In this document: one piece after another, positions 1 to 61,380 of the stretch
How the letters are laid out: the number at the start of each line of letters is the position of its first letter
Numbering within the stretch: the stretch's first letter is position 1
From: a virus
Lineage: Duplodnaviria; Caudoviricetes
IMG/VR virus record: IMGVR_UViG_3300025138_000041
Coordinates: 1 to 61,380 of that record
Reading direction: 5' to 3' (one strand)
Length of the DNA stretch: 61,380 nucleotides
Notes under the pieces: generated by a model
Database searches by the model: none
Seen by the model: only the letters and a program-made list of their open reading frames with translations
What the model was told of the DNA's origin: nothing
Translations under genes and position numbers: made by a program

Positions 1-1
1 T

Positions 2-205
2 GCGATTAATAAAAATCCAAGGCGCGGTAGAATGATGAATATGTATAGAATATCAGATAATGCTGGTGAGGATGGAGATGTTATATTAGAAGGTAGTACT
101 AGATATCGAATTTTTAAACCTCATAAAACTGGGTATCACTTTGGATATGAAGCAGATGTAAATGCATGTTATGCATTTCCCGAAAATAATGTACCATATG
201 CATAG
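2..205 (+). CDS. 3' end of a truncated ORF, probably virion-associated
   Basis: Frame 2 open from the window edge to TAG at 203-205 (AINKNPRRGR...NVPYA*). Confidence 0.6.
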   Translation, partial: AINKNPRRGRMMNMYRISDNAGEDGDVILEGSTRYRIFKPHKTGYHFGYEADVNACYAFPENNVPYA

Positions 206-216
206 GATAATATAAA

Positions 217-417
217 ATGGCACTCATGGTATCGGTATCGTCATCACCACCACACAATCTTAATGGAATAGGCTGCGCTCAACGTATACAAAATGGTGGA
301 GTTTTAGTATCCACTAAAGTAACTAAGACTACCAATAATATATTATATGGTCCACCTTCAGGTGGCGGCGGTGCTGCACCTACTGGCGCTGAAGCTCAAT
401 CTTGGTCTGACGGATAA
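217..417 (+). CDS. small hypothetical protein
   Basis: AGGA RBS, tightly packed between structural genes. Confidence 0.55.
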   Translation: MALMVSVSSSPPHNLNGIGCAQRIQNGGVLVSTKVTKTTNNILYGPPSGGGGAAPTGAEAQSWSDG

Positions 418-430
418 GGAATAACAAAAT

Positions 431-1882
431 ATGGCAATAAACTTTCCAAATTCTCCTACAAATGGACAACAAATAAGCACTAGTGATCGTATATACACAT
501 ACAATGCATCAAGCGGCAGATGGGACGGTAAAACTACTTCAATAGGAGCAGATGGGCTAGATAGTTCTAGTATTATAGGATTAGTAGATAGTGCTTATGT
601 TGCATCTAGAACAGGAAGTGTAGATTTTTTGGCAGTTGCATCTAATATTTTACCAGACGCAGACAGTTCAAGAGATTTAGGATCTGCATCTAAAAAATGG
701 AAAGATTTATTTTTAAGTGGTGATACTATAAATTTAGGTGGTATCAAACTTAAAGACGCTGGTGGTTCGTTAAAAGTTGAAACAAGTGCTGGTGCTGATG
801 TTAGTCCAGGCGGTACAAAGATATACGCTAATCTTGCAGCATTTCCAGCTTCAGGTAATGCTGCTGGCGATATTGGTTTTGCAACTGATACTAAAGCATC
901 CTATATGTGGGATGGAGTTGCATGGCAAAGAATATCGATAGGCTCACAAATCGGACCTAGATATACTACAACACCGTCTGGAAGTCATAATTTGACTCAG
1001 GATGGAACAGCATCAACTATCACCGCTGTCGCTGTTGATGAATCTGGATTTCCTGTAACGTATGATTGGGATGCATTCAGTGGATCGACCATATATAATG
1101 ATGATAGTTTGCCTCCTCAACTCGCATCGATAACTAAAAGTAATGGTGTTTTTACTCTTACACCATCTACAGCAGAGGCAAATGCTGGAAATTTTTCTTT
1201 TAGAGTAAAGGCTTCAGATGGAGTTTTAGTAACTCCTGCAATATCATCGGTAGACTTATCGTTTAGAACAGTTATTACTATCGCATCAAGACAAACAAGA
1301 GGATCCACTTATGTTGAGCCAACATCTACTGGTGAAACTCTATTTTGGGCTACAAACACCGCCTCTGGCTCGAACTATAATTATTTCCCAGAAGGTGCTA
1401 CAGTAGCAGCCAGTGGTATGCCAACAGGTAAGAGATATATTGAAGCGAAAATGACTACGATACATAGTGGCACTAACTCTCAGTGGTTGATTGGACTAGC
1501 AGAACGAGATACGGCTCATGCTAACGGTTCTGGTGGTGGGTATTTGGGTGGAAACGTAGTTTATGTATATCAAGACAATGGAAATCATTACGGCAGTTTG
1601 TCAGGCGGCTCTGACACATCAAGTGGATTAGGTAGATATGTATTGAATGATGTAATGCAAATTGCATATGATACCGATGCAGGAAAAGTGTGGATGGGAA
1701 AAAATGATACTTGGAGTACGGTAAGTGGCGACCCAGGCGCTGGTGGTGCTGGTATCTCTATACCACATACAAATAATGGATATGCGTTTGTTGTAGCATC
1801 GGGAACCTCGGCGACAGTAAGTCATACATTTACTTGGGGCGGTGAAGATTATACTAAACCAACTGGATTTTCACATTTTTAA
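431..1882 (+). CDS. tail fibre/virion structural protein (Ig-like module plus putative SPRY/lectin-like C-terminal domain)
   Basis: MAINFPNSP start, ILPDxDSSRDLGSxxKKWKDL fibre motif, Ser/Thr/Gly-rich, C-terminal IAYDTDAGKVWMGKN. Confidence 0.7.
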   Translation: MAINFPNSPTNGQQISTSDRIYTYNASSGRWDGKTTSIGADGLDSSSIIGLVDSAYVASRTGSVDFLAVASNILPDADSSRDLGSASKKWKDLFLSGDTINLGGIKLKDAGGSLKVETSAGADVSPGGTKIYANLAAFPASGNAAGDIGFATDTKASYMWDGVAWQRISIGSQIGPRYTTTPSGSHNLTQDGTASTITAVAVDESGFPVTYDWDAFSGSTIYNDDSLPPQLASITKSNGVFTLTPSTAEANAGNFSFRVKASDGVLVTPAISSVDLSFRTVITIASRQTRGSTYVEPTSTGETLFWATNTASGSNYNYFPEGATVAASGMPTGKRYIEAKMTTIHSGTNSQWLIGLAERDTAHANGSGGGYLGGNVVYVYQDNGNHYGSLSGGSDTSSGLGRYVLNDVMQIAYDTDAGKVWMGKNDTWSTVSGDPGAGGAGISIPHTNNGYAFVVASGTSATVSHTFTWGGEDYTKPTGFSHF

Positions 1883-1903
1883 TAGAATAAAATAGGATAA
1901 GAC

Positions 1904-3934
1904 ATGGCAATAAACTTTCCAAATAGTCCATCTAATGATGATATTCATACTGTGGGATCACAAACTTTTGTATATAAAAGTTCAATACCCGGTTGGCAAA
2001 GACAAGTATCTGGTGTGAATTTATCTTCAGTAGCGCAAGATATATTACCAGACACTGATAGTTCAAGAGATTTAGGTTCGCCTACTAAGAAATGGAAAGA
2101 TTTACATTTAAGTGGTAATACGATATTTTTAGGAGACTCTGGTTCTATTTCAGCTAGTACTGGTGGTGAGATTATTTTACCTTCTATTAAGATTGGCACA
2201 GGAGATAATGCAGTTAAGTTAGAAGCAGATGGTTCTGGTAAACTTAGAACTAAAAAAGTTGTTGGTGGTGTAACACAAGCTGCTGAAGAACCAGGCAATG
2301 CTACAGTAGTTACAGATATGACAGGACTAGTTGCATTAACTGGTATGAGTACTGGTCAGATTGCATTAGTAAGTGCATTGAATAGAGTTTTTATGTACAC
2401 AGGCACTGGCTGGTTTAAAATTGCAGATATGACAAACGCAACACCAACAGACATTACTGGTGTTAATGCAACTTATGACTTGGCAACAGATGGAACCGCA
2501 ACCACAATCACCGCTGTATCAACAGACCCAGAAGGATTTGCGCTTACTTGGAGTTATGCAGTCACAACAGGTTCGCTCGGTAGTACAGCAACAGTATCTC
2601 AAGCGGATAATGTGTTTACTGTCACACCCTCAACAGATTCAGCCCATGCAGGATCTTTTGGTATAACCTTTAGTGTAACTGATGGAGCGACAGGTGCTGT
2701 TAGTGCAGTAAGTGCGTTTACATTGCAGTTTGCATCTTGGGCGACAGGTGCTGTGTATCTAACGACTCTTGAAGCGCCATCGGCATATCGAACGCCAAAA
2801 GGCAGCTTTGGGGCGTATTTTGGGGCGAACAGTGTGATTAGCGGAGACGGATTAACGATTGCCGTGTACCAGAAATATACAAGCAATCCTGCTGTTTCGG
2901 TCACCGATCACTCAGAGGTCTACATATATACACTTGTGGGTGGGAGTTGGACTGCACAGGCAACTTTGAGACCACCAACGTCAGCGCAATACGATGCATG
3001 GGGAGAATACCTAGACATTTCAAGTGATGGGAATACTCTTTTGGTGGGCATCGCGTCCGGCGCACAGCCCAGAGAAGTCACTATTTTGACACGTTCTAGT
3101 GGTGTGTGGAGTACTGAGGATACGTTTAATATTAATAATTTTGCAGCGGCCTCGCTCACTGCTTCGGGCGACACGGCGGTATTCAGAAACGGGGTAAATA
3201 CAGTGGAGGTATGGTCTAGGTCAGGCTCTGTCTGGTCACAACAAGCCGTCACATATCCGAGCACCGGCGGCGACATGAAGGATTTGAAAATTAGTGGAGA
3301 TGGAACTACAATTGTAGGAACGCAAGGCACGCTTAACACTAATGGCCGAATATTCAGCTACACGTATGACGGCACAAGCTGGACATCAACATTTAGCTCA
3401 AGTCCAACCATTGGTACAATCTCTGGTTATCAGGTGTGGTATGTATCAAAAATTGCTCTATCTAATGATGGGTCAATCGTTGCGGTGGAGCAGCACCAAG
3501 GTTCAACCGGCGGGTTAGTACACATCCTTGCTCTGTCAAGCGGGTCATGGTCCTCTCAGGCGACTTTACGACCAGCCAGCTATACTAGCGCGACAACTGC
3601 GTCACCGTCACCAAATTTTGGTCAACGATTAGCTATGAATGGTGATGGAACTAATCTGGTTGTAGGAGCACCTCGGGAACCTATAAATTTTCCATCTAGT
3701 TACGGCAATGAGCCGGGGGCCATTTATTTTTTCGTCCGCTCAGGATCAAGCTGGACCGAAGCAAGTCGAAACACACAGCCATCAACGGGCTACCCAACGA
3801 ACTACAGTGAGACATACGGCACTCAATCTCTTGACATGGACAGTCAGGGAGTAACTTGTACGGTTGACCATAAAAATTACGGGCCAAGTCAGAGTGACAA
3901 TATCGGCGGCGTCCATGTGCTGAAAGGTGGATAA
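1904..3934 (+). CDS. tail fibre/receptor-binding protein with FG-GAP-like beta-propeller C-terminus
   Basis: N-terminus paralogous to 431..1882; repeated ISGDG/SSDG...W blades and FGxxLAMNGDG..LVVGAP. Confidence 0.75.
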   Translation: MAINFPNSPSNDDIHTVGSQTFVYKSSIPGWQRQVSGVNLSSVAQDILPDTDSSRDLGSPTKKWKDLHLSGNTIFLGDSGSISASTGGEIILPSIKIGTGDNAVKLEADGSGKLRTKKVVGGVTQAAEEPGNATVVTDMTGLVALTGMSTGQIALVSALNRVFMYTGTGWFKIADMTNATPTDITGVNATYDLATDGTATTITAVSTDPEGFALTWSYAVTTGSLGSTATVSQADNVFTVTPSTDSAHAGSFGITFSVTDGATGAVSAVSAFTLQFASWATGAVYLTTLEAPSAYRTPKGSFGAYFGANSVISGDGLTIAVYQKYTSNPAVSVTDHSEVYIYTLVGGSWTAQATLRPPTSAQYDAWGEYLDISSDGNTLLVGIASGAQPREVTILTRSSGVWSTEDTFNINNFAAASLTASGDTAVFRNGVNTVEVWSRSGSVWSQQAVTYPSTGGDMKDLKISGDGTTIVGTQGTLNTNGRIFSYTYDGTSWTSTFSSSPTIGTISGYQVWYVSKIALSNDGSIVAVEQHQGSTGGLVHILALSSGSWSSQATLRPASYTSATTASPSPNFGQRLAMNGDGTNLVVGAPREPINFPSSYGNEPGAIYFFVRSGSSWTEASRNTQPSTGYPTNYSETYGTQSLDMDSQGVTCTVDHKNYGPSQSDNIGGVHVLKGG

Positions 3935-3939
3935 AATAA

Positions 3940-4455
3940 ATGACCTCTAATGCTTTTAATTTATCAAACATTTTGATTAACGGAACAACTAATATAAGTT
4001 CTTCTGTTATAGCTAGTGATATAGCAGGAACATATTTGACACAAATAGCTAATCCTGCTGCACTTTCTATTGCAAATAATACACCTGGAGATAAAGTTTT
4101 TTCCACATCGAACAGTAAATTATTTTTATGGACAGGTAATGCTTGGGTAACTATGAGTACAACTAATGAGTTTCCTAATGTACCGACAGGAATATTAGAT
4201 AATTATACATTGGCTACCGATGGTACGCCTACATCTATTACTGCGGTATCAACTGATCCAGACGGTACTACTGTGACTTTTTCTTATGAGACTATAGGAT
4301 TACTTAATGAAGCTGCAATAGCACAAGCAGATAATGTATTTGTGGTATATCCTACAACAAATACTTCATACGGAGGCACTTTCGACTTAATAATAAAAGC
4401 TACATCGAATGGTGAAACTATAGGTAAAAAAACAACTTTTACTTTAAGTTTTTAG
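3940..4455 (+). CDS. virion protein, stand-alone Ig-like module
   Basis: Shares YTLATDGTPTSITAVSTDP...QADNVF module with neighbours. Confidence 0.65.
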   Translation: MTSNAFNLSNILINGTTNISSSVIASDIAGTYLTQIANPAALSIANNTPGDKVFSTSNSKLFLWTGNAWVTMSTTNEFPNVPTGILDNYTLATDGTPTSITAVSTDPDGTTVTFSYETIGLLNEAAIAQADNVFVVYPTTNTSYGGTFDLIIKATSNGETIGKKTTFTLSF

Positions 4456-4464
4456 GAAAATAAA

Positions 4465-5616
4465 ATGCCATCTAATGCTTTCAGATTATCAACTATATTA
4501 AAATTTGATGAAACAAAAATACCCAGATCGAATTTTCCTGCTTCTATTCAAGGTAGCGGATTTTCAATGATTGATTCTGGAGATATTTTACCAATATCAG
4601 GAATTGCAAATGGATATTTGGCATATAGATCATCAGAATTATACATGTATAACGAAAACTCTTGGTTAAAAATAGGAACAACAAGTGATGCTCCTACTGC
4701 AATTACAGGAGTTAATGCGACATACACTCTCAACACAGATGGTACGCCTACAATCATAACTGCAGCATCAACTGACCCAGAAGGTTTTCCACTTACATGG
4801 TCATATGCAGTTACTTCAGGAACTTTAGGAGATACAGCAACAATATCTCAACTGGACAATGTCTTTACAATTAATCCTTCTTCAGTAGAGGCTCATGCAG
4901 GAACATTCAGTATAACTATTAGCGTAACTGATGGTACTAATATTACAACTCAGGTAGTAGATTTTACATTAGCCTTTGCCCCTGTTCAAATTGGATCGGA
5001 CACAATATATACATCTGGCAATGGAATCTACTATATTCCATCCGGTGCTAATTATGTTAAAGTTTTCGTAACAGGCGGCGGTGGCGGCGGAGGTGGTGCG
5101 TCTGCTTATGTCACATCGTGGTTTAGTACAGGCGGTGGCGGTGGCGGCGGTACTGCAATTGGATCAAAAGCAGTAAGTGGCGGCGGCATCAGTTATACTG
5201 TTGGCGCCGGTGGTACTGGCGGCTCTGGCCAGGCCAACGGCACAAGTGGCGGAATGTCAATTTTACAATACACTACTACAATCTTTGCTGTCGGGTATGG
5301 TGGATCGCGAAACTCTGGCGCTACAGGTGGTGGCCTCGGCACTGCCACAAGTAATGGCATGGTATCCACTTCACTTCTTACTGGTGGTGCTGGCCAAAAC
5401 GGTCAGGCGCAATACGGGTTCAATGGCGGCGATGGAGGAGCGTCTTATTATGGGCCTGGAGGGTCTGGAGGAAACGCACCCTCTGCAAATGGAGGAACCA
5501 CATCATCTTTTGGTGGTGGAGGCGGTGGTGCTGGCACCAATACAGGAACTAGAAACGGCGGTGCTGGCACAAGCGGCAAAATTGTAATTCAAGCATGGAC
5601 AGGACTACCGCCGTAA
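4465..5616 (+). CDS. tail fibre protein with glycine-rich C-terminal domain
   Basis: Same Ig-like module, then GGGGGGGG/GAGG repeats. Confidence 0.7.
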   Translation: MPSNAFRLSTILKFDETKIPRSNFPASIQGSGFSMIDSGDILPISGIANGYLAYRSSELYMYNENSWLKIGTTSDAPTAITGVNATYTLNTDGTPTIITAASTDPEGFPLTWSYAVTSGTLGDTATISQLDNVFTINPSSVEAHAGTFSITISVTDGTNITTQVVDFTLAFAPVQIGSDTIYTSGNGIYYIPSGANYVKVFVTGGGGGGGGASAYVTSWFSTGGGGGGGTAIGSKAVSGGGISYTVGAGGTGGSGQANGTSGGMSILQYTTTIFAVGYGGSRNSGATGGGLGTATSNGMVSTSLLTGGAGQNGQAQYGFNGGDGGASYYGPGGSGGNAPSANGGTTSSFGGGGGGAGTNTGTRNGGAGTSGKIVIQAWTGLPP

Positions 5617-5689
5617 TGATGTCCCTGAAACATTTTATTAAACTGCTATATACTAAGTAAATAATTAATCTAGATGGAGATAGATAAAA

Positions 5690-5911
5690 ATGACTACTGA
5701 TAATGAAGAAAATAACATTACTATTACACCAAATGATTTGGTCGTTATTCGACAAGTTATCGATGCAGCAACGCAAGCCGGCATTTTTAAAGCTGGAGAC
5801 TTAACAACTGTGGGTCAAGTATTCGATAAAGTAAATATGATTGTCGAAGATTTAATTGCACAATCTAAGGCAAATCAAGAAGAAAATTCAGAAGAAACGC
5901 CTGAAGAATAG
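5690..5911 (+). CDS. hypothetical protein
   Basis: GGAG RBS, acidic tail. Confidence 0.65.
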   Translation: MTTDNEENNITITPNDLVVIRQVIDAATQAGIFKAGDLTTVGQVFDKVNMIVEDLIAQSKANQEENSEETPEE

Positions 5912-5918
5912 TACATAC

Positions 5919-5970
5919 ACCCCACTCACTAAGAAGAATCTTATTATAACAGATTCGTTTAAAATGTCAA
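5919..5970 (-). promoter_or_regulatory. antisense sigma70-type promoter, copy 1 of a 38-bp identical repeat
   Basis: Minus strand TTGACA-N16-TATAAT with TG extension; 5919-5956 identical to 36754-36791. Confidence 0.7.
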
Positions 5971-6012
5971 GTGATTTCTTTACTATGAAAAATAAGATAA
6001 TGAGGAAAAGAC

Positions 6013-6363
6013 ATGGCTAAGAAACCAAAGCAGTTACAAACAGAATCGCAATATGAATATCTTGATAGGGACGGAGATGGCATCATCTCTGATGAAGAAA
6101 TGGCTAATGAAAAAAGAATGATTGAGTTAGAAGATTTACGTTCTGATATGGAGAATGAAGATAAGAAACAAGATGCACAAAGAGCAATGGCTTGGTTTGC
6201 TCTTGCAGGTATGCTGCTGTATCCATTTGCTGTTGTTATTGCAGCTTGGATAGGTCTAGAGAAAGCGCCCAATATTCTTGGTGATATGGCACCAACATAC
6301 TTTGTTTCTGTTGCTGCTATCGTTGCGGCGTTCTATGCGAAAGAGGTTATGCATAAGAAATAA
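6013..6363 (+). CDS. membrane protein with EF-hand-like DxDGDG loop
   Basis: LDRDGDGIISDEE plus two hydrophobic segments. Confidence 0.7.
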   Translation: MAKKPKQLQTESQYEYLDRDGDGIISDEEMANEKRMIELEDLRSDMENEDKKQDAQRAMAWFALAGMLLYPFAVVIAAWIGLEKAPNILGDMAPTYFVSVAAIVAAFYAKEVMHKK

Positions 6364-6366
6364 AAT

Positions 6367-6395
6367 TTGACAAAATGACGTAGAAGTGATATAAT
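6367..6395 (+). promoter_or_regulatory. sigma70 promoter heading the glycosylation island
   Basis: TTGACA-N17-TATAAT. Confidence 0.75.
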
Positions 6396-6403
6396 AATTA
6401 ATA

Positions 6404-7054
6404 ATGAAAGGATATAAATTGTCGAATAAACCTGATCCATTTGAGTACATATCTGATACGCATGCCTGGCAAGACTACTTTGCATTAGAATTACTAGGTA
6501 AAAACAAGAGATGGTTAGAGATTGGCGCTAACCATCCATTTAAAAATGGAAATAATACAGCACTGCTAGAACTATATGGATGGTCTGGTATAAGTATAGA
6601 AATTGATGGCAAGTATAAAGATGCTTGGAAAAATTCTTGGAGAGATGATAGTGTATTAGAGATATCCGATGCAATAACATACGACTATTCTTCCTTAAAA
6701 GATAAGCATTTCAATTTTATTCAATTAGATTGTGAACCGCCTAGTGTTACTTACACAATATTGGAAAAAGTCTTAAATGCTGGTTTAACTTTTGATTCCA
6801 TGACATTCGAACACGATTTATATTCAAATCCTTTGGTGTATATGAAAATTAAAAATGATGCTTATGATATGATAAGTGACTATGGATATCGCAGAATATA
6901 TGAAGATGTTCCTAGATCCGATATGCTAAGACAGGTATATTCCTATGAAGATTGGTATGTTTCTCAAGATATTAAATATGAAATTAATGATTGGTCAACT
7001 TGGGCTAAAAGCATAAAAGGAAAATATGCTAAGGGAGAAAGACGTATAGTATGA
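6404..7054 (+). CDS. FkbM-like SAM methyltransferase
   Basis: LEIGA..NNT.LLE..GWSGISIEID, QLDCEP, TFEHD, EDWYV. Confidence 0.7.
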   Translation: MKGYKLSNKPDPFEYISDTHAWQDYFALELLGKNKRWLEIGANHPFKNGNNTALLELYGWSGISIEIDGKYKDAWKNSWRDDSVLEISDAITYDYSSLKDKHFNFIQLDCEPPSVTYTILEKVLNAGLTFDSMTFEHDLYSNPLVYMKIKNDAYDMISDYGYRRIYEDVPRSDMLRQVYSYEDWYVSQDIKYEINDWSTWAKSIKGKYAKGERRIV

Positions 7055-7818
7055 AAAATTTGATTTATCAATATTTTGTACCTTACACTATAATATTAAA
7101 TCCCAATGAAAATAAAACTAAAGAATTTCCTGAATGGGCAAAAATAGGTAAGGAATCAGCTAAAAATTATGCTGATACTATTGGTGCAGAATATATGTTC
7201 CAAGATAAAAAATACATGAATGAAAAAACATTGAATGTATTTGAATCTTTCAGAATTATTTTTGATGAAACTTTTGATGAATATGATAACATTCTTTTAC
7301 TTGATATTGACATGATAGTAAATACAAAAGAAGATATATTTAAAATTAAAGTTGATGATATTGGTATGGTACATGAGGCCGGAGTATCTAGTAGGTCTCC
7401 TGCATATGGTTTAAAATTCGATCAAGTATTTTGGAATAAATATTTCAATGATCCAACCACAGGAGTTATATCATACGCTAAAAAGCATATTAACCCATTT
7501 TTTGTTTGGCAGAAATCTAAATTATATCCTAAAGAACCTTTTGCTCTATATAATGGAGGACTACAATTATGGTCCAAAAAAGGTAGATTGAAAGCGAGAG
7601 AAACTTTCAAAATAGAAGGTCATAATCAATTCAGAGAAATTACGGGTAAAACTGAAACTCCATATCTTAATATGATGTTATTTGCTTACCATTTTGGAAT
7701 AACTGAAATATCTAATGAGTGGAATAGGCTACATTTTCAATGGGAAAAAGATGGTAATATGGGAAATATAACACATTATAATGCTGTAAAAGATATGATG
7801 ATAGATCATGAAAAATAA
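7051..7818 (+). CDS. glycosyltransferase, GT-A fold
   Basis: LLLDID DxD motif, YNGG..LW, WN..H. Confidence 0.7.
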   Translation: MKNLIYQYFVPYTIILNPNENKTKEFPEWAKIGKESAKNYADTIGAEYMFQDKKYMNEKTLNVFESFRIIFDETFDEYDNILLLDIDMIVNTKEDIFKIKVDDIGMVHEAGVSSRSPAYGLKFDQVFWNKYFNDPTTGVISYAKKHINPFFVWQKSKLYPKEPFALYNGGLQLWSKKGRLKARETFKIEGHNQFREITGKTETPYLNMMLFAYHFGITEISNEWNRLHFQWEKDGNMGNITHYNAVKDMMIDHEK

Positions 7819-8506
7819 CCTAATATATCAATATTATCTATCATACACTGGTCCCAACAAAGAGTTGATAAAAGAAAATATTTCAGGTTTTCCTAAGTGG
7901 GCTGAAATTGGAATAAAGTCTGCAAAAGAATATGCGAAAATAATAGATGTTTCTTATGAATTGAATACGACAGATTTAATCGGAGCACCAAATCAAAACT
8001 TGGAAGCATGTAGACTTTTTATGGATCCATATTTTGATAAGTTCGATAAGATTTTAATGCTTGACGTTGACACCATAGTAAATACTTCTGATAGTATCTT
8101 TGAAGAACAAATTTCCGATGTTGGAATGATCCAAGAACACAGCACTGGATTTACAAATGAGATAATATCTAAACTTGAAAAATACGGTAAAGTTGAGTTT
8201 AAGAAATCGTCTACAAATGGACAGAAAAGATACTTGAATGGTGGAGTTGTTTTATGGTCAAAAGAGGGCAGACTGAAAGCGAGAGAACGTTTCGGTGGTT
8301 TACCTGTAATGAGAGATTATAGAGAAACTTTAAAACTAAATGAACAGCCATATTTAAATTTGATGCTCACATTACACGATATAAAAGTTACAGAGTTATC
8401 TAACATGTGGAATAGAATGAATTATATGTGGCAAATGGGAATACCTGACGGTAAAATAAATCATTTTTTAGCAAAGCATAAAGAACGCATGAAAGATTAT
8501 GGATAA
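7808..8506 (+). CDS. glycosyltransferase, paralogue of 7051..7818
   Basis: LMLDVD, YLNGGVVLWSKEGRLKARE, EQPYLN. Confidence 0.7.
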   Translation: MKNNLIYQYYLSYTGPNKELIKENISGFPKWAEIGIKSAKEYAKIIDVSYELNTTDLIGAPNQNLEACRLFMDPYFDKFDKILMLDVDTIVNTSDSIFEEQISDVGMIQEHSTGFTNEIISKLEKYGKVEFKKSSTNGQKRYLNGGVVLWSKEGRLKARERFGGLPVMRDYRETLKLNEQPYLNLMLTLHDIKVTELSNMWNRMNYMWQMGIPDGKINHFLAKHKERMKDYG

Positions 8507-9192
8507 TGAAGATATATAGAATTTTTGATGCTCTTGGTGATAGTATTATATTATCGACATATTTTAAAGCGTATGATATTAAAAAAGTATATTATAACAG
8601 AGCCGAATTAAAGACACTCATAGAAGTTCTCGATTTTTATGGTGTAGAAAGACCTGAATTTATTAAAATACCTGAACGAATTAATGACAACATGGTAAAA
8701 GTTGTTAAAGACTTGAGACAAGACAAGATAAAATTAATAAATCCAAAAAGCAAATCGGAAACTTCTAATTATGTCACGGTCCAACTAAAAACAAATTCAG
8801 ATGGTGCCCAAGATAGGTCGATTACTATGGATGATGCTCTATCTCATATGCCAAAAGACTTTAAACATATTCATGATGTAAAAGAATGTAAAACTATATT
8901 GGACTTATATTCAACTTTATCACAGTCTAAAGCGCACGTTACAATAGATTCTGGATCAGCTTGGGCATCTGCTTCAATCGGTATACCAACAACGATCATA
9001 TCAAAAAATAGTATTTACTTTTCGGACGCTTATCATTATATGAGATATATTGAAACTCATGACAATGTGATAGTATATCAACAGAATGGAGAAGGTGTTA
9101 CTATTCCAAGTGGAAAAGAATATCTTAATGCAGCACTAGATAATGGTGTAAATGTAGATAACTATCAAAACTATATGGAAAGAATAAAATGA
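8506..9192 (+). CDS. GT9-like (heptosyltransferase-like) glycosyltransferase
   Basis: ALGDSI start and HVTIDSG..W.SAS.GIPT motif. Confidence 0.6.
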   Translation: MKIYRIFDALGDSIILSTYFKAYDIKKVYYNRAELKTLIEVLDFYGVERPEFIKIPERINDNMVKVVKDLRQDKIKLINPKSKSETSNYVTVQLKTNSDGAQDRSITMDDALSHMPKDFKHIHDVKECKTILDLYSTLSQSKAHVTIDSGSAWASASIGIPTTIISKNSIYFSDAYHYMRYIETHDNVIVYQQNGEGVTIPSGKEYLNAALDNGVNVDNYQNYMERIK

Positions 9193-9680
9193 AAATAGTG
9201 AAGCACGATAATAATATTTATCCAGAATTTCAAACGAATGGTAATGCAGCAAGATTTGCTATGCCTTTTGCAAAAGAAATGTTATCAGGAAATGGATTAG
9301 ACATTGGTTGTATGAAGCCCGAGTGGGCATTTCCAGGCGCTAAAATGATTGACTTAAAAATTGACGATGAGTGGGATGCTTTTAATTTGCCTGATGAAAA
9401 ATATGATTATATATTTTCTTCACATTGCGTCGAGCATTTATGTGATTGGGTAGGGGCATTGGATTACTGGAAAGATCATCTGCGTGAAGGTGGTATTATG
9501 TTCTTATATCTTCCCGATTATTCTCAGACTTACTGGAGACCTTGGAATAATAGAAAGCATATGAATATCCTTACTCCAGAATATTTAAAAGACTATTTTA
9601 CGGCAAGAGATTTTTCTAACATACTTGTAAGTTCTGGAGTTGACCTTTATAACGCATTTTATGCAGTGGCTCAAAAGTGA
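9189..9680 (+). CDS. class I SAM methyltransferase
   Basis: GLDIGC, YDYIFSSHCVEH, L..GG..FLYLP. Confidence 0.8.
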   Translation: MKIVKHDNNIYPEFQTNGNAARFAMPFAKEMLSGNGLDIGCMKPEWAFPGAKMIDLKIDDEWDAFNLPDEKYDYIFSSHCVEHLCDWVGALDYWKDHLREGGIMFLYLPDYSQTYWRPWNNRKHMNILTPEYLKDYFTARDFSNILVSSGVDLYNAFYAVAQK

Positions 9681-10369
9681 AAACTTATATAATTCATATC
9701 AAAGATAACTCAAACTCTGAAAAGACTGCTAATTTGTGTCTCTCAGAATGCCAAAAGTTTGATTATGATGCAGAATTATTTGATGGAATTACGCCGAAAA
9801 CTATAGACCTTTGGGATAAAAAATATAGTTTAGAAGTCTTAAATCCCAGTCATATGTACGATAGACAAATTGGTAGAAACGGTTCTAAACATACTTACGA
9901 ATGTAAATATTCGAATTTTTTAAATCACTATACTTTGTGGTTAAAATCTATAGAACTTGATCAACCAATTGTTATTTTAGAGCATGATGTAATTCCTGTA
10001 AAATCTTGGGAAAATACAGAATTTGATGAGATGTTAGTTTTGAATATGCGATCTGGACTACATCAAGAAATTTTTGATAGTATTCTTAAACCAGTATTAT
10101 TAGATGGAATCAATAGCTATTTTAATAATTTTCTTGTGTATAGATCACAAAATATTTGGAATAATGCAGCTATGATTCCTGGTTCCGCTGCGTATGCTAT
10201 CAGTCCTAAAGGTGCTAACAGACTCATAAAAAATGTTAAAAAATATGGTTGGGATAAAGCAGACTATATAATAAACAATAAGTCGATTCATATACAATAT
10301 GTTGAACCTCAATATTTTGAACTATCTCATCATATCATAAAAAATCAAAGAACAAGCCATGGAGAATGA
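9677..10369 (+). CDS. GT25-like glycosyltransferase
   Basis: HY.LW...IVILEHD, AYAISPKGA..LI. Confidence 0.7.
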   Translation: MKTYIIHIKDNSNSEKTANLCLSECQKFDYDAELFDGITPKTIDLWDKKYSLEVLNPSHMYDRQIGRNGSKHTYECKYSNFLNHYTLWLKSIELDQPIVILEHDVIPVKSWENTEFDEMLVLNMRSGLHQEIFDSILKPVLLDGINSYFNNFLVYRSQNIWNNAAMIPGSAAYAISPKGANRLIKNVKKYGWDKADYIINNKSIHIQYVEPQYFELSHHIIKNQRTSHGE

Positions 10370-11099
10370 TTTTATTGTAAATGGTTTTCTAGATGGCACA
10401 GATTTCTTAAATAATAAAGAAAAGTTTGCTTCAAGACACGGTCCATCTTGGCCAAAAATTTCTAAGAGAAGTGCGCCTTACGGATTTGGCGATATGATAT
10501 GTCAAATAAGTAATTTAAATGCAATGTCAAAAGAATCTGCGACAATACTAACAGACAAACAAAACGTAGGTTTTCATGCTTTCAATAAATTAATTTATAA
10601 ATGTCAAGACAAATATCATTGGAATATCAATAAATCTAAATATGACCATCTAATATCCATATCGGATAATAATATAACTTTATCTGAATTGAGCGAATGT
10701 AAGTCTTTACACTATTATCCAGATTTTGAATATGTTAAACTAGACAAATCAAAATTTATTAGACCTGATAACTTTGATGATAACGTAGAATATGCGACGA
10801 TGCAAACTATAGGTTCTGGAAGATTTCCTTTCATGTATGATAAAATGGAGAATGAAAAACTTTTTAAAAAGTATAATATAAAATTAATAGATGTTGGTAA
10901 TAAGGAAAGTTGGGGTCTACCTAAGCTTGCGTGGGTAATAGATAATGCAAAATTTCATTTGGGAATAGATAGTGGAATGACACATTTTGCATTAACTATA
11001 AAGAATAAAAATGACGTAAAAATATTTTTAGATAAAGATAGAATTACAGGAGTTGGATATAGATGGATAAATCAAAAATATAACGTGAGTAAAATATGA
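10359..11099 (+). CDS. GT9-like glycosyltransferase
   Basis: GFGD...FHLGIDSGMTHFA. Confidence 0.55.
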   Translation: MENDFIVNGFLDGTDFLNNKEKFASRHGPSWPKISKRSAPYGFGDMICQISNLNAMSKESATILTDKQNVGFHAFNKLIYKCQDKYHWNINKSKYDHLISISDNNITLSELSECKSLHYYPDFEYVKLDKSKFIRPDNFDDNVEYATMQTIGSGRFPFMYDKMENEKLFKKYNIKLIDVGNKESWGLPKLAWVIDNAKFHLGIDSGMTHFALTIKNKNDVKIFLDKDRITGVGYRWINQKYNVSKI

Positions 11100-11725
11100 A
11101 AATTGAAATATCCGCAAGAGGTAGAGGTAATTGGAATGATTGGAAACTAGGAGATTCCATATTAGTCTGTTCTGTATTCGCACACATTTCTGACACTATA
11201 GATTTATATACAATGTATCCAGAATCTAAAGGTATAAAGTTAATTGAAAATCTGAGTCATAAAGTTTATAATGATAAGTATGAATTAAATATAAAGAGTG
11301 AAAAATCTTCTTTAGCTACTCATATATATCCAGATCAATTCTATTTGGAAAATAACGTAAATACGGTAAAATACTTTCATAATAATGAGAAAGAAAATTA
11401 TACAACAATTCAATTAAATTCAAAATCTTCCGATAGATGCGTAAATTTAACAGACACTTTCAAAAAGAAATATATGGAAGAAAAAACTATCGAATTAAGT
11501 AATGCACATAATCAATATACTGATATAAAAGATTTATTCGATGTTGTAAGTAAAGCTAAAAATCATGTTGGCGCAGCATCAGGATTAACGTGGGTTGCAA
11601 TGTCGTGTGGTATACCAACAATCGCATTACTCAATCATAATTTCAGAATAGGAAGCAAATGGGATTATGCTATGGAGTGCATATATAGAAATAAGAATGT
11701 AACTGTAAAGGACCTAGTTTCTTAA
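11096..11725 (+). CDS. GT9-like glycosyltransferase
   Basis: LGDSI...HVGAASGLTWVAMSCGIPT. Confidence 0.55.
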   Translation: MKIEISARGRGNWNDWKLGDSILVCSVFAHISDTIDLYTMYPESKGIKLIENLSHKVYNDKYELNIKSEKSSLATHIYPDQFYLENNVNTVKYFHNNEKENYTTIQLNSKSSDRCVNLTDTFKKKYMEEKTIELSNAHNQYTDIKDLFDVVSKAKNHVGAASGLTWVAMSCGIPTIALLNHNFRIGSKWDYAMECIYRNKNVTVKDLVS

Positions 11726-12133
11726 ATGAAAAGAATAGTTATTAATGGAGCTTATGATATGCTTCATATAGGACATATCGATCTAATTAATTATGCAAAA
11801 TCTCTAGGAGATTACTTATTAGTTGCACTTGACACAGATGAAAGAATAGCATATAATAAAGGTAAAGATAGACCTGTAAATAACTTAAAGACTAGAATGA
11901 CTATAATTAGAAATTTAAAATCTGTAGATGAGGTTCAGTGTTTTGGAAGTGATGCAGAATTAATTAATTTATTTAAAACATTTAAACCTGATGTGAGAGT
12001 AATAGGATCAGATTGGCAAGGTAAGATTATTGTGGGAAGTGAATACAGTGGAGAAATAATTTTTTATGAAAGAAAAGACGAAAATTCAACCACCAAAACT
12101 TTGGAAAATTATGTTAATAGGAGACGCATGTGA
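11726..12133 (+). CDS. heptose-1-phosphate adenylyltransferase / cytidylyltransferase family (HldE domain II-like)
   Basis: NGAYDMLHIGH, KGKDRPVN, GSDW, STT. Confidence 0.85.
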   Translation: MKRIVINGAYDMLHIGHIDLINYAKSLGDYLLVALDTDERIAYNKGKDRPVNNLKTRMTIIRNLKSVDEVQCFGSDAELINLFKTFKPDVRVIGSDWQGKIIVGSEYSGEIIFYERKDENSTTKTLENYVNRRRM

Positions 12134-12854
12134 TGATATTTATCATTACGGTCAAATTAATAGAATAAGTCCAGAAGCACCAGTTCCAATATTTGACGAA
12201 TTGCGTACAGAAACAAAACAAGGTATGACGCATAATGTACTAAAGAATATGCAAAATCTTGGCCTCAATCCAAATTCTATGACTAAACTATGCGATGAAA
12301 AGCATAGGTATATTGATGAGAAATCTATGCAGCAAGTTATGAGAGTTGATATTCGTGTTGGACAAGACATTGATATTCCTAATGTCGCTATTGGAACTAT
12401 AGATTTTGAAAATTATGATATGGTCGTTATCTCAGATTACAATAAAGGTTTTATATCATATGAAATGATTGAATCTATACGCGACAGGTGCGAGTGTCCT
12501 ATTTTTGTGGACACGAAGAAAAATAATCTTTCAAGACTTGAGGGTTGTATTCTAAAAATTAATGACAATGAATATTCAAAACTTATTAGCAAATGTTCAG
12601 ATATGATAGTTACTTATGGTGGTAAAAAGGTGGTTTGGAATGATGAAGTATATTATCCTCCAAAAGTAAATGTGCATGATGTTTGCGGTGCAGGAGATAC
12701 TTTCTTAGCTGCTCTATGTTATGGGTACACTATATATCAATGTATTCCAGATTCTATAGAATTTGCAATGAAAGCTGCAGCGGAATCAGTAAAACATTTT
12801 GGAGTCTATGCTCCTACATTAAAGGAAATAGAAAATGGATCAGCAAGTATTTGA
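12066..12854 (+). CDS. PfkB-family sugar kinase (HldE domain I-like heptose-7-phosphate kinase)
   Basis: LIGD..D.Y..G...RISPEAPVP, ISDYNKG, DVCGAGDTF. Confidence 0.85.
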   Translation: MKEKTKIQPPKLWKIMLIGDACDDIYHYGQINRISPEAPVPIFDELRTETKQGMTHNVLKNMQNLGLNPNSMTKLCDEKHRYIDEKSMQQVMRVDIRVGQDIDIPNVAIGTIDFENYDMVVISDYNKGFISYEMIESIRDRCECPIFVDTKKNNLSRLEGCILKINDNEYSKLISKCSDMIVTYGGKKVVWNDEVYYPPKVNVHDVCGAGDTFLAALCYGYTIYQCIPDSIEFAMKAAAESVKHFGVYAPTLKEIENGSASI

Positions 12855-13035
12855 AGGAGTTATAGGTGAAAAAAAAGCGATTGTTCACGCAAACGATAAT
12901 AATGCTGAATCTTTTTACTACATAAATGGTGAGAAAGTAGGCGGCAAAAAATATAATAATTGGACGCTAGATACAGGCTCTCGCCGACCTGCAATATCAG
13001 AAACTTTAGATTGGTTGGATAACTGTAAACATTAA
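12835..13035 (+). CDS. hypothetical protein
   Basis: AAGGA RBS, in operon. Confidence 0.5.
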   Translation: MDQQVFEGVIGEKKAIVHANDNNAESFYYINGEKVGGKKYNNWTLDTGSRRPAISETLDWLDNCKH

Positions 13036-13054
13036 AACAGAAAGAAAATATTTT

Positions 13055-13651
13055 ATGAGAGAAGGTAATTATGATCGATTTGAATGTGTAGAAACATTGC
13101 GTGATTTTATTTTAAATGAAGAAATATATACCGCAACGGATTTCGGAATACATGATACTGCAAGATATAAACATTTGATCGAATTGGGAAACCAAGTAGA
13201 AACTGTATCTGAATTAGGTGTTTGGCAAGGCAGAACAATGGCACTTTTTATGGGACAAAATATAAAAAAAATTTATGGCGTTGATCTTGATTTGTCAAGA
13301 TTTAATAAAAAGCTTAGACGAATATTTCAGGAATATGCTAAAAAAAATAACATACAATGGGAATTAATAGAATCTACCTCAACATCTGCAAATGCTATAC
13401 GAGAAGTTGAATTACTTCATATAGATAGTTTACACACACCAACTCACTTGCAAGCCGAATTAGATTTACATTCAAAATTCGTATCTAAATATATCACGTT
13501 TCACGATACTAAGTTGGGAAATCCTTTCAATGGTACGCAATTTCAACTGTGGAGAGTTATCGAAAAATTTTTAAATGATAATAAAGATTGGCGATTATAT
13601 GAACACTATATGCTAGGAAAATGCGGACATGCAACCATAAAGAGGAAATAA
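13055..13651 (+). CDS. class I SAM methyltransferase (Methyltransf_24-like)
   Basis: ELGV..G, LLHIDSLH, FHDT. Confidence 0.75.
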   Translation: MREGNYDRFECVETLRDFILNEEIYTATDFGIHDTARYKHLIELGNQVETVSELGVWQGRTMALFMGQNIKKIYGVDLDLSRFNKKLRRIFQEYAKKNNIQWELIESTSTSANAIREVELLHIDSLHTPTHLQAELDLHSKFVSKYITFHDTKLGNPFNGTQFQLWRVIEKFLNDNKDWRLYEHYMLGKCGHATIKRK

Positions 13652-13652
13652 A

Positions 13653-14012
13653 ATGAGACTTAAAGGTAAAGTTGAAAAAGGTTGGGGACACGAAACGATC
13701 TTTGCTACAAATGATTTGTATTGTGGAAAACTTCTAGTATTTGAAAAAGCTAATTCTCAGTTCTCCATGCATTTTCATTCAGAAAAAGATGAAACTTGGT
13801 ATATACATTCTGGTATTTTTAACGTTGATTGGATAGACACTAAAGACGCATCAGAACACACTCAAGCTTTAAAAGAAGGAGATACTTGGAGAAATACACC
13901 ACTATTTCCTCACAGATTAACATGTATAAAACCAGGAACTATTATTGAAGTTTCTACGCCAGACTCTGTTGAAGATAACTATAGAATTAGTAAGGGCGAT
14001 AGTCAAAAATGA
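13653..14012 (+). CDS. cupin-fold sugar isomerase-like protein
   Basis: KGWGHE, SMHFHxxKDETW, PH, EVSTPDSVEDNYR. Confidence 0.75.
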   Translation: MRLKGKVEKGWGHETIFATNDLYCGKLLVFEKANSQFSMHFHSEKDETWYIHSGIFNVDWIDTKDASEHTQALKEGDTWRNTPLFPHRLTCIKPGTIIEVSTPDSVEDNYRISKGDSQK

Positions 14013-14947
14013 AAATATTCATCACAGGTATAGCAGGATTCATAGGTTATCATCTTGCAAGAAAGCTTTTTTCTCAAGGCCACCATGTACTAGGTATTGA
14101 TAGTTATAATCATTATTATGATGTTTCTCTTAAAAGATCACGCACCGCAAAGCTAGAAGACCTAGGAATTGAAGTTTCTTATGGCGATTTAACATTAACT
14201 ACATTTAAATCTGATTGGTATAACAAGCTTAATAATGTTGATGCTGTTGTACATTTAGCAGCATATGCAGGAGTTAGATATTCATTAGAGTTTCCTAAGC
14301 TATACATTAACAATAACATAATTGGAACACAAAATCTTATTGAAGCGTGTGAGAATTGGAATGTTAATAAAGTGCTTTATGCTTCTACATCATCCGTGAT
14401 GAATGGTAATCCTGTTCCGTGGGATGAAAACACAAAGCTATATAATCAAAAGCATCCTTATGGATATTCTAAAGTCGTGAATGAATCTCAATTTCAAATG
14501 AGTAATATTAAAAATTCTATCGGTATGAGGTTCTTTACTGTTTATGGACCTTGGGGTAGACCAGATATGGCACTTTTCGATTTCACAAAGAATATTCTTG
14601 CTGGTAATGAGATTTCAGTATTTAATAATGGTGACATGGTACGTGACTTCACATATATTGACGATATTGTAATTGGAGTAACAATTTTATTAGAACAATC
14701 AGGAAAGAACATATATAATATTGGAAGAGGTGAAAAAGTTCAACTTATGGATTTTATCCACGAAATTGAAAAGAACTTAAATCAAAAAGCAAAAATAAAA
14801 ATGGCACCTATGCATCCAGCAGACGCGAAAGAAACTTGGAGTAATACAGATAAATTAAAAGCTTTAGGTTATAATCCCGAAGTTTCTATTGCTGAGGGCG
14901 TTGAAAACTTTGTAAACTGGTACAAAGATTATTATAAGGTAAATTAA
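14009..14947 (+). CDS. NAD-dependent epimerase, UDP-glucuronate 4-epimerase-like
   Basis: TGIAGFIG, HLAAYAGVRYS, YGYSK, RFFTVYGPWGRPDMA, RDFTYIDD. Confidence 0.9.
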   Translation: MKIFITGIAGFIGYHLARKLFSQGHHVLGIDSYNHYYDVSLKRSRTAKLEDLGIEVSYGDLTLTTFKSDWYNKLNNVDAVVHLAAYAGVRYSLEFPKLYINNNIIGTQNLIEACENWNVNKVLYASTSSVMNGNPVPWDENTKLYNQKHPYGYSKVVNESQFQMSNIKNSIGMRFFTVYGPWGRPDMALFDFTKNILAGNEISVFNNGDMVRDFTYIDDIVIGVTILLEQSGKNIYNIGRGEKVQLMDFIHEIEKNLNQKAKIKMAPMHPADAKETWSNTDKLKALGYNPEVSIAEGVENFVNWYKDYYKVN

Positions 14948-15643
14948 ATGAAATCATATGCGATAACTCTTAAAGGTAACAAAATCTCAGAACAAGGGTT
15001 TGATGCTCTTTGGCTCAGTTCAAAGAAACTTGGCAATGATTTTAATATCGAAAAGTTTGAAGCGACCGATCACATAAAAGTGGGCGCTGAAATGATGCAT
15101 TGGGATCTATTTTGGAATTACCCATGGGAAGGCAAAGTTACAGACTTAGCTACGGGTTTAATAAAGAGCGCATATCCAACAGCGGTAAAGACTAAACGCA
15201 TGGCTGCAGCCGTGTCACATTTTAGGCTATGGACTGAATGTTTTGAAAAGAAAGAGCCGATACTAATTCTAGAACATGATGCAATTTTTAGAAAAAAGTT
15301 AGATTACCAGCTGCTATTAGATTCAAAATATGATATAATAGGTATTAATGAGCCGAGAGGGGCAACAAGAAAATCAGCAGAATTTCATAGATTAATTCAA
15401 AAGAACAAAAACGAAATACAATCTGTTCCATCTGTAGACGATTATAATATTCCTCAAGGTATTGCAGGAAACTCTGCATATATAATCAAGCCAGAAGCGG
15501 CAGAAAAACTAATATCGTTATGCTTCAATCATGGTCTATGGCCAAATGATGCTATAATGTGTAAGCAGTTAGTAGATAACTTAGGCGTCAGCCGAACGTA
15601 TTATACTAACATTCAAAGACTACAATCAACTACAACAACCTAG
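14948..15643 (+). CDS. GT25-like glycosyltransferase
   Basis: SHFRLW, ILILEHDA, GNSAYIIKP. Confidence 0.7.
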   Translation: MKSYAITLKGNKISEQGFDALWLSSKKLGNDFNIEKFEATDHIKVGAEMMHWDLFWNYPWEGKVTDLATGLIKSAYPTAVKTKRMAAAVSHFRLWTECFEKKEPILILEHDAIFRKKLDYQLLLDSKYDIIGINEPRGATRKSAEFHRLIQKNKNEIQSVPSVDDYNIPQGIAGNSAYIIKPEAAEKLISLCFNHGLWPNDAIMCKQLVDNLGVSRTYYTNIQRLQSTTTT

Positions 15644-15659
15644 AAAGGTCAATCTAAAA

Positions 15660-16718
15660 ATGAAAAAACTTTTAACAATCGTAGCAGCGGCTATGTTAGC
15701 GACAAGCGCATGGGCTGGGGATAAAGTTAAAGTAGGGTTCGTATATGTCGGACCAACTGGTGATCATGGCTGGACGTATCGCCATGACATTGGTAGACAA
15801 GATGTACAAGATCATTTTGGTGATCAAGTCGAAACATTTTTTGTAGAAAGTGTAAGTGAAGGACCAGATGCCGAGCGTGTAATCAACGCTATGGTCTTAC
15901 AGGGCGCAGACATTATTTTTACAACATCATTTGGATATATGGAAGCTACGTTAAAAATGGCTAACCGTTATCCACATGTTAAATTCGAACATGCTACTGG
16001 ATATAAGCAAGCAAAAAATATGTCAAGTTATGGCTTACGCTTATATCAAGCTAGACATGTTCAAGGCGTGATTGCTGGTTTAATGACTAAATCGAACAAG
16101 ATTTGTTATATTGGTGCATATCCAATTCCAGAAGTTATCCGTGAGATTAACACATATTTCATGGGTGCGCGTAGTATGAATCCAGACGTTGAAATGGATA
16201 TTGTATGGGTAAATACTTGGTATGATCCAGGAAAAGAGTCAGATGCAGCTAAAGTTCTAATGGCACAAGGTTGTGATATGGTTGCACAACATACTGATTC
16301 ACCTGCACCCATGCAGTCAGCAGAGCAACAGGGAAAGTTCGGTTTTGGACAAGCATCTGACCAAATTGCATTCGCGCCCAAAGCACAACTGACCGCAACT
16401 ATCGATAACTGGTCACCTTACTATATTCGTAAAGTGCAAGCAGTAATTGATGGTAATTGGGAAAGTGAGGACTATTTTGGACATATGAACGAAGGTGTTG
16501 TTATGATGGCACCATTTACAAATATGCCAGATGAAGTTCGTAGCATTGCGGCTGATATTATGCAACAGATTAGTGACGGTGAATATTTCGCTTTCACTGG
16601 ACCAATCAAAGATCAATCAGGCGAAATTCGTATTCAAGCTGGAAAGGTAGCTACAGACGGCGAGTTGAACAGCATGAATTATTACGTCGAAGGAATTACC
16701 GCAAGATTTCCAAATTAA
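15660..16718 (+). CDS. BMP/PnrA-family ABC transporter substrate-binding protein (purine/nucleoside)
   Basis: Signal peptide; KVGFVYVGP.GDHGWTY.HD.GR, TTSFGYM, HATGYK, QHTDSPA. Confidence 0.9.
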   Translation: MKKLLTIVAAAMLATSAWAGDKVKVGFVYVGPTGDHGWTYRHDIGRQDVQDHFGDQVETFFVESVSEGPDAERVINAMVLQGADIIFTTSFGYMEATLKMANRYPHVKFEHATGYKQAKNMSSYGLRLYQARHVQGVIAGLMTKSNKICYIGAYPIPEVIREINTYFMGARSMNPDVEMDIVWVNTWYDPGKESDAAKVLMAQGCDMVAQHTDSPAPMQSAEQQGKFGFGQASDQIAFAPKAQLTATIDNWSPYYIRKVQAVIDGNWESEDYFGHMNEGVVMMAPFTNMPDEVRSIAADIMQQISDGEYFAFTGPIKDQSGEIRIQAGKVATDGELNSMNYYVEGITARFPN

Positions 16719-16743
16719 TTTTTCAAATATTTTAAATTAAGTA

Positions 16744-16778
16744 TTGACACTAGTAGAATCATCTGCTAGTGTCTTTTT
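16744..16778 (+). promoter_or_regulatory. early promoter overlapping an intrinsic terminator
   Basis: TTGACA-N17-TAGTGT; 12-bp inverted repeat gacactagtaga/tctgctagtgtc followed by T5. Confidence 0.65.
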
Positions 16779-16806
16779 GTATCAAGAGAGAAAGAGAGAA
16801 ATCGAA

Positions 16807-17013
16807 ATGTTTGAAGTTGGAATGGGATTTATAAGAAAGTACGCCACAGAAGTTGCTGTAGGAGAGATTACATCAATCCATCAAGATGCTGACGGCGAAA
16901 CTCTAATAGATGTTATGTTTGAAGATGGTGCGACAAAAGTTTATACTGAGAACTGCGTGATGCAAAATCTGGGACGGCGCATGATTGTTACTGAAACTTC
17001 TTTTGCCAAATAA
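16807..17013 (+). CDS. hypothetical early protein (start reassigned to ATG 16807)
   Basis: Track start lies in the promoter; purine-rich leader precedes this ATG. Confidence 0.6.
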   Translation: MFEVGMGFIRKYATEVAVGEITSIHQDADGETLIDVMFEDGATKVYTENCVMQNLGRRMIVTETSFAK

Positions 17014-17027
17014 TAGGGAATCTTATA

Positions 17028-17234
17028 ATGCAATTTGTAAAAACTGTGAAAGAATATGCTTTAAATAATTATGAGCAAGATGGTTGGGATATTCTCATTG
17101 AATGTTATGCCGACGATGAAATCCAAGAAGTTATTGGCAATGCTAATAATTCTAATGAAGCAATATCTAAAGTTAAAAATCATTTAAAGCCACAAAACGA
17201 CTATCGAAGTGAAATAATGTCTGAGGCCTTCTAA
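17028..17234 (+). CDS. hypothetical protein
   Basis: AGGGA RBS. Confidence 0.6.
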   Translation: MQFVKTVKEYALNNYEQDGWDILIECYADDEIQEVIGNANNSNEAISKVKNHLKPQNDYRSEIMSEAF

Positions 17235-17272
17235 TTTCAAGAATAACTTTGCTAAATACATCTAATGAGTTT

Positions 17273-17296
17273 AGGAGCCTTAGGGCTCCTTTTTTT
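17273..17296 (+). terminator. intrinsic terminator
   Basis: aggagcc-ttag-ggctcct followed by T run. Confidence 0.8.
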
Positions 17297-17313
17297 GAGG
17301 AGAAAAAAAGAGA

Positions 17314-18132
17314 ATGACGCAACTAATAAACCCACGTAAATTTACTAACGCAGTGTCCCTATTGAGGGACTTTTTTTTGACTAAAGGCTTTGAGGAAGTA
17401 CATACGCAAAATAGATTGAGTATCTTAGCCGCTTGTGAAGATCCTGAAAACGTAGCAAGTTATAATTATGAAGGCCAAGTTTGGCCATTACCTCAAACTG
17501 GTCAGATGTGGCTAGAACATGAATTACTTACCAGCCCCGATTCAAAGGGGTTTTTTTGTGTCTCAACGTCATATCGACAAGAGCCTAACGCAATTCCTGG
17601 TCGTCACGATACGATCTTTCCAATGTTTGAATTTGAAATGCCTGGTGACATTAATGATTTGAAACGTATGGAATATGAACTTTGTGATTTTTTAGGTTTC
17701 GGTACTATCACAGAAAAAACATATAATGAATGGCAGCAACATTATGGAGTAAGTGCTAGAACAGAACTAGATGCACAACACGAATTAGCAATGCAAGCAT
17801 CATTTGGTCCTTGTATGATTACAGACTTTCCAGAAATGACGAGTCCGTTTTGGAATATGAGTCGTAACGAAGATGGTACTAGCCGAAAGATTGATGTTAT
17901 TCTTGGTGGTATGGAAACAATTGGTAGTGCCGAACGAAGTATTGATAAAGAACAGATGAGAGATACATTTCATACAATTTCTGATGGAGAGTACGCAGGA
18001 CTTATTAAGAGTTTATTCGGAGATGATAGAGTTGAAGCGGAACTTGAAAAGTTTCTTGAATTTGATTTCTTTCCAAGAGTTGGCGGCGGTATCGGGATGA
18101 CAAGAATGATTGCAGCCCTAGACAAACTGTAA
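17314..18132 (+). CDS. class IIb (AsnRS/AspRS-like) aminoacyl-tRNA synthetase catalytic core lacking the N-terminal anticodon-binding domain
   Basis: Motif 1 RDFF..KGF.EV.T, LPQTGQMWLE, motif 2 SYRQEP..RH..FPMFEFEM, ETIGSAER, motif 3 GGGIGMTRM; only 272 aa. Confidence 0.85.
   Translation: MTQLINPRKFTNAVSLLRDFFLTKGFEEVHTQNRLSILAACEDPENVASYNYEGQVWPLPQTGQMWLEHELLTSPDSKGFFCVSTSYRQEPNAIPGRHDTIFPMFEFEMPGDINDLKRMEYELCDFLGFGTITEKTYNEWQQHYGVSARTELDAQHELAMQASFGPCMITDFPEMTSPFWNMSRNEDGTSRKIDVILGGMETIGSAERSIDKEQMRDTFHTISDGEYAGLIKSLFGDDRVEAELEKFLEFDFFPRVGGGIGMTRMIAALDKL
17355..17378 (+). terminator. intragenic terminator-like hairpin in the AsnRS-like gene
   Basis: gtccct-attg-agggac followed by T8. Confidence 0.6.
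17534..17557 (+). terminator. second, weaker intragenic terminator-like hairpin
   Basis: gcccc-gattcaaa-ggggt followed by T run. Confidence 0.4.
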
Positions 18133-18137
18133 ACTAA

Positions 18138-18244
18138 TCTGGGGTGGTGGAATTGGTAGACACGCGGTACTGTTTATACCGTGAATATATACTAGCGTAA
18201 ATGTATATTTATTCATGCAGGTTCGACTCCTGCCCCCAGAGCCA
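18138..18244 (+). tRNA. non-canonical tRNA-Asn(GUU) with class II-type D arm and 35-nt variable arm
   Basis: Acceptor tctgggg/ccccaga + G + CCA; anticodon arm cggta-ctGTTta-taccg; T arm gcagg-ttcgact-cctgc; variable region 18182-18216 forms a hairpin. Confidence 0.85.
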
Positions 18245-18256
18245 AAGGAAATAATA

Positions 18257-19120
18257 ATGATACCTATAATTGATTTTAATTCACCATACGCAAATCAACA
18301 TATTGAAGATGCCTATACATCTGTAGGTTTTGCCGTGTTTACTAATTGTTTGACAAAAACTGAAAACTCTGATATGATTAGTTGGTTTAGTGAAATGAAA
18401 GCATTTTTTAATTTACCTGATGAAATAAAGAAAAAGTATCCATATGAAGGAGACACTAATCTAGGCTATAGTATGGTAGGAGATGAAAATGTTGATCCTA
18501 CTGCACCGAAAGATATTAAAGAAAGTTTTAATTACAATAACACAAGAATGAGTGAATATCTCTGGCCAAGAGAATTGCCAGGATTTAAAACAACTGCAAT
18601 GCAGAGCATTGATGTAGCTGATAAACTCACACTTAGAATATTGAGCAGATTTGATGAAATTTTAAAATGTGGATCTACACTTGTAGATGCTCATATGCAG
18701 CCATTTAATACTACAAGGGTTATTCATTATCCCGCATATGAAGGAGAAATAACAGACCGACAAATGAGAATTGGTGAACATAGTGACTACGGAACCATTA
18801 CACTACTTTGGCAAATAAACGATGTTCCAGGATTGCAAGTACAAGATTTAAAAGGCGAATGGCATCCAGTGCCATATAATGTCGATGGTGTAGTTGTGAA
18901 TATTGGTGATCTACTTCAGAGATGGACAAATGATTACTTTAAAAGCACAAAACATAGAGTAGTTAATTCACATATACATAAAACTAGATTCAGTATGCCA
19001 CATTTTGTTGATCCTACTCCGGGTACTATAGTAGATAATTTACGTTTTCATGAAGCTTCTAAGTATCCGCCTATTGAGAGTAAAGAATATTTGATGTGGA
19101 GACTAGCACAAAGTTATTAA
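18257..19120 (+). CDS. 2OG-Fe(II) dioxygenase, isopenicillin-N-synthase family (start reassigned)
   Basis: IPIIDF start, HSDYGTITLL, VVNIGDLLQRWTND..KST.HRV, RFS; AAGGA RBS. Confidence 0.9.
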   Translation: MIPIIDFNSPYANQHIEDAYTSVGFAVFTNCLTKTENSDMISWFSEMKAFFNLPDEIKKKYPYEGDTNLGYSMVGDENVDPTAPKDIKESFNYNNTRMSEYLWPRELPGFKTTAMQSIDVADKLTLRILSRFDEILKCGSTLVDAHMQPFNTTRVIHYPAYEGEITDRQMRIGEHSDYGTITLLWQINDVPGLQVQDLKGEWHPVPYNVDGVVVNIGDLLQRWTNDYFKSTKHRVVNSHIHKTRFSMPHFVDPTPGTIVDNLRFHEASKYPPIESKEYLMWRLAQSY

Positions 19121-19131
19121 GGTTATACATT

Positions 19132-19908
19132 ATGAAATTGACATTATTAGGATATGGATTTGTAGGCAAAGCTGTTTACAACGTTTTAAAAGATCATCAT
19201 GATATCACAATTGTTGATCCAGAATACAACGATAATAAGATAGAAGATCAAGGTGATTCAGATGGTTATATCATTTGCTTGCCAACACCAGAAGGTAAAA
19301 ATGGTGAATGTGATATGAGCATTATATTTGAAATGCTCAATAGAATTCCAGTTGCGACTATAAGTCCATCAAATATTCTTATAAAGTCAACTATGTCAAT
19401 GGAAGGCTGGAGAGAAATTGAACAAACGTACAATCATTTAAACATATGTTTTTCTCCAGAATTTTTAACTGCAGCAAATGCAAATGAAGATTTCAAAAAA
19501 CAGACAGAAATGTTTTTTGGTGGAGGTGATGAATATTTTTGGATAGATATTTTTAATCCATGTAAAAAATTTACACCAATCTTTTCTCCAATACCCGAAC
19601 TTATCTTAATGAAGTATGTTAGAAATTCTTTCTTGGCAACAAAGGTAGCATTTTTTAATGAAATTTACGATCTTTGTTCTAAAATGAATTTACAGTACGA
19701 CGAAGTAAGTTACTTAGTGGGTATGGATAAAAGAATAGGATATTCACATATGAAAGTTCCTGGTCCAGATGGCAGAGGATTTGGTGGTGCTTGTTTTCCT
19801 AAAGACACGAAGGCACTATACAATTCTGCAAAACTTAAAGATCATTCTTTAGACATTCTTCACGCGGTTATCACTTCAAATGAAAAGGTAATAAAAGACA
19901 ATGTTTAA
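19132..19908 (+). CDS. ugd: UDP-glucose 6-dehydrogenase-like protein, short form without the C-terminal domain
   Basis: GYGFVG, ICLPTP, IKST, SPEFL, K...N.FLATKV.FFNE, GFGGACFPKD. Confidence 0.85.
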   Translation: MKLTLLGYGFVGKAVYNVLKDHHDITIVDPEYNDNKIEDQGDSDGYIICLPTPEGKNGECDMSIIFEMLNRIPVATISPSNILIKSTMSMEGWREIEQTYNHLNICFSPEFLTAANANEDFKKQTEMFFGGGDEYFWIDIFNPCKKFTPIFSPIPELILMKYVRNSFLATKVAFFNEIYDLCSKMNLQYDEVSYLVGMDKRIGYSHMKVPGPDGRGFGGACFPKDTKALYNSAKLKDHSLDILHAVITSNEKVIKDNV

Positions 19909-20899
19909 ATTTTTTACTTCAAAACACTGGATGCATTGGTCAATCTTCGGTACACTCTTAATTTTATTTTCTACGTGGTATCAGGTACAAATTGATGTTG
20001 CGATAAATGAATGGTTTGGTGATTTTTATAATAATCTCCAAAAAGCGTTAGCTACACCTGGTAGCATTACTGCCGCAGAGTTTTATGGATCATTAGCATC
20101 TTTCGGTTGGCTAGCAGTAAAGTTTATTGCTATTGCAGTAGTCACTAAATTTTTTGTATCTCATTGGATATTCAGATGGCGAACAAGTATGGTTGAGTAT
20201 TATCATGATAAGTTTAAATATGCTAGAAGTCTAGAAGGTGCGTCACAACGTATCCAAGAAGATACTATTAAATTTGCTAGAATCATGGAAGATTTGGGAG
20301 TTGGTCTGATGGAGTCAATCATGACTTTAATTGCTTTCATTCCTATTCTCATTGGTCTATCTGCGGCAGTTACACATTTGCCAATATTAGGCGAAGTTTC
20401 TAATTCTCTTATGTGGGTAGCACTTGCAACGGCATTAGGAGGTACCCTATTGCTTGCTGCAGTAGGAATCAGACTACCTGGAATTGAGTATGACATTCAA
20501 AAACGTGAAGCTGGTTACCGTAAAATTTTAGTCCATGCAGAAGATGATCCTAAAGCAGGTCAACCCAAAACTCTTGCGGAATTATTTGATTGGGTAAGAG
20601 ACATACATTTCAAATCGTATTTTCACTATGCATATTTCAACATGGCAAGATATTCGTATTTTCAAGGTATGGTTCTTGTTCCATATCTTGCATTGGGTCC
20701 TACAATTCTCGCGGGGACAATTACATTGGGTGCTCTACAACAAACAATAAGAGCGTTTGGTAGAGTAGAAAGTAGTTTACAGTATGTTGTTAAATCTTGG
20801 GCTGTTGTAGTTGAATTGATAAGTGTTTGGAAAAGATTGAGAGAATTTGAAGTTCAAATCAAGGTAGGCGAATCTTCAGATCCACGTTGGAGAGGTTAA
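19901..20899 (+). CDS. sbmA: SbmA/BacA-like peptide transporter
   Basis: Multiple TM helices; FRWRTSM.EYY, EGASQRIQED, EAGYRK.LV.AED. Confidence 0.85.
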   Translation: MFKFFTSKHWMHWSIFGTLLILFSTWYQVQIDVAINEWFGDFYNNLQKALATPGSITAAEFYGSLASFGWLAVKFIAIAVVTKFFVSHWIFRWRTSMVEYYHDKFKYARSLEGASQRIQEDTIKFARIMEDLGVGLMESIMTLIAFIPILIGLSAAVTHLPILGEVSNSLMWVALATALGGTLLLAAVGIRLPGIEYDIQKREAGYRKILVHAEDDPKAGQPKTLAELFDWVRDIHFKSYFHYAYFNMARYSYFQGMVLVPYLALGPTILAGTITLGALQQTIRAFGRVESSLQYVVKSWAVVVELISVWKRLREFEVQIKVGESSDPRWRG

Positions 20900-20905
20900 A
20901 AATAA

Positions 20906-21574
20906 ATGATAAAAGCATATGTGATAACAATAAGGGCTTTACCTAAATCCGTTAGATCCGCGAGTAGATGTATTATGTCGGCTGCAGATTATGATTTGGA
21001 AGGAGTTGAAATGTGGCAAGCAACTATTCCAGAAGATAATCCTGAAGAAATATTAAATGATCGAGGAATACCTACTCAAGGATTTTCTGAAATATACTCT
21101 AGACCTGAAAGATGTATGTCTGCTTTTGTTTCACATTATAAATTGTGGGAAAAATGTGCGGAAGAAAATGATGATGTTTATTTGATCTTTGAACATGATG
21201 CTGTTGTCGAAAATCAGATACCAGTAATACCAAAGATGCACTCACTTAAAGATCCGATGCTTTGCTCAATAGGTGCTCCGTCTTATGGCAAATTTAATAT
21301 TCCAACAAAACTTGGTGTTAATAAACTCATTTCAAAAGAATATTTACCTGGAGCACATGCTTATATGTTAAATTCTCCTGCAGCAAAGGCTCTAATTGAA
21401 AGAGCAAAAGTTGATGCAGGTCCTACAGACGTTTTTCTTCATAATAATAGATTTGATTTTTTATATGAATTGTATCCTTATGTTGCTGTAGCAAGAGATA
21501 GCTTTACTACAATTCAAAGAAAAGAGGGTTGTTTGGCAAAACACTCTTACGGAGATAAATATGAAATCATTTAA
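20906..21574 (+). CDS. GT25-like glycosyltransferase
   Basis: SHYKLW, IFEHDA, GAHAYML. Confidence 0.7.
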   Translation: MIKAYVITIRALPKSVRSASRCIMSAADYDLEGVEMWQATIPEDNPEEILNDRGIPTQGFSEIYSRPERCMSAFVSHYKLWEKCAEENDDVYLIFEHDAVVENQIPVIPKMHSLKDPMLCSIGAPSYGKFNIPTKLGVNKLISKEYLPGAHAYMLNSPAAKALIERAKVDAGPTDVFLHNNRFDFLYELYPYVAVARDSFTTIQRKEGCLAKHSYGDKYEII

Positions 21575-22217
21575 TAAGATATTTTTAACAGGATGTGATA
21601 AAAATACTCAATGGATGTTACCATGGTTTATGGTAAATTTTTTAACTTACAATAAAACACCTATCATTTTTGCCGATTTTGGCGTCACTATGGATCACGA
21701 AGAATTATTGTCTTTAGGATTTGATGACGTTTTAAATTTGAGAACTGCTGATGTTAAAGGTTGGTTTAAAAAACCCAAATCTATGATAAAAGCATCTCAT
21801 ATTGCAAATAAGGTTTGTTGGTTAGATACAGATATTGAAATTTTATCTGATATGAGTGATATATTTAATTATACAGAATATAATAAAATAGGAATGGTAG
21901 AAGATAAGCCTTGGACAAAAAGGTCTGGAGAAGTTTGGCATAATTCTGGAGTCGTAGCTTTTGAAAATTGTCCTACTATTTTGAATGAATGGTCTAACTT
22001 TATAAATCAGAGACCTCAAAGAGGCGATCAAGAGACTCTTCACGCTATGTTAAATACTCCTCTTAGTAAAATGATACATATTACAGATTTACCTAACGAA
22101 TATAATTGGTTAAGAATTCAGACTGTGGACGGAGAAGATATTAAAAATAAAAAAGCCATTCACTGGACTGGTAATAAAGGAAAAGAACATATTAGGAGTT
22201 TAATGATAGATGGGTGA
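21561..22217 (+). CDS. GT8-like nucleotide-diphospho-sugar transferase
   Basis: WLDTD, HNSGVV, GDQE, YNW, HWTG..GK. Confidence 0.75.
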   Translation: MKSFNKIFLTGCDKNTQWMLPWFMVNFLTYNKTPIIFADFGVTMDHEELLSLGFDDVLNLRTADVKGWFKKPKSMIKASHIANKVCWLDTDIEILSDMSDIFNYTEYNKIGMVEDKPWTKRSGEVWHNSGVVAFENCPTILNEWSNFINQRPQRGDQETLHAMLNTPLSKMIHITDLPNEYNWLRIQTVDGEDIKNKKAIHWTGNKGKEHIRSLMIDG

Positions 22218-22806
22218 TGTAGCGCACGTTATTGGAAATGGTAAAAGTGCTGGAATGTATTCTTCAGCTAGAGGCTTAAAAATTGCCTGTAATATGCCTC
22301 AGGCGCATATTGATAATTTGTATGCGACAGTGATGGTAGACTTTAAAATGATGAAAGCAATTCATGAAGGAATACTGAGAGTTCCTGGTGACTGGGTATT
22401 AGGCGCAAGACCTAAAAAATGGATGGAAATGAGAAATGATTTTCATATGAAATATGCGACTCAAGTGAAAGAATTTTATCTAGTTTTACCAAAATATGCT
22501 GCAAACTATACTGATTTTAATTGTGGTCATATGGCAGTTCATTGGGCAGCAAATAAACTTGAGCGTAAAGAAATTCACATGTATGGATTTGATAGTATAT
22601 TTGGATTTGATATTACTAGTGCAGTCGATTTAATTTTACCTTCGCCTAGAGATAATTTAAGTACACAGAGATTGACCGAGAACTGGCGTCCGATCTGGTT
22701 TCATATGTTTAGAGAATTTCCTAATACGCAATTTATCATACATCAAGGAAAAGGCAATTCGTTGATAAAACTTCCTGAAAATGTTGAAACAATTCATCCA
22801 AAGTAG
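22210..22806 (+). CDS. hypothetical, possibly sugar-transferase-like
   Basis: VIGNGKS...IHMYGFD pattern. Confidence 0.55.
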   Translation: MGDVAHVIGNGKSAGMYSSARGLKIACNMPQAHIDNLYATVMVDFKMMKAIHEGILRVPGDWVLGARPKKWMEMRNDFHMKYATQVKEFYLVLPKYAANYTDFNCGHMAVHWAANKLERKEIHMYGFDSIFGFDITSAVDLILPSPRDNLSTQRLTENWRPIWFHMFREFPNTQFIIHQGKGNSLIKLPENVETIHPK

Positions 22807-22853
22807 TTGACAGTTAGAGTAGTCTATGATACTTTACAATAGTAAAGAGAATC
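22807..22853 (+). promoter_or_regulatory. early promoter with agtaaagagaatc leader
   Basis: TTGACA-N17-TACTTT. Confidence 0.7.
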
Positions 22854-22870
22854 GCTTATGAGATATAGAT

Positions 22871-23290
22871 ATGATACTAGACACTTACAATCAGCCCAAA
22901 AAAATAACTACAGATTTACTTGACTCTGTAGTTAATCATGCGAATGAAATGTTGTGCTTAGAAGATTATGACCTAGATGAATTACAAATCGTTTTCAAAT
23001 CAACAAAAGGTTCTCACGGATACTTTGATGGAATTGGAGATGAAGATGATGGGGTCGCGTCTATAGAAATTAATAGTAAAAATTCTGTTGATGAAATAGT
23101 CAGAACTATATTTCATGAATTGGTGCATGTTCAACAAGTTTTAAATGAAAGCTTTTGTGACATTGAACAAACTTGGCATGGAGAATATTACGGTAATGTA
23201 GAATATGATAGTCGTCCTTGGGAAATAGATGCTTTTGAGAAAGAAAGCATACTTTATGATACTTGGAAGATTTCTAAAAGTGCTAAATAA
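22871..23290 (+). CDS. putative zinc metallopeptidase
   Basis: TIFHELVHVQQ and RPWEIDA motifs. Confidence 0.7.
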   Translation: MILDTYNQPKKITTDLLDSVVNHANEMLCLEDYDLDELQIVFKSTKGSHGYFDGIGDEDDGVASIEINSKNSVDEIVRTIFHELVHVQQVLNESFCDIEQTWHGEYYGNVEYDSRPWEIDAFEKESILYDTWKISKSAK

Positions 23291-23462
23291 TTGTAATAGA
23301 AACTACATATGCGGTAATAAATGCATCACGAAAAACTCCCCAAACAAGATGATCCTTGTGACGATTGGAGTAAACACATCGATAAGTTAAAAGACTTATC
23401 TAAGAAATAATATATTCAAAACTTAATCACATCTACTAAATATTAAAAAGAGGAGCAATCTT

Positions 23463-23633
23463 ATGAGTGAGAATGTTGATTGGACTGTAAGGGCATACCT
23501 ATTTAAAAACGGAGAGTATAAACTTTCTGCTTGGGTAAGCGGTTTGGATAAAACGCATGCCGATAAGTGGTTCGATGATTTCTATGCTACCAATCAGTAT
23601 GCGAAAATTGTATCTAATCAAATTAGTGAGTAA
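23463..23633 (+). CDS. small hypothetical protein (not in track)
   Basis: GAGGAG RBS, 56 aa. Confidence 0.55.
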   Translation: MSENVDWTVRAYLFKNGEYKLSAWVSGLDKTHADKWFDDFYATNQYAKIVSNQISE

Positions 23634-23645
23634 AGGAGTTCTAAT

Positions 23646-23888
23646 ATGAAACTTGAATTTAATTTAAACATGGGACCAGAATATATGTCCGCTGATGAAA
23701 TCGCGGTTCATGCTATTCTAAATGGTTATCATTTACCTAAAATTAACTTTAGTAAAATTGAGGACAAACTCATAGCAGATGCTTATGCGGGAAAACTTGG
23801 TCCTTTAGAAGATAGTGAAGTTGAATTTGCAATGCAACTAATTACTGAATTAGTTTCTAATAAAGCCTCAAAAAAGGTTGACAAGTAA
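23646..23888 (+). CDS. hypothetical protein
   Basis: AAGGAG RBS. Confidence 0.65.
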   Translation: MKLEFNLNMGPEYMSADEIAVHAILNGYHLPKINFSKIEDKLIADAYAGKLGPLEDSEVEFAMQLITELVSNKASKKVDK

Positions 23889-23924
23889 AGTCTTAATGTA
23901 TATAAAGAAATAGTAAATAGAATC
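23878..23924 (+). promoter_or_regulatory. early promoter
   Basis: TTGACA-N17-TATAAA; leader agtaaatagaatc. Confidence 0.7.
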
Positions 23925-23940
23925 AAATGAAAGTGAACAA

Positions 23941-24210
23941 ATGACTACTCAACCTAACGTCAATATTACTCTTAAAGATCAGCGTCTTTTTATCTTTGAT
24001 GAATTGCAGCGTGTCAATTGTACCTCAGATGTTGATGGTAGTAATTACTGTATGCAATCTTCTATCTATAATGATATGGTAGAATGGGCAATTGAAGCTG
24101 GCTACTGGTCTCCTACTGGATATAGCGTTTCGACAATTGTTGATCTTTATGCTCAATTTCAAGGCTGGGATCAGTCAAATAATCCTATGCAAATAATCGA
24201 GGTATCTTGA
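23941..24210 (+). CDS. hypothetical protein
   Basis: Directly downstream of promoter. Confidence 0.6.
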   Translation: MTTQPNVNITLKDQRLFIFDELQRVNCTSDVDGSNYCMQSSIYNDMVEWAIEAGYWSPTGYSVSTIVDLYAQFQGWDQSNNPMQIIEVS

Positions 24211-24342
24211 TATGACTGATATTGAAATTCTTGCAGTACTAGGAATTGTGATTTGTTCTTTTGCTGCTGGATATGTTTTAGGACTAAGGCATGCTTGGAA
24301 AGATGCAAATAAAATACACAACTCTATGTATACGAGGTTCTA

Positions 24343-24597
24343 ATGATTCGTAATAAAACACCTGCATCTGAAATTGTAATCGACCTAGATGGTCCCGATG
24401 GAAATGCATTTCACTTATTGAGTACTGCTAAGAAATTAGCACACTCTCAAGGTATGAAAGCTTCTCCGATTATGTCCGAAATGTGTTCTGGTTCAGATTA
24501 TTTTAAATTAGTCAAAGTTTTTGATAAACATTTTGGTAATTTAGTCGTTCTAGAAAGTGATAATAGTGAATTATTGGAGTTTATGAATGCGAATTAG
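24343..24597 (+). CDS. hypothetical phage protein
   Basis: IDLDGPDGNAF motif, GAGG RBS. Confidence 0.7.
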   Translation: MIRNKTPASEIVIDLDGPDGNAFHLLSTAKKLAHSQGMKASPIMSEMCSGSDYFKLVKVFDKHFGNLVVLESDNSELLEFMNAN

Positions 24598-24826
24598 TTC
24601 TATAGGATACGGTCGTACTGCGACTATTAGATCAACAATGCAAGATCGTCCGATCACGGGCGTGAATAAGACGGAAATTTTATCAGTAATGGAACTACAA
24701 GAAATGACTCGTAAAGACAGTTCCTACACTTCGGCTTTCAATAAAATTCCTAAAGCCACTCAAAAGTCTGATATTGATTTTGACCAACTTTTAAATGCCA
24801 TTTTAGAAAGTGGAGATTTAAAATAA
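24587..24826 (+). CDS. hypothetical protein
   Basis: Overlapping-gene packing. Confidence 0.55.
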   Translation: MRISSIGYGRTATIRSTMQDRPITGVNKTEILSVMELQEMTRKDSSYTSAFNKIPKATQKSDIDFDQLLNAILESGDLK

Positions 24827-25135
24827 ATGATACTTTCACTTACGGCCGAAGCTAAAGACTACATGATGGATCAGTTAGCAATTGCTGAAAAAAATTATGT
24901 TCTATTGGAAGTAAAAGGCGGCGGTTGTAGTGGATTTAAATATGATTGGTCTTATGTGGAAGATGATAGTAAAGGAACAGTTATAGACGGTACATTAGTT
25001 GTAGATGCTATGGCAGAAATGTTTCTTTTTGGATGTACTGTTGATTATGTCAGAGAATTAGGTGGCAACTATTTAATTGTTAAAAATCCACAAGCCAAAG
25101 CGCAATGTGGATGTGGAGAAAGTTTTGCGTTATGA
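24827..25135 (+). CDS. iscA: Fe-S cluster A-type carrier (IscA/HesB family)
   Basis: KGGGCSGFKY and NP.A...CGCGESF. Confidence 0.9.
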   Translation: MILSLTAEAKDYMMDQLAIAEKNYVLLEVKGGGCSGFKYDWSYVEDDSKGTVIDGTLVVDAMAEMFLFGCTVDYVRELGGNYLIVKNPQAKAQCGCGESFAL

Positions 25136-25365
25136 TTTATGTTGCACAAATGGTATACACTGATACAGAAAACCATCACAGTATTTTAGTTGGAGCATTT
25201 AGTTCTAAAAAACTAGCCAAAGATGCGTGTGATATTGAGTTAATGAGAAATCCAAAATATCAGCCATGTATTCATTCTTTTGAATTAGATGCACCAGGTA
25301 GTCAACAGCAGCAAGATGCTAAATTAAGGCCAAAAATGATTTTACATACCAATAATATATTATAA
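25132..25365 (+). CDS. hypothetical protein
   Basis: ATGA overlap with the iscA stop. Confidence 0.5.
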   Translation: MIYVAQMVYTDTENHHSILVGAFSSKKLAKDACDIELMRNPKYQPCIHSFELDAPGSQQQQDAKLRPKMILHTNNIL

Positions 25366-25371
25366 TAGCTA

Positions 25372-25416
25372 TTGACAATTACTCACGAATCATGTATTCA
25401 TATAATTGAAGTTAGC
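25372..25416 (+). promoter_or_regulatory. early promoter, family A copy 1
   Basis: TTGACA...cgaatcatgTATTCAtataattgaagttagc; near-identical at 25931 and 34371. Confidence 0.75.
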
Positions 25417-25433
25417 GAGAAAGTGAGAAAGAA

Positions 25434-25919
25434 ATGCAAAATACTTACTATAATAATCAAGGCAAATTTCAAACTGAATTTGACCAAATGACTGAAGTTC
25501 TTATTCCTGCAGTGGGACCTTGTGATACTACAGCAGGAGAAATGCTACGCTCGGTAACTCGGTTAGCTCATGATCTTTACAATAACGGTATGGGCAACAA
25601 CACAAGTGGTGCTTGTAACTTTCTCCTTGAAATGGAAGCTATCTCATACCAAACACATGAAACTATATATGAGTACACCCGCGGCAAATTTTACGACGGC
25701 AATTATAACGGCGATGACGTTCAACGCGCCGTTGAAACTGCAATAGATAATACTGTAGAGTTTATCATGATGCATCCGTTGTTAAAAACAGAAGTCAATG
25801 ATAAAAATATGTTTGATTATGAGGAAGATTTTCAACAGTTCTGTGAAGAATGCGGCGATGAATGTTTTCATAATACCTTATGTGATGATTGCGATGAAAT
25901 GTGGGAAGATGAATATTAA
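25434..25919 (+). CDS. hypothetical protein with C-terminal CxxC/CxxC
   Basis: YNNGMGN; CEEC...CDDC. Confidence 0.7.
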   Translation: MQNTYYNNQGKFQTEFDQMTEVLIPAVGPCDTTAGEMLRSVTRLAHDLYNNGMGNNTSGACNFLLEMEAISYQTHETIYEYTRGKFYDGNYNGDDVQRAVETAIDNTVEFIMMHPLLKTEVNDKNMFDYEEDFQQFCEECGDECFHNTLCDDCDEMWEDEY

Positions 25920-25930
25920 TAAAAAATGTA

Positions 25931-25975
25931 TTGACAATACTTAGCGAATCATGTATTAATATAATTGAAGTTAGC
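25931..25975 (+). promoter_or_regulatory. early promoter, family A copy 2
   Basis: TTGACA-N17-TATTAA with shared leader. Confidence 0.75.
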
Positions 25976-25991
25976 AGAGAGAGAGAGAAAA

Positions 25992-26204
25992 ATGACTAAG
26001 TTTGATGAAAAAGAGTACCACAAACAGTGTGATCTAGCCCTACTCAAAGCTAATGAGCACCTAACAGATCAAGACGTTGAAGCCGGTATTTCTTACTGGA
26101 ATTCTAAATATGAAAATACTGATGCTTATGCAATGTCAGCCAGTTACCTTAAGAAAGCCCATACTTTTGAAAACATTAAGATGTTAAGAAAAGAATATGC
26201 TTAA
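25992..26204 (+). CDS. hypothetical protein (start reassigned)
   Basis: ATG after purine-rich leader. Confidence 0.6.
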   Translation: MTKFDEKEYHKQCDLALLKANEHLTDQDVEAGISYWNSKYENTDAYAMSASYLKKAHTFENIKMLRKEYA

Positions 26205-26220
26205 TTTCAAAAGTAAATGC

Positions 26221-26249
26221 TTGACAATGTTTCTTAGTTAAGCTATTAT
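26221..26249 (+). promoter_or_regulatory. promoter for the RNA-gene cluster
   Basis: TTGACA-N17-TATTAT. Confidence 0.75.
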
Positions 26250-26273
26250 AAAGTATAAAGAGAATTAGTAGAA

Positions 26274-26403
26274 AGAGTATTTTTTAGCGGGGTGCAAATT
26301 TTATTTGCTGTTTTGATTTGGGGACGTCTGTGTTACGTTACCTAAGCCTAACGATAAAGAATGTGTTCCGATAGTAGGACATAACCCTGTTAATAAGTAC
26401 TCT
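26274..26403 (+). ncRNA. unassigned structured RNA 1
   Basis: About 19-bp closing stem (agagtattt-t-ttagcggggt / accctgttaa-t-aagtactct) with internal hairpins; no ORF in track. Confidence 0.6.
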
Positions 26404-26419
26404 TAGACTATAAAGAATA

Positions 26420-26496
26420 GGTCCCTTGGCTCAACTGGATAGAGCAACAGCCTTCTAAGCTGTAGGTTACAGGTTCGAGTCCTGTAGGGTCCGCCA
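26420..26496 (+). tRNA. tRNA-Arg(UCU)
   Basis: acagc-ctTCTaa-gctgt, GTTCGAG T loop, encoded CCA. Confidence 0.95.
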
Positions 26497-26501
26497 AGAA
26501 A

Positions 26502-26691
26502 CTGGGTATGAAGTTAAATTGGAGCGCGAAGCGTTGGAGTTTAAAAGATTGCTCAGTGAAACCCTAGTCGAACGAAAAGCCTTGCAAGGTCGTACTAGGT
26601 CGGTGAATACTCTGTACCGACAGAAAGCAGAGCGGGGTTGTCCACGAGAAAGACAAATAGGGGGTGGAGATTGTGCATAGTCTCCACCTCT
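26502..26691 (+). ncRNA. unassigned structured RNA 2
   Basis: GC-rich non-coding spacer with five successive hairpins including a GCAA tetraloop. Confidence 0.6.
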
Positions 26692-26705
26692 GAATTTAAT
26701 ATTTT

Positions 26706-26781
26706 GCGAGAGTAGCTTAGTGGTTAAAGCCCCCCGCTCATAACGGGTTGATCGTAGGTTCAAATCCTACCTCTCGCACCA
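26706..26781 (+). tRNA. tRNA with CAU anticodon (Met or Ile2)
   Basis: gcgagag/ctctcgc acceptor, ctCATaa loop, gtagg-ttcaaat-cctac, ACCA. Confidence 0.92.
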
Positions 26782-26786
26782 TTATA

Positions 26787-26794
26787 TATAAATA
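26787..26794 (+). promoter_or_regulatory. T4-type late promoter
   Basis: TATAAATA upstream of 26825. Confidence 0.65.
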
Positions 26795-26824
26795 CTGTTA
26801 TATAAAACAAAAAGGATATTCAAT

Positions 26825-27169
26825 ATGGCAATACAAGCACCAAAATGGGCAAAAGGAAGCTATCCAACATTAAGAGGTTGGGTAAAAGATGGAGAACTTC
26901 TGAAGTCACAAAATATTACTCAAGATGAAATTAATGAATGGAACGGAGAGACTTCTGCACCTAAAGTAGTTGCAACTTCGGCACCTAAAGCTGCACCAGT
27001 TCAACTAAGAGAGATTGCTCCAACCACCACATTAATTGATGAGAGTCCTAAGTTTGATGATATGTCCAAAAAAGAATTGGAATCTTTTGCTAGGACAAAA
27101 GGAGTTGAGTTGGACCGAAGAGAGAGCAAAAGAAGTTTAATAACTAAAGTTAAAAATTTAATGGGATAA
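26825..27169 (+). CDS. hypothetical with C-terminal Rho-N/HeH-like motif
   Basis: MSKKELESFARTKGVELDRR. Confidence 0.65.
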   Translation: MAIQAPKWAKGSYPTLRGWVKDGELLKSQNITQDEINEWNGETSAPKVVATSAPKAAPVQLREIAPTTTLIDESPKFDDMSKKELESFARTKGVELDRRESKRSLITKVKNLMG

Positions 27170-27181
27170 GAGGAATATATT

Positions 27182-27448
27182 ATGAATGTTAATGGACCAG
27201 GCTTTTCACATAATTATGCGACTCAGCCTCTTGAATTGATTGTAAAAACTCAAATGGCTAAAGATTTCCATATGGAACAAGCTGATAAACAAAGGCGTTG
27301 GGTCGAACAGACCGTATCTGAGCCAAACAAAGCTTTAAGAATGTCTTATGAAGGTCATGCTGGCACATATGACGGTGCTGGAAAAATAAAGCGAGGTCCA
27401 GAGCCAGTTGAGGGTTCAATGAGTAAATCTATAGACATAGAGGCATAG
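27182..27448 (+). CDS. hypothetical protein
   Basis: GAGGA RBS. Confidence 0.6.
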   Translation: MNVNGPGFSHNYATQPLELIVKTQMAKDFHMEQADKQRRWVEQTVSEPNKALRMSYEGHAGTYDGAGKIKRGPEPVEGSMSKSIDIEA

Positions 27449-27488
27449 ATAATAACCACCCACATATATAATGCAGGAGAGTTGAAAA

Positions 27489-27692
27489 ATGAGAGATATT
27501 TTAATAAAAGCTTTTAAGAGTCATGCACAAGGTCATATTGATAAACATTTAGCTAACGTGGAAGTGTATCTTCACAATGCAGCCGGTGTTGGTGAACATC
27601 CAGATATTATTGAAGCAATAGAATCTGAATTGAATGAGGTTGCAAAGTATGACGATTTGCTATCGATGGTAAAAAAATATTTAGAGGATTAA
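27489..27692 (+). CDS. hypothetical phage protein
   Basis: AGGAG RBS; GVGEHPDIIEAIE. Confidence 0.75.
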   Translation: MRDILIKAFKSHAQGHIDKHLANVEVYLHNAAGVGEHPDIIEAIESELNEVAKYDDLLSMVKKYLED

Positions 27693-28049
27693 TAATGAAA
27701 TACGTGATTGATATTGATGAATCAACAGATTTACAAGAAGGTGCCGCACGTCAATCCGCTTTCCATAAAGGTCTTATGGATTACTGTAAAGAAATTCGTT
27801 TCCATTTCGGCAAAGATCATATGGATCATAAAGCTTTCACAGATCATGCAAAACATGTTAAAGCCGGTGACTGGGATAAAGCCAGAACTCATGCTAATGA
27901 TCAGGATATTGAAGTAGGAGAAAAAATTCATAGTTTAGCAATTGATCATTTAGGCCAAGGCGCTGCAAGCAAATTATATGGCGCCGATCAAGAGAACTTA
28001 TCAAAAAAATATTTAGAGGATTAATAATGAAATATGTGATTGATATTGA
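27671..28049 (+). repeat. 47-bp direct repeats (27671-27717, 28003-28049) flanking an inserted ORF
   Basis: aaaaaaatatttagaggattaataatgaaata(c/t)gtgattgatattga, 1 mismatch. Confidence 0.9.
27695..28024 (+). CDS. His-rich hypothetical protein between direct repeats
   Basis: Starts MKYVIDID like the next gene and ends KKYLED like the previous gene. Confidence 0.65.
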   Translation: MKYVIDIDESTDLQEGAARQSAFHKGLMDYCKEIRFHFGKDHMDHKAFTDHAKHVKAGDWDKARTHANDQDIEVGEKIHSLAIDHLGQGAASKLYGADQENLSKKYLED

Positions 28050-28359
28050 CGGAACAATTTGTAATGAAGTGTTAAAGCCAGATGGCACAAAAGACTATGC
28101 ACTTCATGAACCTATGATGGATCGTATCGAAAAAGTTAATGCATTATATGATGCTGGTCACACGATTAAGTATATGACTGCACGAGGCGCAGTATCCAAG
28201 ATAGACTATTACAGTCTCACCAATAATCAACTTATCCGTTGGGGTGCTAAGTTTCACGAATTATCCGTAGGTGAGAAAGAACATTATGATATTTGGATTG
28301 ATGACAAGGCATTTTGGTCTGAGAACTTTTTCAGAGAAACCGGGGAAACTTATGAGTGA
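28027..28359 (+). CDS. HAD-family phosphatase (capsule-biosynthesis type)
   Basis: DIDGT, TARG, K...D.WIDDKA. Confidence 0.8.
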
Positions 28360-28570
28360 ATTACATGAGATGGAGAAGATGATTATGGATTGCTGGCATG
28401 TCGTGGATGATCTTGAGGTAGTATTCAAACAGGTTTGTGATGGACAGCGAGAACCAACAACAGATGAATTAACTAACACGCTCATGGGTATGCACCAACT
28501 ATATCATTGGAAGTTTGAACAACTATTCGATAAGTATGAGGACTGCATTGAGTCAAGGAAAAACTTATGA
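28352..28570 (+). CDS. hypothetical protein
   Basis: Likely start MSELHE overlapping the previous stop. Confidence 0.6.
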
Positions 28571-28719
28571 GTAAAATCCCTATGAAAGGTGGTGATGAAT
28601 ACGATGCTCTTACTAAGGCTCGTAAATATTACAACTGGAGTAAGGGACAACTTAAAAAGATAAAACGCGGTTATAATAAAAGATTTCGTAAAGTAGGAAA
28701 GAGAATAAGTTATGAGTAA
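28567..28719 (+). CDS. small basic hypothetical protein (not in track)
   Basis: [16 protein letters not shown]..., ATGA coupling. Confidence 0.55.
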
Positions 28720-28819
28720 TATTTTTCATCTAGCAATTGAAGGCGGTAAACTAGAAACATTTTTTGTAGAAGATCCTAATAGAAATGTTATTGAAATTAA
28801 AAGTATGTTAAAAATTTAA
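28712..28819 (+). pseudogene. internally deleted glyoxalase/VOC-family remnant
   Basis: MSNIFHLAI fused directly to ETFFVEDPNRNVIEIK. Confidence 0.55.
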
Positions 28820-28833
28820 CAAGGAGAAAGTCA

Positions 28834-29289
28834 ATGAAATATATATTATTTGCCCTCACATTCATTCTAGTATCGTGTACTGCGTCAATATCAGTTAAGG
28901 CTGATCCAGATATCTATATAGAACCACTATCACCTAATACTATTTCACCTAAAAAAGATAAGAGTGGTGATATAGATGCGGGTGAGTACTTAAAGAATAG
29001 GATTGCACCAAAAAGAAATCCAACACAACAGGTAATAGTTGTTGCATGTGATATGTCGGAATATGTAAAATCTCAAGTAGTCGCCAAGTGGAACGAAAAA
29101 AAATTATTTGGAGGCATTACAGTAATAATGATGGTACCAAGCGGTGCACCAATATCTGCAGCACAAAAATTTTCACCAACAGCTTCATTATATGTCAATC
29201 AAGACACTGGAACATGGTCGCTCATAGCAGAAACCGGTAACTACTCTTGTCTCATAGCTAACGGCAATCAATTCAGCCCTGGAGAATAG
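28834..29289 (+). CDS. secreted/lipoprotein-like hypothetical
   Basis: Signal peptide; AAGGAG RBS. Confidence 0.65.
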   Translation: MKYILFALTFILVSCTASISVKADPDIYIEPLSPNTISPKKDKSGDIDAGEYLKNRIAPKRNPTQQVIVVACDMSEYVKSQVVAKWNEKKLFGGITVIMMVPSGAPISAAQKFSPTASLYVNQDTGTWSLIAETGNYSCLIANGNQFSPGE

Positions 29290-29290
29290 T

Positions 29291-29566
29291 GTGAATAGTA
29301 TCGGAATCTGGATGTTATATTCCCTATTTGCATTAGACGCAAATGGGGAAAGATTAGTATTTGAAGGTAAAGAGTTTTATTCACAACAAGAATGTATTTC
29401 TTTCTCAACTAAAAATATTACAAATTTAAATAAAGCATTAACATACAGATTGGATTATATTTATGGAAAAAATTCTTACGTTGTTTTAGAGTTAGGTTGT
29501 GTGCAGAAAGATGATCCTATGGGCAGAAAAATTATACTGAATAATAATTTAGGTAAAGACGTTTGA
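29291..29566 (+). CDS. hypothetical protein
   Basis: GGAG RBS. Confidence 0.55.
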   Translation: MNSIGIWMLYSLFALDANGERLVFEGKEFYSQQECISFSTKNITNLNKALTYRLDYIYGKNSYVVLELGCVQKDDPMGRKIILNNNLGKDV

Positions 29567-29793
29567 CGGAAGATCAAGAAAGATATCACAACTATATTCT
29601 AAGGAAAACAAAAATGACCAATCGATTAGAATTAAGAATTTATGAATTGGAAGACAAAATAAATTCATATGAAAAACGAATACAAAAACTAGAAGCAAGA
29701 CCTAATTTATATCAAAGAACAGACACGCTCGGTCAACCAAACGGTATGGTATACGTACACGGTCAAAACAAGGTGCATAACGATGACGGATGA
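29563..29793 (+). CDS. hypothetical coiled-coil protein
   Basis: Overlap packing. Confidence 0.5.
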   Translation: MTEDQERYHNYILRKTKMTNRLELRIYELEDKINSYEKRIQKLEARPNLYQRTDTLGQPNGMVYVHGQNKVHNDDG

Positions 29794-30046
29794 TATTTTT
29801 GACTTCGGCTTTACAGCCGTTACTGAGGAAGAACTTGATGCAGTTCAAGACGCTGTTCAATCTCAAGCTGGCGTTGAAGAAAATTTAGAATTATTACAAG
29901 CAAAAGTTGATAAGCTTTATAATTCAGTAATTCCATTATTAACGAACTTAAAGAAAAATCCGCAAAAAGATTATATTCATTGGCCTAATAGACTTACCAA
30001 AGTCGAACAATTTGAAGATATGCTAACTAAAATTTACAAAAGCTAA
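29783..30046 (+). CDS. hypothetical phage protein
   Basis: FDFGFTAV..EEL...NLKKNP.KDYI.WPNR. Confidence 0.7.
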   Translation: MTDDIFDFGFTAVTEEELDAVQDAVQSQAGVEENLELLQAKVDKLYNSVIPLLTNLKKNPQKDYIHWPNRLTKVEQFEDMLTKIYKS

Positions 30047-30097
30047 TATGATTTCCACATCATATTTCGCATTTATGATTTCCACATCATATAAATA
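30046..30097 (+). promoter_or_regulatory. tandem 19-bp palindromic repeats ending in a late promoter
   Basis: tatgat-ttccac-atcatat twice; TATAAATA 30090-30097. Confidence 0.7.
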
Positions 30098-30124
30098 ATA
30101 AAAAAAACTATAGTGGAAATCAAA

Positions 30125-30718
30125 ATGAAAACTTTTAATACATTTATAGCAGAAAGATTTGTTAATGCTCTTCCTAATGATGAGGAATTGAAGCGTAAGT
30201 GGTCAGACGATGTTTGGAGTTTGCTGCAAAAATCTTATGAAAAAATAGGTGGAATTAAAGGTAAAGGATTTGAAAGCAAACAGTCCATGATTGACAATAT
30301 TCCCATGTGGAAAATGGCTGTAAAAAATGGTAAACTTGTAGCAGTAATACTTTATAAAGATAAAGGCGGTAGAAAATCTGTAGCAATGGGTGCTGTTAAA
30401 GGTGATGAATCTAAAGCTATTGTCGCTAATATGTTTGCTCAAGAAATAAAAAGATCATACGGTGAAAAAAGTAAAGCTGCACTGGGCACAATGATGAAAA
30501 GTGTTCCTTGGGACGTTTTAGAGAAATTTGCAATGGATCCAAAATCTATAGACGGTGCAATTCCAATCACAAAAATTAATCCGAAAGAATGGCCAAAAGA
30601 TGCCAGTTTTACTATCGACAAGTATCCAGAACTAAAAAAGTATGGTTATCTGAGAGATTTAGGTGGAGAAATGATATTTAAAGTTGCTTTCGGAACAAAA
30701 GGTAAATTTATAAAATAA
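30125..30718 (+). CDS. putative internal head protein with capsid-targeting leader
   Basis: MKTFNTFIAE resembles the T4 IPIII leader MKTYQEFIAE; late promoter upstream. Confidence 0.65.
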   Translation: MKTFNTFIAERFVNALPNDEELKRKWSDDVWSLLQKSYEKIGGIKGKGFESKQSMIDNIPMWKMAVKNGKLVAVILYKDKGGRKSVAMGAVKGDESKAIVANMFAQEIKRSYGEKSKAALGTMMKSVPWDVLEKFAMDPKSIDGAIPITKINPKEWPKDASFTIDKYPELKKYGYLRDLGGEMIFKVAFGTKGKFIK

Positions 30719-30722
30719 ATTC

Positions 30723-30768
30723 TTGACAACACCTTAATAATACATTAGTATCATGAAGTAAAAGAATC
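30723..30768 (+). promoter_or_regulatory. early promoter
   Basis: TTGACA-N17-TAGTAT; leader agtaaaagaatc. Confidence 0.7.
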
Positions 30769-30781
30769 AGAAAGAAGAAAG

Positions 30782-31363
30782 ATGAATATTTTATATGTGC
30801 ATGGCTTCGGCTCATGTTATGATGCGAGTAATCCTAAAATTGTAGAACTATCTAATCTAGGAAAAGTTTTTGGAGTTGATTTAAATTATTGCGATAGTCA
30901 AGAAAAAAATCAAAAAATAATTTATGACTCTCTTATAAAAGATGATATAGATTTACTTGTTGGTACTTCTATGGGCGGCTATATGGTCCATAAGATAGCT
31001 AATAAATATTCTATTCCTTATGTTATGATAAACCCCGCAATCAATCCTTCGGAAACTCTTAAAAAGTATGAGGGTTCGGGTGTTGATCATAAAGAGCGTA
31101 AATACAATTTGACAAAAGAAACTATTTCAAATTTTAAACATATGCAAGAAAATTGGGGTCGTGCACCTGGATTGCTTTTGTTAGACTTAGATGATGAAGT
31201 TATAGACGCAAAAGAAACCATTAAACTATTTTTAGATTCAAAATGGGTAGATACTTTTTCTTGGTCTAGCGGCTCACACAGGTTTGACCATATGAGTGAA
31301 TCTGTTCCAATAATCGAAGATTTTATTAGTGACACAATGTCATATGGATTTGGCAATAATTAA
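30782..31363 (+). CDS. YqiA/YcfP-like alpha/beta hydrolase
   Basis: LYVHGFGS, GTSMGG, INPA, DEVID, GSHRF. Confidence 0.85.
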   Translation: MNILYVHGFGSCYDASNPKIVELSNLGKVFGVDLNYCDSQEKNQKIIYDSLIKDDIDLLVGTSMGGYMVHKIANKYSIPYVMINPAINPSETLKKYEGSGVDHKERKYNLTKETISNFKHMQENWGRAPGLLLLDLDDEVIDAKETIKLFLDSKWVDTFSWSSGSHRFDHMSESVPIIEDFISDTMSYGFGNN

Positions 31364-31366
31364 CTA

Positions 31367-31413
31367 TTGACAATCTAATTTAAATATCGTAAGTTATAAG
31401 AGTAAAGAGAATC
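31367..31413 (+). promoter_or_regulatory. early promoter, family B
   Basis: TTGACA-N17-TAAGTT; taagagtaaagagaatc. Confidence 0.75.
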
Positions 31414-31428
31414 AGTGAAAGGGTTCCT

Positions 31429-32070
31429 ATGCTCATTTATCAAAAACATCAAAAACCTGTTGTTGAAGAATTACAAGCTAAAAATTGGGATAATGATGAT
31501 ATCATGACATATCTTTCTTATCTTAATAAAAAGAAAACTCTCATAAAAACTGGTCGCAAACACGGTAAATATTCGCGTGACTCAGATCGTTCAAAAGTTT
31601 ATAGTGCTGAGTTTAAATATGAGCGGACTTACAGTACCGGCAAGCAATTCAAAAACCTTGCAGAAGCACAAAAATATTGTGACCATGTACTATCTTCCAA
31701 AACTTGGCAGAAAATGTCAAACAATACGCATATTGCTTTGTCTACTATGTATGGCAATAGAACTGCGGGTCGTGCTTGGAGAAATAATATTGATCTGAAT
31801 GTCAAAGGTGGAATGAACCAATATGTTCTACTCCATGAGATGGCTCATTGTGCTGGTAATATGCACCATGACACTCAGTTTCGAATTGATTTATTGAAGT
31901 TGGTATCTCGTTTCATTGGCAAAGAGCAGGCCGCATACCTCAAAGCCTGCTTTAAAGAAAAGAAGCTGAAACTAACTATCAATAAAAATGTTATGAACCC
32001 CGATGCTTGGATGAAAATGAAAATTCGAATGGAGAAAGCGAGAGAAACTATGGCTGCGAAAGCAGCCTAA
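31429..32070 (+). CDS. HExxH metalloprotease-like protein
   Basis: VLLHEMAH...HH..F. Confidence 0.7.
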   Translation: MLIYQKHQKPVVEELQAKNWDNDDIMTYLSYLNKKKTLIKTGRKHGKYSRDSDRSKVYSAEFKYERTYSTGKQFKNLAEAQKYCDHVLSSKTWQKMSNNTHIALSTMYGNRTAGRAWRNNIDLNVKGGMNQYVLLHEMAHCAGNMHHDTQFRIDLLKLVSRFIGKEQAAYLKACFKEKKLKLTINKNVMNPDAWMKMKIRMEKARETMAAKAA

Positions 32071-32078
32071 TTTCTTTA
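32052..32078 (+). terminator. intrinsic terminator
   Basis: ggctgc-gaaa-gcagcc then T-rich tract. Confidence 0.55.
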
Positions 32079-32084
32079 TAGGGG

Positions 32085-32131
32085 TTGACATTATATAAAG
32101 AATCTAATACAAAGTAAGAGTAAAGAGAATC
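32085..32131 (+). promoter_or_regulatory. early promoter, family B
   Basis: TTGACA-N17-TACAAA; leader shared with the 40104 copy. Confidence 0.75.
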
Positions 32132-32147
32132 AAGAGAAAGAGAGCCA

Positions 32148-32372
32148 ATGCTAGTTCAAACAACAATGACCGAAAATAACAAAATATGTTATAGTCTTGA
32201 AGCGCGTGGCACTAAGTATGAAGTTGTTGATGATCGTGATGGATTCTATGCTGTTTGGTCTAAGCGTAATAGCCTGACAACTACTAATCTAGTTCTTATG
32301 ACATTGAAAGAAATGAAGGATCGTTCAAAGGCTCTTAATCACCTCGCAACTCTTATCGAAATGGAAGTATAA
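32148..32372 (+). CDS. hypothetical protein
   Basis: Downstream of promoter. Confidence 0.6.
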   Translation: MLVQTTMTENNKICYSLEARGTKYEVVDDRDGFYAVWSKRNSLTTTNLVLMTLKEMKDRSKALNHLATLIEMEV

Positions 32373-32373
32373 T

Positions 32374-32670
32374 ATGGCTTTTGCTCCTGACTCAGTTGGT
32401 TTTACATATGGCGATAGCAGTATTCAAGGGTGTTTTCGTTTGAAAGAGAACGGTAACCTTTTCGAATATAGTCGCAACGACGATCCATTCAGCTTTTGTG
32501 AAGATTTTCCTCACAAGATATGGGTTACTTCGACTATTGAAGGTATCGACTCTGGCTTTCGTTATGGCATTGTCAAAAAGACCGTTGCTTACATTGCTGT
32601 AGATGAAGATGAGTTTGGCTTGCCTGTACTTGAGAAGTGGGACCTAAAACAAAGTCGAGTTTATGGTTGA
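32374..32670 (+). CDS. hypothetical phage protein
   Basis: VKKTVAYIAVDED...EKW. Confidence 0.65.
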   Translation: MAFAPDSVGFTYGDSSIQGCFRLKENGNLFEYSRNDDPFSFCEDFPHKIWVTSTIEGIDSGFRYGIVKKTVAYIAVDEDEFGLPVLEKWDLKQSRVYG

Positions 32671-32713
32671 CAAGTATAACTAGATTCGCTAAAACGTAAG
32701 AGTAAACAGAATC
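32667..32713 (+). promoter_or_regulatory. early promoter, family B
   Basis: TTGACA-N17-TAAAAC; gtaagagtaaacagaatc. Confidence 0.7.
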
Positions 32714-32729
32714 AAAAGAAAGAGAGAAA

Positions 32730-32912
32730 ATGAAAAAAGCAATTCTGACTCAAGATTTTATTTCTTCCGCGACTGAGAATTTTATTTCGAATGGTGGAAA
32801 AATTGTGAAAATTAAATCGACTGGTGAAATACCCAAAACATTTAATAACTATTCTGGCAAAAGCAATAGCTATGATGCCGGTGGTAAAAAAATAAATCTG
32901 TCGAGAGGATAA
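32730..32912 (+). CDS. small hypothetical protein
   Basis: Downstream of promoter. Confidence 0.55.
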   Translation: MKKAILTQDFISSATENFISNGGKIVKIKSTGEIPKTFNNYSGKSNSYDAGGKKINLSRG

Positions 32913-32918
32913 ATAATT

Positions 32919-33095
32919 ATGAATGAATATCGTGAAATAGCGCAGATGCTTCGCCATCTAATAAGAAATACAAATTCACCAGAGTCACCTATTCCTGCAA
33001 ACCATATCATGGCTCTATCTGAAGTTTTCGATTTTAAAGCAGATGAGATTGAAATGGAAATGATTGTTGAAATGCAAAGGAAAGCAGTAGCATGA
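32919..33095 (+). CDS. small hypothetical protein (not in track)
   Basis: GAGGA RBS, 58 aa. Confidence 0.55.
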   Translation: MNEYREIAQMLRHLIRNTNSPESPIPANHIMALSEVFDFKADEIEMEMIVEMQRKAVA

Positions 33096-33304
33096 CTAAA
33101 TATAATCAAGAGCATGGCAGCCCGTTTGATCGCGGCAATGCAGATTCATATTATCGCAGGGCACCAGATCCACATTGGTGGCCACAAGGCTCATATAACG
33201 GCTTTCGTGTTGACGAGTCTGATATGACAGCCCAAGAAATTGAAGCCTATAACGCAGGCTATGATGAAAATGAGAAAGACGGAAATTATAAAAACTACAG
33301 ATAA
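33092..33304 (+). CDS. hypothetical phage protein
   Basis: HGSPFDRG.ADSYY.R...PH. Confidence 0.7.
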   Translation: MTKYNQEHGSPFDRGNADSYYRRAPDPHWWPQGSYNGFRVDESDMTAQEIEAYNAGYDENEKDGNYKNYR

Positions 33305-33316
33305 AGGGAGATTAGA

Positions 33317-33493
33317 ATGTCAGTATATCGTCACGGAAATAAAATTCTTAATATAGATGGTTCTAAGTCTAGAGTTTATGATGATGATGTATTAATATTC
33401 CAAGGTTCAAGTCAGAAAGCGGTTGTAATGTTCGTTAATTTATGCGATGATAAAGTTGTAGCTGTTAAATTTGCAAAATATCTTAATTTGTAA
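33317..33493 (+). CDS. small hypothetical protein (not in track)
   Basis: GGGAG RBS, 58 aa. Confidence 0.5.
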   Translation: MSVYRHGNKILNIDGSKSRVYDDDVLIFQGSSQKAVVMFVNLCDDKVVAVKFAKYLNL

Positions 33494-33525
33494 ATATAAA
33501 TGAAATATGATTAAGGAAATATATA

Positions 33526-33795
33526 ATGAAAGTGGTTTATACATACGATGATCGTATGGCACTAATCAAAGAAGTGCATACGAGGCGAAATAAAATTCAA
33601 TCTATAAAAAATAAATCTAAAAATTTAATGACAAAAAAGCCTTCGATTAAAAGAGATTTTTCTGAAATTACTATAGCTAAAAATACTCAAGATAATATCA
33701 ACCATTATACTGACGCTAGTAAGTATGCAAAAGAATATTATGGCGAACGGCTAAAGCAAACCACGCGCTGGGACAAAGATTGGGGAGACTACTAA
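33526..33795 (+). CDS. hypothetical protein
   Basis: AAGGA RBS. Confidence 0.6.
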   Translation: MKVVYTYDDRMALIKEVHTRRNKIQSIKNKSKNLMTKKPSIKRDFSEITIAKNTQDNINHYTDASKYAKEYYGERLKQTTRWDKDWGDY

Positions 33796-33989
33796 TGATT
33801 GAAAATTTTACATATAAACGCCATGTTCGAACTACACGTCCAGATTTAAATTTGTTTAAAGTTATATGTGGTCAAAAATTAATTACGATTTGCCGAAGTG
33901 AAGAAAAGGCAATAGAAATGTGTGAAAATCTAAATAACGATTTTTGGTTTTTAGATCGAGGTCAAACTAGAAAAGATAGGTGGGGATAA
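33795..33989 (+). CDS. hypothetical protein
   Basis: TAATG coupling. Confidence 0.55.
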   Translation: MIENFTYKRHVRTTRPDLNLFKVICGQKLITICRSEEKAIEMCENLNNDFWFLDRGQTRKDRWG

Positions 33990-33991
33990 AA

Positions 33992-34357
33992 ATGAAACAT
34001 TTAATATTTGCATTAGCTATGATAGGATCAACTCAAGCTATCGCTCAACAAACTTGTACTATTCGCCAAGTGCCTGTATATCAAACTCACAATCAATATG
34101 CTGGCGCTGTAGTAGGTGGTATTATAGGCAATCAAATAGGTAATGGACAAGGTAAAACTTTAGCCACAGTATTAGGAATGCTCTTGGGCAGTCAAGTTGC
34201 TCAGAATACAAATACCAGACGTATTATAGGTTATCGACAAATTAGAGTCTGCGAATACTCAAACTCTCCTATTCAGTACGATAGAAGCCAACATTTTGAT
34301 CCTACTATTCCAACACTTAGTCAATGTAATGTCGGTGGAAAATTAATACGATGTTAA
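33992..34357 (+). CDS. glycine-zipper 2TM (YcfJ-like) protein
   Basis: Signal peptide; GAVVGGIIGNQIGNGQGK..ATVLG..LG. Confidence 0.8.
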   Translation: MKHLIFALAMIGSTQAIAQQTCTIRQVPVYQTHNQYAGAVVGGIIGNQIGNGQGKTLATVLGMLLGSQVAQNTNTRRIIGYRQIRVCEYSNSPIQYDRSQHFDPTIPTLSQCNVGGKLIRC

Positions 34358-34370
34358 TTTAAATATTCTC

Positions 34371-34415
34371 TTGACAATCGCTAACGAATCGTATATTAAT
34401 ATAATTGAAGTTAGC
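34371..34415 (+). promoter_or_regulatory. early promoter, family A copy 3
   Basis: TTGACA-N17-TATTAA; tataattgaagttagc. Confidence 0.75.
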
Positions 34416-34429
34416 AAGAAAGAGAAAAA

Positions 34430-34621
34430 ATGTCAGTCAAAATGAAAACAAAGTATCATGTCGAAGTTAGCGGTAGCTATACTGACTGGAATGGAAATGT
34501 TAAGAATCTTGTAAAAGAGATTAACAGTGCCACAGACTGCTATGGCAATGCTGCCGAGTTTGTTTGTGCGTGGGAAGAAACTCAGCCTAACTTGACTTTC
34601 AAAATTGTAGAAAACTACTAA
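34430..34621 (+). CDS. hypothetical protein
   Basis: Downstream of promoter. Confidence 0.6.
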   Translation: MSVKMKTKYHVEVSGSYTDWNGNVKNLVKEINSATDCYGNAAEFVCAWEETQPNLTFKIVENY

Positions 34622-34631
34622 GGAGATAAAG

Positions 34632-34868
34632 ATGCGTATCAAAGGTGCAATGACAGTTCTAAATAAACGTGCCGATTATTTTGGAAAAACTTTAGATTGG
34701 CTCATTTCAAGAATGGATGATGTTTCATACATGGATCAACCAATGCGTGTTGTTGAAGCATATGAAGTGTATAAATTAGATCAGGGTTATTATTGGAAAG
34801 GCACCGAAGGAGACACTTGGGCTAAAATAACTAATCCATATCATCCTAACTATAGAGAGATGATTTAA
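34632..34868 (+). CDS. hypothetical protein
   Basis: AAGGAG RBS. Confidence 0.6.
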   Translation: MRIKGAMTVLNKRADYFGKTLDWLISRMDDVSYMDQPMRVVEAYEVYKLDQGYYWKGTEGDTWAKITNPYHPNYREMI

Positions 34869-35095
34869 TGAACTGGATTGAAATTGATAAACTCTTGCGA
34901 AGCATGGTTTCATTATATAACGATCCCGTAAAATTGTTTGAGGATGTGAAAAAAAAGTTTGGTTGGAATGATAGCCAAACTAAAGCTGCACTTAGTCCAA
35001 TGATGCCTAAAGATTCTATCAAAACTACTGTTGATAAACCTAAGCGTAAAAGGCGCACGAAAGCTGAAATGGAAGCAGCGAGGAAAAATAAATGA
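34868..35095 (+). CDS. hypothetical with basic KRKRRTKAEME tail
   Basis: TAATG coupling. Confidence 0.6.
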   Translation: MNWIEIDKLLRSMVSLYNDPVKLFEDVKKKFGWNDSQTKAALSPMMPKDSIKTTVDKPKRKRRTKAEMEAARKNK

Positions 35096-35394
35096 TTAAT
35101 ACGCATGGAATTGAAGAGGAAGAAAATGAACATGCTATAGAACGCAAAGTTTATTTAGACATTAAGCCATCACCACAACAATCAGATATTGTTCAGGCAC
35201 TTAAAAATCAAGCAGGCGAAGAATGGAAGTCTAGATGTACTGATCATTTCGCATGGAAAGCTGCAGATCATATTATTGAACTTGAAAAGAAAATTGAGTT
35301 TTATGAAAGCCTGCTCCGCAAATACCATTTAGATACAGTAAAAAGATTTAATGATTATAATGACGAATTTACTGGATGGAATTATAAAAAATGA
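35092..35394 (+). CDS. hypothetical protein
   Basis: ATGA coupling. Confidence 0.6.
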   Translation: MINTHGIEEEENEHAIERKVYLDIKPSPQQSDIVQALKNQAGEEWKSRCTDHFAWKAADHIIELEKKIEFYESLLRKYHLDTVKRFNDYNDEFTGWNYKK

Positions 35395-35732
35395 GTATGC
35401 ATATGATCAAAGGAGTCCAGATTCACGGCAGCGGTAAGAAGAAAAAACGCGCTGTTGGTTGGGCAAAAGCAGTGAACGATCATGAGGCATTTTTAAAAAA
35501 GATGGGCGTTACTGGTAAAAAATCAAACTATCGACCAGATAAACCAGATTTGAGTGTTAGAAAAATGCCTAAAACATCTGATACTATTTGTTCTAACGGA
35601 TCTAAAAAAGAAACTCAAACATACACGGGCAATGAGATTGCTGGTATTGTAGTGACGCATAAAAGTAATCTAATGCCTATTCGTAAAGATAATAAAGATG
35701 CTGCAATTGATGCTGCAAATATGAGGAGATAA
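35391..35732 (+). CDS. hypothetical phage protein
   Basis: YTG..I.GI...HKSNL.P...MRR. Confidence 0.7.
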   Translation: MSMHMIKGVQIHGSGKKKKRAVGWAKAVNDHEAFLKKMGVTGKKSNYRPDKPDLSVRKMPKTSDTICSNGSKKETQTYTGNEIAGIVVTHKSNLMPIRKDNKDAAIDAANMRR

Positions 35733-35783
35733 GCGTTGAATATCGCTGGTCATACAACTACTATAATTACTAAAAATAAAAAT

Positions 35784-36041
35784 ATGGCTATACCATATTA
35801 TCTAATGGCTTCCTATGCTTATTATATTGAAGATGATCCTATATTCTCAGATGATTTTTATGATATGTTATCTAAAAAAATATTAAACAATTGGGATTCA
35901 ATTAAGCACTATCATAAACATTTGCTAGATAAAGATATGTTAATAGCTGGAACTTATTTAGGAGAATATCCTAATATTGTAATCGACGCTCTATCCAATC
36001 TAAGAAATGATCATGGCAAAAAGAAGCGGAAAAAGAAATGA
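35784..36041 (+). CDS. small protein resembling NAD-dependent DNA ligase domain Ia
   Basis: YAYYIEDDPIFSDDFYD. Confidence 0.6.
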   Translation: MAIPYYLMASYAYYIEDDPIFSDDFYDMLSKKILNNWDSIKHYHKHLLDKDMLIAGTYLGEYPNIVIDALSNLRNDHGKKKRKKK

Positions 36042-36220
36042 AGTCTGTACGAATTAAAAGAATTCCTAGAAGTTTCGATAGTGATATTATGGACTGGCAT
36101 ATAACAGAATATTTTGCGGACGTTGTTAAATGTGCATATATCTATAAAGATATGGTTGATGCAATGGAACATATAGAAGATTTTTTAATTGATGAAATAA
36201 TTAACTAAGGAGAATAGTAA

Positions 36221-36730
36221 ATGCCAAACTGGTGTAGTAATTCGATTCTAATAGAAGGTCCAAAGGAAAAAATAAAAGAACTTTGGGATAAATCAAATAA
36301 AGATCCTGAGAAATCTGGTCTACTTGAAACTATGGTTCCTATGCCCGAAAGTGAAGCTGATTGGTATAGTTGGCGTATAGACAATTGGGGAACTAAATGG
36401 GAAGTAAATTCTGAAGGATTAGAGTATTCTGAATCTACAGAAGATGAAGATAGATCCCTTATTGAAGGTTGGGTAGATTCTGCTTGGGGTCCGCCTAAAG
36501 AAGCATTTGAAAAATTCTGCGCTGAAAACGATGATATACATGTAGAAGTACATTATCATGAATGCGGAATGGGCTTTGTTGGTTATTGGGACTCAGAAGG
36601 AAATGATGAATATTACGAATATTACAAAGATAACATTACATCCAAAAATATTCGTGAATTTATTCCTGAACACATTGTAGATGAATGGTGTTTAGATGAA
36701 GAACTAGAAAATATGGAAGAATATGAATAA
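36221..36730 (+). CDS. DUF1281/YubB-like protein
   Basis: MPNWC.N, WY.WR..NWGTKW, SAWGPP, Y.E.GMGFVG. Confidence 0.75.
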   Translation: MPNWCSNSILIEGPKEKIKELWDKSNKDPEKSGLLETMVPMPESEADWYSWRIDNWGTKWEVNSEGLEYSESTEDEDRSLIEGWVDSAWGPPKEAFEKFCAENDDIHVEVHYHECGMGFVGYWDSEGNDEYYEYYKDNITSKNIREFIPEHIVDEWCLDEELENMEEYE

Positions 36731-36753
36731 ATTAAAATAAGTGAATGACTATT

Positions 36754-36805
36754 ACCCCACTCACTAAGAAGAATCTTATTATAACAGATTCTTTAGATTT
36801 GTCAA
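36754..36805 (-). promoter_or_regulatory. antisense sigma70-type promoter, copy 2 of the 38-bp repeat
   Basis: Minus strand TTGACA-N16-TATAAT; identical to 5919-5956 over 38 bp. Confidence 0.7.
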
Positions 36806-36816
36806 CTGGAAAAATA

Positions 36817-37035
36817 ATGTACACTGTTGAACACGAAAAAGATTATAGTTCTATCCATGTCTTAGATACAAATGGTGAAGCCGATGATGTGGAATTAATA
36901 TTTGATGAAAACAATGTCTATATAAGACAGTACGATGAGGATGATCATTTCAATATTGTACTAATTACACCTCAAATGTTTGAAGAAATAATTGCAGCAT
37001 ACAATTCACCTGAGGGTGCTTACATAACAAAATAG
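36817..37035 (+). CDS. hypothetical protein (start reassigned)
   Basis: The 5' part of the track ORF is the repeat element. Confidence 0.6.
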   Translation: MYTVEHEKDYSSIHVLDTNGEADDVELIFDENNVYIRQYDEDDHFNIVLITPQMFEEIIAAYNSPEGAYITK

Positions 37036-37043
37036 GAGCAACT

Positions 37044-38141
37044 ATGCTTATTAATGATGATACTAAACTTGACTATTCAGACGTTCTTATTCGACCAAAA
37101 CGATCTACATTGACTTCTCGATTTGATGTGGAAGTTGAAAGAGAATATACATTTAAACATAGTCAAAGGTCTTGGACAGGAATTCCTATTATGGCATCAA
37201 ACATGGATACTGTAGGCACTTATAGAATGGCAGAAGCATTATATAAACATAATATGATAACATGCCTGGCTAAACACTGTAATACAGATGGTTTTTGGGA
37301 ATGGCCAAGGGAAGATAAAACTGCACTCATAAATATTGATGTTGAATCTATTCGTATTGCTAAAGAAGCTAAAAGAAGAAGAATAGAAAAAAAAGAAGAA
37401 TCAGCAAATTATTGTTGTGTAATGGGTGGTATATCAAGTAAAGATATGAAAAATACTCAAGAAATATACAAGTCAAAAGAAGCATTCTTTATTGGTCTAG
37501 ATGTAGCTAATGGCTATACTATTAGTTTTGTTGATGCTGTAAAAAGAATGCGTGACCTAGAGCCTGACGCCACAATCATTGCAGGTAATGTTGTTACTGC
37601 TGATATGACTCAAGAATTGATTTTAGCAGGAGCAGATATTGTAAAAGTTGGCATTGGTCCTGGTTCAGTTTGCACAACAAGAATTAAAACAGGAATTGGT
37701 ATGCCTCAGTTGAGTGCTGTTATCGAATGTGCAGATGCCGCTCATGGTATGAATGCTCATATAATTGCAGATGGTGGATGCAACACCTCTGGTGACATTG
37801 TGAAGGCATTTGCAGCTGGAGCAGATTTTGTAATGATTGGTGGTATGCTTGCTGGGCATGATGAATGTGACGGTGAACTGATAGACGGCAAAATGAATTT
37901 TTATGGCATGGCATCCGAATCTGCTATGGATCGACATTCTGTTCCTAATAGAGAATATCGAGGAGTTGAAGGCAAAACAGTTTCGGTAAATTATAAAGGA
38001 TCTGTTGATGACACACTGATCGACATTATATCTGGAGTTAGATCGGCGTGTACTTATGTAGGTGCAGCTAGACTTAAAGACCTCTCAAAATGCGCTACAT
38101 TTGTCCGTGTAAACAATACGCATAATACTATATTCACTTGA
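37044..38141 (+). CDS. guaC: GMP reductase
   Basis: [53 protein letters not shown]. Confidence 0.95.
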
Positions 38142-38166
38142 CTAATTTCTTAAATTGTGATATTAT
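38138..38166 (+). promoter_or_regulatory. sigma70-type promoter
   Basis: TTGACT-N17-TATTAT. Confidence 0.65.
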
Positions 38167-38196
38167 GTCTTAAATAGTGAATGGAGAATAATTTAA

Positions 38197-40107
38197 ATGA
38201 TCGATATTTTTGATAAAAAACCTTCCATAGAAATGTATGATTATCAAAAAACTAAAATCTATGATCCTATTATAGAAGCAGTTTCGGATAGCCTTTCTAA
38301 TAAATCAGATGATAAATTGGCAAATTTTCTTCAATTGAGTACAAGTGCGGGTAAAACTTTTACGTCTTGCAATTTTGTAATTCCAGAACTAATTACTATG
38401 GGATTAGATATTGTGTATACAGTACCTAATTCCGCTGCAATCTCCGAAGTTGAAGAAATGATACTTCAATCGACTAAAAACTTGAAAAATCCACCTTTAG
38501 TATTCTCATCTCATGGCTTTGCTGGTGGCGTATTTGAAATGCCTATGTGGGATTATCCAGGACAAAGATTGATAGTTGTTTGCCATCCAACATTTGTTAG
38601 TATGAATTTAGACATATTTACGAATTTTTGTTCTGATCGTGAAGTTGTTGCTATATCAGATGAAGCACATAAAGGATTTAGTTGTCCTGAATTAGAGCAT
38701 CAACAACTATGTTTTGGCTATGGATTTAATTGGAATTTGATTATTAGTGACGATGAAAGAGAAAACCATTTGCGTTGGTTTAAATCATTTTCTTCTTGCG
38801 GATTTACATCTTGGTTTCTAATATCTGCTACACCTTTGGCCGCAGTTTTTATTTCCGGTAACCATTATAAAATTATCTCTAAGTTTATGGATAGAGAAGT
38901 TTTATGCAAACAACAAAAAGGTGTAAAATCCGTAACATTTTATAACGGCGATTCTCCTCTTGAAAAGTTTGAAAACATTAACATTCTTGAAGCTGAAGAA
39001 ATTATTGATCATTCAGGATATATGAAACTGTCTCATGAAAATTTATTTGAATATGGTAAAAACGCAAGAGTTAATTCCAATATCATAGAAAAAATTGAGA
39101 AAACAAATAAGTGGTTAACAAGAGTAACTGAAAAATACGATTTGCCTAAAACGAAACCTGCAACTATAATTCAATCTAATTCCAGCGAAAAAGATGCGCC
39201 TAAAATATTTGAAAATATGACTAGTGATAATATTAGAAGTGCTGTAGCAGTTAGTAATTTAAAATCTGTATCTGGATTTAAAATGCCAAATATACTAAGT
39301 CATTTTGGAAGCAAAAATCCTACTTCAAATCAAATATTAGAGTTTGTAGGAAAATATAGTAATGATGTTAGATATGTAGTTGCCAATAAAATTGTATCCG
39401 AAGCTATATCATTAAGAAATACTACAGTCCTTGTTAGCAATCACGCGAGAACAAGAAACACCGATAATGAAGTGACTGCACAAGTTGAACAACTTTTAGG
39501 TCGTCTATTGCGTTTTCCTGTAGTGCAAGGAATAAGAGATTGGCAAGATGTATATAATTTCTCAGAAAAGAAAATATCTGAAGGTGTGCCTGAGTCTGTA
39601 ATGGAACGTTGGATCGAAGTTGTTTTTATGTATGATATTCATATGATATTTTCTCCAATTAATGTATCGGGCACAAAAAAGTTTTTAAACACTCACACAT
39701 ACGATGTTTTAGATTTCAAAAATTATATTAAGAAATTTAAAATGATTTCTGCAATGAATAGAATGCCTAGAAATAAAACATATCAAACATCTAGAAATAA
39801 TTCTGAGTATAAATGGTATAGGGATGCAAATCCAAGTTGTGAAGTTTGTCCCAAGAATGAGAATGGTATTCCTGTATGTGAGGCTCATTATCATGGCAGA
39901 GTATCTATGGAAAATTTAAAAAAGAGTAGACATGTTCATCATATAAATGGCGATCATACTAATAATAATCCTGATAATCTGATTACAATTTGTGAAGTAA
40001 TACATTTTGATATTTCTATGAAGGAAGGACATTTTAATAATCATCAATATAGACCAATAGTAAAAGAAAGTACAAAAATTTCGTTATTAAATAAAAAATT
40101 TGCTTGA
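38197..40107 (+). CDS. SF2 helicase/restriction-subunit-like ATPase fused to C-terminal HNH nuclease
   Basis: TSAGKT, DEAH, SAT, Q..GR..R; CEVC...HVHHINGDHTNN..DNL..IC..IH. Confidence 0.75.
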   Translation: MIDIFDKKPSIEMYDYQKTKIYDPIIEAVSDSLSNKSDDKLANFLQLSTSAGKTFTSCNFVIPELITMGLDIVYTVPNSAAISEVEEMILQSTKNLKNPPLVFSSHGFAGGVFEMPMWDYPGQRLIVVCHPTFVSMNLDIFTNFCSDREVVAISDEAHKGFSCPELEHQQLCFGYGFNWNLIISDDERENHLRWFKSFSSCGFTSWFLISATPLAAVFISGNHYKIISKFMDREVLCKQQKGVKSVTFYNGDSPLEKFENINILEAEEIIDHSGYMKLSHENLFEYGKNARVNSNIIEKIEKTNKWLTRVTEKYDLPKTKPATIIQSNSSEKDAPKIFENMTSDNIRSAVAVSNLKSVSGFKMPNILSHFGSKNPTSNQILEFVGKYSNDVRYVVANKIVSEAISLRNTTVLVSNHARTRNTDNEVTAQVEQLLGRLLRFPVVQGIRDWQDVYNFSEKKISEGVPESVMERWIEVVFMYDIHMIFSPINVSGTKKFLNTHTYDVLDFKNYIKKFKMISAMNRMPRNKTYQTSRNNSEYKWYRDANPSCEVCPKNENGIPVCEAHYHGRVSMENLKKSRHVHHINGDHTNNNPDNLITICEVIHFDISMKEGHFNNHQYRPIVKESTKISLLNKKFA

Positions 40108-40150
40108 CAATCTTATCTGAATAGAGTACAAAGTAAGAGTAAAGAGAATC
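40104..40150 (+). promoter_or_regulatory. early promoter, family B
   Basis: TTGACA-N17-TACAAA; gtaagagtaaagagaatc. Confidence 0.75.
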
Positions 40151-40167
40151 AAGAGAAAGAGAAATAA

Positions 40168-40317
40168 ATGTATCGCATTAATCAAATCGCAGAAATTTTA
40201 AAGTGTTCAAAAGAAATTGCGGCACAAGTTTTAAATAAAATTTCTCATATGGACCTCAGTGAAATGGGCCAAGAAGAATTTGAGTTTTGGGTAAAATTTG
40301 AAGCAAAATGGATATAA
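40168..40317 (+). CDS. small hypothetical protein (not in track)
   Basis: 49 aa after promoter leader. Confidence 0.55.
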   Translation: MYRINQIAEILKCSKEIAAQVLNKISHMDLSEMGQEEFEFWVKFEAKWI

Positions 40318-40334
40318 GGAGTTAAAATAAATAT

Positions 40335-40697
40335 ATGTGGATTTTTATGAATGATGCGTTTTTCTCGGTCGTAAAAGATCGAAATAATGCAGATGGTGTG
40401 GTAGTTCGCGCCCGAGTAGAGGGTGACCTAGAAAATGTTTTTGGGTCTGATAAAGAAGTAATTGTGACGGATGATAGTGACTATCGATTCCGTTTATTTC
40501 TCGACCAAGAATATGTGAAAAACGTTATTGCAGACCGTGTTGGAAATATCAGTTATCCTAATTTCAAAAACTCAATCAAAAAAACTGACCATGAAAGAAA
40601 GGCGTACTATACCGATGTATGGGGTATAATGTATGATTGGCAAGATAAGTTGTATAAGAGTTATAATAGCTGGCTAAATTATCGCAATCAACGATGA
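40335..40697 (+). CDS. hypothetical protein
   Basis: MWIF..AFFSVV...VRAR...DYRFR...YPNFK. Confidence 0.7.
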   Translation: MWIFMNDAFFSVVKDRNNADGVVVRARVEGDLENVFGSDKEVIVTDDSDYRFRLFLDQEYVKNVIADRVGNISYPNFKNSIKKTDHERKAYYTDVWGIMYDWQDKLYKSYNSWLNYRNQR

Positions 40698-40711
40698 TAT
40701 AAATATAAATA
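40698..40711 (+). promoter_or_regulatory. tandem T4-type late promoters
   Basis: Two overlapping TATAAATA. Confidence 0.7.
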
Positions 40712-40724
40712 ACAATAAATTTAT

Positions 40725-41225
40725 ATGGAAAAAAAGATGCAGTCATTCAAAAAATTTTCTCATGGTATTAATGAAGAAAAAGTCAAATTTACAAACTGGG
40801 TATTACCATCTGATAAGGATCTTGCCTTAGAATATAAAATTGAATATCAAATTAAGCCTCTTAAAAATTTGACGAATGACGCATTTCCTACAGTACAGGA
40901 TTTTATCAAAGCAGTAAAGAAAGCTAAAACTATAAATCTAACACCTGCTGTTGATAGAAAAATTGAATATAGAAGTAGAACAAAAAGTAAAGAAGCTATT
41001 ATAAGTCTTATTAAAGGCTACGCCTCATATCCAGAATTTAGAAATGAAAAAACTGTTGAGGCAATCTATCAAGGATACAGAGACAATAAACCAATGAAAA
41101 TGCCATTTATTCTGAAGTTTTCAAATGGCAATTTGAGAATTATGTCAGGAAATACTAGAACAGATATTGCTCAACATTTAGGTATTACACCTAAAGGCGT
41201 TCTTATCGAAGTTCCATCTAAGTAA
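40725..41225 (+). CDS. putative internal head protein, ParB/Srx-like motif
   Basis: MQSFKKF...INEE leader; IMSGNTR. Confidence 0.6.
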   Translation: MEKKMQSFKKFSHGINEEKVKFTNWVLPSDKDLALEYKIEYQIKPLKNLTNDAFPTVQDFIKAVKKAKTINLTPAVDRKIEYRSRTKSKEAIISLIKGYASYPEFRNEKTVEAIYQGYRDNKPMKMPFILKFSNGNLRIMSGNTRTDIAQHLGITPKGVLIEVPSK

Positions 41226-41236
41226 AGGATAAGAAT

Positions 41237-43318
41237 ATGCTACAGTTTTCTACATTTGTAAAAGAAGAATTTTTAGGCGAATCCTTAAATAGTGCTGTCG
41301 AATTTGATATGACAGACGATACGAAAATGCCTAAAGAAATACATGCCTCATTTGAAGTTGACGGAACTCCATATGGAGCATCACTGTTTTTAACAAAACA
41401 TAAAAGAGTTTATAGATTAGATTTTTATCGTATCGTTAATGTTAAAAAAAGACACTGGAATTTTTTAAAAAGCAGTCATGCTAGACCTTGTCTTTCAACA
41501 GTTATTAAATTTGTTGAAGCTTCTTATCCCTTTATTAAGCCACATATGGACGGCTTTATATGTCTGCTTAGTAAATACCCGCTGCAAACTAATAATAAAG
41601 ACGTTCTAAAAAAAGGCGGATCAGAAAAATACACTAAGTTTTTAGAAAGAATAATGAAAAAAACTTATGTGACTACCTTTTCTCCTGTGCCTATTTCTAA
41701 AAAACAAAAAAGCGCTAATAACTATATTTTCTTCGTTAAAAAATCCGTAAGTCCAGCAACACTTTTTACAGGATCGCATTTCAATAAATTTGATTTTAGT
41801 GCAGGAGAATTAAACATTGATGTATTAGATGCATTAAGTGAACCATACAAAAAAATGTCAGAAAATGCTAGTACTGTTAAAAGTGGTAAATATGCTTTTG
41901 GTAAAATTGGCATTGAACTTCATGTCGATGAATCTACAGTTTCAATGTTAGATGCTGCCGCTGAAAAATATAGATTAGATAAAAAAGTCAAAGATGAACC
42001 AACCGCATCTGAAAATAAAAAAATAATGATATCGGCAGATCATTCTACTATTTCTAGTTTTAACGACGGATACATTAGTTCAGGTAATCAAGCAACAATA
42101 AGTGCATCTCATTTGTTTGCTATATTTTTGGAGAAGGCGTATGATAGAATATACATGCTCGGCTTTGATGAAAGTGCAGTAAACTATAAAGATGTACATT
42201 ATGTACTAAAAGAATATTTTAGTACAAATAAAGGCGTTGCAGAGATAAAAACTGTAAAAAAAGAATTAGAAAAAATTAGTGCGTATAGATTTCTGATAAA
42301 AGCGAGCCCCGACCAGTATACTTCAAAAGACGAAGATACAATTAAAACAATTTTGAAGTCATTTGATAAAATTAAACCAACTTCAGTAAATAAATTAAAA
42401 CTTTTTTTGGGCGGTTTAAAATCTAATAATAAAACTACTGATAAAGACCAAGTTCAAAAAGTAGAAAAAGTTGCCTTGCCTTTTGACCTTGAAAGTGATG
42501 TACCTGGATTTAAAGAAGATAATGGAACAGAAGCATACGATACTCTTTCTGGACAAACATATGGAAAGTTGGGTTGGGCTTTAGATTATAATATAGAACA
42601 AGTTGATTTGAAGGTAGAATCGATTGTTAATATGCCTTCTGTGAAAAAATGGTATAATGGCTTCAATAATTTTGATGATAACTACAGTGTTATAAAAAAT
42701 TATACGGGCTCAACTTATGAAGATATTAATAAAAGTTTTAGAACGCAAATTGATAATAAGCAATTAAATTATAAAGAATTACATCCTAGTGCTAAAAAAC
42801 TTACAGAATTATTCTTAGATGCTCCAAAATTAGATCAGCCTATCTGGGTTTATAGAAATGCGGATGTTCCAGGTCAGGAAGAATTAGAGCCTGGAGACGA
42901 TTTTGTAGACTCTGCAATTTTGTCTACATCAATAAAAAGTACTCAAAGCTTTGGTGGATCTAGAACTAGATTTAAAATCTACTTACCAGCGGGAACTCCA
43001 ATGTTTCCAATTTTAAATCATTCAAATATGTCTGATGAAAAAGAAATAATACTTCCTCCATACTCTCTGTTAAAAATTACTGAAGTCCACGCAAATTTCA
43101 AAAAAGAAGGTCATAGAGCATTTCTTGCTGTTTATAAAGGACACGGAATTAAAGAATTTATAAAAGCATCGAAAAAACAAATGATATTAGATCATTTTAA
43201 TCCTAGTTCTTTACTTGAGCAAGATAAGGAACCTAAAAATTATACTAAGTGGACAGCACCTCTTGCCTCATACGAACATTCTTTAGCAGTTCAAAAAATG
43301 ATATTAAAAATGAAATAA
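41237..43318 (+). CDS. alt: Alt-like ADP-ribosyltransferase
   Basis: C-terminal YTG..Y..IN, VYR, LSTS, E.EIILP (R-S-E class); head-targeting-like N-terminus. Confidence 0.75.
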   Translation: MLQFSTFVKEEFLGESLNSAVEFDMTDDTKMPKEIHASFEVDGTPYGASLFLTKHKRVYRLDFYRIVNVKKRHWNFLKSSHARPCLSTVIKFVEASYPFIKPHMDGFICLLSKYPLQTNNKDVLKKGGSEKYTKFLERIMKKTYVTTFSPVPISKKQKSANNYIFFVKKSVSPATLFTGSHFNKFDFSAGELNIDVLDALSEPYKKMSENASTVKSGKYAFGKIGIELHVDESTVSMLDAAAEKYRLDKKVKDEPTASENKKIMISADHSTISSFNDGYISSGNQATISASHLFAIFLEKAYDRIYMLGFDESAVNYKDVHYVLKEYFSTNKGVAEIKTVKKELEKISAYRFLIKASPDQYTSKDEDTIKTILKSFDKIKPTSVNKLKLFLGGLKSNNKTTDKDQVQKVEKVALPFDLESDVPGFKEDNGTEAYDTLSGQTYGKLGWALDYNIEQVDLKVESIVNMPSVKKWYNGFNNFDDNYSVIKNYTGSTYEDINKSFRTQIDNKQLNYKELHPSAKKLTELFLDAPKLDQPIWVYRNADVPGQEELEPGDDFVDSAILSTSIKSTQSFGGSRTRFKIYLPAGTPMFPILNHSNMSDEKEIILPPYSLLKITEVHANFKKEGHRAFLAVYKGHGIKEFIKASKKQMILDHFNPSSLLEQDKEPKNYTKWTAPLASYEHSLAVQKMILKMK

Positions 43319-43322
43319 GCTA

Positions 43323-43369
43323 TTGACTCTATGCTCTCAATTTGCTATAACTTAATAGTAAAAAGAATC
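43323..43369 (+). promoter_or_regulatory. early promoter
   Basis: TTGACT-N17-TATAAC; agtaaaaagaatc. Confidence 0.7.
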
Positions 43370-43384
43370 AGTGAAAGAGATAAT

Positions 43385-43540
43385 ATGAGTAAAGAAGAAT
43401 CAAAAGATGTTTCACCAATGAGTTATGAAGAACTCATTGCTATGCGTAACCGTGACGTTATGAATTCCGTAGATCAATCACAGTCAATCTTAAAAATGAT
43501 TCAACAGGTTCAAGATGAGGATGTTCAAGATGCTGAATAA
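43385..43540 (+). CDS. small hypothetical protein (start reassigned)
   Basis: ATG after promoter leader. Confidence 0.55.
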   Translation: MSKEESKDVSPMSYEELIAMRNRDVMNSVDQSQSILKMIQQVQDEDVQDAE

Positions 43541-43612
43541 CCTGTTTAGTTCTTTGTTTAATCTAGCTTTGATTGCTGCCGTAATCGTAATCTGTATGTG
43601 AGGAGATATATC

Positions 43613-43915
43613 ATGCAAACAATAACATATGAACTTCCCGACTTCTGGGCTACTGCTTTGTTCTATGATGATACTTCAAGCTTCGAAACTTATGAGGAAG
43701 AAAAAAGTTTCCAGGACTTTTGCACTTATATGTTGAAGGAGCACGGAACTTCTGAACCTGTCGATTGTAGTGAAGGCTCTAGCTTTACTAAATTTCATGA
43801 TGCTACCAGCTTCGGTGTATTGGCATGTAACACTATAACATATACTTTTATTGAAAATAATGGTAATCCTAATACTAGCGCAAATGTAACTTTGGCGCAT
43901 ATTATGGAGAACTAA
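43613..43915 (+). CDS. hypothetical protein
   Basis: GAGGAG RBS. Confidence 0.65.
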   Translation: MQTITYELPDFWATALFYDDTSSFETYEEEKSFQDFCTYMLKEHGTSEPVDCSEGSSFTKFHDATSFGVLACNTITYTFIENNGNPNTSANVTLAHIMEN

Positions 43916-44064
43916 CATGAAAACTAAAGTTTATTCAATTCTTTTGAATGGTAAATTTACGACTACTATTCGGGAAATAAGCGAATTTTGCGCCATCAAT
44001 AGATTCAAAGAAATGTGGTCTTATGATAAGACTGCAACCATCACTGCAACTATATGGAGTCCTA

Positions 44065-44343
44065 ATGAAATTCTCTGAATTAGATTTTAATCGAATGAGT
44101 AACGGTGGCAATCAAGCTATCGTTAATTTTGGTCACTATGGTTTGTCTATTATCGATAATGGATATGGTAAAGAGCGCGGGCTGTATGAAGTGGGTACGT
44201 TGTTTCATGGTCAGCTTGCGATAACACTGCCGTCGATGACCGGGGACGACACAGTAGTTGGACATTGTACACCCTCGGACGTAGAAATGATTATCGAAGC
44301 AACTAAACGTCATAATACAATGAAAGGAATAGGTTTATGTTAA
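44065..44343 (+). CDS. hypothetical phage protein
   Basis: GGAG RBS; YGLSII...GLYEV. Confidence 0.6.
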   Translation: MKFSELDFNRMSNGGNQAIVNFGHYGLSIIDNGYGKERGLYEVGTLFHGQLAITLPSMTGDDTVVGHCTPSDVEMIIEATKRHNTMKGIGLC

Positions 44344-44588
44344 CCAAGTCTGAAATATGCGAACAACTTGCAAGCGGCATATATGAAATTCATTTTACAA
44401 AAGTAAATGGAGATATTAGAAAAATGAAGGCAACCCTTCTCGATTCTGTATTGCCAAACTCATCTTTATCTGAGAATACTGGTCGTAAAAAAAATGACTC
44501 TACTGTAACTGTTTGGGATATAGAAAAAGACTCTTGGCGTTCCTTTAAAGTAGATAGTCTTATTTCGATTGAGTCGTCAAATGTTTAA
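44337..44588 (+). CDS. SH3/WYL-like beta-barrel protein (DUF2693-like)
   Basis: FTKVNGDIR.M.ATL...VWDIEK..WRSFK. Confidence 0.8.
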   Translation: MLTKSEICEQLASGIYEIHFTKVNGDIRKMKATLLDSVLPNSSLSENTGRKKNDSTVTVWDIEKDSWRSFKVDSLISIESSNV

Positions 44589-44589
44589 T

Positions 44590-44874
44590 ATGATATATGT
44601 TGATCCTATAGCTGTAAGTTTTTTCACTACTGTAGGAATAGCATTGGCTTACTATTACGGTCGTCATACAGTTATTAAAATAATAGAAGAAACTATAGCA
44701 GAAAAACAAGGATCTGCTTTAGAGAAAGCTATAGATCATTGCGTCGATAGATTGATAGATGATGGTTATCTACTATCGACTTTATCAGAAGATGGTGAAG
44801 TTGAGTTGATTAAACTAGATGATGTTATTGAAGATATTGATGGACTAAAGGACCTTCTTAAAAATAATGCTTGA
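44590..44874 (+). CDS. membrane-anchored hypothetical
   Basis: N-terminal TM segment; start uncertain. Confidence 0.55.
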   Translation: MIYVDPIAVSFFTTVGIALAYYYGRHTVIKIIEETIAEKQGSALEKAIDHCVDRLIDDGYLLSTLSEDGEVELIKLDDVIEDIDGLKDLLKNNA

Positions 44875-44899
44875 CAAATACGTGTAATAGGTCTAAGAT
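44871..44899 (+). promoter_or_regulatory. sigma70-type promoter
   Basis: TTGACA-N17-TAAGAT. Confidence 0.65.
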
Positions 44900-44918
44900 A
44901 GTTCTTAGATAAAAACTA

Positions 44919-46058
44919 TTGATAATGAAAAAGAAAGTGAATCTAATGGCGAGAAAATCTAAAAAAACTTTCACCCGTAAAGCCCGTACAGGGTTTGCTG
45001 CCGCACCAACTGACTCGTTTCGCAACTTTAATGACTATATTAGAGTTGATGTGGATAAGAAGGATGTGATAGCAAAGATCAAAGACTATCTTAAAATTAC
45101 ATTATCGAAAAGTGATGTTGCTATCGCTAATCAGGCGCCAGACTGGGCTTTCTCAGGACTTCCTTTGCTTGCATCAACTATAGCTTGGAAAGAAATGGAT
45201 AATGAATTTCCATCTTGGTGGGACGCAGAAAAAGTTTTATCTAAGCACGTTAAAGAACTGGTACAAAGAGGCAAAAGAAAACTAGCAGAAGCCGAAAATA
45301 AAGATGAAAGTGTAGATATTCCTAGAAAAAGTATTCAAGAGATTGTTCAAGAGAGAACATCTGAATTTATAGGTGGTATTGACGTTGTAATTGATAATTG
45401 GGATACAATGATCGATGATAAATCCTTTTCAATATACGATGAATTAAAAAAGATTGATGCGCCATACAATATGGCAAAAACTGTATATGAATACTATACC
45501 CCTCAATTAAAAGAGATGCAAGAATTGATAAACAATAAGTCGGAAGACTTAGTTGAAGCGTATTCTCATATGTCTGTTCGTGATAGAAAACAGTTTGCTA
45601 AGTTTTTAGAGCAAATCGTTTCCGATGCAGATAAGTTTATGACAGCCAAGAAAGCTACACGTAAAGCACGTAAGCCTAAAGTTAAAACGGCAGACAAGCA
45701 AGTTGAAAAAGTGAAATATTTGAAAGACTCAAATGAATTTAAAATAGCATCTATAAATCCTAGCAGCGTGATAGGAGCTATGAGAGTTTATGTATTTAAT
45801 GTAAAGTACAAAGCTTTAACAGAATTAGTATGTCAACAACGTGGCGGCTTTACTGTAAAGGGTACTACGCTTCAAGGAATAGATGTTGAACAATCACGAT
45901 CAACTAAGTTAAGAAAGCCAGAATTATTCTTACCGATTGTATTGAGCAAAACTCCAAAGCAAATTGATAAAGAGTGGGGTAACTTAACAACTAAAACAAA
46001 CGATGGTAACGGTCGTCTAAATAGTGATACAATAATTTTAAGGGCGATAAATAAATGA
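44919..46058 (+). CDS. conserved T4-like phage protein of unknown function (start probably slightly downstream)
   Basis: GF.VKGTTL...LRKPE...NGRLN.DTIIL C-terminus; precedes gp33. Confidence 0.75.
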   Translation: MIMKKKVNLMARKSKKTFTRKARTGFAAAPTDSFRNFNDYIRVDVDKKDVIAKIKDYLKITLSKSDVAIANQAPDWAFSGLPLLASTIAWKEMDNEFPSWWDAEKVLSKHVKELVQRGKRKLAEAENKDESVDIPRKSIQEIVQERTSEFIGGIDVVIDNWDTMIDDKSFSIYDELKKIDAPYNMAKTVYEYYTPQLKEMQELINNKSEDLVEAYSHMSVRDRKQFAKFLEQIVSDADKFMTAKKATRKARKPKVKTADKQVEKVKYLKDSNEFKIASINPSSVIGAMRVYVFNVKYKALTELVCQQRGGFTVKGTTLQGIDVEQSRSTKLRKPELFLPIVLSKTPKQIDKEWGNLTTKTNDGNGRLNSDTIILRAINK

Positions 46059-46285
46059 TCGAAAAAGAATTTATGAATAGAGCAAAATTCAGTAAACTAA
46101 TAGAGGAACAAGTTGTAGATAAAAAATTGGGATGGATAGACGCTGTAGTTGAAGTGTGTAATATAACAAATCTTGATCCTGAAGATGTAAAGAAATTAAT
46201 ATCACCAGTCATTAGAGAGAAGATTGAGGCTGAGGCTATGAATTTAAATTATTTACCCAAACAAAATGAATTGATTTTTGAATGA
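46055..46285 (+). CDS. gp33: late promoter transcription coactivator
   Basis: FS..IE..V...IDAV...C....E.V.KLIS..I.EKIEAEAM.LNYLP; synteny with gp32. Confidence 0.85.
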   Translation: MIEKEFMNRAKFSKLIEEQVVDKKLGWIDAVVEVCNITNLDPEDVKKLISPVIREKIEAEAMNLNYLPKQNELIFE

Positions 46286-46458
46286 TAAGATGGTATGATT
46301 ATATAGCCGTAGCTTTAATGGCAATGTTTATGTTTCCAGCAGTAATACTGTTATTACCTCCAGTAATTAATTTAAATGCTCTTATACCTATGTGTGCTTC
46401 TTGGTATATGTGGATAATGTATTGCGATAAGAGACAGAGTACGGAAAATGACAGATAA
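46282..46458 (+). CDS. small membrane protein (not in track)
   Basis: 58 aa hydrophobic, ATGA coupling. Confidence 0.5.
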   Translation: MIRWYDYIAVALMAMFMFPAVILLLPPVINLNALIPMCASWYMWIMYCDKRQSTENDR

Positions 46459-46570
46459 AGAGATACAAGAATTTATTAAAATGTTTAAAGGAGTATTACC
46501 AGACCCAGACAACTACCCAAAAACTTTCGATTACTATTACAACTTATACAAACATATAAAGGAAAAATAA

Positions 46571-46768
46571 ATGTTTGAACTAATCATGATTACGATGCTC
46601 TTTCTAAATGATAATGAGGAGTTTTTTGCTGCTGGTCCTGCAAATGTTGCAGCAGGCAATACTTGGGAATATGTAGGGACACAATCTGTACCTGACGGTC
46701 ATGTTGCAATTCCATCAGTAAATCCAGACACTGGTAAAGAAACAATTATGTTTCAAAGAAAGCGATAA
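46571..46768 (+). CDS. hypothetical protein
   Basis: AAGGA RBS. Confidence 0.55.
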   Translation: MFELIMITMLFLNDNEEFFAAGPANVAAGNTWEYVGTQSVPDGHVAIPSVNPDTGKETIMFQRKR

Positions 46769-46774
46769 ATATAA

Positions 46775-46860
46775 TTGACACACAACACACAATCTGATAT
46801 AATACAGCAATACTATAAAAATAATACAGCAATATTTCAGCACATATAGGAGAATAAAAT
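46775..46860 (+). promoter_or_regulatory. gp32 promoter and repeat-containing leader
   Basis: TTGACA-N17-TATAAT; taatacagcaata twice plus tttcagcacata; AGGAG RBS. Confidence 0.75.
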
Positions 46861-47742
46861 ATGTCTTTTGCAAACTTAAAACGCAATCGTAATACGATTG
46901 AAAAACTAACCGCTGCCGCACAATCGGCACAAACTTCAACAAAGTCTTATGTTGATGAACGCATGTGGAAACCCACTGTAGATAAACAGAATAATGGTTA
47001 TGCTGTTATTCGATTTCTACCAGCTAATGAAGGTTCTGATCTGCCATGGGCAAAATATTGGGATCACGCATTTAAAGGTCCAACTGGTAAATGGTATATC
47101 GAAAAGTCTTTAACTTCTATTGAACAAGACGATCCAGTAGGTAAACTGAATAGTACTCTATGGAATTCAGGTATTGAAGCTGATAAAGAAACAGCGCGTC
47201 GGCAAAAACGTCGATTGCATCATGTTTCGAATATCATGGTAGTATCTGATCCTGGTAATCCAGAGAATGAAGGCAAAGTTTTCATGTATCAGTATGGTAA
47301 GAAAATCTTTGATAAAATCATGGATGCTATGACACCAGAATTTGCAGATGAAACTCCGATGAACCCATTCGATTTTTGGGAAGGCGCAGATTTCAAACTG
47401 AAGATTCGTGACGTTGAGGGCTATCGCAACTATGATAAATCTGAATTTTCTTCAGTTCGGACATTGTCTGAGGATGATGAAAAGCTTGAACAGATTTATA
47501 ATAATCTTCATAACATACAAGAGTTTACCGATCCATCAAAGTATAAATCATATGCTGAATTGGAAACTAAAATGCATGCCGTTCTAGGAACTACAGTGCA
47601 ACCAACTATGCAACAGCAAGCATCTTTGGGTGAAGAGGTAGCACCACCATCTATGCCAGCGACACCACCACCAAGTGCAGACACTTCTGCCGATGATGGT
47701 GATGATACAATGAACTATTTCGCTAGTCTAGTAAACGACTAA
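46861..47742 (+). CDS. gp32: single-stranded DNA-binding protein
   Basis: DERMWK..DK..NGYAVIRFLP, WYIE.S, YGKKIFDKI, NPFDFWEGADFKLK, NYDKSEF; acidic tail. Confidence 0.95.
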   Translation: MSFANLKRNRNTIEKLTAAAQSAQTSTKSYVDERMWKPTVDKQNNGYAVIRFLPANEGSDLPWAKYWDHAFKGPTGKWYIEKSLTSIEQDDPVGKLNSTLWNSGIEADKETARRQKRRLHHVSNIMVVSDPGNPENEGKVFMYQYGKKIFDKIMDAMTPEFADETPMNPFDFWEGADFKLKIRDVEGYRNYDKSEFSSVRTLSEDDEKLEQIYNNLHNIQEFTDPSKYKSYAELETKMHAVLGTTVQPTMQQQASLGEEVAPPSMPATPPPSADTSADDGDDTMNYFASLVND

Positions 47743-50495
47743 CGAACTTCTATTGCTACATCACTAGCATCAACAGAGGCGGGAACACCATCACCACTAA
47801 AATTATTATTATTTTGGACGATGTTGGTCCCGCCTTCATTATATTCTACTGAAGCTCCCATAGGATGAGGTATACGATTTGAATTGAACAATAATCTATT
47901 TTTTTCATTAGCTTGTTCTAACATATACTGACTTTCAAATCCTGCTGCCGATGCACGTATCTTAGTTTTAATAACTGATCTAGCAGCCTCATTAATTTCA
48001 TCATCAGTATATATTTTTTTATTTCTGTGTAATGCTAACGAAAGTTTATTATAATTTTCAAGTAAAATTGCAGCATCACTAACAGTTTGTCCTATATTAC
48101 CTGTACCAGGAATATAGTCTATCCCTTTGCCTGCATAGTGAGTCATAAAGTCTATTCCACCAAAAATGCCTCGAAGAATACCTTCACCGCCACCTATTGT
48201 TGCAGCTTTTGCTTTCTCTCCAGTAGATGCGTTAGGTCCTAGATTAGATAAAGCGCCACTTGCACCCGTATAAGCATCATATGCAGTTAAAGCTACTCCC
48301 GTAGCAGTTAAAGCTGCGGCGGTAATCGGTGCAGATACCGCTGCTCCTACCATTCCAGCGCCTGCAGTAACAAACTTTAAAATTTTAGAACCGTATTTTT
48401 TTGATACGCCTGTTTTATTTCCACTGACTCTCGCATTCATTAAATCTGCATTTATTTCCATACTTTTAGCTTTATCTAAAAATCTAGAATATCTTGAACC
48501 ATCAGAATTTTTTCCCTTTTCTCCCCACATTTGAGTGCCGTCTTTTGCAAATCCTGCTTTATAATACTCTTTCGACATTGCTCTTTGTGCAGTACCAGGA
48601 CCATCCATTCTACCACTTCTAATTATATCAGGTCTTCCACTAACGTCTACATTACCAGGAGTATAACCTCTACTCATAGCAGGATTATATCCCATTAGTG
48701 ATGCTCTAGGAGCAGTTCCTGCTATATTATCGGGCACAAAATTTCTACCCATACCCGGATTATATCCCATGAGTAATGCTCTAGGAGCAGTTGCGGCAAC
48801 ATTGCCAGGAATATAGCGTCTACCCATCTGTGGATTATATCCCATTAGTGATGCTCTAGGTGCTGTTCCTGCTATATTATCTGGTACGAAATTTCTGCTC
48901 ATCTGGGGATTATATCCCATTAGTGATGCTCTAGGTGCTGTTCCTGCTATATTATCTGGTACGAAATTTCTGCTAAATCTCGCTGCAGCCGTTGCTCTTA
49001 TTATATCAAGTGTTGGCAACTTACTTGTCGTTGGCTTAACTTTTGGACTTTCAGTCTCTAGCATAATTGTTGCTAATGGTTTTGATGCAACTTTTCTTGG
49101 ACCTTCAGTCTCTATCAAAGAGTAAAGTAAGCTTTTTTTAATATTACCTTTTGGCTTTGGACTTTCTGTTACTAATTGTGATGCTAAATTACCGGGTCCT
49201 ACTCTACCAGGAACATTTGGCTTAGATTCAGATAATATATCAAGTGCAGCAAAATTGACAGCACTTCTACCGCCCGGCACGCCAGGATCTTTAAATATAT
49301 CTCCGTATAGCATCTTTAGCTTAGTGTCAGATTGCATTGCTATTCTTCTAGCATCAGCTTGAGCCGTAGTCATTCCACCATAAACTGGTGGTCTCTCAAC
49401 TTGATTACCTGTGCCGCTACGACTACCATTATTTCCTCTATTATTTCTATCGCCATCTCCGTCACCGTCACCACCAAAACCAGGCATCATTGACGCAAAT
49501 CCACCTACAGTAGCGATAGTACCAACAACCGCAGCAAGAGTGCCTTTATTTAATAATTTTGTCCACCATTTTCCTCTATTTGCTCTAGCATTTCTGCTAT
49601 TATTTCTTGCAGCATCTGGTCCGCCAAGACGATTATTAGCTTGCCTTCTAGCTAATCTGTTTACAGCTTTAGTTAAGTTATTAGTAGCAGTACTTAAAGT
49701 GCTTATAGAACCTCTAAGAGTTTTGCCACCTATCATTTTGGCTCCAAGCAATGCAGCTTTGATTCCGACCATTGCGAGTTTAATTGCAGCAAATGCAGCT
49801 AAAGACTTTTCAAATATTCCTAGTTCACCAAACACGCTTTCAACATATGTTTCGAATTTGATATAAGTATCTGTCAGAAGTTTTATTCCTGAACTTAATA
49901 TTTTAATAGGACCTTTTAGTAGAGGAAATTCAGTTTCGAATGAAGTTACAAAGTTAGAGACTGTATTTTTTATAGATGTAATAGCTTCTGAAAGCGAAGG
50001 AATATTTTTTAACCACTCAGTCATTTGTTTACCAAATAAACCTGTGCCAAAAATATCTTTTGTTGCTTTATTAATAATGTCGAGTAAACTTATTCCTTGA
50101 AGACCTAACGCATTTTTAATCTCTTTCACTATAGAGCCAAGACCAACACCAGCTATAGATGCTAATGCTATTTTAGTAAACGCACCACCACGCATAAATG
50201 TATCTAAAATACTAGATGCCATATTTTTTGTAGTGCTTAAAGGATTTTTTACGGCCTTTACAACTCCTGAACCTGTAATTCTAGAAGTAGAATTTTTTTT
50301 TCGGGTTTCTTTTCTATTTTTTTCTAAATTATCTAGACGGGTATTTTTTGCAGCAAATTCTGTACTTAATTTAAGCGACTGAATTTCGCTCTTAATTTCA
50401 CTAAGAACTTCCGTATTATTTTTCTGGACTTCAACAGACTCAGTTGAGAGTTTGTTTTGTTCCTTTATCAGATTTACAGTATCGCTAATTGACAT
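47739..50495 (-). CDS. tape-measure-like / baseplate hub protein
   Basis: 918 aa, helical Ala/Gly-rich, internal repeats, follows gp26/gp51. Confidence 0.6.
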   Translation of the reverse strand: MSISDTVNLIKEQNKLSTESVEVQKNNTEVLSEIKSEIQSLKLSTEFAAKNTRLDNLEKNRKETRKKNSTSRITGSGVVKAVKNPLSTTKNMASSILDTFMRGGAFTKIALASIAGVGLGSIVKEIKNALGLQGISLLDIINKATKDIFGTGLFGKQMTEWLKNIPSLSEAITSIKNTVSNFVTSFETEFPLLKGPIKILSSGIKLLTDTYIKFETYVESVFGELGIFEKSLAAFAAIKLAMVGIKAALLGAKMIGGKTLRGSISTLSTATNNLTKAVNRLARRQANNRLGGPDAARNNSRNARANRGKWWTKLLNKGTLAAVVGTIATVGGFASMMPGFGGDGDGDGDRNNRGNNGSRSGTGNQVERPPVYGGMTTAQADARRIAMQSDTKLKMLYGDIFKDPGVPGGRSAVNFAALDILSESKPNVPGRVGPGNLASQLVTESPKPKGNIKKSLLYSLIETEGPRKVASKPLATIMLETESPKVKPTTSKLPTLDIIRATAAARFSRNFVPDNIAGTAPRASLMGYNPQMSRNFVPDNIAGTAPRASLMGYNPQMGRRYIPGNVAATAPRALLMGYNPGMGRNFVPDNIAGTAPRASLMGYNPAMSRGYTPGNVDVSGRPDIIRSGRMDGPGTAQRAMSKEYYKAGFAKDGTQMWGEKGKNSDGSRYSRFLDKAKSMEINADLMNARVSGNKTGVSKKYGSKILKFVTAGAGMVGAAVSAPITAAALTATGVALTAYDAYTGASGALSNLGPNASTGEKAKAATIGGGEGILRGIFGGIDFMTHYAGKGIDYIPGTGNIGQTVSDAAILLENYNKLSLALHRNKKIYTDDEINEAARSVIKTKIRASAAGFESQYMLEQANEKNRLLFNSNRIPHPMGASVEYNEGGTNIVQNNNNFSGDGVPASVDASDVAIEVR
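48655..48975 (-). repeat. 75-bp (25-aa) tandem repeat, about 4.3 copies
   Basis: RNFVPDNIAGTAPRASLMGYNPQMS units spaced 75 nt apart. Confidence 0.9.
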
Positions 50496-50498
50496 ATC

Positions 50499-50687
50499 TT
50501 ATCCTTGATTTTGTGTCTTTATTCTATCGTTTTCTTCCTGAATATGCTGTATCAATAATGTAAGATAAATTTCTCTTTCCCAAGGCATCATATTATCAAG
50601 TTCTGTTAATGAATATTTATGATCGTGCATTAATGTAAAATTTGTCTTATAATGACTTATTAAGTTATCATGAGAAAGAGCGATTAA
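50499..50687 (-). CDS. gp51: gp51-like baseplate assembly protein, probably reached by -1 frameshift from gp26 (not in track)
   Basis: LIALSHDNLISHYKTNFTLMHDHKYSLTELDNMMPWEREIY...; first ATG only at 50630. Confidence 0.75.
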   Translation of the reverse strand, partial: LIALSHDNLISHYKTNFTLMHDHKYSLTELDNMMPWEREIYLTLLIQHIQEENDRIKTQNQG

Positions 50688-51394
50688 AAAAAATCGTCTA
50701 AGCCTTGTAGTACCACATCATTTTTATGTTGACACTCTTTACATTCAAAAGTAATTTCGTGCTTTAATTTAGGAATATCTTGTAACCAATCTCTAATTTT
50801 TTCAAACTGTTGTGAAGATAAAGATTCTAAAAATTCTTGAATTTCTTCTTCCGTTTCATCTTTAAGATCAAATCTACCATCTTCTGTTTCTAGAACATCC
50901 ATACATTCTGAAATTAATTTAAATGTTCGTTCAATCTCAGTTTCTTCATTGCCATCATTAGCAACTTCCATAACTGCTGTAAAATTTGGATATTTCATGT
51001 GAAGATTAATATCTTCAGTAATTTGTATAGACTTTTCTAAAGTAGCTTTTGAAACTGCTACCTTAGATAAATCAATTTCATTATCATTATGCGATTCACA
51101 CTTTTGACATTGAATTGTTATTGTAGTTCTTTCCCCCACAGATTTCGATCTTAGGTTTAAAAACATATATTCGATATCATATGAAGTTAAAGACTTTCTA
51201 TCAAATTCACCTTCAACACATGCCATAATAGTATCGATAATAGCATTAACGGTAGCTTTTTGACTGCCGCTTTCCATAGCTATCATTAATATTTTTTCTT
51301 CTTTAACAAGATAAGGTCTAAATTTAACCTTGCTCTGTAAAGATGGAATTGTCATTTCATATTTTGGACTATCATTTAATTTAGGTAATGCCAT
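50684..51394 (-). CDS. gp26: baseplate hub subunit/assembly chaperone
   Basis: MALPKL..P.YE..IPS...FRPYLVKEEKIL, DIEY.FL.LRSKSVGE, two CxxC, ends GLDDFF. Confidence 0.9.
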   Translation of the reverse strand: MALPKLNDSPKYEMTIPSLQSKVKFRPYLVKEEKILMIAMESGSQKATVNAIIDTIMACVEGEFDRKSLTSYDIEYMFLNLRSKSVGERTTITIQCQKCESHNDNEIDLSKVAVSKATLEKSIQITEDINLHMKYPNFTAVMEVANDGNEETEIERTFKLISECMDVLETEDGRFDLKDETEEEIQEFLESLSSQQFEKIRDWLQDIPKLKHEITFECKECQHKNDVVLQGLDDFF

Positions 51395-52039
51395 TTATTC
51401 ACTTCTCCAATCAGTGTATGATAATTGTATGGAAACTTCTACTAAGCCTCCTTGTTCGCTATTCATTTCAATAGAATTTAGTGTTGTAGGAAACGCCTTT
51501 TCTAGAACACATGTATATATTACCTTCTCTAAAGCAGTATCTTTTGCTTTGCCATCAAACTGTAAAGGTCCTCTGCGACCACGGCGCGCAATTGCGCTAC
51601 GTGAGGCTTGTGGATTAAAATTTTCTTCTAGTGCAGCTAGTTGATGTATCCTGACTTGTTTTCCATATCCTCCAGGGCCAGTTTTATACCCTAATTCATA
51701 TGTTTGCTGATTTACCGCTAAGTTTTGCCAAGCTTCAAAATATTTTTTAACATTATAATCATTTTGCACATAAAAAGAAAAAGTTATATCATCAACAGCA
51801 AATCCGTTTGCCATTTTCTCAATTCTTAATCCCATAACTTTCTGTAAAGTTGTTACCTGTCTACCAGGTAAACTGACATTTTTACACATTATATTTAAAT
51901 CCGAAATAGACATATGATTTCCAGGAACGCTTTGAGGTAATTCAACCATAAACTTATTAGGTCTTGCAAGTCCTGCAGAACCTGATGATATTTTAGCTTT
52001 AAAATCATCTAATGAAGCCGGTACTGTAAATTGGGTCAT
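51395..52039 (-). CDS. gp54: baseplate tail-tube initiator
   Basis: GLARPNKF.V, C..VSLPG, FE.WQ, AFP; gp19-like fold; synteny. Confidence 0.75.
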   Translation of the reverse strand: MTQFTVPASLDDFKAKISSGSAGLARPNKFMVELPQSVPGNHMSISDLNIMCKNVSLPGRQVTTLQKVMGLRIEKMANGFAVDDITFSFYVQNDYNVKKYFEAWQNLAVNQQTYELGYKTGPGGYGKQVRIHQLAALEENFNPQASRSAIARRGRRGPLQFDGKAKDTALEKVIYTCVLEKAFPTTLNSIEMNSEQGGLVEVSIQLSYTDWRSE

Positions 52040-52629
52040 TTTTTAAAGCTTTCTCTGGATTGTTTATGAACATATGCTTGCGATTGCTTCTGAAAATCTG
52101 CCGTAGGCAAAAATGCAGCAATTTCCCACTCAGGCGCTGGAACTAATGCATAACGACTTCTGACTTGGTTTTTTAAATAATGTTTTAAGCAGGGTTTAAA
52201 ATATTTTAATTTAGCTGAACCTTGCAATAACTCATACGACAAGTCAAATTTTGTTGTAGCATTAAATTTTTCATTATTTGTTATTTTAAGTAAAGAATCT
52301 AAAAACTTTGCTCTCAATGTCATTGGTAGATAGTGCAAATTCAGTCCCATAAAACCACCTTTTGCTGGACCTATAACAATAGTCAAAGGAAAACTGTCAT
52401 AATATGGAAGTGTTTCTCTATGCTTTGGCTGATAAAAATACATATACATATTTCCAATGCCGTGCGTGTTTCTTAATTTTAAAGGCCTTTCTTGTAACAA
52501 CTCGGATCGTTTCTTTGCTCTGCCCATAGCTTTCGCTTTACCTTGAAACCATTTTATAGATTCCTTAGTTCTGGGAGTTATTCCAGCCCGAAAAGCTTCA
52601 ATCTCTAGTGTGTCGAAAATGCCTGCCAT
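52036..52629 (-). CDS. gp2: DNA end protector protein
   Basis: Y.PKH.ETLPYYD.FPL, GF.GLNLHYLP, KPC.KHYL, EWEIA.FLP. Confidence 0.9.
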   Translation of the reverse strand: MAGIFDTLEIEAFRAGITPRTKESIKWFQGKAKAMGRAKKRSELLQERPLKLRNTHGIGNMYMYFYQPKHRETLPYYDSFPLTIVIGPAKGGFMGLNLHYLPMTLRAKFLDSLLKITNNEKFNATTKFDLSYELLQGSAKLKYFKPCLKHYLKNQVRSRYALVPAPEWEIAAFLPTADFQKQSQAYVHKQSRESFKK

Positions 52630-52653
52630 AAAATCTCTCTAATTACTTATCTT

Positions 52654-52661
52654 TATTTATA
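52654..52661 (-). promoter_or_regulatory. T4-type late promoter
   Basis: TATAAATA on minus strand upstream of gp2. Confidence 0.7.
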
Positions 52662-52667
52662 TCAATT

Positions 52668-53150
52668 TTATAAACGTTTCATTTTAGGCAGAGGCTTCAA
52701 TTTTTTTAGTTGCTTGGGCATTATTCCTAATGCAGTTAGTTCTTTCTCTGTCCATATTTGAAATTTCCAACCCCTATCTTTCGCAAAAGATTCAGCAGCT
52801 TTCCATTTATTCATATTTTTAACGTAAGACATGCCTTCATTGATATATCGCTTAGTTTTCTTACCCGAAAATTTTGGTGGCATAGTTTGAACTGCTGGCT
52901 TAATTTCAACTAAAGTAACGCCTTCTACAGTTTTTATTTTTAAATCCATAAAATATCTATGATATCTTTTATCTACATCATAGAAATATGGTATGACTAC
53001 TTCCTCGCTAGACCATTCTAATATATGATCCATCTTATCGCACCAAGTAAATGCGTAAAGTTCCCAACCAGATCTATAAACGACATTATCAGCATCGCCT
53101 TTATATTTCTTTCGGTTTTTTATTTTATATTTGCCAGAGTGCGTTTTCAT
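52668..53150 (-). CDS. gp4: head completion protein (TnsA-like nuclease fold), start reassigned
   Basis: KYKGD...YRS.WE, WSSEE..IPY, HRYF.D, EIKP, N..KW.AA, TEKEL. Confidence 0.9.
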   Translation of the reverse strand: MKTHSGKYKIKNRKKYKGDADNVVYRSGWELYAFTWCDKMDHILEWSSEEVVIPYFYDVDKRYHRYFMDLKIKTVEGVTLVEIKPAVQTMPPKFSGKKTKRYINEGMSYVKNMNKWKAAESFAKDRGWKFQIWTEKELTALGIMPKQLKKLKPLPKMKRL

Positions 53151-53157
53151 AATCTCA

Positions 53158-53187
53158 TATAAATAATAGTAACTATTTTTATTTATA
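53158..53187. promoter_or_regulatory. oppositely oriented late promoters for gp48 (+) and gp4 (-)
   Basis: TATAAATA + 53158-53165 and - 53180-53187. Confidence 0.75.
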
Positions 53188-53199
53188 TCGGAAATTAAA

Positions 53200-54219
53200 A
53201 TGCAATCACATATCTTTCCCATAGAAGATCAAGACACTTATGCTGCAAGAATACAATTCTCAGTACACGAGGTAACTCCTCCTTCGGTTACAGATAGTGT
53301 GAAATTTTCCGCTAAAAATGCAGCCTCATCAACAGATAGCTTATCGGATGCAGATTTAAGTGGCACAGGAGATCCTGGATTAAACGCCGCTGTTGCTGCC
53401 GCAACACCTACCTTTGATCAACAAGCAAGATCGACTCAGGGAAAACTATTGACTCCTTTAACAATAAGTGCTACACCCAGAGAAAGATGTATTTTATACA
53501 TGCCGCAAAGTATTCAAGTTCAAGATGGAGTTCAATATGATAATGTCGAACTGGGTGTTTTAGGAACTGCTATGAAAGATATGTTGAGTGCTGGAGCAAC
53601 TGGATTATCAGCGGGATCAAAAGCTATTGGTGCATCACTCACAAGCTTTTTAAAGGGTAATACAACAGCAACAGACCAATCAAGAGTTGCATTAACAAGA
53701 CTTGCTAATTTTGGCGGAAGTGCAGTTTCTGGTGCAACTAGAATGGCATTACAAACAGCCCCTAATCCTAATGTCCGTGCTATATTTAAAGCAGTGAGTC
53801 TTAGAGAACCAGCATTTACATTTAAGTTGATTCCAAAAAGTAAAAGAGAGTCCGAAGAAATAATAAAAATTGTAGACTTTTTCAGAGAAAATATGTATCC
53901 AGAAGAAATAACAGATAATATTGCAGGCACGGATATACCTATTGGTTATAAATTTCCAGACTTATTCAGAGTTAAAATTTTATATAACAATAGAGAAAGA
54001 CGCGAACCTGTGATGAAATATAAAGACATGTATCTTAAAAGTTTTTCAGCAAACTTTAATAGCAGTGGAATGGGATTTCATGAGGGTGGTGATTTTTCTG
54101 AAGTAGATATAACAGTGAATTTCATTGAATCAGAAACTTTAAGTCGAAACGATGTTAGAAATCAAAGAAATGAAAATAGACGTGGATTTATTCCATTCGC
54201 TAATCAAGGAATAACATAA
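53200..54219 (+). CDS. gp48: baseplate tail-tube cap
   Basis: LYMP, NPN...F....R...F.FKLIPKS..E, P..F.V, F.E.E.L. Confidence 0.85.
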   Translation: MQSHIFPIEDQDTYAARIQFSVHEVTPPSVTDSVKFSAKNAASSTDSLSDADLSGTGDPGLNAAVAAATPTFDQQARSTQGKLLTPLTISATPRERCILYMPQSIQVQDGVQYDNVELGVLGTAMKDMLSAGATGLSAGSKAIGASLTSFLKGNTTATDQSRVALTRLANFGGSAVSGATRMALQTAPNPNVRAIFKAVSLREPAFTFKLIPKSKRESEEIIKIVDFFRENMYPEEITDNIAGTDIPIGYKFPDLFRVKILYNNRERREPVMKYKDMYLKSFSANFNSSGMGFHEGGDFSEVDITVNFIESETLSRNDVRNQRNENRRGFIPFANQGIT

Positions 54220-54950
54220 TGAGTTACTTTAGACCATTTCCTACAACATTATATAAATTTGGAAAAGAGACTCATGATACAGTCATTCAAAATATTAGCG
54301 CATATTCGGATATTTTAGATCACGTTAAAGAAAATAATGTGACTTATGAAAAATATGAAATATTAGAAGGAGAAAGACCCGACACTCTGTCTTTAAAATT
54401 GTATGGAAGTACAGAGTTTTATTGGACATTCTTTTTCATGAATGATCATATTAGAAAGAATGGATTTCCCATTTCTACTAATGAAGTAACGAAATGGACA
54501 AAAAAACAATTCAATGATACTGTTCTAGTAACAAGAGATTTATTTTTTGATAAGATGTTGAGCGGAGACACAGTAGTAGGACAAACTTCAGGTACAGTAG
54601 GTGTGATAGAGCAAAGGCAGCTTGATCTTGGTCAAATTGTAATTCAAGGAAAAAAATCATTCTCAACTACTGGAGAAGTTATACAAAAGCAAGGCGATCC
54701 TACACAGACTGTAACTATTCAACCCAGTGATGATAGATCAGAACATTTAGCTTTAAGACATTATGTAAATTCTGAAGGCAATCAAGTTGACGTTGATCCT
54801 ACAGTAGGAGAACCAGGAATATATACAGAGATAACAAATCTTCAACATTATATCAATTTGAATAATTCAAATAAAATTATAAAAGTATTGAAAAGAGAAA
54901 GTGTTTCTCAAATACACACCCTTTACAAAAAATCATTATTGGCAGTCTAA
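54219..54950 (+). CDS. gp53: baseplate wedge subunit
   Basis: MSYF..FP, I.EGERPD.LS.KLYG...YW. Confidence 0.85.
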   Translation: MSYFRPFPTTLYKFGKETHDTVIQNISAYSDILDHVKENNVTYEKYEILEGERPDTLSLKLYGSTEFYWTFFFMNDHIRKNGFPISTNEVTKWTKKQFNDTVLVTRDLFFDKMLSGDTVVGQTSGTVGVIEQRQLDLGQIVIQGKKSFSTTGEVIQKQGDPTQTVTIQPSDDRSEHLALRHYVNSEGNQVDVDPTVGEPGIYTEITNLQHYINLNNSNKIIKVLKRESVSQIHTLYKKSLLAV

Positions 54951-56314
54951 TGGAATCGAGAATAAAAGATCCAGTTAATGCTACGGATTATACGCTTGTT
55001 AGCTTGAAAGTATCAAGTGATAGAATGACTAATTCAAATAAAGAGATTGAACTAAAAGGAGTTTCAATTGAAATTAACATATTCGAACATTTGGAAAAGC
55101 CATACTTAACTGGAACAGTAGTTATATTAGATAATGCAGATTTAAATAGTACAGTGGGTTTTCTGGGTTGTGAAAAAATGACAGTGAAAATTGCCACAGA
55201 TAATGATAGTCTTACTACAATTGAAAAAGTTTTTTATATAACAAATGTTGCTAATAGTATTCAGGCCAATACAAATAATAAAATTTTAGTACTTGATATT
55301 TTAGAAGATATAGCTTTTGTATCAAGACAAAAAAGAATTTCTCAGTCATATGACGGAACACCGAATATGATTATTAAGAAAATGTTGAATGAGCATCTTA
55401 AAAGAAAATTGCGCGACATTACTATATCAATTCATACTGATGGACCTATGAGAGTTGTAGTGCCAAATATGACTCCGCTTCAAGCATTATCTTGGATTAA
55501 AGATCGTGCTATATCTGAAAATGGATTACCATTTTATCTTTTTTCAACTATCTGTGATGATGATATTAGATTTTTAGACTTAGAAAAAATTATGGAAAAT
55601 CCTCCACTCAATCAAGATGCTATGCCATATACTTACAGTAGTGCGTATGGAAGTAATCTCAGTAAATTTAATAAATTCGTACAGTCTTTCATAATTCAAG
55701 GAGTTAAAGCATCTAGCAAAGTCAATCAATTGCAGTTTGCCCAAGAAGGATTATTATCTTCAACTTACGACTATTTTGATACTACTGTGGGATTTTCCAG
55801 TGAAGAAAAGCATAATATTGATGAATTTTATAATGAATTGAGAGAAAAAAATATTATAAAAGTAAATCAAAGTGAGGGTTTGATCGATAACACTTCTATA
55901 GTTGACGATAAAAAATCGCACGAATTTGATACAAAACACATATCTCAAATAATAACAGGCAACATATTTAGCGATGGTATATTCAATTATTATGAATCCA
56001 AAGATCATTCATTTAAAGCTAAGAAAAAGTCAATAAATAGATTGATGCAAAAAGATGCTATTGATATTACCGTTGCTGGTAAGAATTTTCTGAGCAGTGA
56101 CAAAAACGTTTCAATTGGTAATAGTATTCTTTTAAAATTTATGAGTAGTATGGATCAATTGAACTTACAAAATACGACACCGGAAGAAGAATATATTGAT
56201 CATAAGAAAAGTGGAAATTATATGATATATGCCGCAAGACATATTTTTTCAGGAAATAGCTATAACACCGTCCTGTCCTGTACTAAAATATCAGAAAAGG
56301 TAGCTAATTCATGA
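54950..56314 (+). CDS. baseplate hub protein (gp27-like position)
   Basis: INIFE....YLTG...I.D, SGNY.I...RH.F; between gp53 and gp5. Confidence 0.65.
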   Translation: MESRIKDPVNATDYTLVSLKVSSDRMTNSNKEIELKGVSIEINIFEHLEKPYLTGTVVILDNADLNSTVGFLGCEKMTVKIATDNDSLTTIEKVFYITNVANSIQANTNNKILVLDILEDIAFVSRQKRISQSYDGTPNMIIKKMLNEHLKRKLRDITISIHTDGPMRVVVPNMTPLQALSWIKDRAISENGLPFYLFSTICDDDIRFLDLEKIMENPPLNQDAMPYTYSSAYGSNLSKFNKFVQSFIIQGVKASSKVNQLQFAQEGLLSSTYDYFDTTVGFSSEEKHNIDEFYNELREKNIIKVNQSEGLIDNTSIVDDKKSHEFDTKHISQIITGNIFSDGIFNYYESKDHSFKAKKKSINRLMQKDAIDITVAGKNFLSSDKNVSIGNSILLKFMSSMDQLNLQNTTPEEEYIDHKKSGNYMIYAARHIFSGNSYNTVLSCTKISEKVANS

Positions 56315-57183
56315 GTATTTCTGGAGAATATTACGGAGATAATTTTAGATGGTTCTTCGGTGTTGTTGAAAATAACAATGATCCATTGAAATTAGGTCGC
56401 GTTCAAGTTAGAGTTCATGGATTACATTCTCAAAACTTGACTGATATTCCTTTGAGTAGTTTGCCTTGGGCACAAGTTGTACTTCCTTCAACAGAAGGCG
56501 GTATATCAGGTATTGGTAGAATGGGCAAAATATTGCCTGGAGCGCAGGTATTTGGATTTTTTATGGATTCTAAAAACTCTCAATTGCCTATGGTAATAGG
56601 ATCATTTCACACAACAGAGAAAAGTTTACCTAATACATATAAATCAAATGGAAATACAAGTAGTAAAGCATTAGATAATGGAGAAGATGGTTCATCTTAT
56701 ACAAGATTAGCTGGACATCCATCTGGCAGTACAATTACTTATAACGGTAGTGAATTAACAGGTTCAACTAATGGAGAACAGTGCTATAATTTCTATCTTG
56801 CTAATGGGTTTACTCCTAATCAAAGTGCAGGAATTTGTGGCAACTTTGCTGCAGAATCTAATCTAAAACCAGATGTTTTAAACCCTAATGATCTAGGAAA
56901 ACCTGCATTTGGATTAGCACAATGGAGAGGTGACAGACGAGCAGGTCTAAAAGATTTTTCTTCGGATCACGGTTTAAGCTATAGAACATTAGAAGCACAG
57001 CTACTTTGGTCTATGCACGAATTTAGAAATGCAGAAAAACGCGCATATGGTAAAATAATTGCAGCGAACACTCTGAAAGAAGCTACATATGCTGTAGAAA
57101 AATATTATGAAAGACCTCAACCGGGAACATTTAGTAAGAGGTATAATTTTGCTAGGCAAGTATTAGAGAGGTATTCGCAATGA
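56311..57183 (+). CDS. gp5: gp5 N-terminal OB domain fused to phage-tail-lysozyme domain
   Basis: WFFGVVE...DPLKLGRV.VRV.G.H...LPWA, V.GFF.D; GN..AES, GLAQW...R, YERP. Confidence 0.85.
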   Translation: MSISGEYYGDNFRWFFGVVENNNDPLKLGRVQVRVHGLHSQNLTDIPLSSLPWAQVVLPSTEGGISGIGRMGKILPGAQVFGFFMDSKNSQLPMVIGSFHTTEKSLPNTYKSNGNTSSKALDNGEDGSSYTRLAGHPSGSTITYNGSELTGSTNGEQCYNFYLANGFTPNQSAGICGNFAAESNLKPDVLNPNDLGKPAFGLAQWRGDRRAGLKDFSSDHGLSYRTLEAQLLWSMHEFRNAEKRAYGKIIAANTLKEATYAVEKYYERPQPGTFSKRYNFARQVLERYSQ

Positions 57184-59075
57184 GTTTGAAAGACACTATA
57201 GGCTTTGAAGAAATGCAGGGAATGGTTCGTGATGCTTCAAATCTTTCTAATATATCAGGATTTAAAGATTTAGCTAAATCTAAAGCCAAAAAAGCTTTAG
57301 ATGTTAAGTTAAGTTCTTTGGGAAAAAATGTTGGAGAAACTTTAAGTGGAATTCAATCACTGACTTCCGAATATGACGGAGGAGATATAGAAACAAAAGT
57401 TAGTACCGGAATTGCAAAAATTACAGGAAGCGTTCCAGGTTTTGAAGATTTGCTAAAAGAAAAGGTTACAAAGAAAAATACTATTTCAGCAATAACTGGT
57501 ATAGCTTCAAGTGCTATAGATGAAGTATCTGAATTATCTGAAATTATATCTTCAGCATCTCCTAAATCTATAGCGTCTAATCTTCAAAGTATTACAGGTA
57601 AGGTACCCAGTGTAAAAACTCTAATGAGTTTAGGTGTTGATGCAAATGCTTTTGAATCTATAAAAGGTTTAGTTGAAGATGTGAATGAAGTTAAAGATAA
57701 AGTTAATAAGATAGAGAACGAATTTCAAAACGTATTAGACAATTTTTCTAGTAATACAGAAAATATCTTAGGTCCTTTTAAAGGAGGCACATTAGATAGA
57801 GTGATAGCAAACACAAATAATGTTATTTTGAATGAAGTCAACTCTATATCTAAAGGTATTTTAAAACCTCTTGACCAATTTAATGCTGTTCAATCCGTAA
57901 TTAATGGTAATAAATCTGCTGTTGCGGATTTAGTGTTGGGTAAAATATTAGAAAAAACTCCAAATATTCCTAATATAGCAGATATTGAAGCACAAATATT
58001 TAAATTAGATCCTTCAATTGCTAATATGATAAGACCAGAAATTTCTTCTATAGATTTTGGAAATAGAACAACTCCGGTTGTAAATAATTCTTCGCAAGAA
58101 AGTAAATGGAAAGGCGCTGATACTGACATTTGGAATTATACATTCACTTTCGTTAATTCATATGAAGAATTACTGTCTGATATCAGATCATCTATAAGAC
58201 CTATCACGGAGATCGTTGTTCATTGGACTGGAAACTATGTAGACCAAGGTAATATTGGTGCTAAAGAAATACATAATTGGCACACACAAGATGGATTTAC
58301 TGGTTGTGGATATCATTATATCATTAAAAGAAATGGCGATTTGCAAAGAGGTAGACCTTTAAATAAAGTTGGTGCTCACGCAGAAGTTAACGGACATGAT
58401 GAGAATAGTATAGGTATAGCTTTAGTTGGCGGATTTAACTGCGCTTCAGGAACTAGAAATCCTAATAAGTATTTAAGTGCGGAGTCAATTAGGCAAGAAC
58501 AGTGGAAAACACTGAAAGAGTTCATAAGAGCATTTTATTCAGTTCATCCAGGAGGTCAAGTTTGGGGACACAGAGATACAGATCCAGATCAAATTGATCC
58601 TGGAATTGACATGAGAGATTACATAGAGAAAAATTTTAAAAGAAAAAATACTAAATCATCTGGAACAAAACCGCCATTGTTATCAAAAGGATCGACTTCA
58701 ACCTCTCCTGCTGAGACTACAATCGAAAAAAACAATAAACCACTTTCTGGTGGAGAATATGTCCTTAGTAAATTTTCAGCTAAACATTTCGGATTTCCCA
58801 CATATGCAAAATTACCAGAATTTGATAGTCTCCAAGTAATGGACGATGCAAGTGCGGGCAAATATGCTGCAGGCACTAAATTTGTTGTTCATTCACCATT
58901 AGATTATAATTTTTCAGAAACAGACGTATATCAAATTTGGGAAGCTGTTATTAATGGAGGATTCGAAAAACGACAGTTTTCATTAGTCAATATTTCAAAT
59001 CCAGATTCTGTAGCTAGATTTGAAAATTTAGCTAAAAGAAGTTCATTTGCTGGTTATAGATGGATAAAAGGATAA
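57180..59075 (+). CDS. baseplate-associated protein with N-acetylmuramoyl-L-alanine amidase domain
   Basis: IVVHWT, GYHYII.R.G...GRP..VGAHA, SIGIALVGG, GHRD, DPG. Confidence 0.8.
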   Translation: MSLKDTIGFEEMQGMVRDASNLSNISGFKDLAKSKAKKALDVKLSSLGKNVGETLSGIQSLTSEYDGGDIETKVSTGIAKITGSVPGFEDLLKEKVTKKNTISAITGIASSAIDEVSELSEIISSASPKSIASNLQSITGKVPSVKTLMSLGVDANAFESIKGLVEDVNEVKDKVNKIENEFQNVLDNFSSNTENILGPFKGGTLDRVIANTNNVILNEVNSISKGILKPLDQFNAVQSVINGNKSAVADLVLGKILEKTPNIPNIADIEAQIFKLDPSIANMIRPEISSIDFGNRTTPVVNNSSQESKWKGADTDIWNYTFTFVNSYEELLSDIRSSIRPITEIVVHWTGNYVDQGNIGAKEIHNWHTQDGFTGCGYHYIIKRNGDLQRGRPLNKVGAHAEVNGHDENSIGIALVGGFNCASGTRNPNKYLSAESIRQEQWKTLKEFIRAFYSVHPGGQVWGHRDTDPDQIDPGIDMRDYIEKNFKRKNTKSSGTKPPLLSKGSTSTSPAETTIEKNNKPLSGGEYVLSKFSAKHFGFPTYAKLPEFDSLQVMDDASAGKYAAGTKFVVHSPLDYNFSETDVYQIWEAVINGGFEKRQFSLVNISNPDSVARFENLAKRSSFAGYRWIKG

Positions 59076-59078
59076 ATT

Positions 59079-61380
59079 ATGACAACTAAAGCAGACGATT
59101 TAAGTAATAGAAAAAATAACTTAGGACTTTCTTTTACTGAAAAGGAGGGTCTAAGTGAAAATGGATTTTCGGATCCAAATTTACTTTTTCCTAAACCAGA
59201 ATATGTTAATCAATCTGGCGTTAATAAAGCCAGCAGAGGAGAAAATGTAAATAATCTCAACGTAAAAGCATGTATACCAGGAAAAGAATTAGGTTATCTT
59301 ACTCTAGATACATATGAATACACACAAGTTCAAGTTGATGAATCTTCATCAGGACATGTTATTGAAATAAACGATACTCCTTCAGGTGAAAGAATTTTAA
59401 TAAAACATAATTGTGGTGCAGGAATTGATATTCAACCTGATGGTACAATTCTTATTAATAGTACTGGTAATAGAGTTGAAGTTGTGTCTGGAAATCATAA
59501 TTTAGCTGTTGAAGCAGATGGAAATATTCTATATAATGGAAATCTAAACATGACAGTTACTGGTGATTACACTCTAGATGTGAAGGGCGACTATCATGTA
59601 AAAGTTGGCGGTAATAATATATTAAAAGTTATAGGATCATATAGAAAGAATATAGTTAGGCATATGACAGAGGTAATTCAACAAACTAAATCCTCCACAG
59701 TTTTAATGCAATCAACAAATACTCTTTTGGGAGATGTTACTAATACAATTAAAGGCACATTTAGAAATTTAATAAAAGGAAAAGCTGAATACTTTCATAG
59801 TGGAATTACGAAATTTACCTCTGAATCCGGTATTGATTTAGCATCTGTTAATGTTAATATGGCTGCAGATAATATGACTTGTATTGGAACAGAGGGCACT
59901 ATGGGCGGCAAAGGCATGATTTCTTATACAAAAAATCTATACGTCCAAGAAAATATTGATACTAAAACGATGAAAGCTAGTAATGATATTAAAGCGAATG
60001 TGGTCCATGCTGATCTTGATGGTTTAGCTGCGACAGCGGAGATTGCTGGTTGGTCGGCTAACGCAGGTCGTGCACCTGTTCCAGCACCAGGAGGTTCATC
60101 AAGCATTTCTACAGAATTTACAAGAGATACTACCGAGACAGGTTTACCTGATGCTGAATATATGGAACAACATTTACGAAAATCGCAAGTTGGTTATAGA
60201 AAAGTAAATATAGATGAAGATCAAGGTATTAAAGACTCAGTAGATCAGACAACAAATAATGGAGGGGTATCTGATAGAGAACTTAATATTCAAGAGGTTA
60301 GATCGAAACTAAAAAATAAAAGTAATAAAGATAATTCTAAATTCATTTTAAATCAAACTGCTACAGGAGTTTTATCTTCAGATCATAGTACAAAAACTCC
60401 TCCTAATATTGGAAGAGTTAGAGGAAGCAACTTCACTACTGCTACAGGATCTAAGCCAATAGGAAGCAATAAAGGTAAGACTACAAGCAAAAGATTTGTA
60501 CCTTCTGAATCGGCATCAAAAAATAGAAGAATTACGTTATTAGTTGAACCAAAATATGACGTAAATAAACTTGATGACGTATCATTAAAAACTAAATTAA
60601 ATGAAAAAATATCAATTTCAAAGTTTGTAGCTAGTTTAGGAGATCCTATAACACTTCAGCATATTGATACTGCTGAGAATAGAAAACAAATTGCTAGAAA
60701 TCTAATGCCGCATGTTTTTGCATTAGAAATATTTCACACTTTAGAAGATTTTTCGGGGTATTCGCTTGTCGTTGCTGAAGGATTATACAAAAAAGGAGAA
60801 AAAGAAACTATAACTCCTGATAGTTTAACTGACTTGAAAACTAAAGGTCGTGCTATTGCATATGAATTGTATAATTCAAAAACTGGTAAAATCGATTTAG
60901 AGAAAACTTTCGACTTAGCAACATATTTAAAAGACAATATCCATTACGACAAATTAATTCTTTATTATGATACTTATGATGAAAAGAATGATATGCCCAA
61001 CGCACAGATAGTTGTTACAACTCCAGAAATTCCTGAAGATTATGCTTCTATTTTTGATATGAAAATTAGTTCTGTATATAATAATGAACCTTTAAGCGAA
61101 AATGATCTGATTGAAGTTCCAGATTCAGAAGATGAACCTGAAGAAAAATATGATGCTGACGATGTAGCGCCAGACGATACATCAGGAAGTTTTGCATCTG
61201 AAGCTGCTCCTGAGCCAGAACCCGAGCCTGAGCCAGAGCCTGAGCCAGAGCCTGAGCCAGAGCCGCTTACTATGGAAGAAAGAAAACAGATACAAGAGGA
61301 TCAGTATCTGGCAAGGCCTTATGGATCAAAAGAAGTTGCTGAAGGAGGAATAAAAAGAACGCTAAATGGAAAACTGTTTC
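59079..61380 (+). CDS. gp5 C-terminal portion (beta-helix spike) with long extension, truncated at window end (not in track)
   Basis: ATG 59079; SGHVIEINDTPSGERILIKH..G..I.I.PDG and V.G repeats; frame followed only partly by eye. Confidence 0.75.
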   Translation, partial: MTTKADDLSNRKNNLGLSFTEKEGLSENGFSDPNLLFPKPEYVNQSGVNKASRGENVNNLNVKACIPGKELGYLTLDTYEYTQVQVDESSSGHVIEINDTPSGERILIKHNCGAGIDIQPDGTILINSTGNRVEVVSGNHNLAVEADGNILYNGNLNMTVTGDYTLDVKGDYHVKVGGNNILKVIGSYRKNIVRHMTEVIQQTKSSTVLMQSTNTLLGDVTNTIKGTFRNLIKGKAEYFHSGITKFTSESGIDLASVNVNMAADNMTCIGTEGTMGGKGMISYTKNLYVQENIDTKTMKASNDIKANVVHADLDGLAATAEIAGWSANAGRAPVPAPGGSSSISTEFTRDTTETGLPDAEYMEQHLRKSQVGYRKVNIDEDQGIKDSVDQTTNNGGVSDRELNIQEVRSKLKNKSNKDNSKFILNQTATGVLSSDHSTKTPPNIGRVRGSNFTTATGSKPIGSNKGKTTSKRFVPSESASKNRRITLLVEPKYDVNKLDDVSLKTKLNEKISISKFVASLGDPITLQHIDTAENRKQIARNLMPHVFALEIFHTLEDFSGYSLVVAEGLYKKGEKETITPDSLTDLKTKGRAIAYELYNSKTGKIDLEKTFDLATYLKDNIHYDKLILYYDTYDEKNDMPNAQIVVTTPEIPEDYASIFDMKISSVYNNEPLSENDLIEVPDSEDEPEEKYDADDVAPDDTSGSFASEAAPEPEPEPEPEPEPEPEPEPLTMEERKQIQEDQYLARPYGSKEVAEGGIKRTLNGKLF
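61209..61265 (+). repeat. Pro-Glu dipeptide repeat linker
   Basis: gagcct/gagcca repeats encoding about (PE)9. Confidence 0.85.

Follow-up and report, generated by a model that had tools for sequence, protein, structure and literature searches.

An AsnRS-like gene without an anticodon-binding domain is paired with a long-armed Asn-type tRNA in phages, and its cellular relatives point to pyrimidine synthesis

The enzyme gene and its adjoining tRNA

The window analyzed here (the whole stretch of 61,380 nucleotides of viral DNA, IMG/VR record IMGVR_UViG_3300025138_000041) harbors an AsnRS-like gene followed, after a gap of 5 nt (last base of the stop codon, 18132; first base of the tRNA, 18138), by a gene for a long-armed tRNA (Table 1). 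A sequence-only reading of this DNA had described a class IIb synthetase core of 272 amino acids without an OB domain, which the ORF and the span of its PF00152 match bear out, and a 107-nt tRNA placed 5 nt after the stop codon with a GUU anticodon, U1-A72, G73, U37, and a 35-nt arm, all of which are present in the sequence as described. The hairpin upstream of the enzyme gene (7-bp stem with 5 G-C pairs, T7 tail) lies directly 5' of the purine-rich leader of the enzyme, and no strong sigma-70-like site was found between this hairpin and the enzyme ATG.

Table 1. Features of the enzyme-tRNA locus in the window.
Feature	Coordinates	Strand	Basis
Terminator-like hairpin with T-run, closing upstream small ORFs	17273..17297	+	Consensus match only
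AsnRS-like class IIb core, 272 aa, without anticodon-binding domain	17314..18132	+	ORF, PF00152
Type-II tRNA, 107 nt, GUU anticodon, U1-A72, G73, CCA encoded	18138..18244	+	Rfam, own model R1, covariation, fold
Anticodon G34 U35 U36 (18172-18174) and U37 (18175)	18172..18175	+	Read from sequence
Variable region, 35 nt, A+U-rich hairpin (10 bp, 2-nt bulge)	18182..18216	+	Fold

The only Pfam family identified in the enzyme is PF00152 (tRNA-synt_2, class II D/K/N; E = 3.2e-15, 56.5 bits, cut-off 25), with residues 11-269 matching profile positions 26-292 of 308. Since this match starts at position 26 of the core, the protein corresponds to a catalytic core that leaves no space for an OB domain at its N terminus; an OB-fold anticodon-binding domain is absent from its 272 amino acids, and nearly all of its relatives measure 260-310 amino acids. 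A search for longer forms of the family identified dihydroorotate dehydrogenase (DHODH), OMP decarboxylase, and an intein as the only fusion partners; an OB domain was not among them. The enzyme also matches phrog_29758 (E = 6e-131), a phrog of unknown function, falls far under every NCBIfam cut-off, and in the protein atlas matches its own viral "tRNA ligase" clusters.

To compare the enzyme with its closest synthetase families, motifs 1-3 were aligned with the canonical AsnRS, AspRS, and LysRS proteins cut from genomes G002-G004, and the class II motifs of the enzyme align with all three. The family motif PLPQTGQMWLE has a Leu at the position of the AspRS Lys (..QLFKQ) and a Glu at the position of the AsnRS Glu, giving Leu + Glu in the enzyme versus Lys + Gln in AspRS and Gly/Leu then Glu in AsnRS; the roles that we assign to these pocket positions of AsnRS and AspRS are our assumption. 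In comparisons with PDB, the best match of the family profile was AsnRS (2xgt, 1e-14; human NARS1 too), and a search with a 67 amino acid piece around the pocket returned chance matches only. On the motif alignment and the PDB profile, the pocket probably resembles that of AsnRS and not that of AspRS, in agreement with the identity first assigned to the core.

The likeness to AsnRS includes a catalytic core with class II motifs and the correspondence of AsnRS T-Q-S-S-Q-L-Y-L-E to Q-T-G-Q-M-W-L-E in the enzyme. However, the enzyme misses the AsnRS cut-offs (TIGR00457, 20.7 bits versus 342.6; NF003037, 22.3 versus 414), and AsnRS has an OB domain. A proline-rich motif-2 loop replaces the canonical one in the enzyme, and its motif 3 region reads P-R-x-G-G-G and T-R instead of P-H-G-G-F-G and E/D-R. 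The enzyme further differs from AsnRS in that its relatives are linked to pyrimidine genes. EpmA/PoxA, the EF-P lysyl ligase, was considered as an identity and rejected (TIGR00462, 14.2 bits versus 286.9; NF006828, 12.4 versus 264; PDB 3a5z, 5e-5).

A constrained, non-canonical Asn-type tRNA

The tRNA calls rest on Rfam and on our own covariance model, and not on ARAGORN. Rfam RF00005 matches 18138-18241 with 44.4 bits (gathering score 29) and a 32-nt insertion in the variable region, and our model R1 scores the window tRNA at 102.6 bits. The acceptor stem UCUGGGG/CCCCAGA yields U1-A72, with G73 at 18241 and the CCA at 18242-18244; the D stem consists of 3 bp and a G.A pair, and the anticodon stem CGGUA/UACCG closes the loop CUGUUUA. 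The minimum-free-energy fold is a cloverleaf with a 10-bp variable arm (-33.1 kcal/mol, z = -2.1). ARAGORN missed the window tRNA and, for many of its relatives, wrongly called an intron-bearing tRNA for Asp, Gly, Glu, or Ile.

Covariation in the long-arm tRNA, a check proposed in the sequence-only reading, is strong: among 53 distinct related tRNAs, 99.9% of cells pair and both-side changes occur at 14 of 20 pairs, values reached by none of 500 shuffles, while slid controls pair at 35-64%. The companion RNA is a real, constrained, non-canonical tRNA of the Asn type. The Leu-like body attributed to it was also supported, as our model matches ordinary tRNA-Leu genes at 54-63 bits.

The anticodon GUU and G73 are each found in 74/74 distinct relatives, U1-A72 in 73/74, and an encoded CCA in 67/74. 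Of these 74 tRNAs, 59 have U at position 37, 12 have A, and 3 have C; U33 is kept in 71 and missing from three, and positions 32 and 38 show only a few combinations. The variable region of the relatives ranges from 12 to 39 nt, with a short loop in L155, so that the arm is not a fixed feature and is, on this comparison, unlikely to be a specific determinant, which weakens the earlier suggestion that the enzyme recognizes its tRNA by the long arm.

Canonical bacterial tRNA-Asn shares with the long-armed tRNA the identity set GUU, G73, and U1-A72, whereas it has a short variable loop and A37 in place of a 12-39 nt region and a position 37 that is mostly U. According to the available text of PMC9976931 and PMC1635274, the anticodon and G73 are read by AsnRS and by non-discriminating AspRS, and U1-A72 is read by GatCAB; the long-armed tRNA thus keeps the identity set used in tRNA-dependent Asn formation by non-discriminating AspRS and GatCAB. 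It differs from the tRNA-Asn of this transamidation route in being type II, in having mostly U37, and in being tied to a synthetase-like gene without an anticodon-binding domain. In yeast tRNA-Asn, t6A37 is described in the available text as an antideterminant against AspRS (PMC9976931), and t6A is impossible at U37.

The allo-tRNAs and irregular long-arm tRNAs also combine a long variable arm with an anticodon that is not Leu, Ser, or Tyr. Their acceptor/T branches are 8/4 or 9/3, whereas the long-armed tRNA-Asn has the normal 7/5, and neither GUU nor cyanophages are mentioned for them in the available text of the source (PMC5389517).

In three RNA-library runs from two studies, contigs are 90-99% like parts of the gene and the tRNA, a weak sign of presence only, as DNA is possible. 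One of them (X18 record 6, 18117-18265) runs from the last part of the CDS through the tRNA to 21 nt past it; as such libraries can contain DNA, it is weak evidence of expression. The contigs do not reveal transcript ends, and the parts that they leave uncovered carry no meaning. A candidate T4-type late promoter on the minus strand of the A+U-rich arm was dropped, being found only in the window's version.

Occurrence of the cassette across phages

Among the 80 best viral-contig relatives of the enzyme, 76 have the tRNA beside the gene (75 complete and one cut by the contig end), and it is absent at L016, L017, L036, and L052. Loci were also collected by the tRNA pattern alone (n = 80, of which 21 repeat earlier loci): the enzyme lies directly upstream in 76, and the other 4 have less than 75 nt upstream, so that the enzyme was found in 76/76 testable loci. 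The co-occurrence that the sequence-only reading had asked about is therefore observed from both sides. The tRNA was lost in 7 of the 91 tips of the enzyme's main clade, and a small, separately branching clade (L155, L157, L165) carries it too. The pairing is one-sided: the tRNA depends on the enzyme, and the enzyme sometimes occurs without the tRNA. The gene-to-tRNA gap in the cassettes is 4-11 nt, and no promoter-like site was seen between the enzyme gene and the tRNA.

The cassette is also present in the cultured cyanophages P-SSM2, P-SSM5, and P-SSM7; at least 596 viral contigs match, and matching protein clusters at 90% identity number at least 8000. The cassette sits on unrelated phage backbones, namely Kyanoviridae and the window, in which the tail protein reaches no more than 27% identity with any cultured phage. 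Its context differs among P-SSM7, P-SSM2, and other contigs, and with such unrelated surroundings the link once suggested to the glycosylation genes flanking it in the window fails.

The long-armed tRNA is not simply the decoding tRNA-Asn of the phage. Contig G143 carries a canonical 76-nt tRNA-Asn (loop CUGUUAA) within a tRNA cluster in addition to the long-armed tRNA, which in turn is the sole tRNA of P-SSM2 and of the 179-kb contig G144 (CheckV: complete). Asn accounts for 6.2% of the codons of the window, no more than Lys or Ile.

A survey of cyanophages reported a "tRNA ligase" (T4-GC 194) in 2/16 cyanophages, and pyrE, orotate, and pyrimidine are absent from its main text (Sullivan et al., 2010; PMC3037559). 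Our literature searches turned up no account of the enzyme-tRNA pair, nor of any long-armed tRNA-Asn or any pyrimidine enzyme resembling a synthetase; such tRNAs may be listed in the supplements of PMC3037559 and PMC5389517.

Relatives of the enzyme without the tRNA

The enzyme family was also found in giant-virus bins, huge phages, and many bacterial and archaeal MAGs, there without the long-armed tRNA, a breadth that speaks against the proposal of an orthogonal AsnRS made for this tRNA. The tRNA is missing in 59/80 loci of a second, mostly giant-virus-like viral set and in 70/76 genome loci of enzyme relatives. The tRNA-less relatives are 46-60% identical and show the same 93 conserved positions. 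At each of these, one and the same residue reaches at least 85% both in the tRNA-linked enzymes (n = 86) and in the unlinked ones (n = 109); all motif and pocket residues are among them, as is the motif-2 loop E-P-N-P/A-I/V-P/E-G-R-H. These shared positions suggest that linked and unlinked enzymes are probably isofunctional. The mean net charge is -19 in tRNA-linked enzymes versus -12 in unlinked ones, and the clade-enriched positions (six in the linked clade, four in the unlinked) bring no net basic gain to the linked clade.

PylRS with tRNA-Pyl and, in Streptomyces, a ProRS-like protein with an anomalous tRNA-Pro are natural extra pairs encoded side by side. As in the phage cassette, a synthetase-family gene adjoins an anomalous tRNA and the two strictly co-occur; however, PylRS-type enzymes are specialized for their tRNA, whereas the phage enzyme is shared almost unchanged with lineages that lack it. 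Of the dedicated pair originally proposed, the conserved and tight linkage (76/80; 76/76) therefore stands, but the enzyme is neither restricted to nor specialized for the tRNA.

Pyrimidine-synthesis genes linked to the family

A pyrimidine signal was observed in the neighborhood, fusions, and phyletic pattern of the family. Eleven protein clusters are fusions with PF01180 (DHODH) and one with PF00215 (OMP decarboxylase). Directly after the gene, DHODH was found at 11 cellular loci and OPRT-OMP decarboxylase at 8, with one or both at 14/59. In the carrier genomes, which are MAGs of unstated completeness so that gene absences are soft, ATCase (TIGR00670) and pyrC_multi were each above cut-off in 0/20 and CarB in 4/23, with OMP decarboxylase in 15/20 and DHODH in 9/20 at E <= 1e-20 (no DHODH in the chlamydial carriers at this threshold). 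In control genomes, ATCase, CarB, DHODH, and OMP decarboxylase were each found in 14/14, and pyrC_multi in 11/14. Among 121 Weeksellaceae genomes, the enzyme occurs in 4 and ATCase in 90, with ATCase in 0/4 carriers versus 90/117 others (hypergeometric P = 0.0037, calculated by hand); 27 genomes have neither.

Taken together, neighborhood, fusion, and phyletic pattern suggest that the relatives in cells, and these only, appear to belong to pyrimidine synthesis. A pyr gene lies within 1.5-3 kb in 0/104 tRNA-linked loci and in only 3/58 giant-virus-like loci.

A proposed function and its alternatives

We tentatively propose, with more doubt than confidence, that the cassette may consist of an Asn-using pyrimidine enzyme and a private Asn-carrier tRNA loaded by host enzymes. 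The enzyme would be an AsnRS-derived, adenylate-forming core that binds Asn. In cells, the family would replace the carbamoyl-phosphate, ATCase, and dihydroorotase steps and feed DHODH and UMP synthase; as an auxiliary gene of phages and giant viruses, it may bypass the regulated start of pyrimidine synthesis. The tRNA retains what host enzymes read, namely GUU and G73, recognized by AsnRS or non-discriminating AspRS, and U1-A72, recognized by GatCAB, while positions important for decoding quality are relaxed (37 mostly U, 33 not always U). Because host-identity elements are kept and decoding positions are relaxed, the tRNA can be read as an extra scaffold for host-made Asn, and an Asn-making scaffold would matter where the host lacks an asparagine synthetase; neither AsnA nor AsnB was matched in Synechococcus elongatus, the cyanobacterium used as a control. 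The enzyme might take the tRNA-borne Asn directly, through reversible aminoacyl transfer at the 3' end, or after its release. The pairing, the constraints on the tRNA, the distribution of the family, the pyrimidine signal in the genomes, and the conservation across clades are observed here, and from them we infer Asn as the substrate, dihydroorotate as the product, loading by the host, and the direction of transfer.

It should be noted that U33 in 71/74 tRNAs and the few combinations at positions 32 and 38 would also fit a decoding tRNA, that the strongly acidic linked enzymes do not favor direct RNA binding, and that the pyrimidine signal comes from cellular relatives only. To our knowledge, a pyrimidine route fed by a tRNA would be without precedent.

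A bolder version of the carrier proposal appears distinctly improbable to us. The family would constitute a one-enzyme, carbamoyl-phosphate-free route to dihydroorotate, fed in marine phages via a private, essentially non-decoding tRNA on which Asn would be built by host non-discriminating AspRS and GatCAB. The enzyme would adenylate the alpha-carboxyl of Asn, capture CO2 on its amine, and close the ring via the side-chain amide, replacing CarAB, PyrB, and PyrC. Phages would then carry a tRNA-dependent form of pyrimidine synthesis in a cassette of two genes. Cyclodipeptide synthases are synthetase-like catalytic domains that use aminoacyl-tRNAs to form six-membered cyclic products. By analogy, they offer a conceptual precedent for a synthetase fold without an anticodon-binding domain that takes a tRNA-activated amino acid for ring chemistry, but their fold is class I and their sequences are unrelated to those of the enzyme family.

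Alternatively, and this we regard as possible but doubtful, the two genes may form a dedicated aminoacylation pair, in which the core without an anticodon-binding domain makes Asn-AMP and charges its own tRNA through the acceptor end (G73, U1-A72, C2-G71). The resulting Asn-tRNA would decode AAY for the phage without host AsnRS or transamidation, and the enzyme may stay metabolic too. The strict co-occurrence in which the tRNA depends on the enzyme argues for such a pair, as do the retention of all class II motifs and of an AsnRS-like pocket, an acceptor end (U1-A72, C2-G71, G73) equal to that of canonical phage tRNA-Asn, the CCA encoded in 67/74, the movement of the cassette between unrelated phage backbones, and the presence of the tRNA in the separate small clade (L155, L157, L165). 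The invariant GUU is what a decoder must keep, yet it is invariant beside an enzyme that has nothing to read an anticodon with, and an acceptor-only reader should charge ordinary tRNA-Asn too, making a special tRNA unnecessary. Moreover, cells, giant viruses, and huge phages have enzymes sharing the 93 positions that work without the tRNA, in a setting of pyrimidine synthesis; the linked clade is more acidic and has no net basic gain; the arm varies over 12-39 nt, with the L155 short loop; and a pyrimidine at position 37 in 62/74 tRNAs, together with three tRNAs lacking U33, would be odd for a decoder. Free Asn may also be scarce in hosts without asparagine synthetase.

There may instead be no functional coupling, the cassette being an auxiliary metabolic gene and an odd phage tRNA-Asn that is charged by the host and used in translation. 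The tRNA would have arisen once 3' of the gene, promoterless and co-transcribed, and its odd loop may evade anticodon nucleases; altered anticodon loops of phage tRNAs have been proposed, in the available text of PMC10264068, to evade tRNA-targeting defenses. The gap of 4-11 nt without a promoter-like site fits this account, and so do the enzyme's working without the tRNA elsewhere, its acidity, which gives no sign of RNA binding, a variable arm that behaves as unconstrained sequence, and, weakly since DNA is possible, the RNA-library contig spanning the CDS end and the tRNA (18117-18265). We nevertheless consider it unlikely: none of the 76 testable tRNAs occurs without the enzyme, while the enzyme has lost the tRNA several times (7/91 main-clade tips), and both genes have travelled together between very different phages. 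The uncoupled account also leaves unexplained the Leu-like long-armed body, the additional canonical tRNA-Asn of one phage (G143), and the status of the long-armed tRNA as the only tRNA of two large genomes.

An Asn supply module, in which the enzyme would be an ammonia-dependent asparagine synthetase like archaeal AsnRS2 or AsnA and the tRNA-Asn the acceptor, the phage raising both, seems very unlikely. The archaeal AsnRS2-type synthetase (AS-AR; PDB 3p8t, 1nnh), which we take to act without a tRNA, is likewise a stand-alone AsnRS-like core of about 290 amino acids without an anticodon-binding domain, but the family profile is nearer true AsnRS than 3p8t (1e-14 versus 3.8e-7). The weak match to the archaeal AsnRS2/AsnA model NF005055 reaches only 20.2 bits against a cut-off of 389, and TIGR00669 (AsnA) is absent among the NCBIfam matches of the enzyme at E <= 1. 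Among the first five carriers tested, AsnA and AsnB are both under cut-off in G003, G005, and G006, with a canonical AsnRS in G003 and G005, as this module would lead one to expect. However, AsnB is already above cut-off in 4/5 Weeksellaceae carriers and in G002 and G004, a pattern that does not support replacement of AsnA/AsnB by the enzyme, and the phage clade, unlike the archaeal enzymes, has its own tRNA. The module also leaves unexplained the DHODH and OMP decarboxylase fusions and the missing ATCase and CarB.

Finally, the truncated GluRS paralogue Glu-Q-RS adds an amino acid to an anticodon-loop base of tRNA-Asp, and a comparable modification here, suggested by a truncated synthetase without an anticodon-binding domain adjoining a tRNA with invariant G34-U35-U36, deserves scarcely any credence, given the tRNA-less relatives beside pyr genes and the variation at the anticodon-flanking positions 33 and 37.

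Significance

If the enzyme and the tRNA cooperate, the cassette would represent a widespread natural synthetase core that serves a structurally redesigned tRNA without an anticodon reader, and would be relevant to the rebuilding of tRNA identity, to orthogonal pairs used in genetic-code engineering, and to the ways in which phages secure Asn-tRNA or Asn. This question and that of the pyrimidine route are both open to standard complementation and in vitro assays, and cultured phages with the cassette (P-SSM2, P-SSM7) and their hosts exist. If confirmed, the replacement of carbamoyl-phosphate synthetase, ATCase, and dihydroorotase by relatives of the enzyme would constitute a new entry into a highly conserved central pathway, and it would explain the presence of the gene in some free-living Bacteroidota, in many CPR, DPANN, and Chlamydiae, and in giant viruses and phages.

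A compact AsnRS-like enzyme with no room for an anticodon-binding domain

The enzyme ORF (coordinates in the table below) matches a single Pfam family, the class II D/K/N synthetase core (PF00152, E = 3.2e-15), with residues 11-269 aligned to profile positions 26-292 of 308. Because this core fills the protein, there is no room for an N-terminal, anticodon-reading OB-fold domain. The NCBIfam models for AsnRS, AspRS, LysRS, archaeal AsnA and EpmA gave partial, weak matches (10-27 bits against cut-offs of 264-1026), and in PHROGs the enzyme belongs to phrog_29758 (E = 6e-131), which has no assigned function.

Features of the window around the enzyme gene and its tRNA
Feature	Position	Strand	Remarks
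NAD-dependent epimerase/dehydratase, two family-25 glycosyltransferases, short UDP-glucose-dehydrogenase-like ORF	14009-15643 and 19096-21574	+	around the enzyme-tRNA cassette
PnrA/Bmp-type ABC substrate-binding lipoprotein with signal peptide, nucleoside-binding family	15660-16718	+	PF02608, E = 1e-48
AsnRS-like enzyme ORF	17314..18132	+	272 aa
Terminator-like hairpins with T-runs	17355-17378 and 17533-17560	+	within first third of enzyme CDS
tRNA gene, Rfam match	18138-18241	+	44.4 bits (gathering score 29); tRNA ends at 18244
2OG-Fe(II) oxygenase	18257-19120	+	located after the tRNA, as also in several close relatives
SbmA/BacA-like inner-membrane transporter gene	19901-20899	+	PF05992, E = 3e-131
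tRNA-Arg(UCU) and tRNA-Met(CAU)	26420-26496 and 26706-26781	+	ordinary; the only ARAGORN calls in the window

To place the enzyme among known synthetases, a profile built from 54 family members was run against the PDB. The best matches were to AsnRS (2xgt, 1.1e-14; human NARS1, about 2e-13), followed by archaeal-type AspRS (5e-13), archaeal AsnA (3p8t, 3.8e-7) and EpmA (about 5e-5). Residue-level comparison used canonical enzymes from three cellular genomes (G002-G004), of which AsnRS exceeded the TIGR00457 cut-off and AspRS and LysRS were assigned by motif and length. In the family, the motif PLPQTGQMWLE differs from the AspRS motif LPQSPQLFKQ in having Leu at the AspRS Lys position, and it shares the AsnRS Glu. 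Motif 2 retains R-x-E...R-H with a proline-rich loop (E-P-N-P-I-P-G), and motif 3 reads P-R-x-G-G-G-I-G-x-T-R; the functional roles that we assign to these pocket and motif residues are presumed.

The 1.8-kb region contains five terminator-like hairpin and T-run sites, compared with 1.0 expected from shuffles.

A long-armed tRNA with a conserved asparagine identity set

The tRNA begins five bases past the stop codon of the enzyme gene. ARAGORN did not call it in the window, and the Rfam alignment places a 32-nt insertion in its variable region. Read directly, the tRNA has U1-A72, G73, an encoded CCA, a D stem of 3 bp plus a G.A pair, and the anticodon loop CUGUUUA, which gives a GUU anticodon with U37; its 35-nt variable region is predicted to fold into a 10-bp, A+U-rich hairpin. 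The sequence-only reading had described an OB-less synthetase core followed by an aberrant long-armed tRNA-Asn, and Pfam, Rfam, folding and the sequence itself agree with that description on all points.

Constraint on the tRNA was counted in 74 distinct, strictly parsed sequences. The GUU anticodon and G73 are present in all 74, U1-A72 in 73 and the encoded CCA in 67. U occupies position 33 in 71, with C, A and G each seen there once; position 32 is C or U, position 38 is A, C or G, and the variable region spans 12-39 nt. Position 37 is U in 59, A in 12 and C in 3; a U at this position cannot bear t6A. The body is tRNA-Leu-like, since the covariance model of the long-armed tRNA also picks up ordinary tRNA-Leu genes (54-63 bits). 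According to the available excerpts of two papers, the anticodon and G73 form the identity set of AsnRS and non-discriminating AspRS, and U1-A72 that of bacterial GatCAB (PMC9976931, PMC1635274); the invariants of the long-armed tRNA coincide with this published set. In yeast tRNA-Asn, t6A37 is described in the excerpt of PMC9976931 as an antideterminant against AspRS.

Some copies depart from the common form. Position 33 is G, A or C instead of U at loci L074, L126/L127, L143 and L152, which may reflect sequencing error, decay or tolerated variation. Another locus carries, 124 nt 3' of the gene, a 77-nt version (L155:3515-3591) in which the variable loop is short, position 37 is G and the anticodon stem is mismatched; the long arm is present at its neighbors in the enzyme tree, L157 and L165.

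Conservation of the enzyme-tRNA pair in phages

The pair is present in three cultured Prochlorococcus myophages, P-SSM7, P-SSM2 and P-SSM5, which encode the enzyme, annotated as 'tRNA ligase' and 64-70% identical in protein sequence, and, within about 8-10 nt downstream, an 85-88-nt 'tRNA-Asn' with the same CUGUUUA loop as in the window. Its context varies among them, lying between gp23 and gp3 in P-SSM7 and amid unrelated genes in P-SSM2.

At least 596 IMG/VR stretches encode a relative of the enzyme. Using a covariance model built from 53 distinct tRNAs, we found the tRNA directly downstream at 75 of the best 80 loci; one more is cut by a contig end, and no tRNA was found at L016, L017, L036 and L052. 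In the alignment of these 53 tRNAs, pairing is kept in 99.9% of cells and both partners have changed at 14 of the 20 pairs, values attained by none of 500 shuffles; slid controls pair at 35-64%. In the reverse direction, viral contigs were scanned with a pattern derived from the tRNA only, and 80 loci were kept of at least 120 matches, 21 of them repeats of earlier loci. The enzyme lies directly upstream at 76 of these 80, and the remaining four have less than 75 nt of upstream sequence. Within the loci sampled, no copy of the tRNA was found to stand alone, and the enzyme now and then occurs without the tRNA.

The enzyme family is far wider than the pair

A search of 15 billion proteins, clustered at 50% identity and represented by one sequence per cluster, returned 671 matches at E <= 0.001 (168 at E <= 1e-30), nearly all of 260-310 aa. 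No OB domain was found in the longer family proteins; these include 11 clusters fused to dihydroorotate dehydrogenase (DHODH, PF01180) and one fused to OMP decarboxylase (PF00215). A 498-aa relative (P0283) harbors a LAGLIDADG_3 domain (PF14528), which suggests that an intein or a homing endonuclease has inserted into it.

When viral sequences were scanned a second time, using one of the fused proteins, 80 loci were recovered, mostly from giant-virus bins or similar AT-rich contigs, at 50-59% identity to the window enzyme. The tRNA was present at 20 phage-like loci (56-69% identity), no such tRNA was found at 59, and one was undecidable. Canonical tRNA-Asn genes occur elsewhere in one giant-virus bin (74 nt) and in the huge phage LR756508. 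Among 76 loci from a prokaryote scan of one genome per species, the tRNA is present at six phage-like ones (64-85% identity) and absent from the remaining 70. The latter belong to MAGs labeled Weeksellaceae/Moheibacter, Chitinophagales, Aureispira, Chlamydiae, Patescibacteria, DPANN archaea, Dependentiae, Alphaproteobacteria and Myxococcota, and some of them lie on contigs of megabase size. The family is thus far wider than the pair.

In a FastTree phylogeny built on 203 distinct translations of the enzyme loci, with poorly supported deep nodes (0.43-0.84), nearly all tRNA-linked enzymes fall in one 91-tip clade (83 linked, 7 without tRNA, 1 undecidable), beside a clade of 77 tips from cells and giant viruses and an 18-tip outgroup from Chlamydiae, DPANN and huge phages. 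A small separate clade comprises L155, L157 and L165, with tRNA, and L132, without it. The 86 linked and 109 unlinked sequences have the same residue (at >= 85%) at 93 positions, among them those of the motifs, the motif-2 loop and the pocket; no more than 15 positions distinguish the linked clade. Enrichment in basic residues is seen at six positions among linked and at four among unlinked enzymes, and mean net charge is -19 and -12, respectively. From these alignments, linked and unlinked enzymes look isofunctional, and nothing suggests a newly gained RNA-binding surface in the linked ones.

Cellular relatives point to pyrimidine synthesis

Neighboring ORFs at cellular loci were clustered and recurrent ones scanned against Pfam. 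Directly 3' of the family gene lies DHODH in 11 cellular loci from several phyla, and an OPRT-OMP decarboxylase fusion in 8. One or both neighbors occur at 14 of 59 cellular loci and 3 of 58 giant-virus-like loci, and at none of 104 tRNA-linked loci.

Pyrimidine-pathway genes in cellular genomes encoding the enzyme (carriers) and in 14 reference genomes (controls)
Gene (model)	Carriers	Controls
ATCase (TIGR00670)	0/20 over cut-off	14/14
pyrC_multi (TIGR00857)	0/20 over cut-off; six with matches of 186-222 bits	11/14
CarB (TIGR01369)	4/23 over cut-off	14/14
OMP decarboxylase (PF00215)	15/20 over cut-off	14/14
DHODH (PF01180, E <= 1e-20)	9/20	14/14

The carriers are MAGs of unreported completeness, so any single gene absence is soft; the overall pattern is not. 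Of 121 evenly sampled Weeksellaceae genomes, 4 encode the enzyme and 90 encode ATCase, which is present in 0 of 4 carriers versus 90 of 117 non-carriers (hypergeometric P = 0.0037, hand calculation). The cellular relatives thus point to pyrimidine synthesis: they appear to replace the pathway's first steps in a way not described before, and in cells the enzyme behaves as if it acted early in the pathway with no need for carbamoyl phosphate.

Genomic surroundings and expression

The window has 34% G+C and its record is about 30% complete (CheckV). Its tail protein has at most 27% identity to any cultured phage, and its backbone differs from that of the Kyanoviridae that share the cassette. The suggestion that the pair might serve a flanking glycosylation island is not supported: sugar genes do lie near the cassette here, but in other phages its context is different. 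Two small ORFs separate the lipoprotein gene from the cassette downstream of it, and in the phage collection its product matches only uncultured 'Bacteriophage sp.' records (21-39% identity).

Three RNA-library runs, from two studies, contain contigs that are 90-99% like parts of the gene and tRNA. One of these, 151 nt long, extends over 18117-18265 and takes in the CDS end, the entire tRNA and 21 nt past it; others join the C-terminus of a related enzyme to a related tRNA. Since such libraries can contain DNA, these matches are weak evidence of expression.

What the pair may do

Any explanation must reconcile two facts: the tRNA depends on the enzyme, and the enzyme is independent of the tRNA. 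The reading that we tentatively prefer, which is possible rather than probable, is that an Asn-using enzyme is accompanied by a private Asn-carrier tRNA, loaded by host enzymes, that supplies its Asn. The enzyme would take Asn as substrate; as a chemical suggestion only, Asn-AMP could capture CO2 on its amine and close via the side-chain amide to dihydroorotate. The tRNA would retain just the features needed for Asn loading by AsnRS of the host, or by its non-discriminating AspRS together with GatCAB, would be relaxed at positions that set decoding quality, and would feed the enzyme with Asn where the host synthesizes this amino acid solely on tRNA. Neither AsnA nor AsnB was detected in the control cyanobacterium Synechococcus elongatus; AsnB is present in many cellular carriers.

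Close behind, and likewise doubtful, is the mechanism proposed in the sequence-only reading, in which the enzyme charges its own tRNA directly for translation. A synthetase core would be expected to keep transfer to the 3' end, and a decoder must keep its anticodon, which is invariant here. Several observations bear on whether the phages carry it as a decoding tRNA-Asn. The long-armed tRNA is the only tRNA in P-SSM2 and in a 179-kb contig (G144, complete per CheckV). In the 133-kb contig of locus L031 (G143), it lies beside the enzyme at 56953-57049 and coexists with a canonical 76-nt tRNA-Asn (loop CUGUUAA) in a nine-tRNA cluster (L374:1763-1838). Asn accounts for 6.2% of window codons, not above Lys or Ile.

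Mere genetic linkage of gene and tRNA is an unlikely explanation: the acidity of the enzyme and the promoter-less spacing of 4-11 nt would fit it, but stand-alone tRNA copies are wholly absent from the loci sampled and the tRNA body is odd. An asparagine-synthetase module is highly improbable; AsnB is present in four of five Weeksellaceae carriers, so the enzyme is not required there in that role. A base-modifying role for the enzyme has the slightest chance of all.

The gene and the 'tRNA-Asn' are already annotated in the GenBank records of P-SSM2, P-SSM5 and P-SSM7, and the gene is tabulated as 'tRNA ligase' in PMC3037559. Full-text searches of main articles turned up no analysis of the pairing, of an asparagine tRNA with a long arm, or of this family acting in pyrimidine synthesis. 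Compared with known side-by-side arrangements of a synthetase-family protein and an anomalous tRNA, the pair is a variant of that arrangement. The pyrimidine link is a separate lead, and it could be categorically new.

Follow-up and report, generated by a model that had tools for sequence, protein, structure and literature searches.

Transfer RNAs are among the most constrained of molecules. Nearly all of them have a uridine at position 33 and a purine at position 37, and only the Leu, Ser, Tyr and Sec tRNAs have long variable arms. A viral gene with the anticodon GUU, a uridine at position 37 and a 35-nt variable region therefore raises the question of what a tRNA of this build is for. A first-pass annotation made from the letters of the DNA had suggested that the RNA could be a decoy, regulator or aminoacyl carrier rather than a decoder. 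Here the gene is analyzed together with its relatives and with the enzyme gene that precedes it.

The gene lies in a stretch of 61,380 nucleotides, hereafter the window, which is the whole of IMG/VR record IMGVR_UViG_3300025138_000041. This record is a 61-kb fragment with a completeness estimate of 30%. It is part of a T4-like cyanomyovirus whose nearest named relatives are the Prochlorococcus phages P-SSM7, P-SSM2 and P-SSM5, with about 71% nucleotide identity over one gene. The features of the locus are as follows:

17314-18132, plus strand: AsnRS-like class IIb synthetase catalytic core, 272 aa, without anticodon-binding domain (PF00152; PDB profile match)
18133-18137, plus strand: spacer of 5 nt from the enzyme stop codon to tRNA position 1 (sequence reading)
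18138-18244, plus strand: tRNA(GUU), 107 nt, CCA encoded (Rfam RF00005; covariation in relatives)
18138-18144 with 18234-18240, plus strand: acceptor stem, 7 bp (sequence parse)
18145-18164, plus strand: positions 8-27, with a D stem of 3 bp and a tRNA-Leu-type D loop (19 of 20 bases as in the tRNA-Leu genes of related phages)
18165-18169 with 18177-18181, plus strand: anticodon stem, 5 bp (sequence parse)
18170-18176, plus strand: anticodon loop CUGUUUA, read as C32, U33, G34 U35 U36, U37, A38 (sequence reading)
18172-18174, plus strand: anticodon GUU (sequence reading)
18175, plus strand: U37 (sequence reading)
18182-18216, plus strand: variable region, 35 nt (fold)
18217-18233, plus strand: T arm, 5 bp, with loop UUCGACU (sequence parse; covariation)
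18241-18244, plus strand: discriminator G73 (18241) and encoded CCA (18242-18244) (sequence reading)
18257-19120, plus strand: 2OG-Fe(II) oxygenase gene, next downstream (probable ATG start at 18257, 12 nt past the CCA)

A terminator-like hairpin lies upstream of the enzyme gene (17273-17290). None was found between the enzyme gene, the tRNA and the oxygenase gene, and no promoter-like or terminator-like site of the tRNA's own stands out. The mechanically called ORF start of the oxygenase gene, at 18215, falls inside the tRNA.

Structure and conserved identity of the tRNA

The Rfam tRNA model RF00005 matches positions 18138-18241 over its full length (1-71) with 44.4 bits against a gathering score of 29, which places the sequence among tRNAs by that model. 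The E-value is 1.4e-7 in a 2.5-kb search and 8e-10 in a search of the whole 61-kb record, and the alignment counts 32 nt of the arm as insertion. Together with the sequence parse, this match confirmed what the first-pass annotation had read from the letters: four clean canonical stems, an encoded CCA, U37 and a 35-nt variable region. The T loop and the G18-G19 elbow are intact, as are G73 and the CCA end. ARAGORN reported the two other tRNAs of the window but not the one at 18138-18244, whose arm exceeds the length that the program accepts; the earlier description of this arm as longer than typical is thus sound. Other members of the family are labeled by ARAGORN as Asp(auc), Glu(cuc), Ile(aau) or ‘Stop’. 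Standard annotation therefore overlooks or mislabels genes of this tRNA family.

Folded as a single sequence, the RNA forms a cloverleaf with an arm hairpin (10 bp, 2-nt bulge, 10-nt loop) at -33.1 kcal/mol. The variable region consists of one unpaired base, a 5+5 bp hairpin with a UU bulge and a 10-nt loop, and two unpaired bases. Fold energy by itself is weak evidence: its z-score is only -2.08 and three of 200 shuffles fold equally well. The case for a real structure consequently rests on the relatives, and the strong evidence is comparative. In an alignment of 31 distinct relatives with mid-sized arms, 95.9% of cells are paired, compared with 85.1% in shuffled alignments, and compensatory double changes occur in 17 of 30 pairs where 8.9 are expected from shuffles. 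None of 500 shuffles reached either value. Pairing in slid controls is 40-61%. All 31 relatives are fully paired in the four canonical stems, and these contain compensatory double changes, which bears out the earlier argument that the gene is not decaying. The arm helix is 87.5% paired with four double-change pairs, and its A-U/G-U toggles leave the 3' strand UAUUUA constant. When arms of at least 13 nt are folded alone, a single hairpin of 4 bp or more is formed by 87 of 98 distinct sequences.

The body of the tRNA is of class II. Scored by tRNA type, positions 8-27 reach 18 against Leu and 12 against the next best type. As in class II tRNAs (Leu, Ser, bacterial Tyr, Sec), the D stem of the window tRNA is 3 bp long, and one and two unpaired bases flank its long variable hairpin. 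It has the long hairpin and the Leu-type D arm of a class II tRNA-Leu but not the Leu anticodon and A73. Phage tRNA-Leu has A73 and G1-C72, whereas the window tRNA has GUU, G73 and U1-A72, in addition to an arm beyond the length that ARAGORN accepts. GUU, G73 and U1-A72 together are the identity set of a bacterial tRNA-Asn, but the class I body of that tRNA (4-bp D stem, 4-5-nt variable loop, A37) is absent. A related viral contig (L263) illustrates the difference, as it carries the enzyme gene without an adjacent tRNA and a conventional class I tRNA-Asn elsewhere (1501-1576). This conventional tRNA shares GUU, U1-A72, G73 and CCA with the window tRNA. Its D stem is of 4 bp, however, its variable loop of 5 nt, and its anticodon loop reads CUGUUAA with A37, against the 3-bp Leu-type D arm, the 35-nt arm and U37 of the window tRNA.

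The variable region ranges from 4 to 39 nt across the family. Among 107 distinct sequences, it is at most 7 nt in six, 13-23 nt in 51, 24-31 nt in 35 and at least 35 nt in 15; arms of at least 13 nt, present in 101, occur together with the class II, tRNA-Leu-like body. Of the 47 distinct arms with at least 24 nt, 39 share the motif UAUUUA, contained in the 3' strand of the window's hairpin. The other eight are unrelated in sequence and belong to enzymes less than 70% identical to the window's, indicating more than one origin of long arms. Only the five distinct sequences whose enzymes are at least 89% identical to that of the window have the 35-nt form. On a FastTree tree of the enzyme, arm-size class changes at least 23 times, a count that is inflated if tRNA and enzyme recombine. 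The arm as such is therefore old and the 35-nt length a recent, lineage-specific extension of an older class II arm. A recent, non-conserved insertion, the outcome that the first-pass annotation had named as refuting its reading, hence describes the extra length but not the arm itself.

Conservation of the identity elements contrasts with relaxation of the anticodon loop. With the anticodon left unconstrained, 133 of 141 parsed tRNAs have GUU, and the other eight are second downstream tRNAs or register errors. G73 is present in 140 of the 141, the sole exception being a mis-picked tRNA-Cys. Of 105 distinct family members, 103 have U1-A72, and of 108 distinct sequences, 87 encode the CCA. At position 37, by contrast, 112 distinct sequences have U in 89 cases, A in 14, G in eight and C in one, such that the pyrimidine noted in the window is real and typical: 90 of the sequences have a pyrimidine, and U is the family majority. 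Position 33 is U in 97 of them, C in eight, A in six and G in one, and is therefore not U in 15. The window's own copy retains U33, but with U37 it lacks the combination of U33 and purine 37 that marks an elongator. The fully canonical loop CUGUUAA was found in ten of the 112. On the enzyme tree, with the same caution about recombination, purine and pyrimidine switch at least 16 times at position 37, and position 33 switches at least six times. Other tRNAs of the same viral loci serve as an internal control. ARAGORN reported 87 distinct ones, of which 16 were removed as mis-parses of the GUU family, and all 71 remaining non-GUU tRNAs have U33 and a purine at 37.

Linkage to a synthetase-like enzyme

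The 272-aa product of the upstream gene matches the class II synthetase family PF00152 (E 3.2e-15, profile positions 26-292 of 308). A profile built from 70 family members was searched against the PDB and matched AsnRS best (2xti, E 2e-16), followed by archaeal-type AspRS. Residues R88, E90, R97, H98, R208 and R264 are invariant in the family alignment; among them are the arginines of motifs 2 and 3 and the one that binds the side chain of the amino acid. Where AsnRS reads QSSQLYLE and AspRS has a lysine, the family reads QTGQMxLE. Between motifs 2 and 3 there is an insertion specific to the family. The enzyme thus has the class IIb core, the motif arginines and the pocket stretch of an AsnRS, but lacks the OB-fold anticodon-binding domain and scores only 20.7-22.3 bits with the asnS models (cut-offs 342-414). 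None of the NCBIfam models reaches its cut-off. As the protein comprises the catalytic core only, it cannot read an anticodon in the usual way. Its homologs are annotated as ‘tRNA ligase’ in P-SSM2 and P-SSM7, and its PHROG (29758) is in the category of unknown function.

Other bare class II catalytic cores are known, namely archaeal AsnA (PDB 3p8t) and GenX/EpmA (PDB 3a5z, 3g1z). The family profile is far closer to true AsnRS than to AsnA (4e-7) or GenX (7e-5). Identity as an archaeal-type asparagine synthetase A was rejected, given this distance and a score of 20.2 bits with NF005055 (cut-off 389). GluQRS is an anticodon-domain-less synthetase paralog that acts on tRNA-Asp. We know of no case in which AsnA, GenX/EpmA or GluQRS travels with its own tRNA gene.

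The enzyme family is large. At least 596 relatives were found on viral contigs, and its proteins form at least 8,000 clusters at 90% identity and 671 at 50% identity. A search of a protein atlas returned only the enzyme's own viral clusters. Among 50,697 phage records, the carriers are P-SSM2, P-SSM5, P-SSM7 and three uncultured megaphage records.

Linkage was scored in 170 viral places (169 loci and the window), with counts corrected by eye and five loci with a bulged T stem added after rejection by the parser. A tRNA(GUU) is present downstream of the enzyme gene in 151, whole in 149 and cut by the contig end in two (L021 and L162, which show the 5' part). Another 17 places are without it and two could not be scored, giving 151 of 168 determinable places. 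The spacer between the two genes has a median of 20 nt over 144 loci and is at most 50 nt in 108. The pair persists where the enzyme is only about 42% identical to the search query (L092), and it holds even though the flanking genes differ between loci. A blastn search of phage records found this type of tRNA only in P-SSM2, P-SSM5, P-SSM7 and two enzyme-bearing megaphage records. The window's own 107-nt tRNA gave no match in the phage collection, whereas its shorter relative from P-SSM7 did. A short-arm family member searched against E. coli genomes gave chance T-arm matches only (E 7). Two phage records, 85% and 97% complete, have the enzyme and no tRNA at all.

The tRNA-Asn genes of the three named phages resemble that of the window in following directly after the homologous ‘tRNA ligase’ gene and in having the loop CUGUUUA, G73, U1-A72 and a Leu-type D arm. 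They differ in being 85-86 nt long with a 17-nt variable region and no encoded CCA, and their enzymes are only 64-70% identical to the window's. In the cyanophage literature, so far as the accessible text goes, these genes appear only as annotation or as a table row without comment. For example, one table, which collects host-like genes of sporadic distribution, lists the enzyme as ‘tRNA ligase’ (cluster 194; PMC3037559), and the available portion of the P-SSM2 genome paper makes no mention of the tRNA or the enzyme (PMC1079782). A literature search of article texts yielded no description of the enzyme-tRNA pair or of a long-arm tRNA-Asn. The tRNA is a chimera that combines a class II body, an Asn identity set and a non-canonical anticodon loop, and it is linked with a synthetase-like enzyme blind to the anticodon.

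Expression was looked up in assembled contigs of public sequencing runs, a source that is silent on the mature RNA. One 151-nt contig of depth 4 from an oligo-dT library spans positions 18117-18265 ungapped with the arm included. It is compatible with a co-transcript of enzyme and tRNA, but could be DNA carry-over. An RNA-library contig differs from the window on both sides of the pairs 18142/18236 and 18148/18162. No joints that skip the arm were found in these assembled contigs, among which two RNA-library runs hold small parts of the locus.

In cellular genomes, the enzyme family was found in 413 places, mostly in Patescibacteria at 57-61% identity, with further carriers in Aureispira, Weeksellaceae and Rickettsiales. 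An adjacent tRNA-Asn is absent at 78 of the 80 cellular loci retained for this comparison; the two exceptions lie on MAG contigs highly identical to phage versions. Searching five enzyme-bearing genomes for a tRNA-Asn with the phage tRNA as DNA query gave only T-arm matches to other tRNAs. In none of the five does asnS score above its cut-off, and gatB is found in all five (above cut-off in four). Among 149 further Patescibacteria genomes sampled, none has the enzyme, and asnS is above cut-off in 19 of 151 genomes of this phylum. The enzyme is therefore a sporadic accessory gene in Patescibacteria and not a standard replacement for AsnRS.

Several cellular relatives are associated with pyrimidine synthesis. 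Two fused forms occur, one with dihydroorotate dehydrogenase (DHODH) and one with OMP decarboxylase. At three alphaproteobacterial loci, the enzyme gene heads an operon of pyrF (OMP decarboxylase), a small phosphoribosyltransferase gene and a DHODH-like gene, followed by prs (PRPP synthetase) in the two loci that reach that far. The five enzyme-bearing cellular genomes yielded aspartate carbamoyltransferase in none, DHODH in two and OMP decarboxylase in one. Among viruses, a DHODH-like gene is present on two of three large contigs, and pyrE is present in P-SSM7 and P-SSM2; the P-SSM2 genome paper also mentions this gene (PMC1079782). The pyrimidine link is recurrent but not universal, given that DHODH was not found in three of the five cellular genomes. 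This context makes a purely translational role of the enzyme less certain and keeps alive the reading of the tRNA as a metabolic carrier.

A proposed carrier role and its rivals

The anticodon and G73 are identity elements for AsnRS. Bacterial GatCAB reads U1-A72 and the D loop of its tRNA, according to the accessible text of PMC2811023. As the identity set is kept and the ribosome-side positions are relaxed, we tentatively read the tRNA as a dedicated, tRNA-shaped carrier of asparagine or aspartate for the neighboring enzyme, with decoding secondary; we rank this reading first, while holding it to fall a little short of probable. Under it, a class II, Leu-like body bearing the bacterial tRNA-Asn identity set would be co-transcribed with the AsnRS-like enzyme 5 nt upstream and act as its dedicated partner. 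Selection would preserve the elements recognized by an Asx-type synthetase and by the host amidotransferase, as well as the tRNA elbow and the CCA end, while the needs of the ribosome beside the anticodon, U33 and a purine at 37, would be relaxed. The tRNA may receive asparagine directly, or aspartate for subsequent amidation, and be presented to the enzyme. Reading of AAC/AAU would come second at most. The 35-nt arm, as a clade-specific lengthening, would be kept as a hairpin but dispensable for the core function.

The first-pass suggestion of an aminoacyl carrier rather than a decoder fits this conservation pattern, whereas aminoacylation, the charging enzyme and use of the charged RNA off the ribosome are steps that we infer. 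For the frameshifting, decoy and regulator roles also proposed there, the analysis found no evidence. Several points count against a carrier. The window's own copy has U33, the canonical loop CUGUUAA survives in ten of 112 distinct relatives, and an invariant GUU is equally expected of a decoder. The enzyme does not need a dedicated tRNA, as 17 of the 170 viral places and 78 of the 80 cellular loci lack one. In addition, the enzyme's own job is uncertain, given its relatives fused to or beside pyrimidine genes.

The main rival, possible though on balance doubtful, is that the tRNA is instead a hardened decoder of AAC/AAU. The flanks of its anticodon loop and the bulky arm would make it a poor substrate for host tRNA nucleases or for host enzymes generally, and the anticodon-blind enzyme would charge it with asparagine through the acceptor end. 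The invariant GUU and the intact T loop, elbow, G73 and CCA end are in line with this, as are the motif 2 and motif 3 arginines and AsnRS-like pocket stretch of the enzyme. In P-SSM7, moreover, the pair sits within a cluster of Ile, Arg and Leu tRNA genes. The enzyme-bearing cellular genomes without asnS above cut-off but with gatB also favor a decoder, as a direct route to Asn-tRNA would be a gain there. Changes in the anticodon loop have been proposed to let phage tRNAs escape anticodon nucleases, including colicin E5 with its Tyr/His/Asn/Asp group of targets (van den Berg et al. 2023, PMC10264068, accessible text). The window tRNA is similar in that its anticodon is kept and its loop departs from the canonical one. 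It differs in that the changes in its family affect U33 and position 37, never changed in the other tRNAs of these phages, and in that the tRNA is tied to an enzyme gene. To our knowledge, no such nuclease has been described for these hosts. In tRNAs that read ANN codons, the modification t6A is formed on A37, and U37 therefore cannot carry it, as the first-pass annotation had pointed out. The loss of U33 in some family members speaks against decoding as well. Since all 71 control tRNAs are unchanged at both positions, nuclease evasion at 33 and 37 is not a general habit of these phages. Furthermore, the enzyme family is linked in cells to pyrimidine genes rather than translation genes, and is rare in Patescibacteria.

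A more specific variant of the carrier reading is unlikely but would have wide consequences. The tRNA may be a non-translational handle for asparagine made or held by the host's non-discriminating AspRS and GatCAB, whose recognition elements are exactly the conserved ones, with the enzyme consuming the tRNA-bound asparagine for synthesis of the pyrimidine ring during infection. If true, this would be a tRNA-dependent nucleotide-precursor step replacing the carbamoyl-phosphate, aspartate carbamoyltransferase and dihydroorotase steps.

Less likely again is that the gene encodes an ordinary supplementary tRNA-Asn for an AT-rich phage, which sits by the enzyme gene through shared inheritance in a mobile cassette. 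It is annotated plainly as tRNA-Asn in P-SSM7, P-SSM5 and P-SSM2, and tRNA genes are reported to mark variable regions of cyanomyovirus genomes (PMC3037559, accessible text). A cassette of this kind is hard to reconcile with linkage in 151 of 168 determinable places among differing flanking genes. The body, arm and loop are also unlike those of the conventional phage tRNA-Asn on the related contig, and positions 33 and 37 vary in a way that no other tRNA of these loci shows.

There is only a slight chance that the element serves as RNA punctuation in cis, whether as an RNase P or RNase Z site or as a stabilizer that ends the enzyme mRNA and frees the next gene. Its position within the operon, with a stop codon 5 nt upstream, a start codon 12 nt downstream and no promoter-like or terminator-like site of its own standing out, would suit such a role, but punctuation has no need for an invariant GUU, G73 and U1-A72, nor for a CCA encoded in most members. 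Finally, a decaying or non-functional remnant, as might be supposed from the ARAGORN miss and the low z-score, is very improbable in view of the compensatory changes in every stem and the retention of the gene at 151 places, with enzymes down to about 42% identity.

A large tRNA family, present at 151 viral places, thus breaks all three rules of U33, purine 37 and the reserved long arm, yet keeps its amino-acid identity set, and its partner enzyme occurs in thousands of protein clusters in ocean metagenomes. If the enzyme charges this tRNA and host enzymes do not, the linked genes would form a private synthetase-tRNA pair that is orthogonal by nature. If the tRNA instead serves a metabolic enzyme as carrier, abundant marine viruses would employ aminoacyl-tRNA in a new way outside translation.

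Genomic setting of the pair

In the window, the AsnRS-like enzyme and the tRNA(GUU) lie within an island of genes for sugar modification and transport, whereas in P-SSM7 the pair is flanked by head and tail genes. The island contains the following features:

13055-21574: a methyltransferase, a cupin, an NAD-dependent epimerase/dehydratase and two GT25 glycosyltransferases
Same interval: a PnrA-like binding protein and a UDP-glucose/GDP-mannose dehydrogenase-like gene
Same interval: a full-length SbmA/BacA-like transporter (E 3e-131)

The 2OG-Fe(II) oxygenase gene follows the tRNA. Its mechanically called ORF begins at an ATG at 18215, inside the T arm of the tRNA, and a further in-frame ATG at 18257 is preceded by an AAGGAAA stretch; 18257 is the likelier start of the two. 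The same oxygenase gene is also found in L014, a locus encoding an 85% identical enzyme (ligase at 301-1113), where it stands directly 3' of the ligase with no tRNA in between. This arrangement represents either a clean natural deletion of the tRNA or the state that preceded its insertion.

Enzyme relatives and pyrimidine genes

Two proteins related to the enzyme (P0121 and P0143) are fusions with pyrimidine enzymes, one of 661 aa with dihydroorotate dehydrogenase (DHODH) at the N terminus and one of 588 aa with OMP decarboxylase at the C terminus. The enzyme is the first gene of an operon in three genomes of Alphaproteobacteria, two of which are of the Rickettsiales kind:

L251, 371-3721
L252, 2450-5801
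L202, 2450-5671

It is followed there by genes for OMP decarboxylase, a small phosphoribosyltransferase and a DHODH-like protein, with PRPP synthetase next in both of the loci that are long enough to show that stretch. A TIR-domain gene adjoins the enzyme homologue in an Aureispira genome (locus L189, 1234-2148, minus strand).

Annotation of the tRNA family

In the RefSeq record of P-SSM2 (NC_006883.2; locus L002), the tRNA-Asn feature is placed about 2 kb from the real gene, within a CDS. The real tRNA is directly 3' of the "tRNA ligase" gene, at a spot that carries no annotation:

4270-4355: actual tRNA-Asn gene
6281-6366: annotated feature PSSM2_199

The coordinates of PSSM2_199 look like a remnant of a different record version. 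ARAGORN mis-parsed 16 distinct members of the tRNA family (viral loci L015-L078 and others), labelling them tRNA-Asp(atc), Glu(ctc), Gly(acc), Ile(aat), Asn(att) or "Stop(tta)", and returned no call at all for the members with the longest arms. As a result, automatic annotation of such phages is wrong or empty at the tRNA gene.
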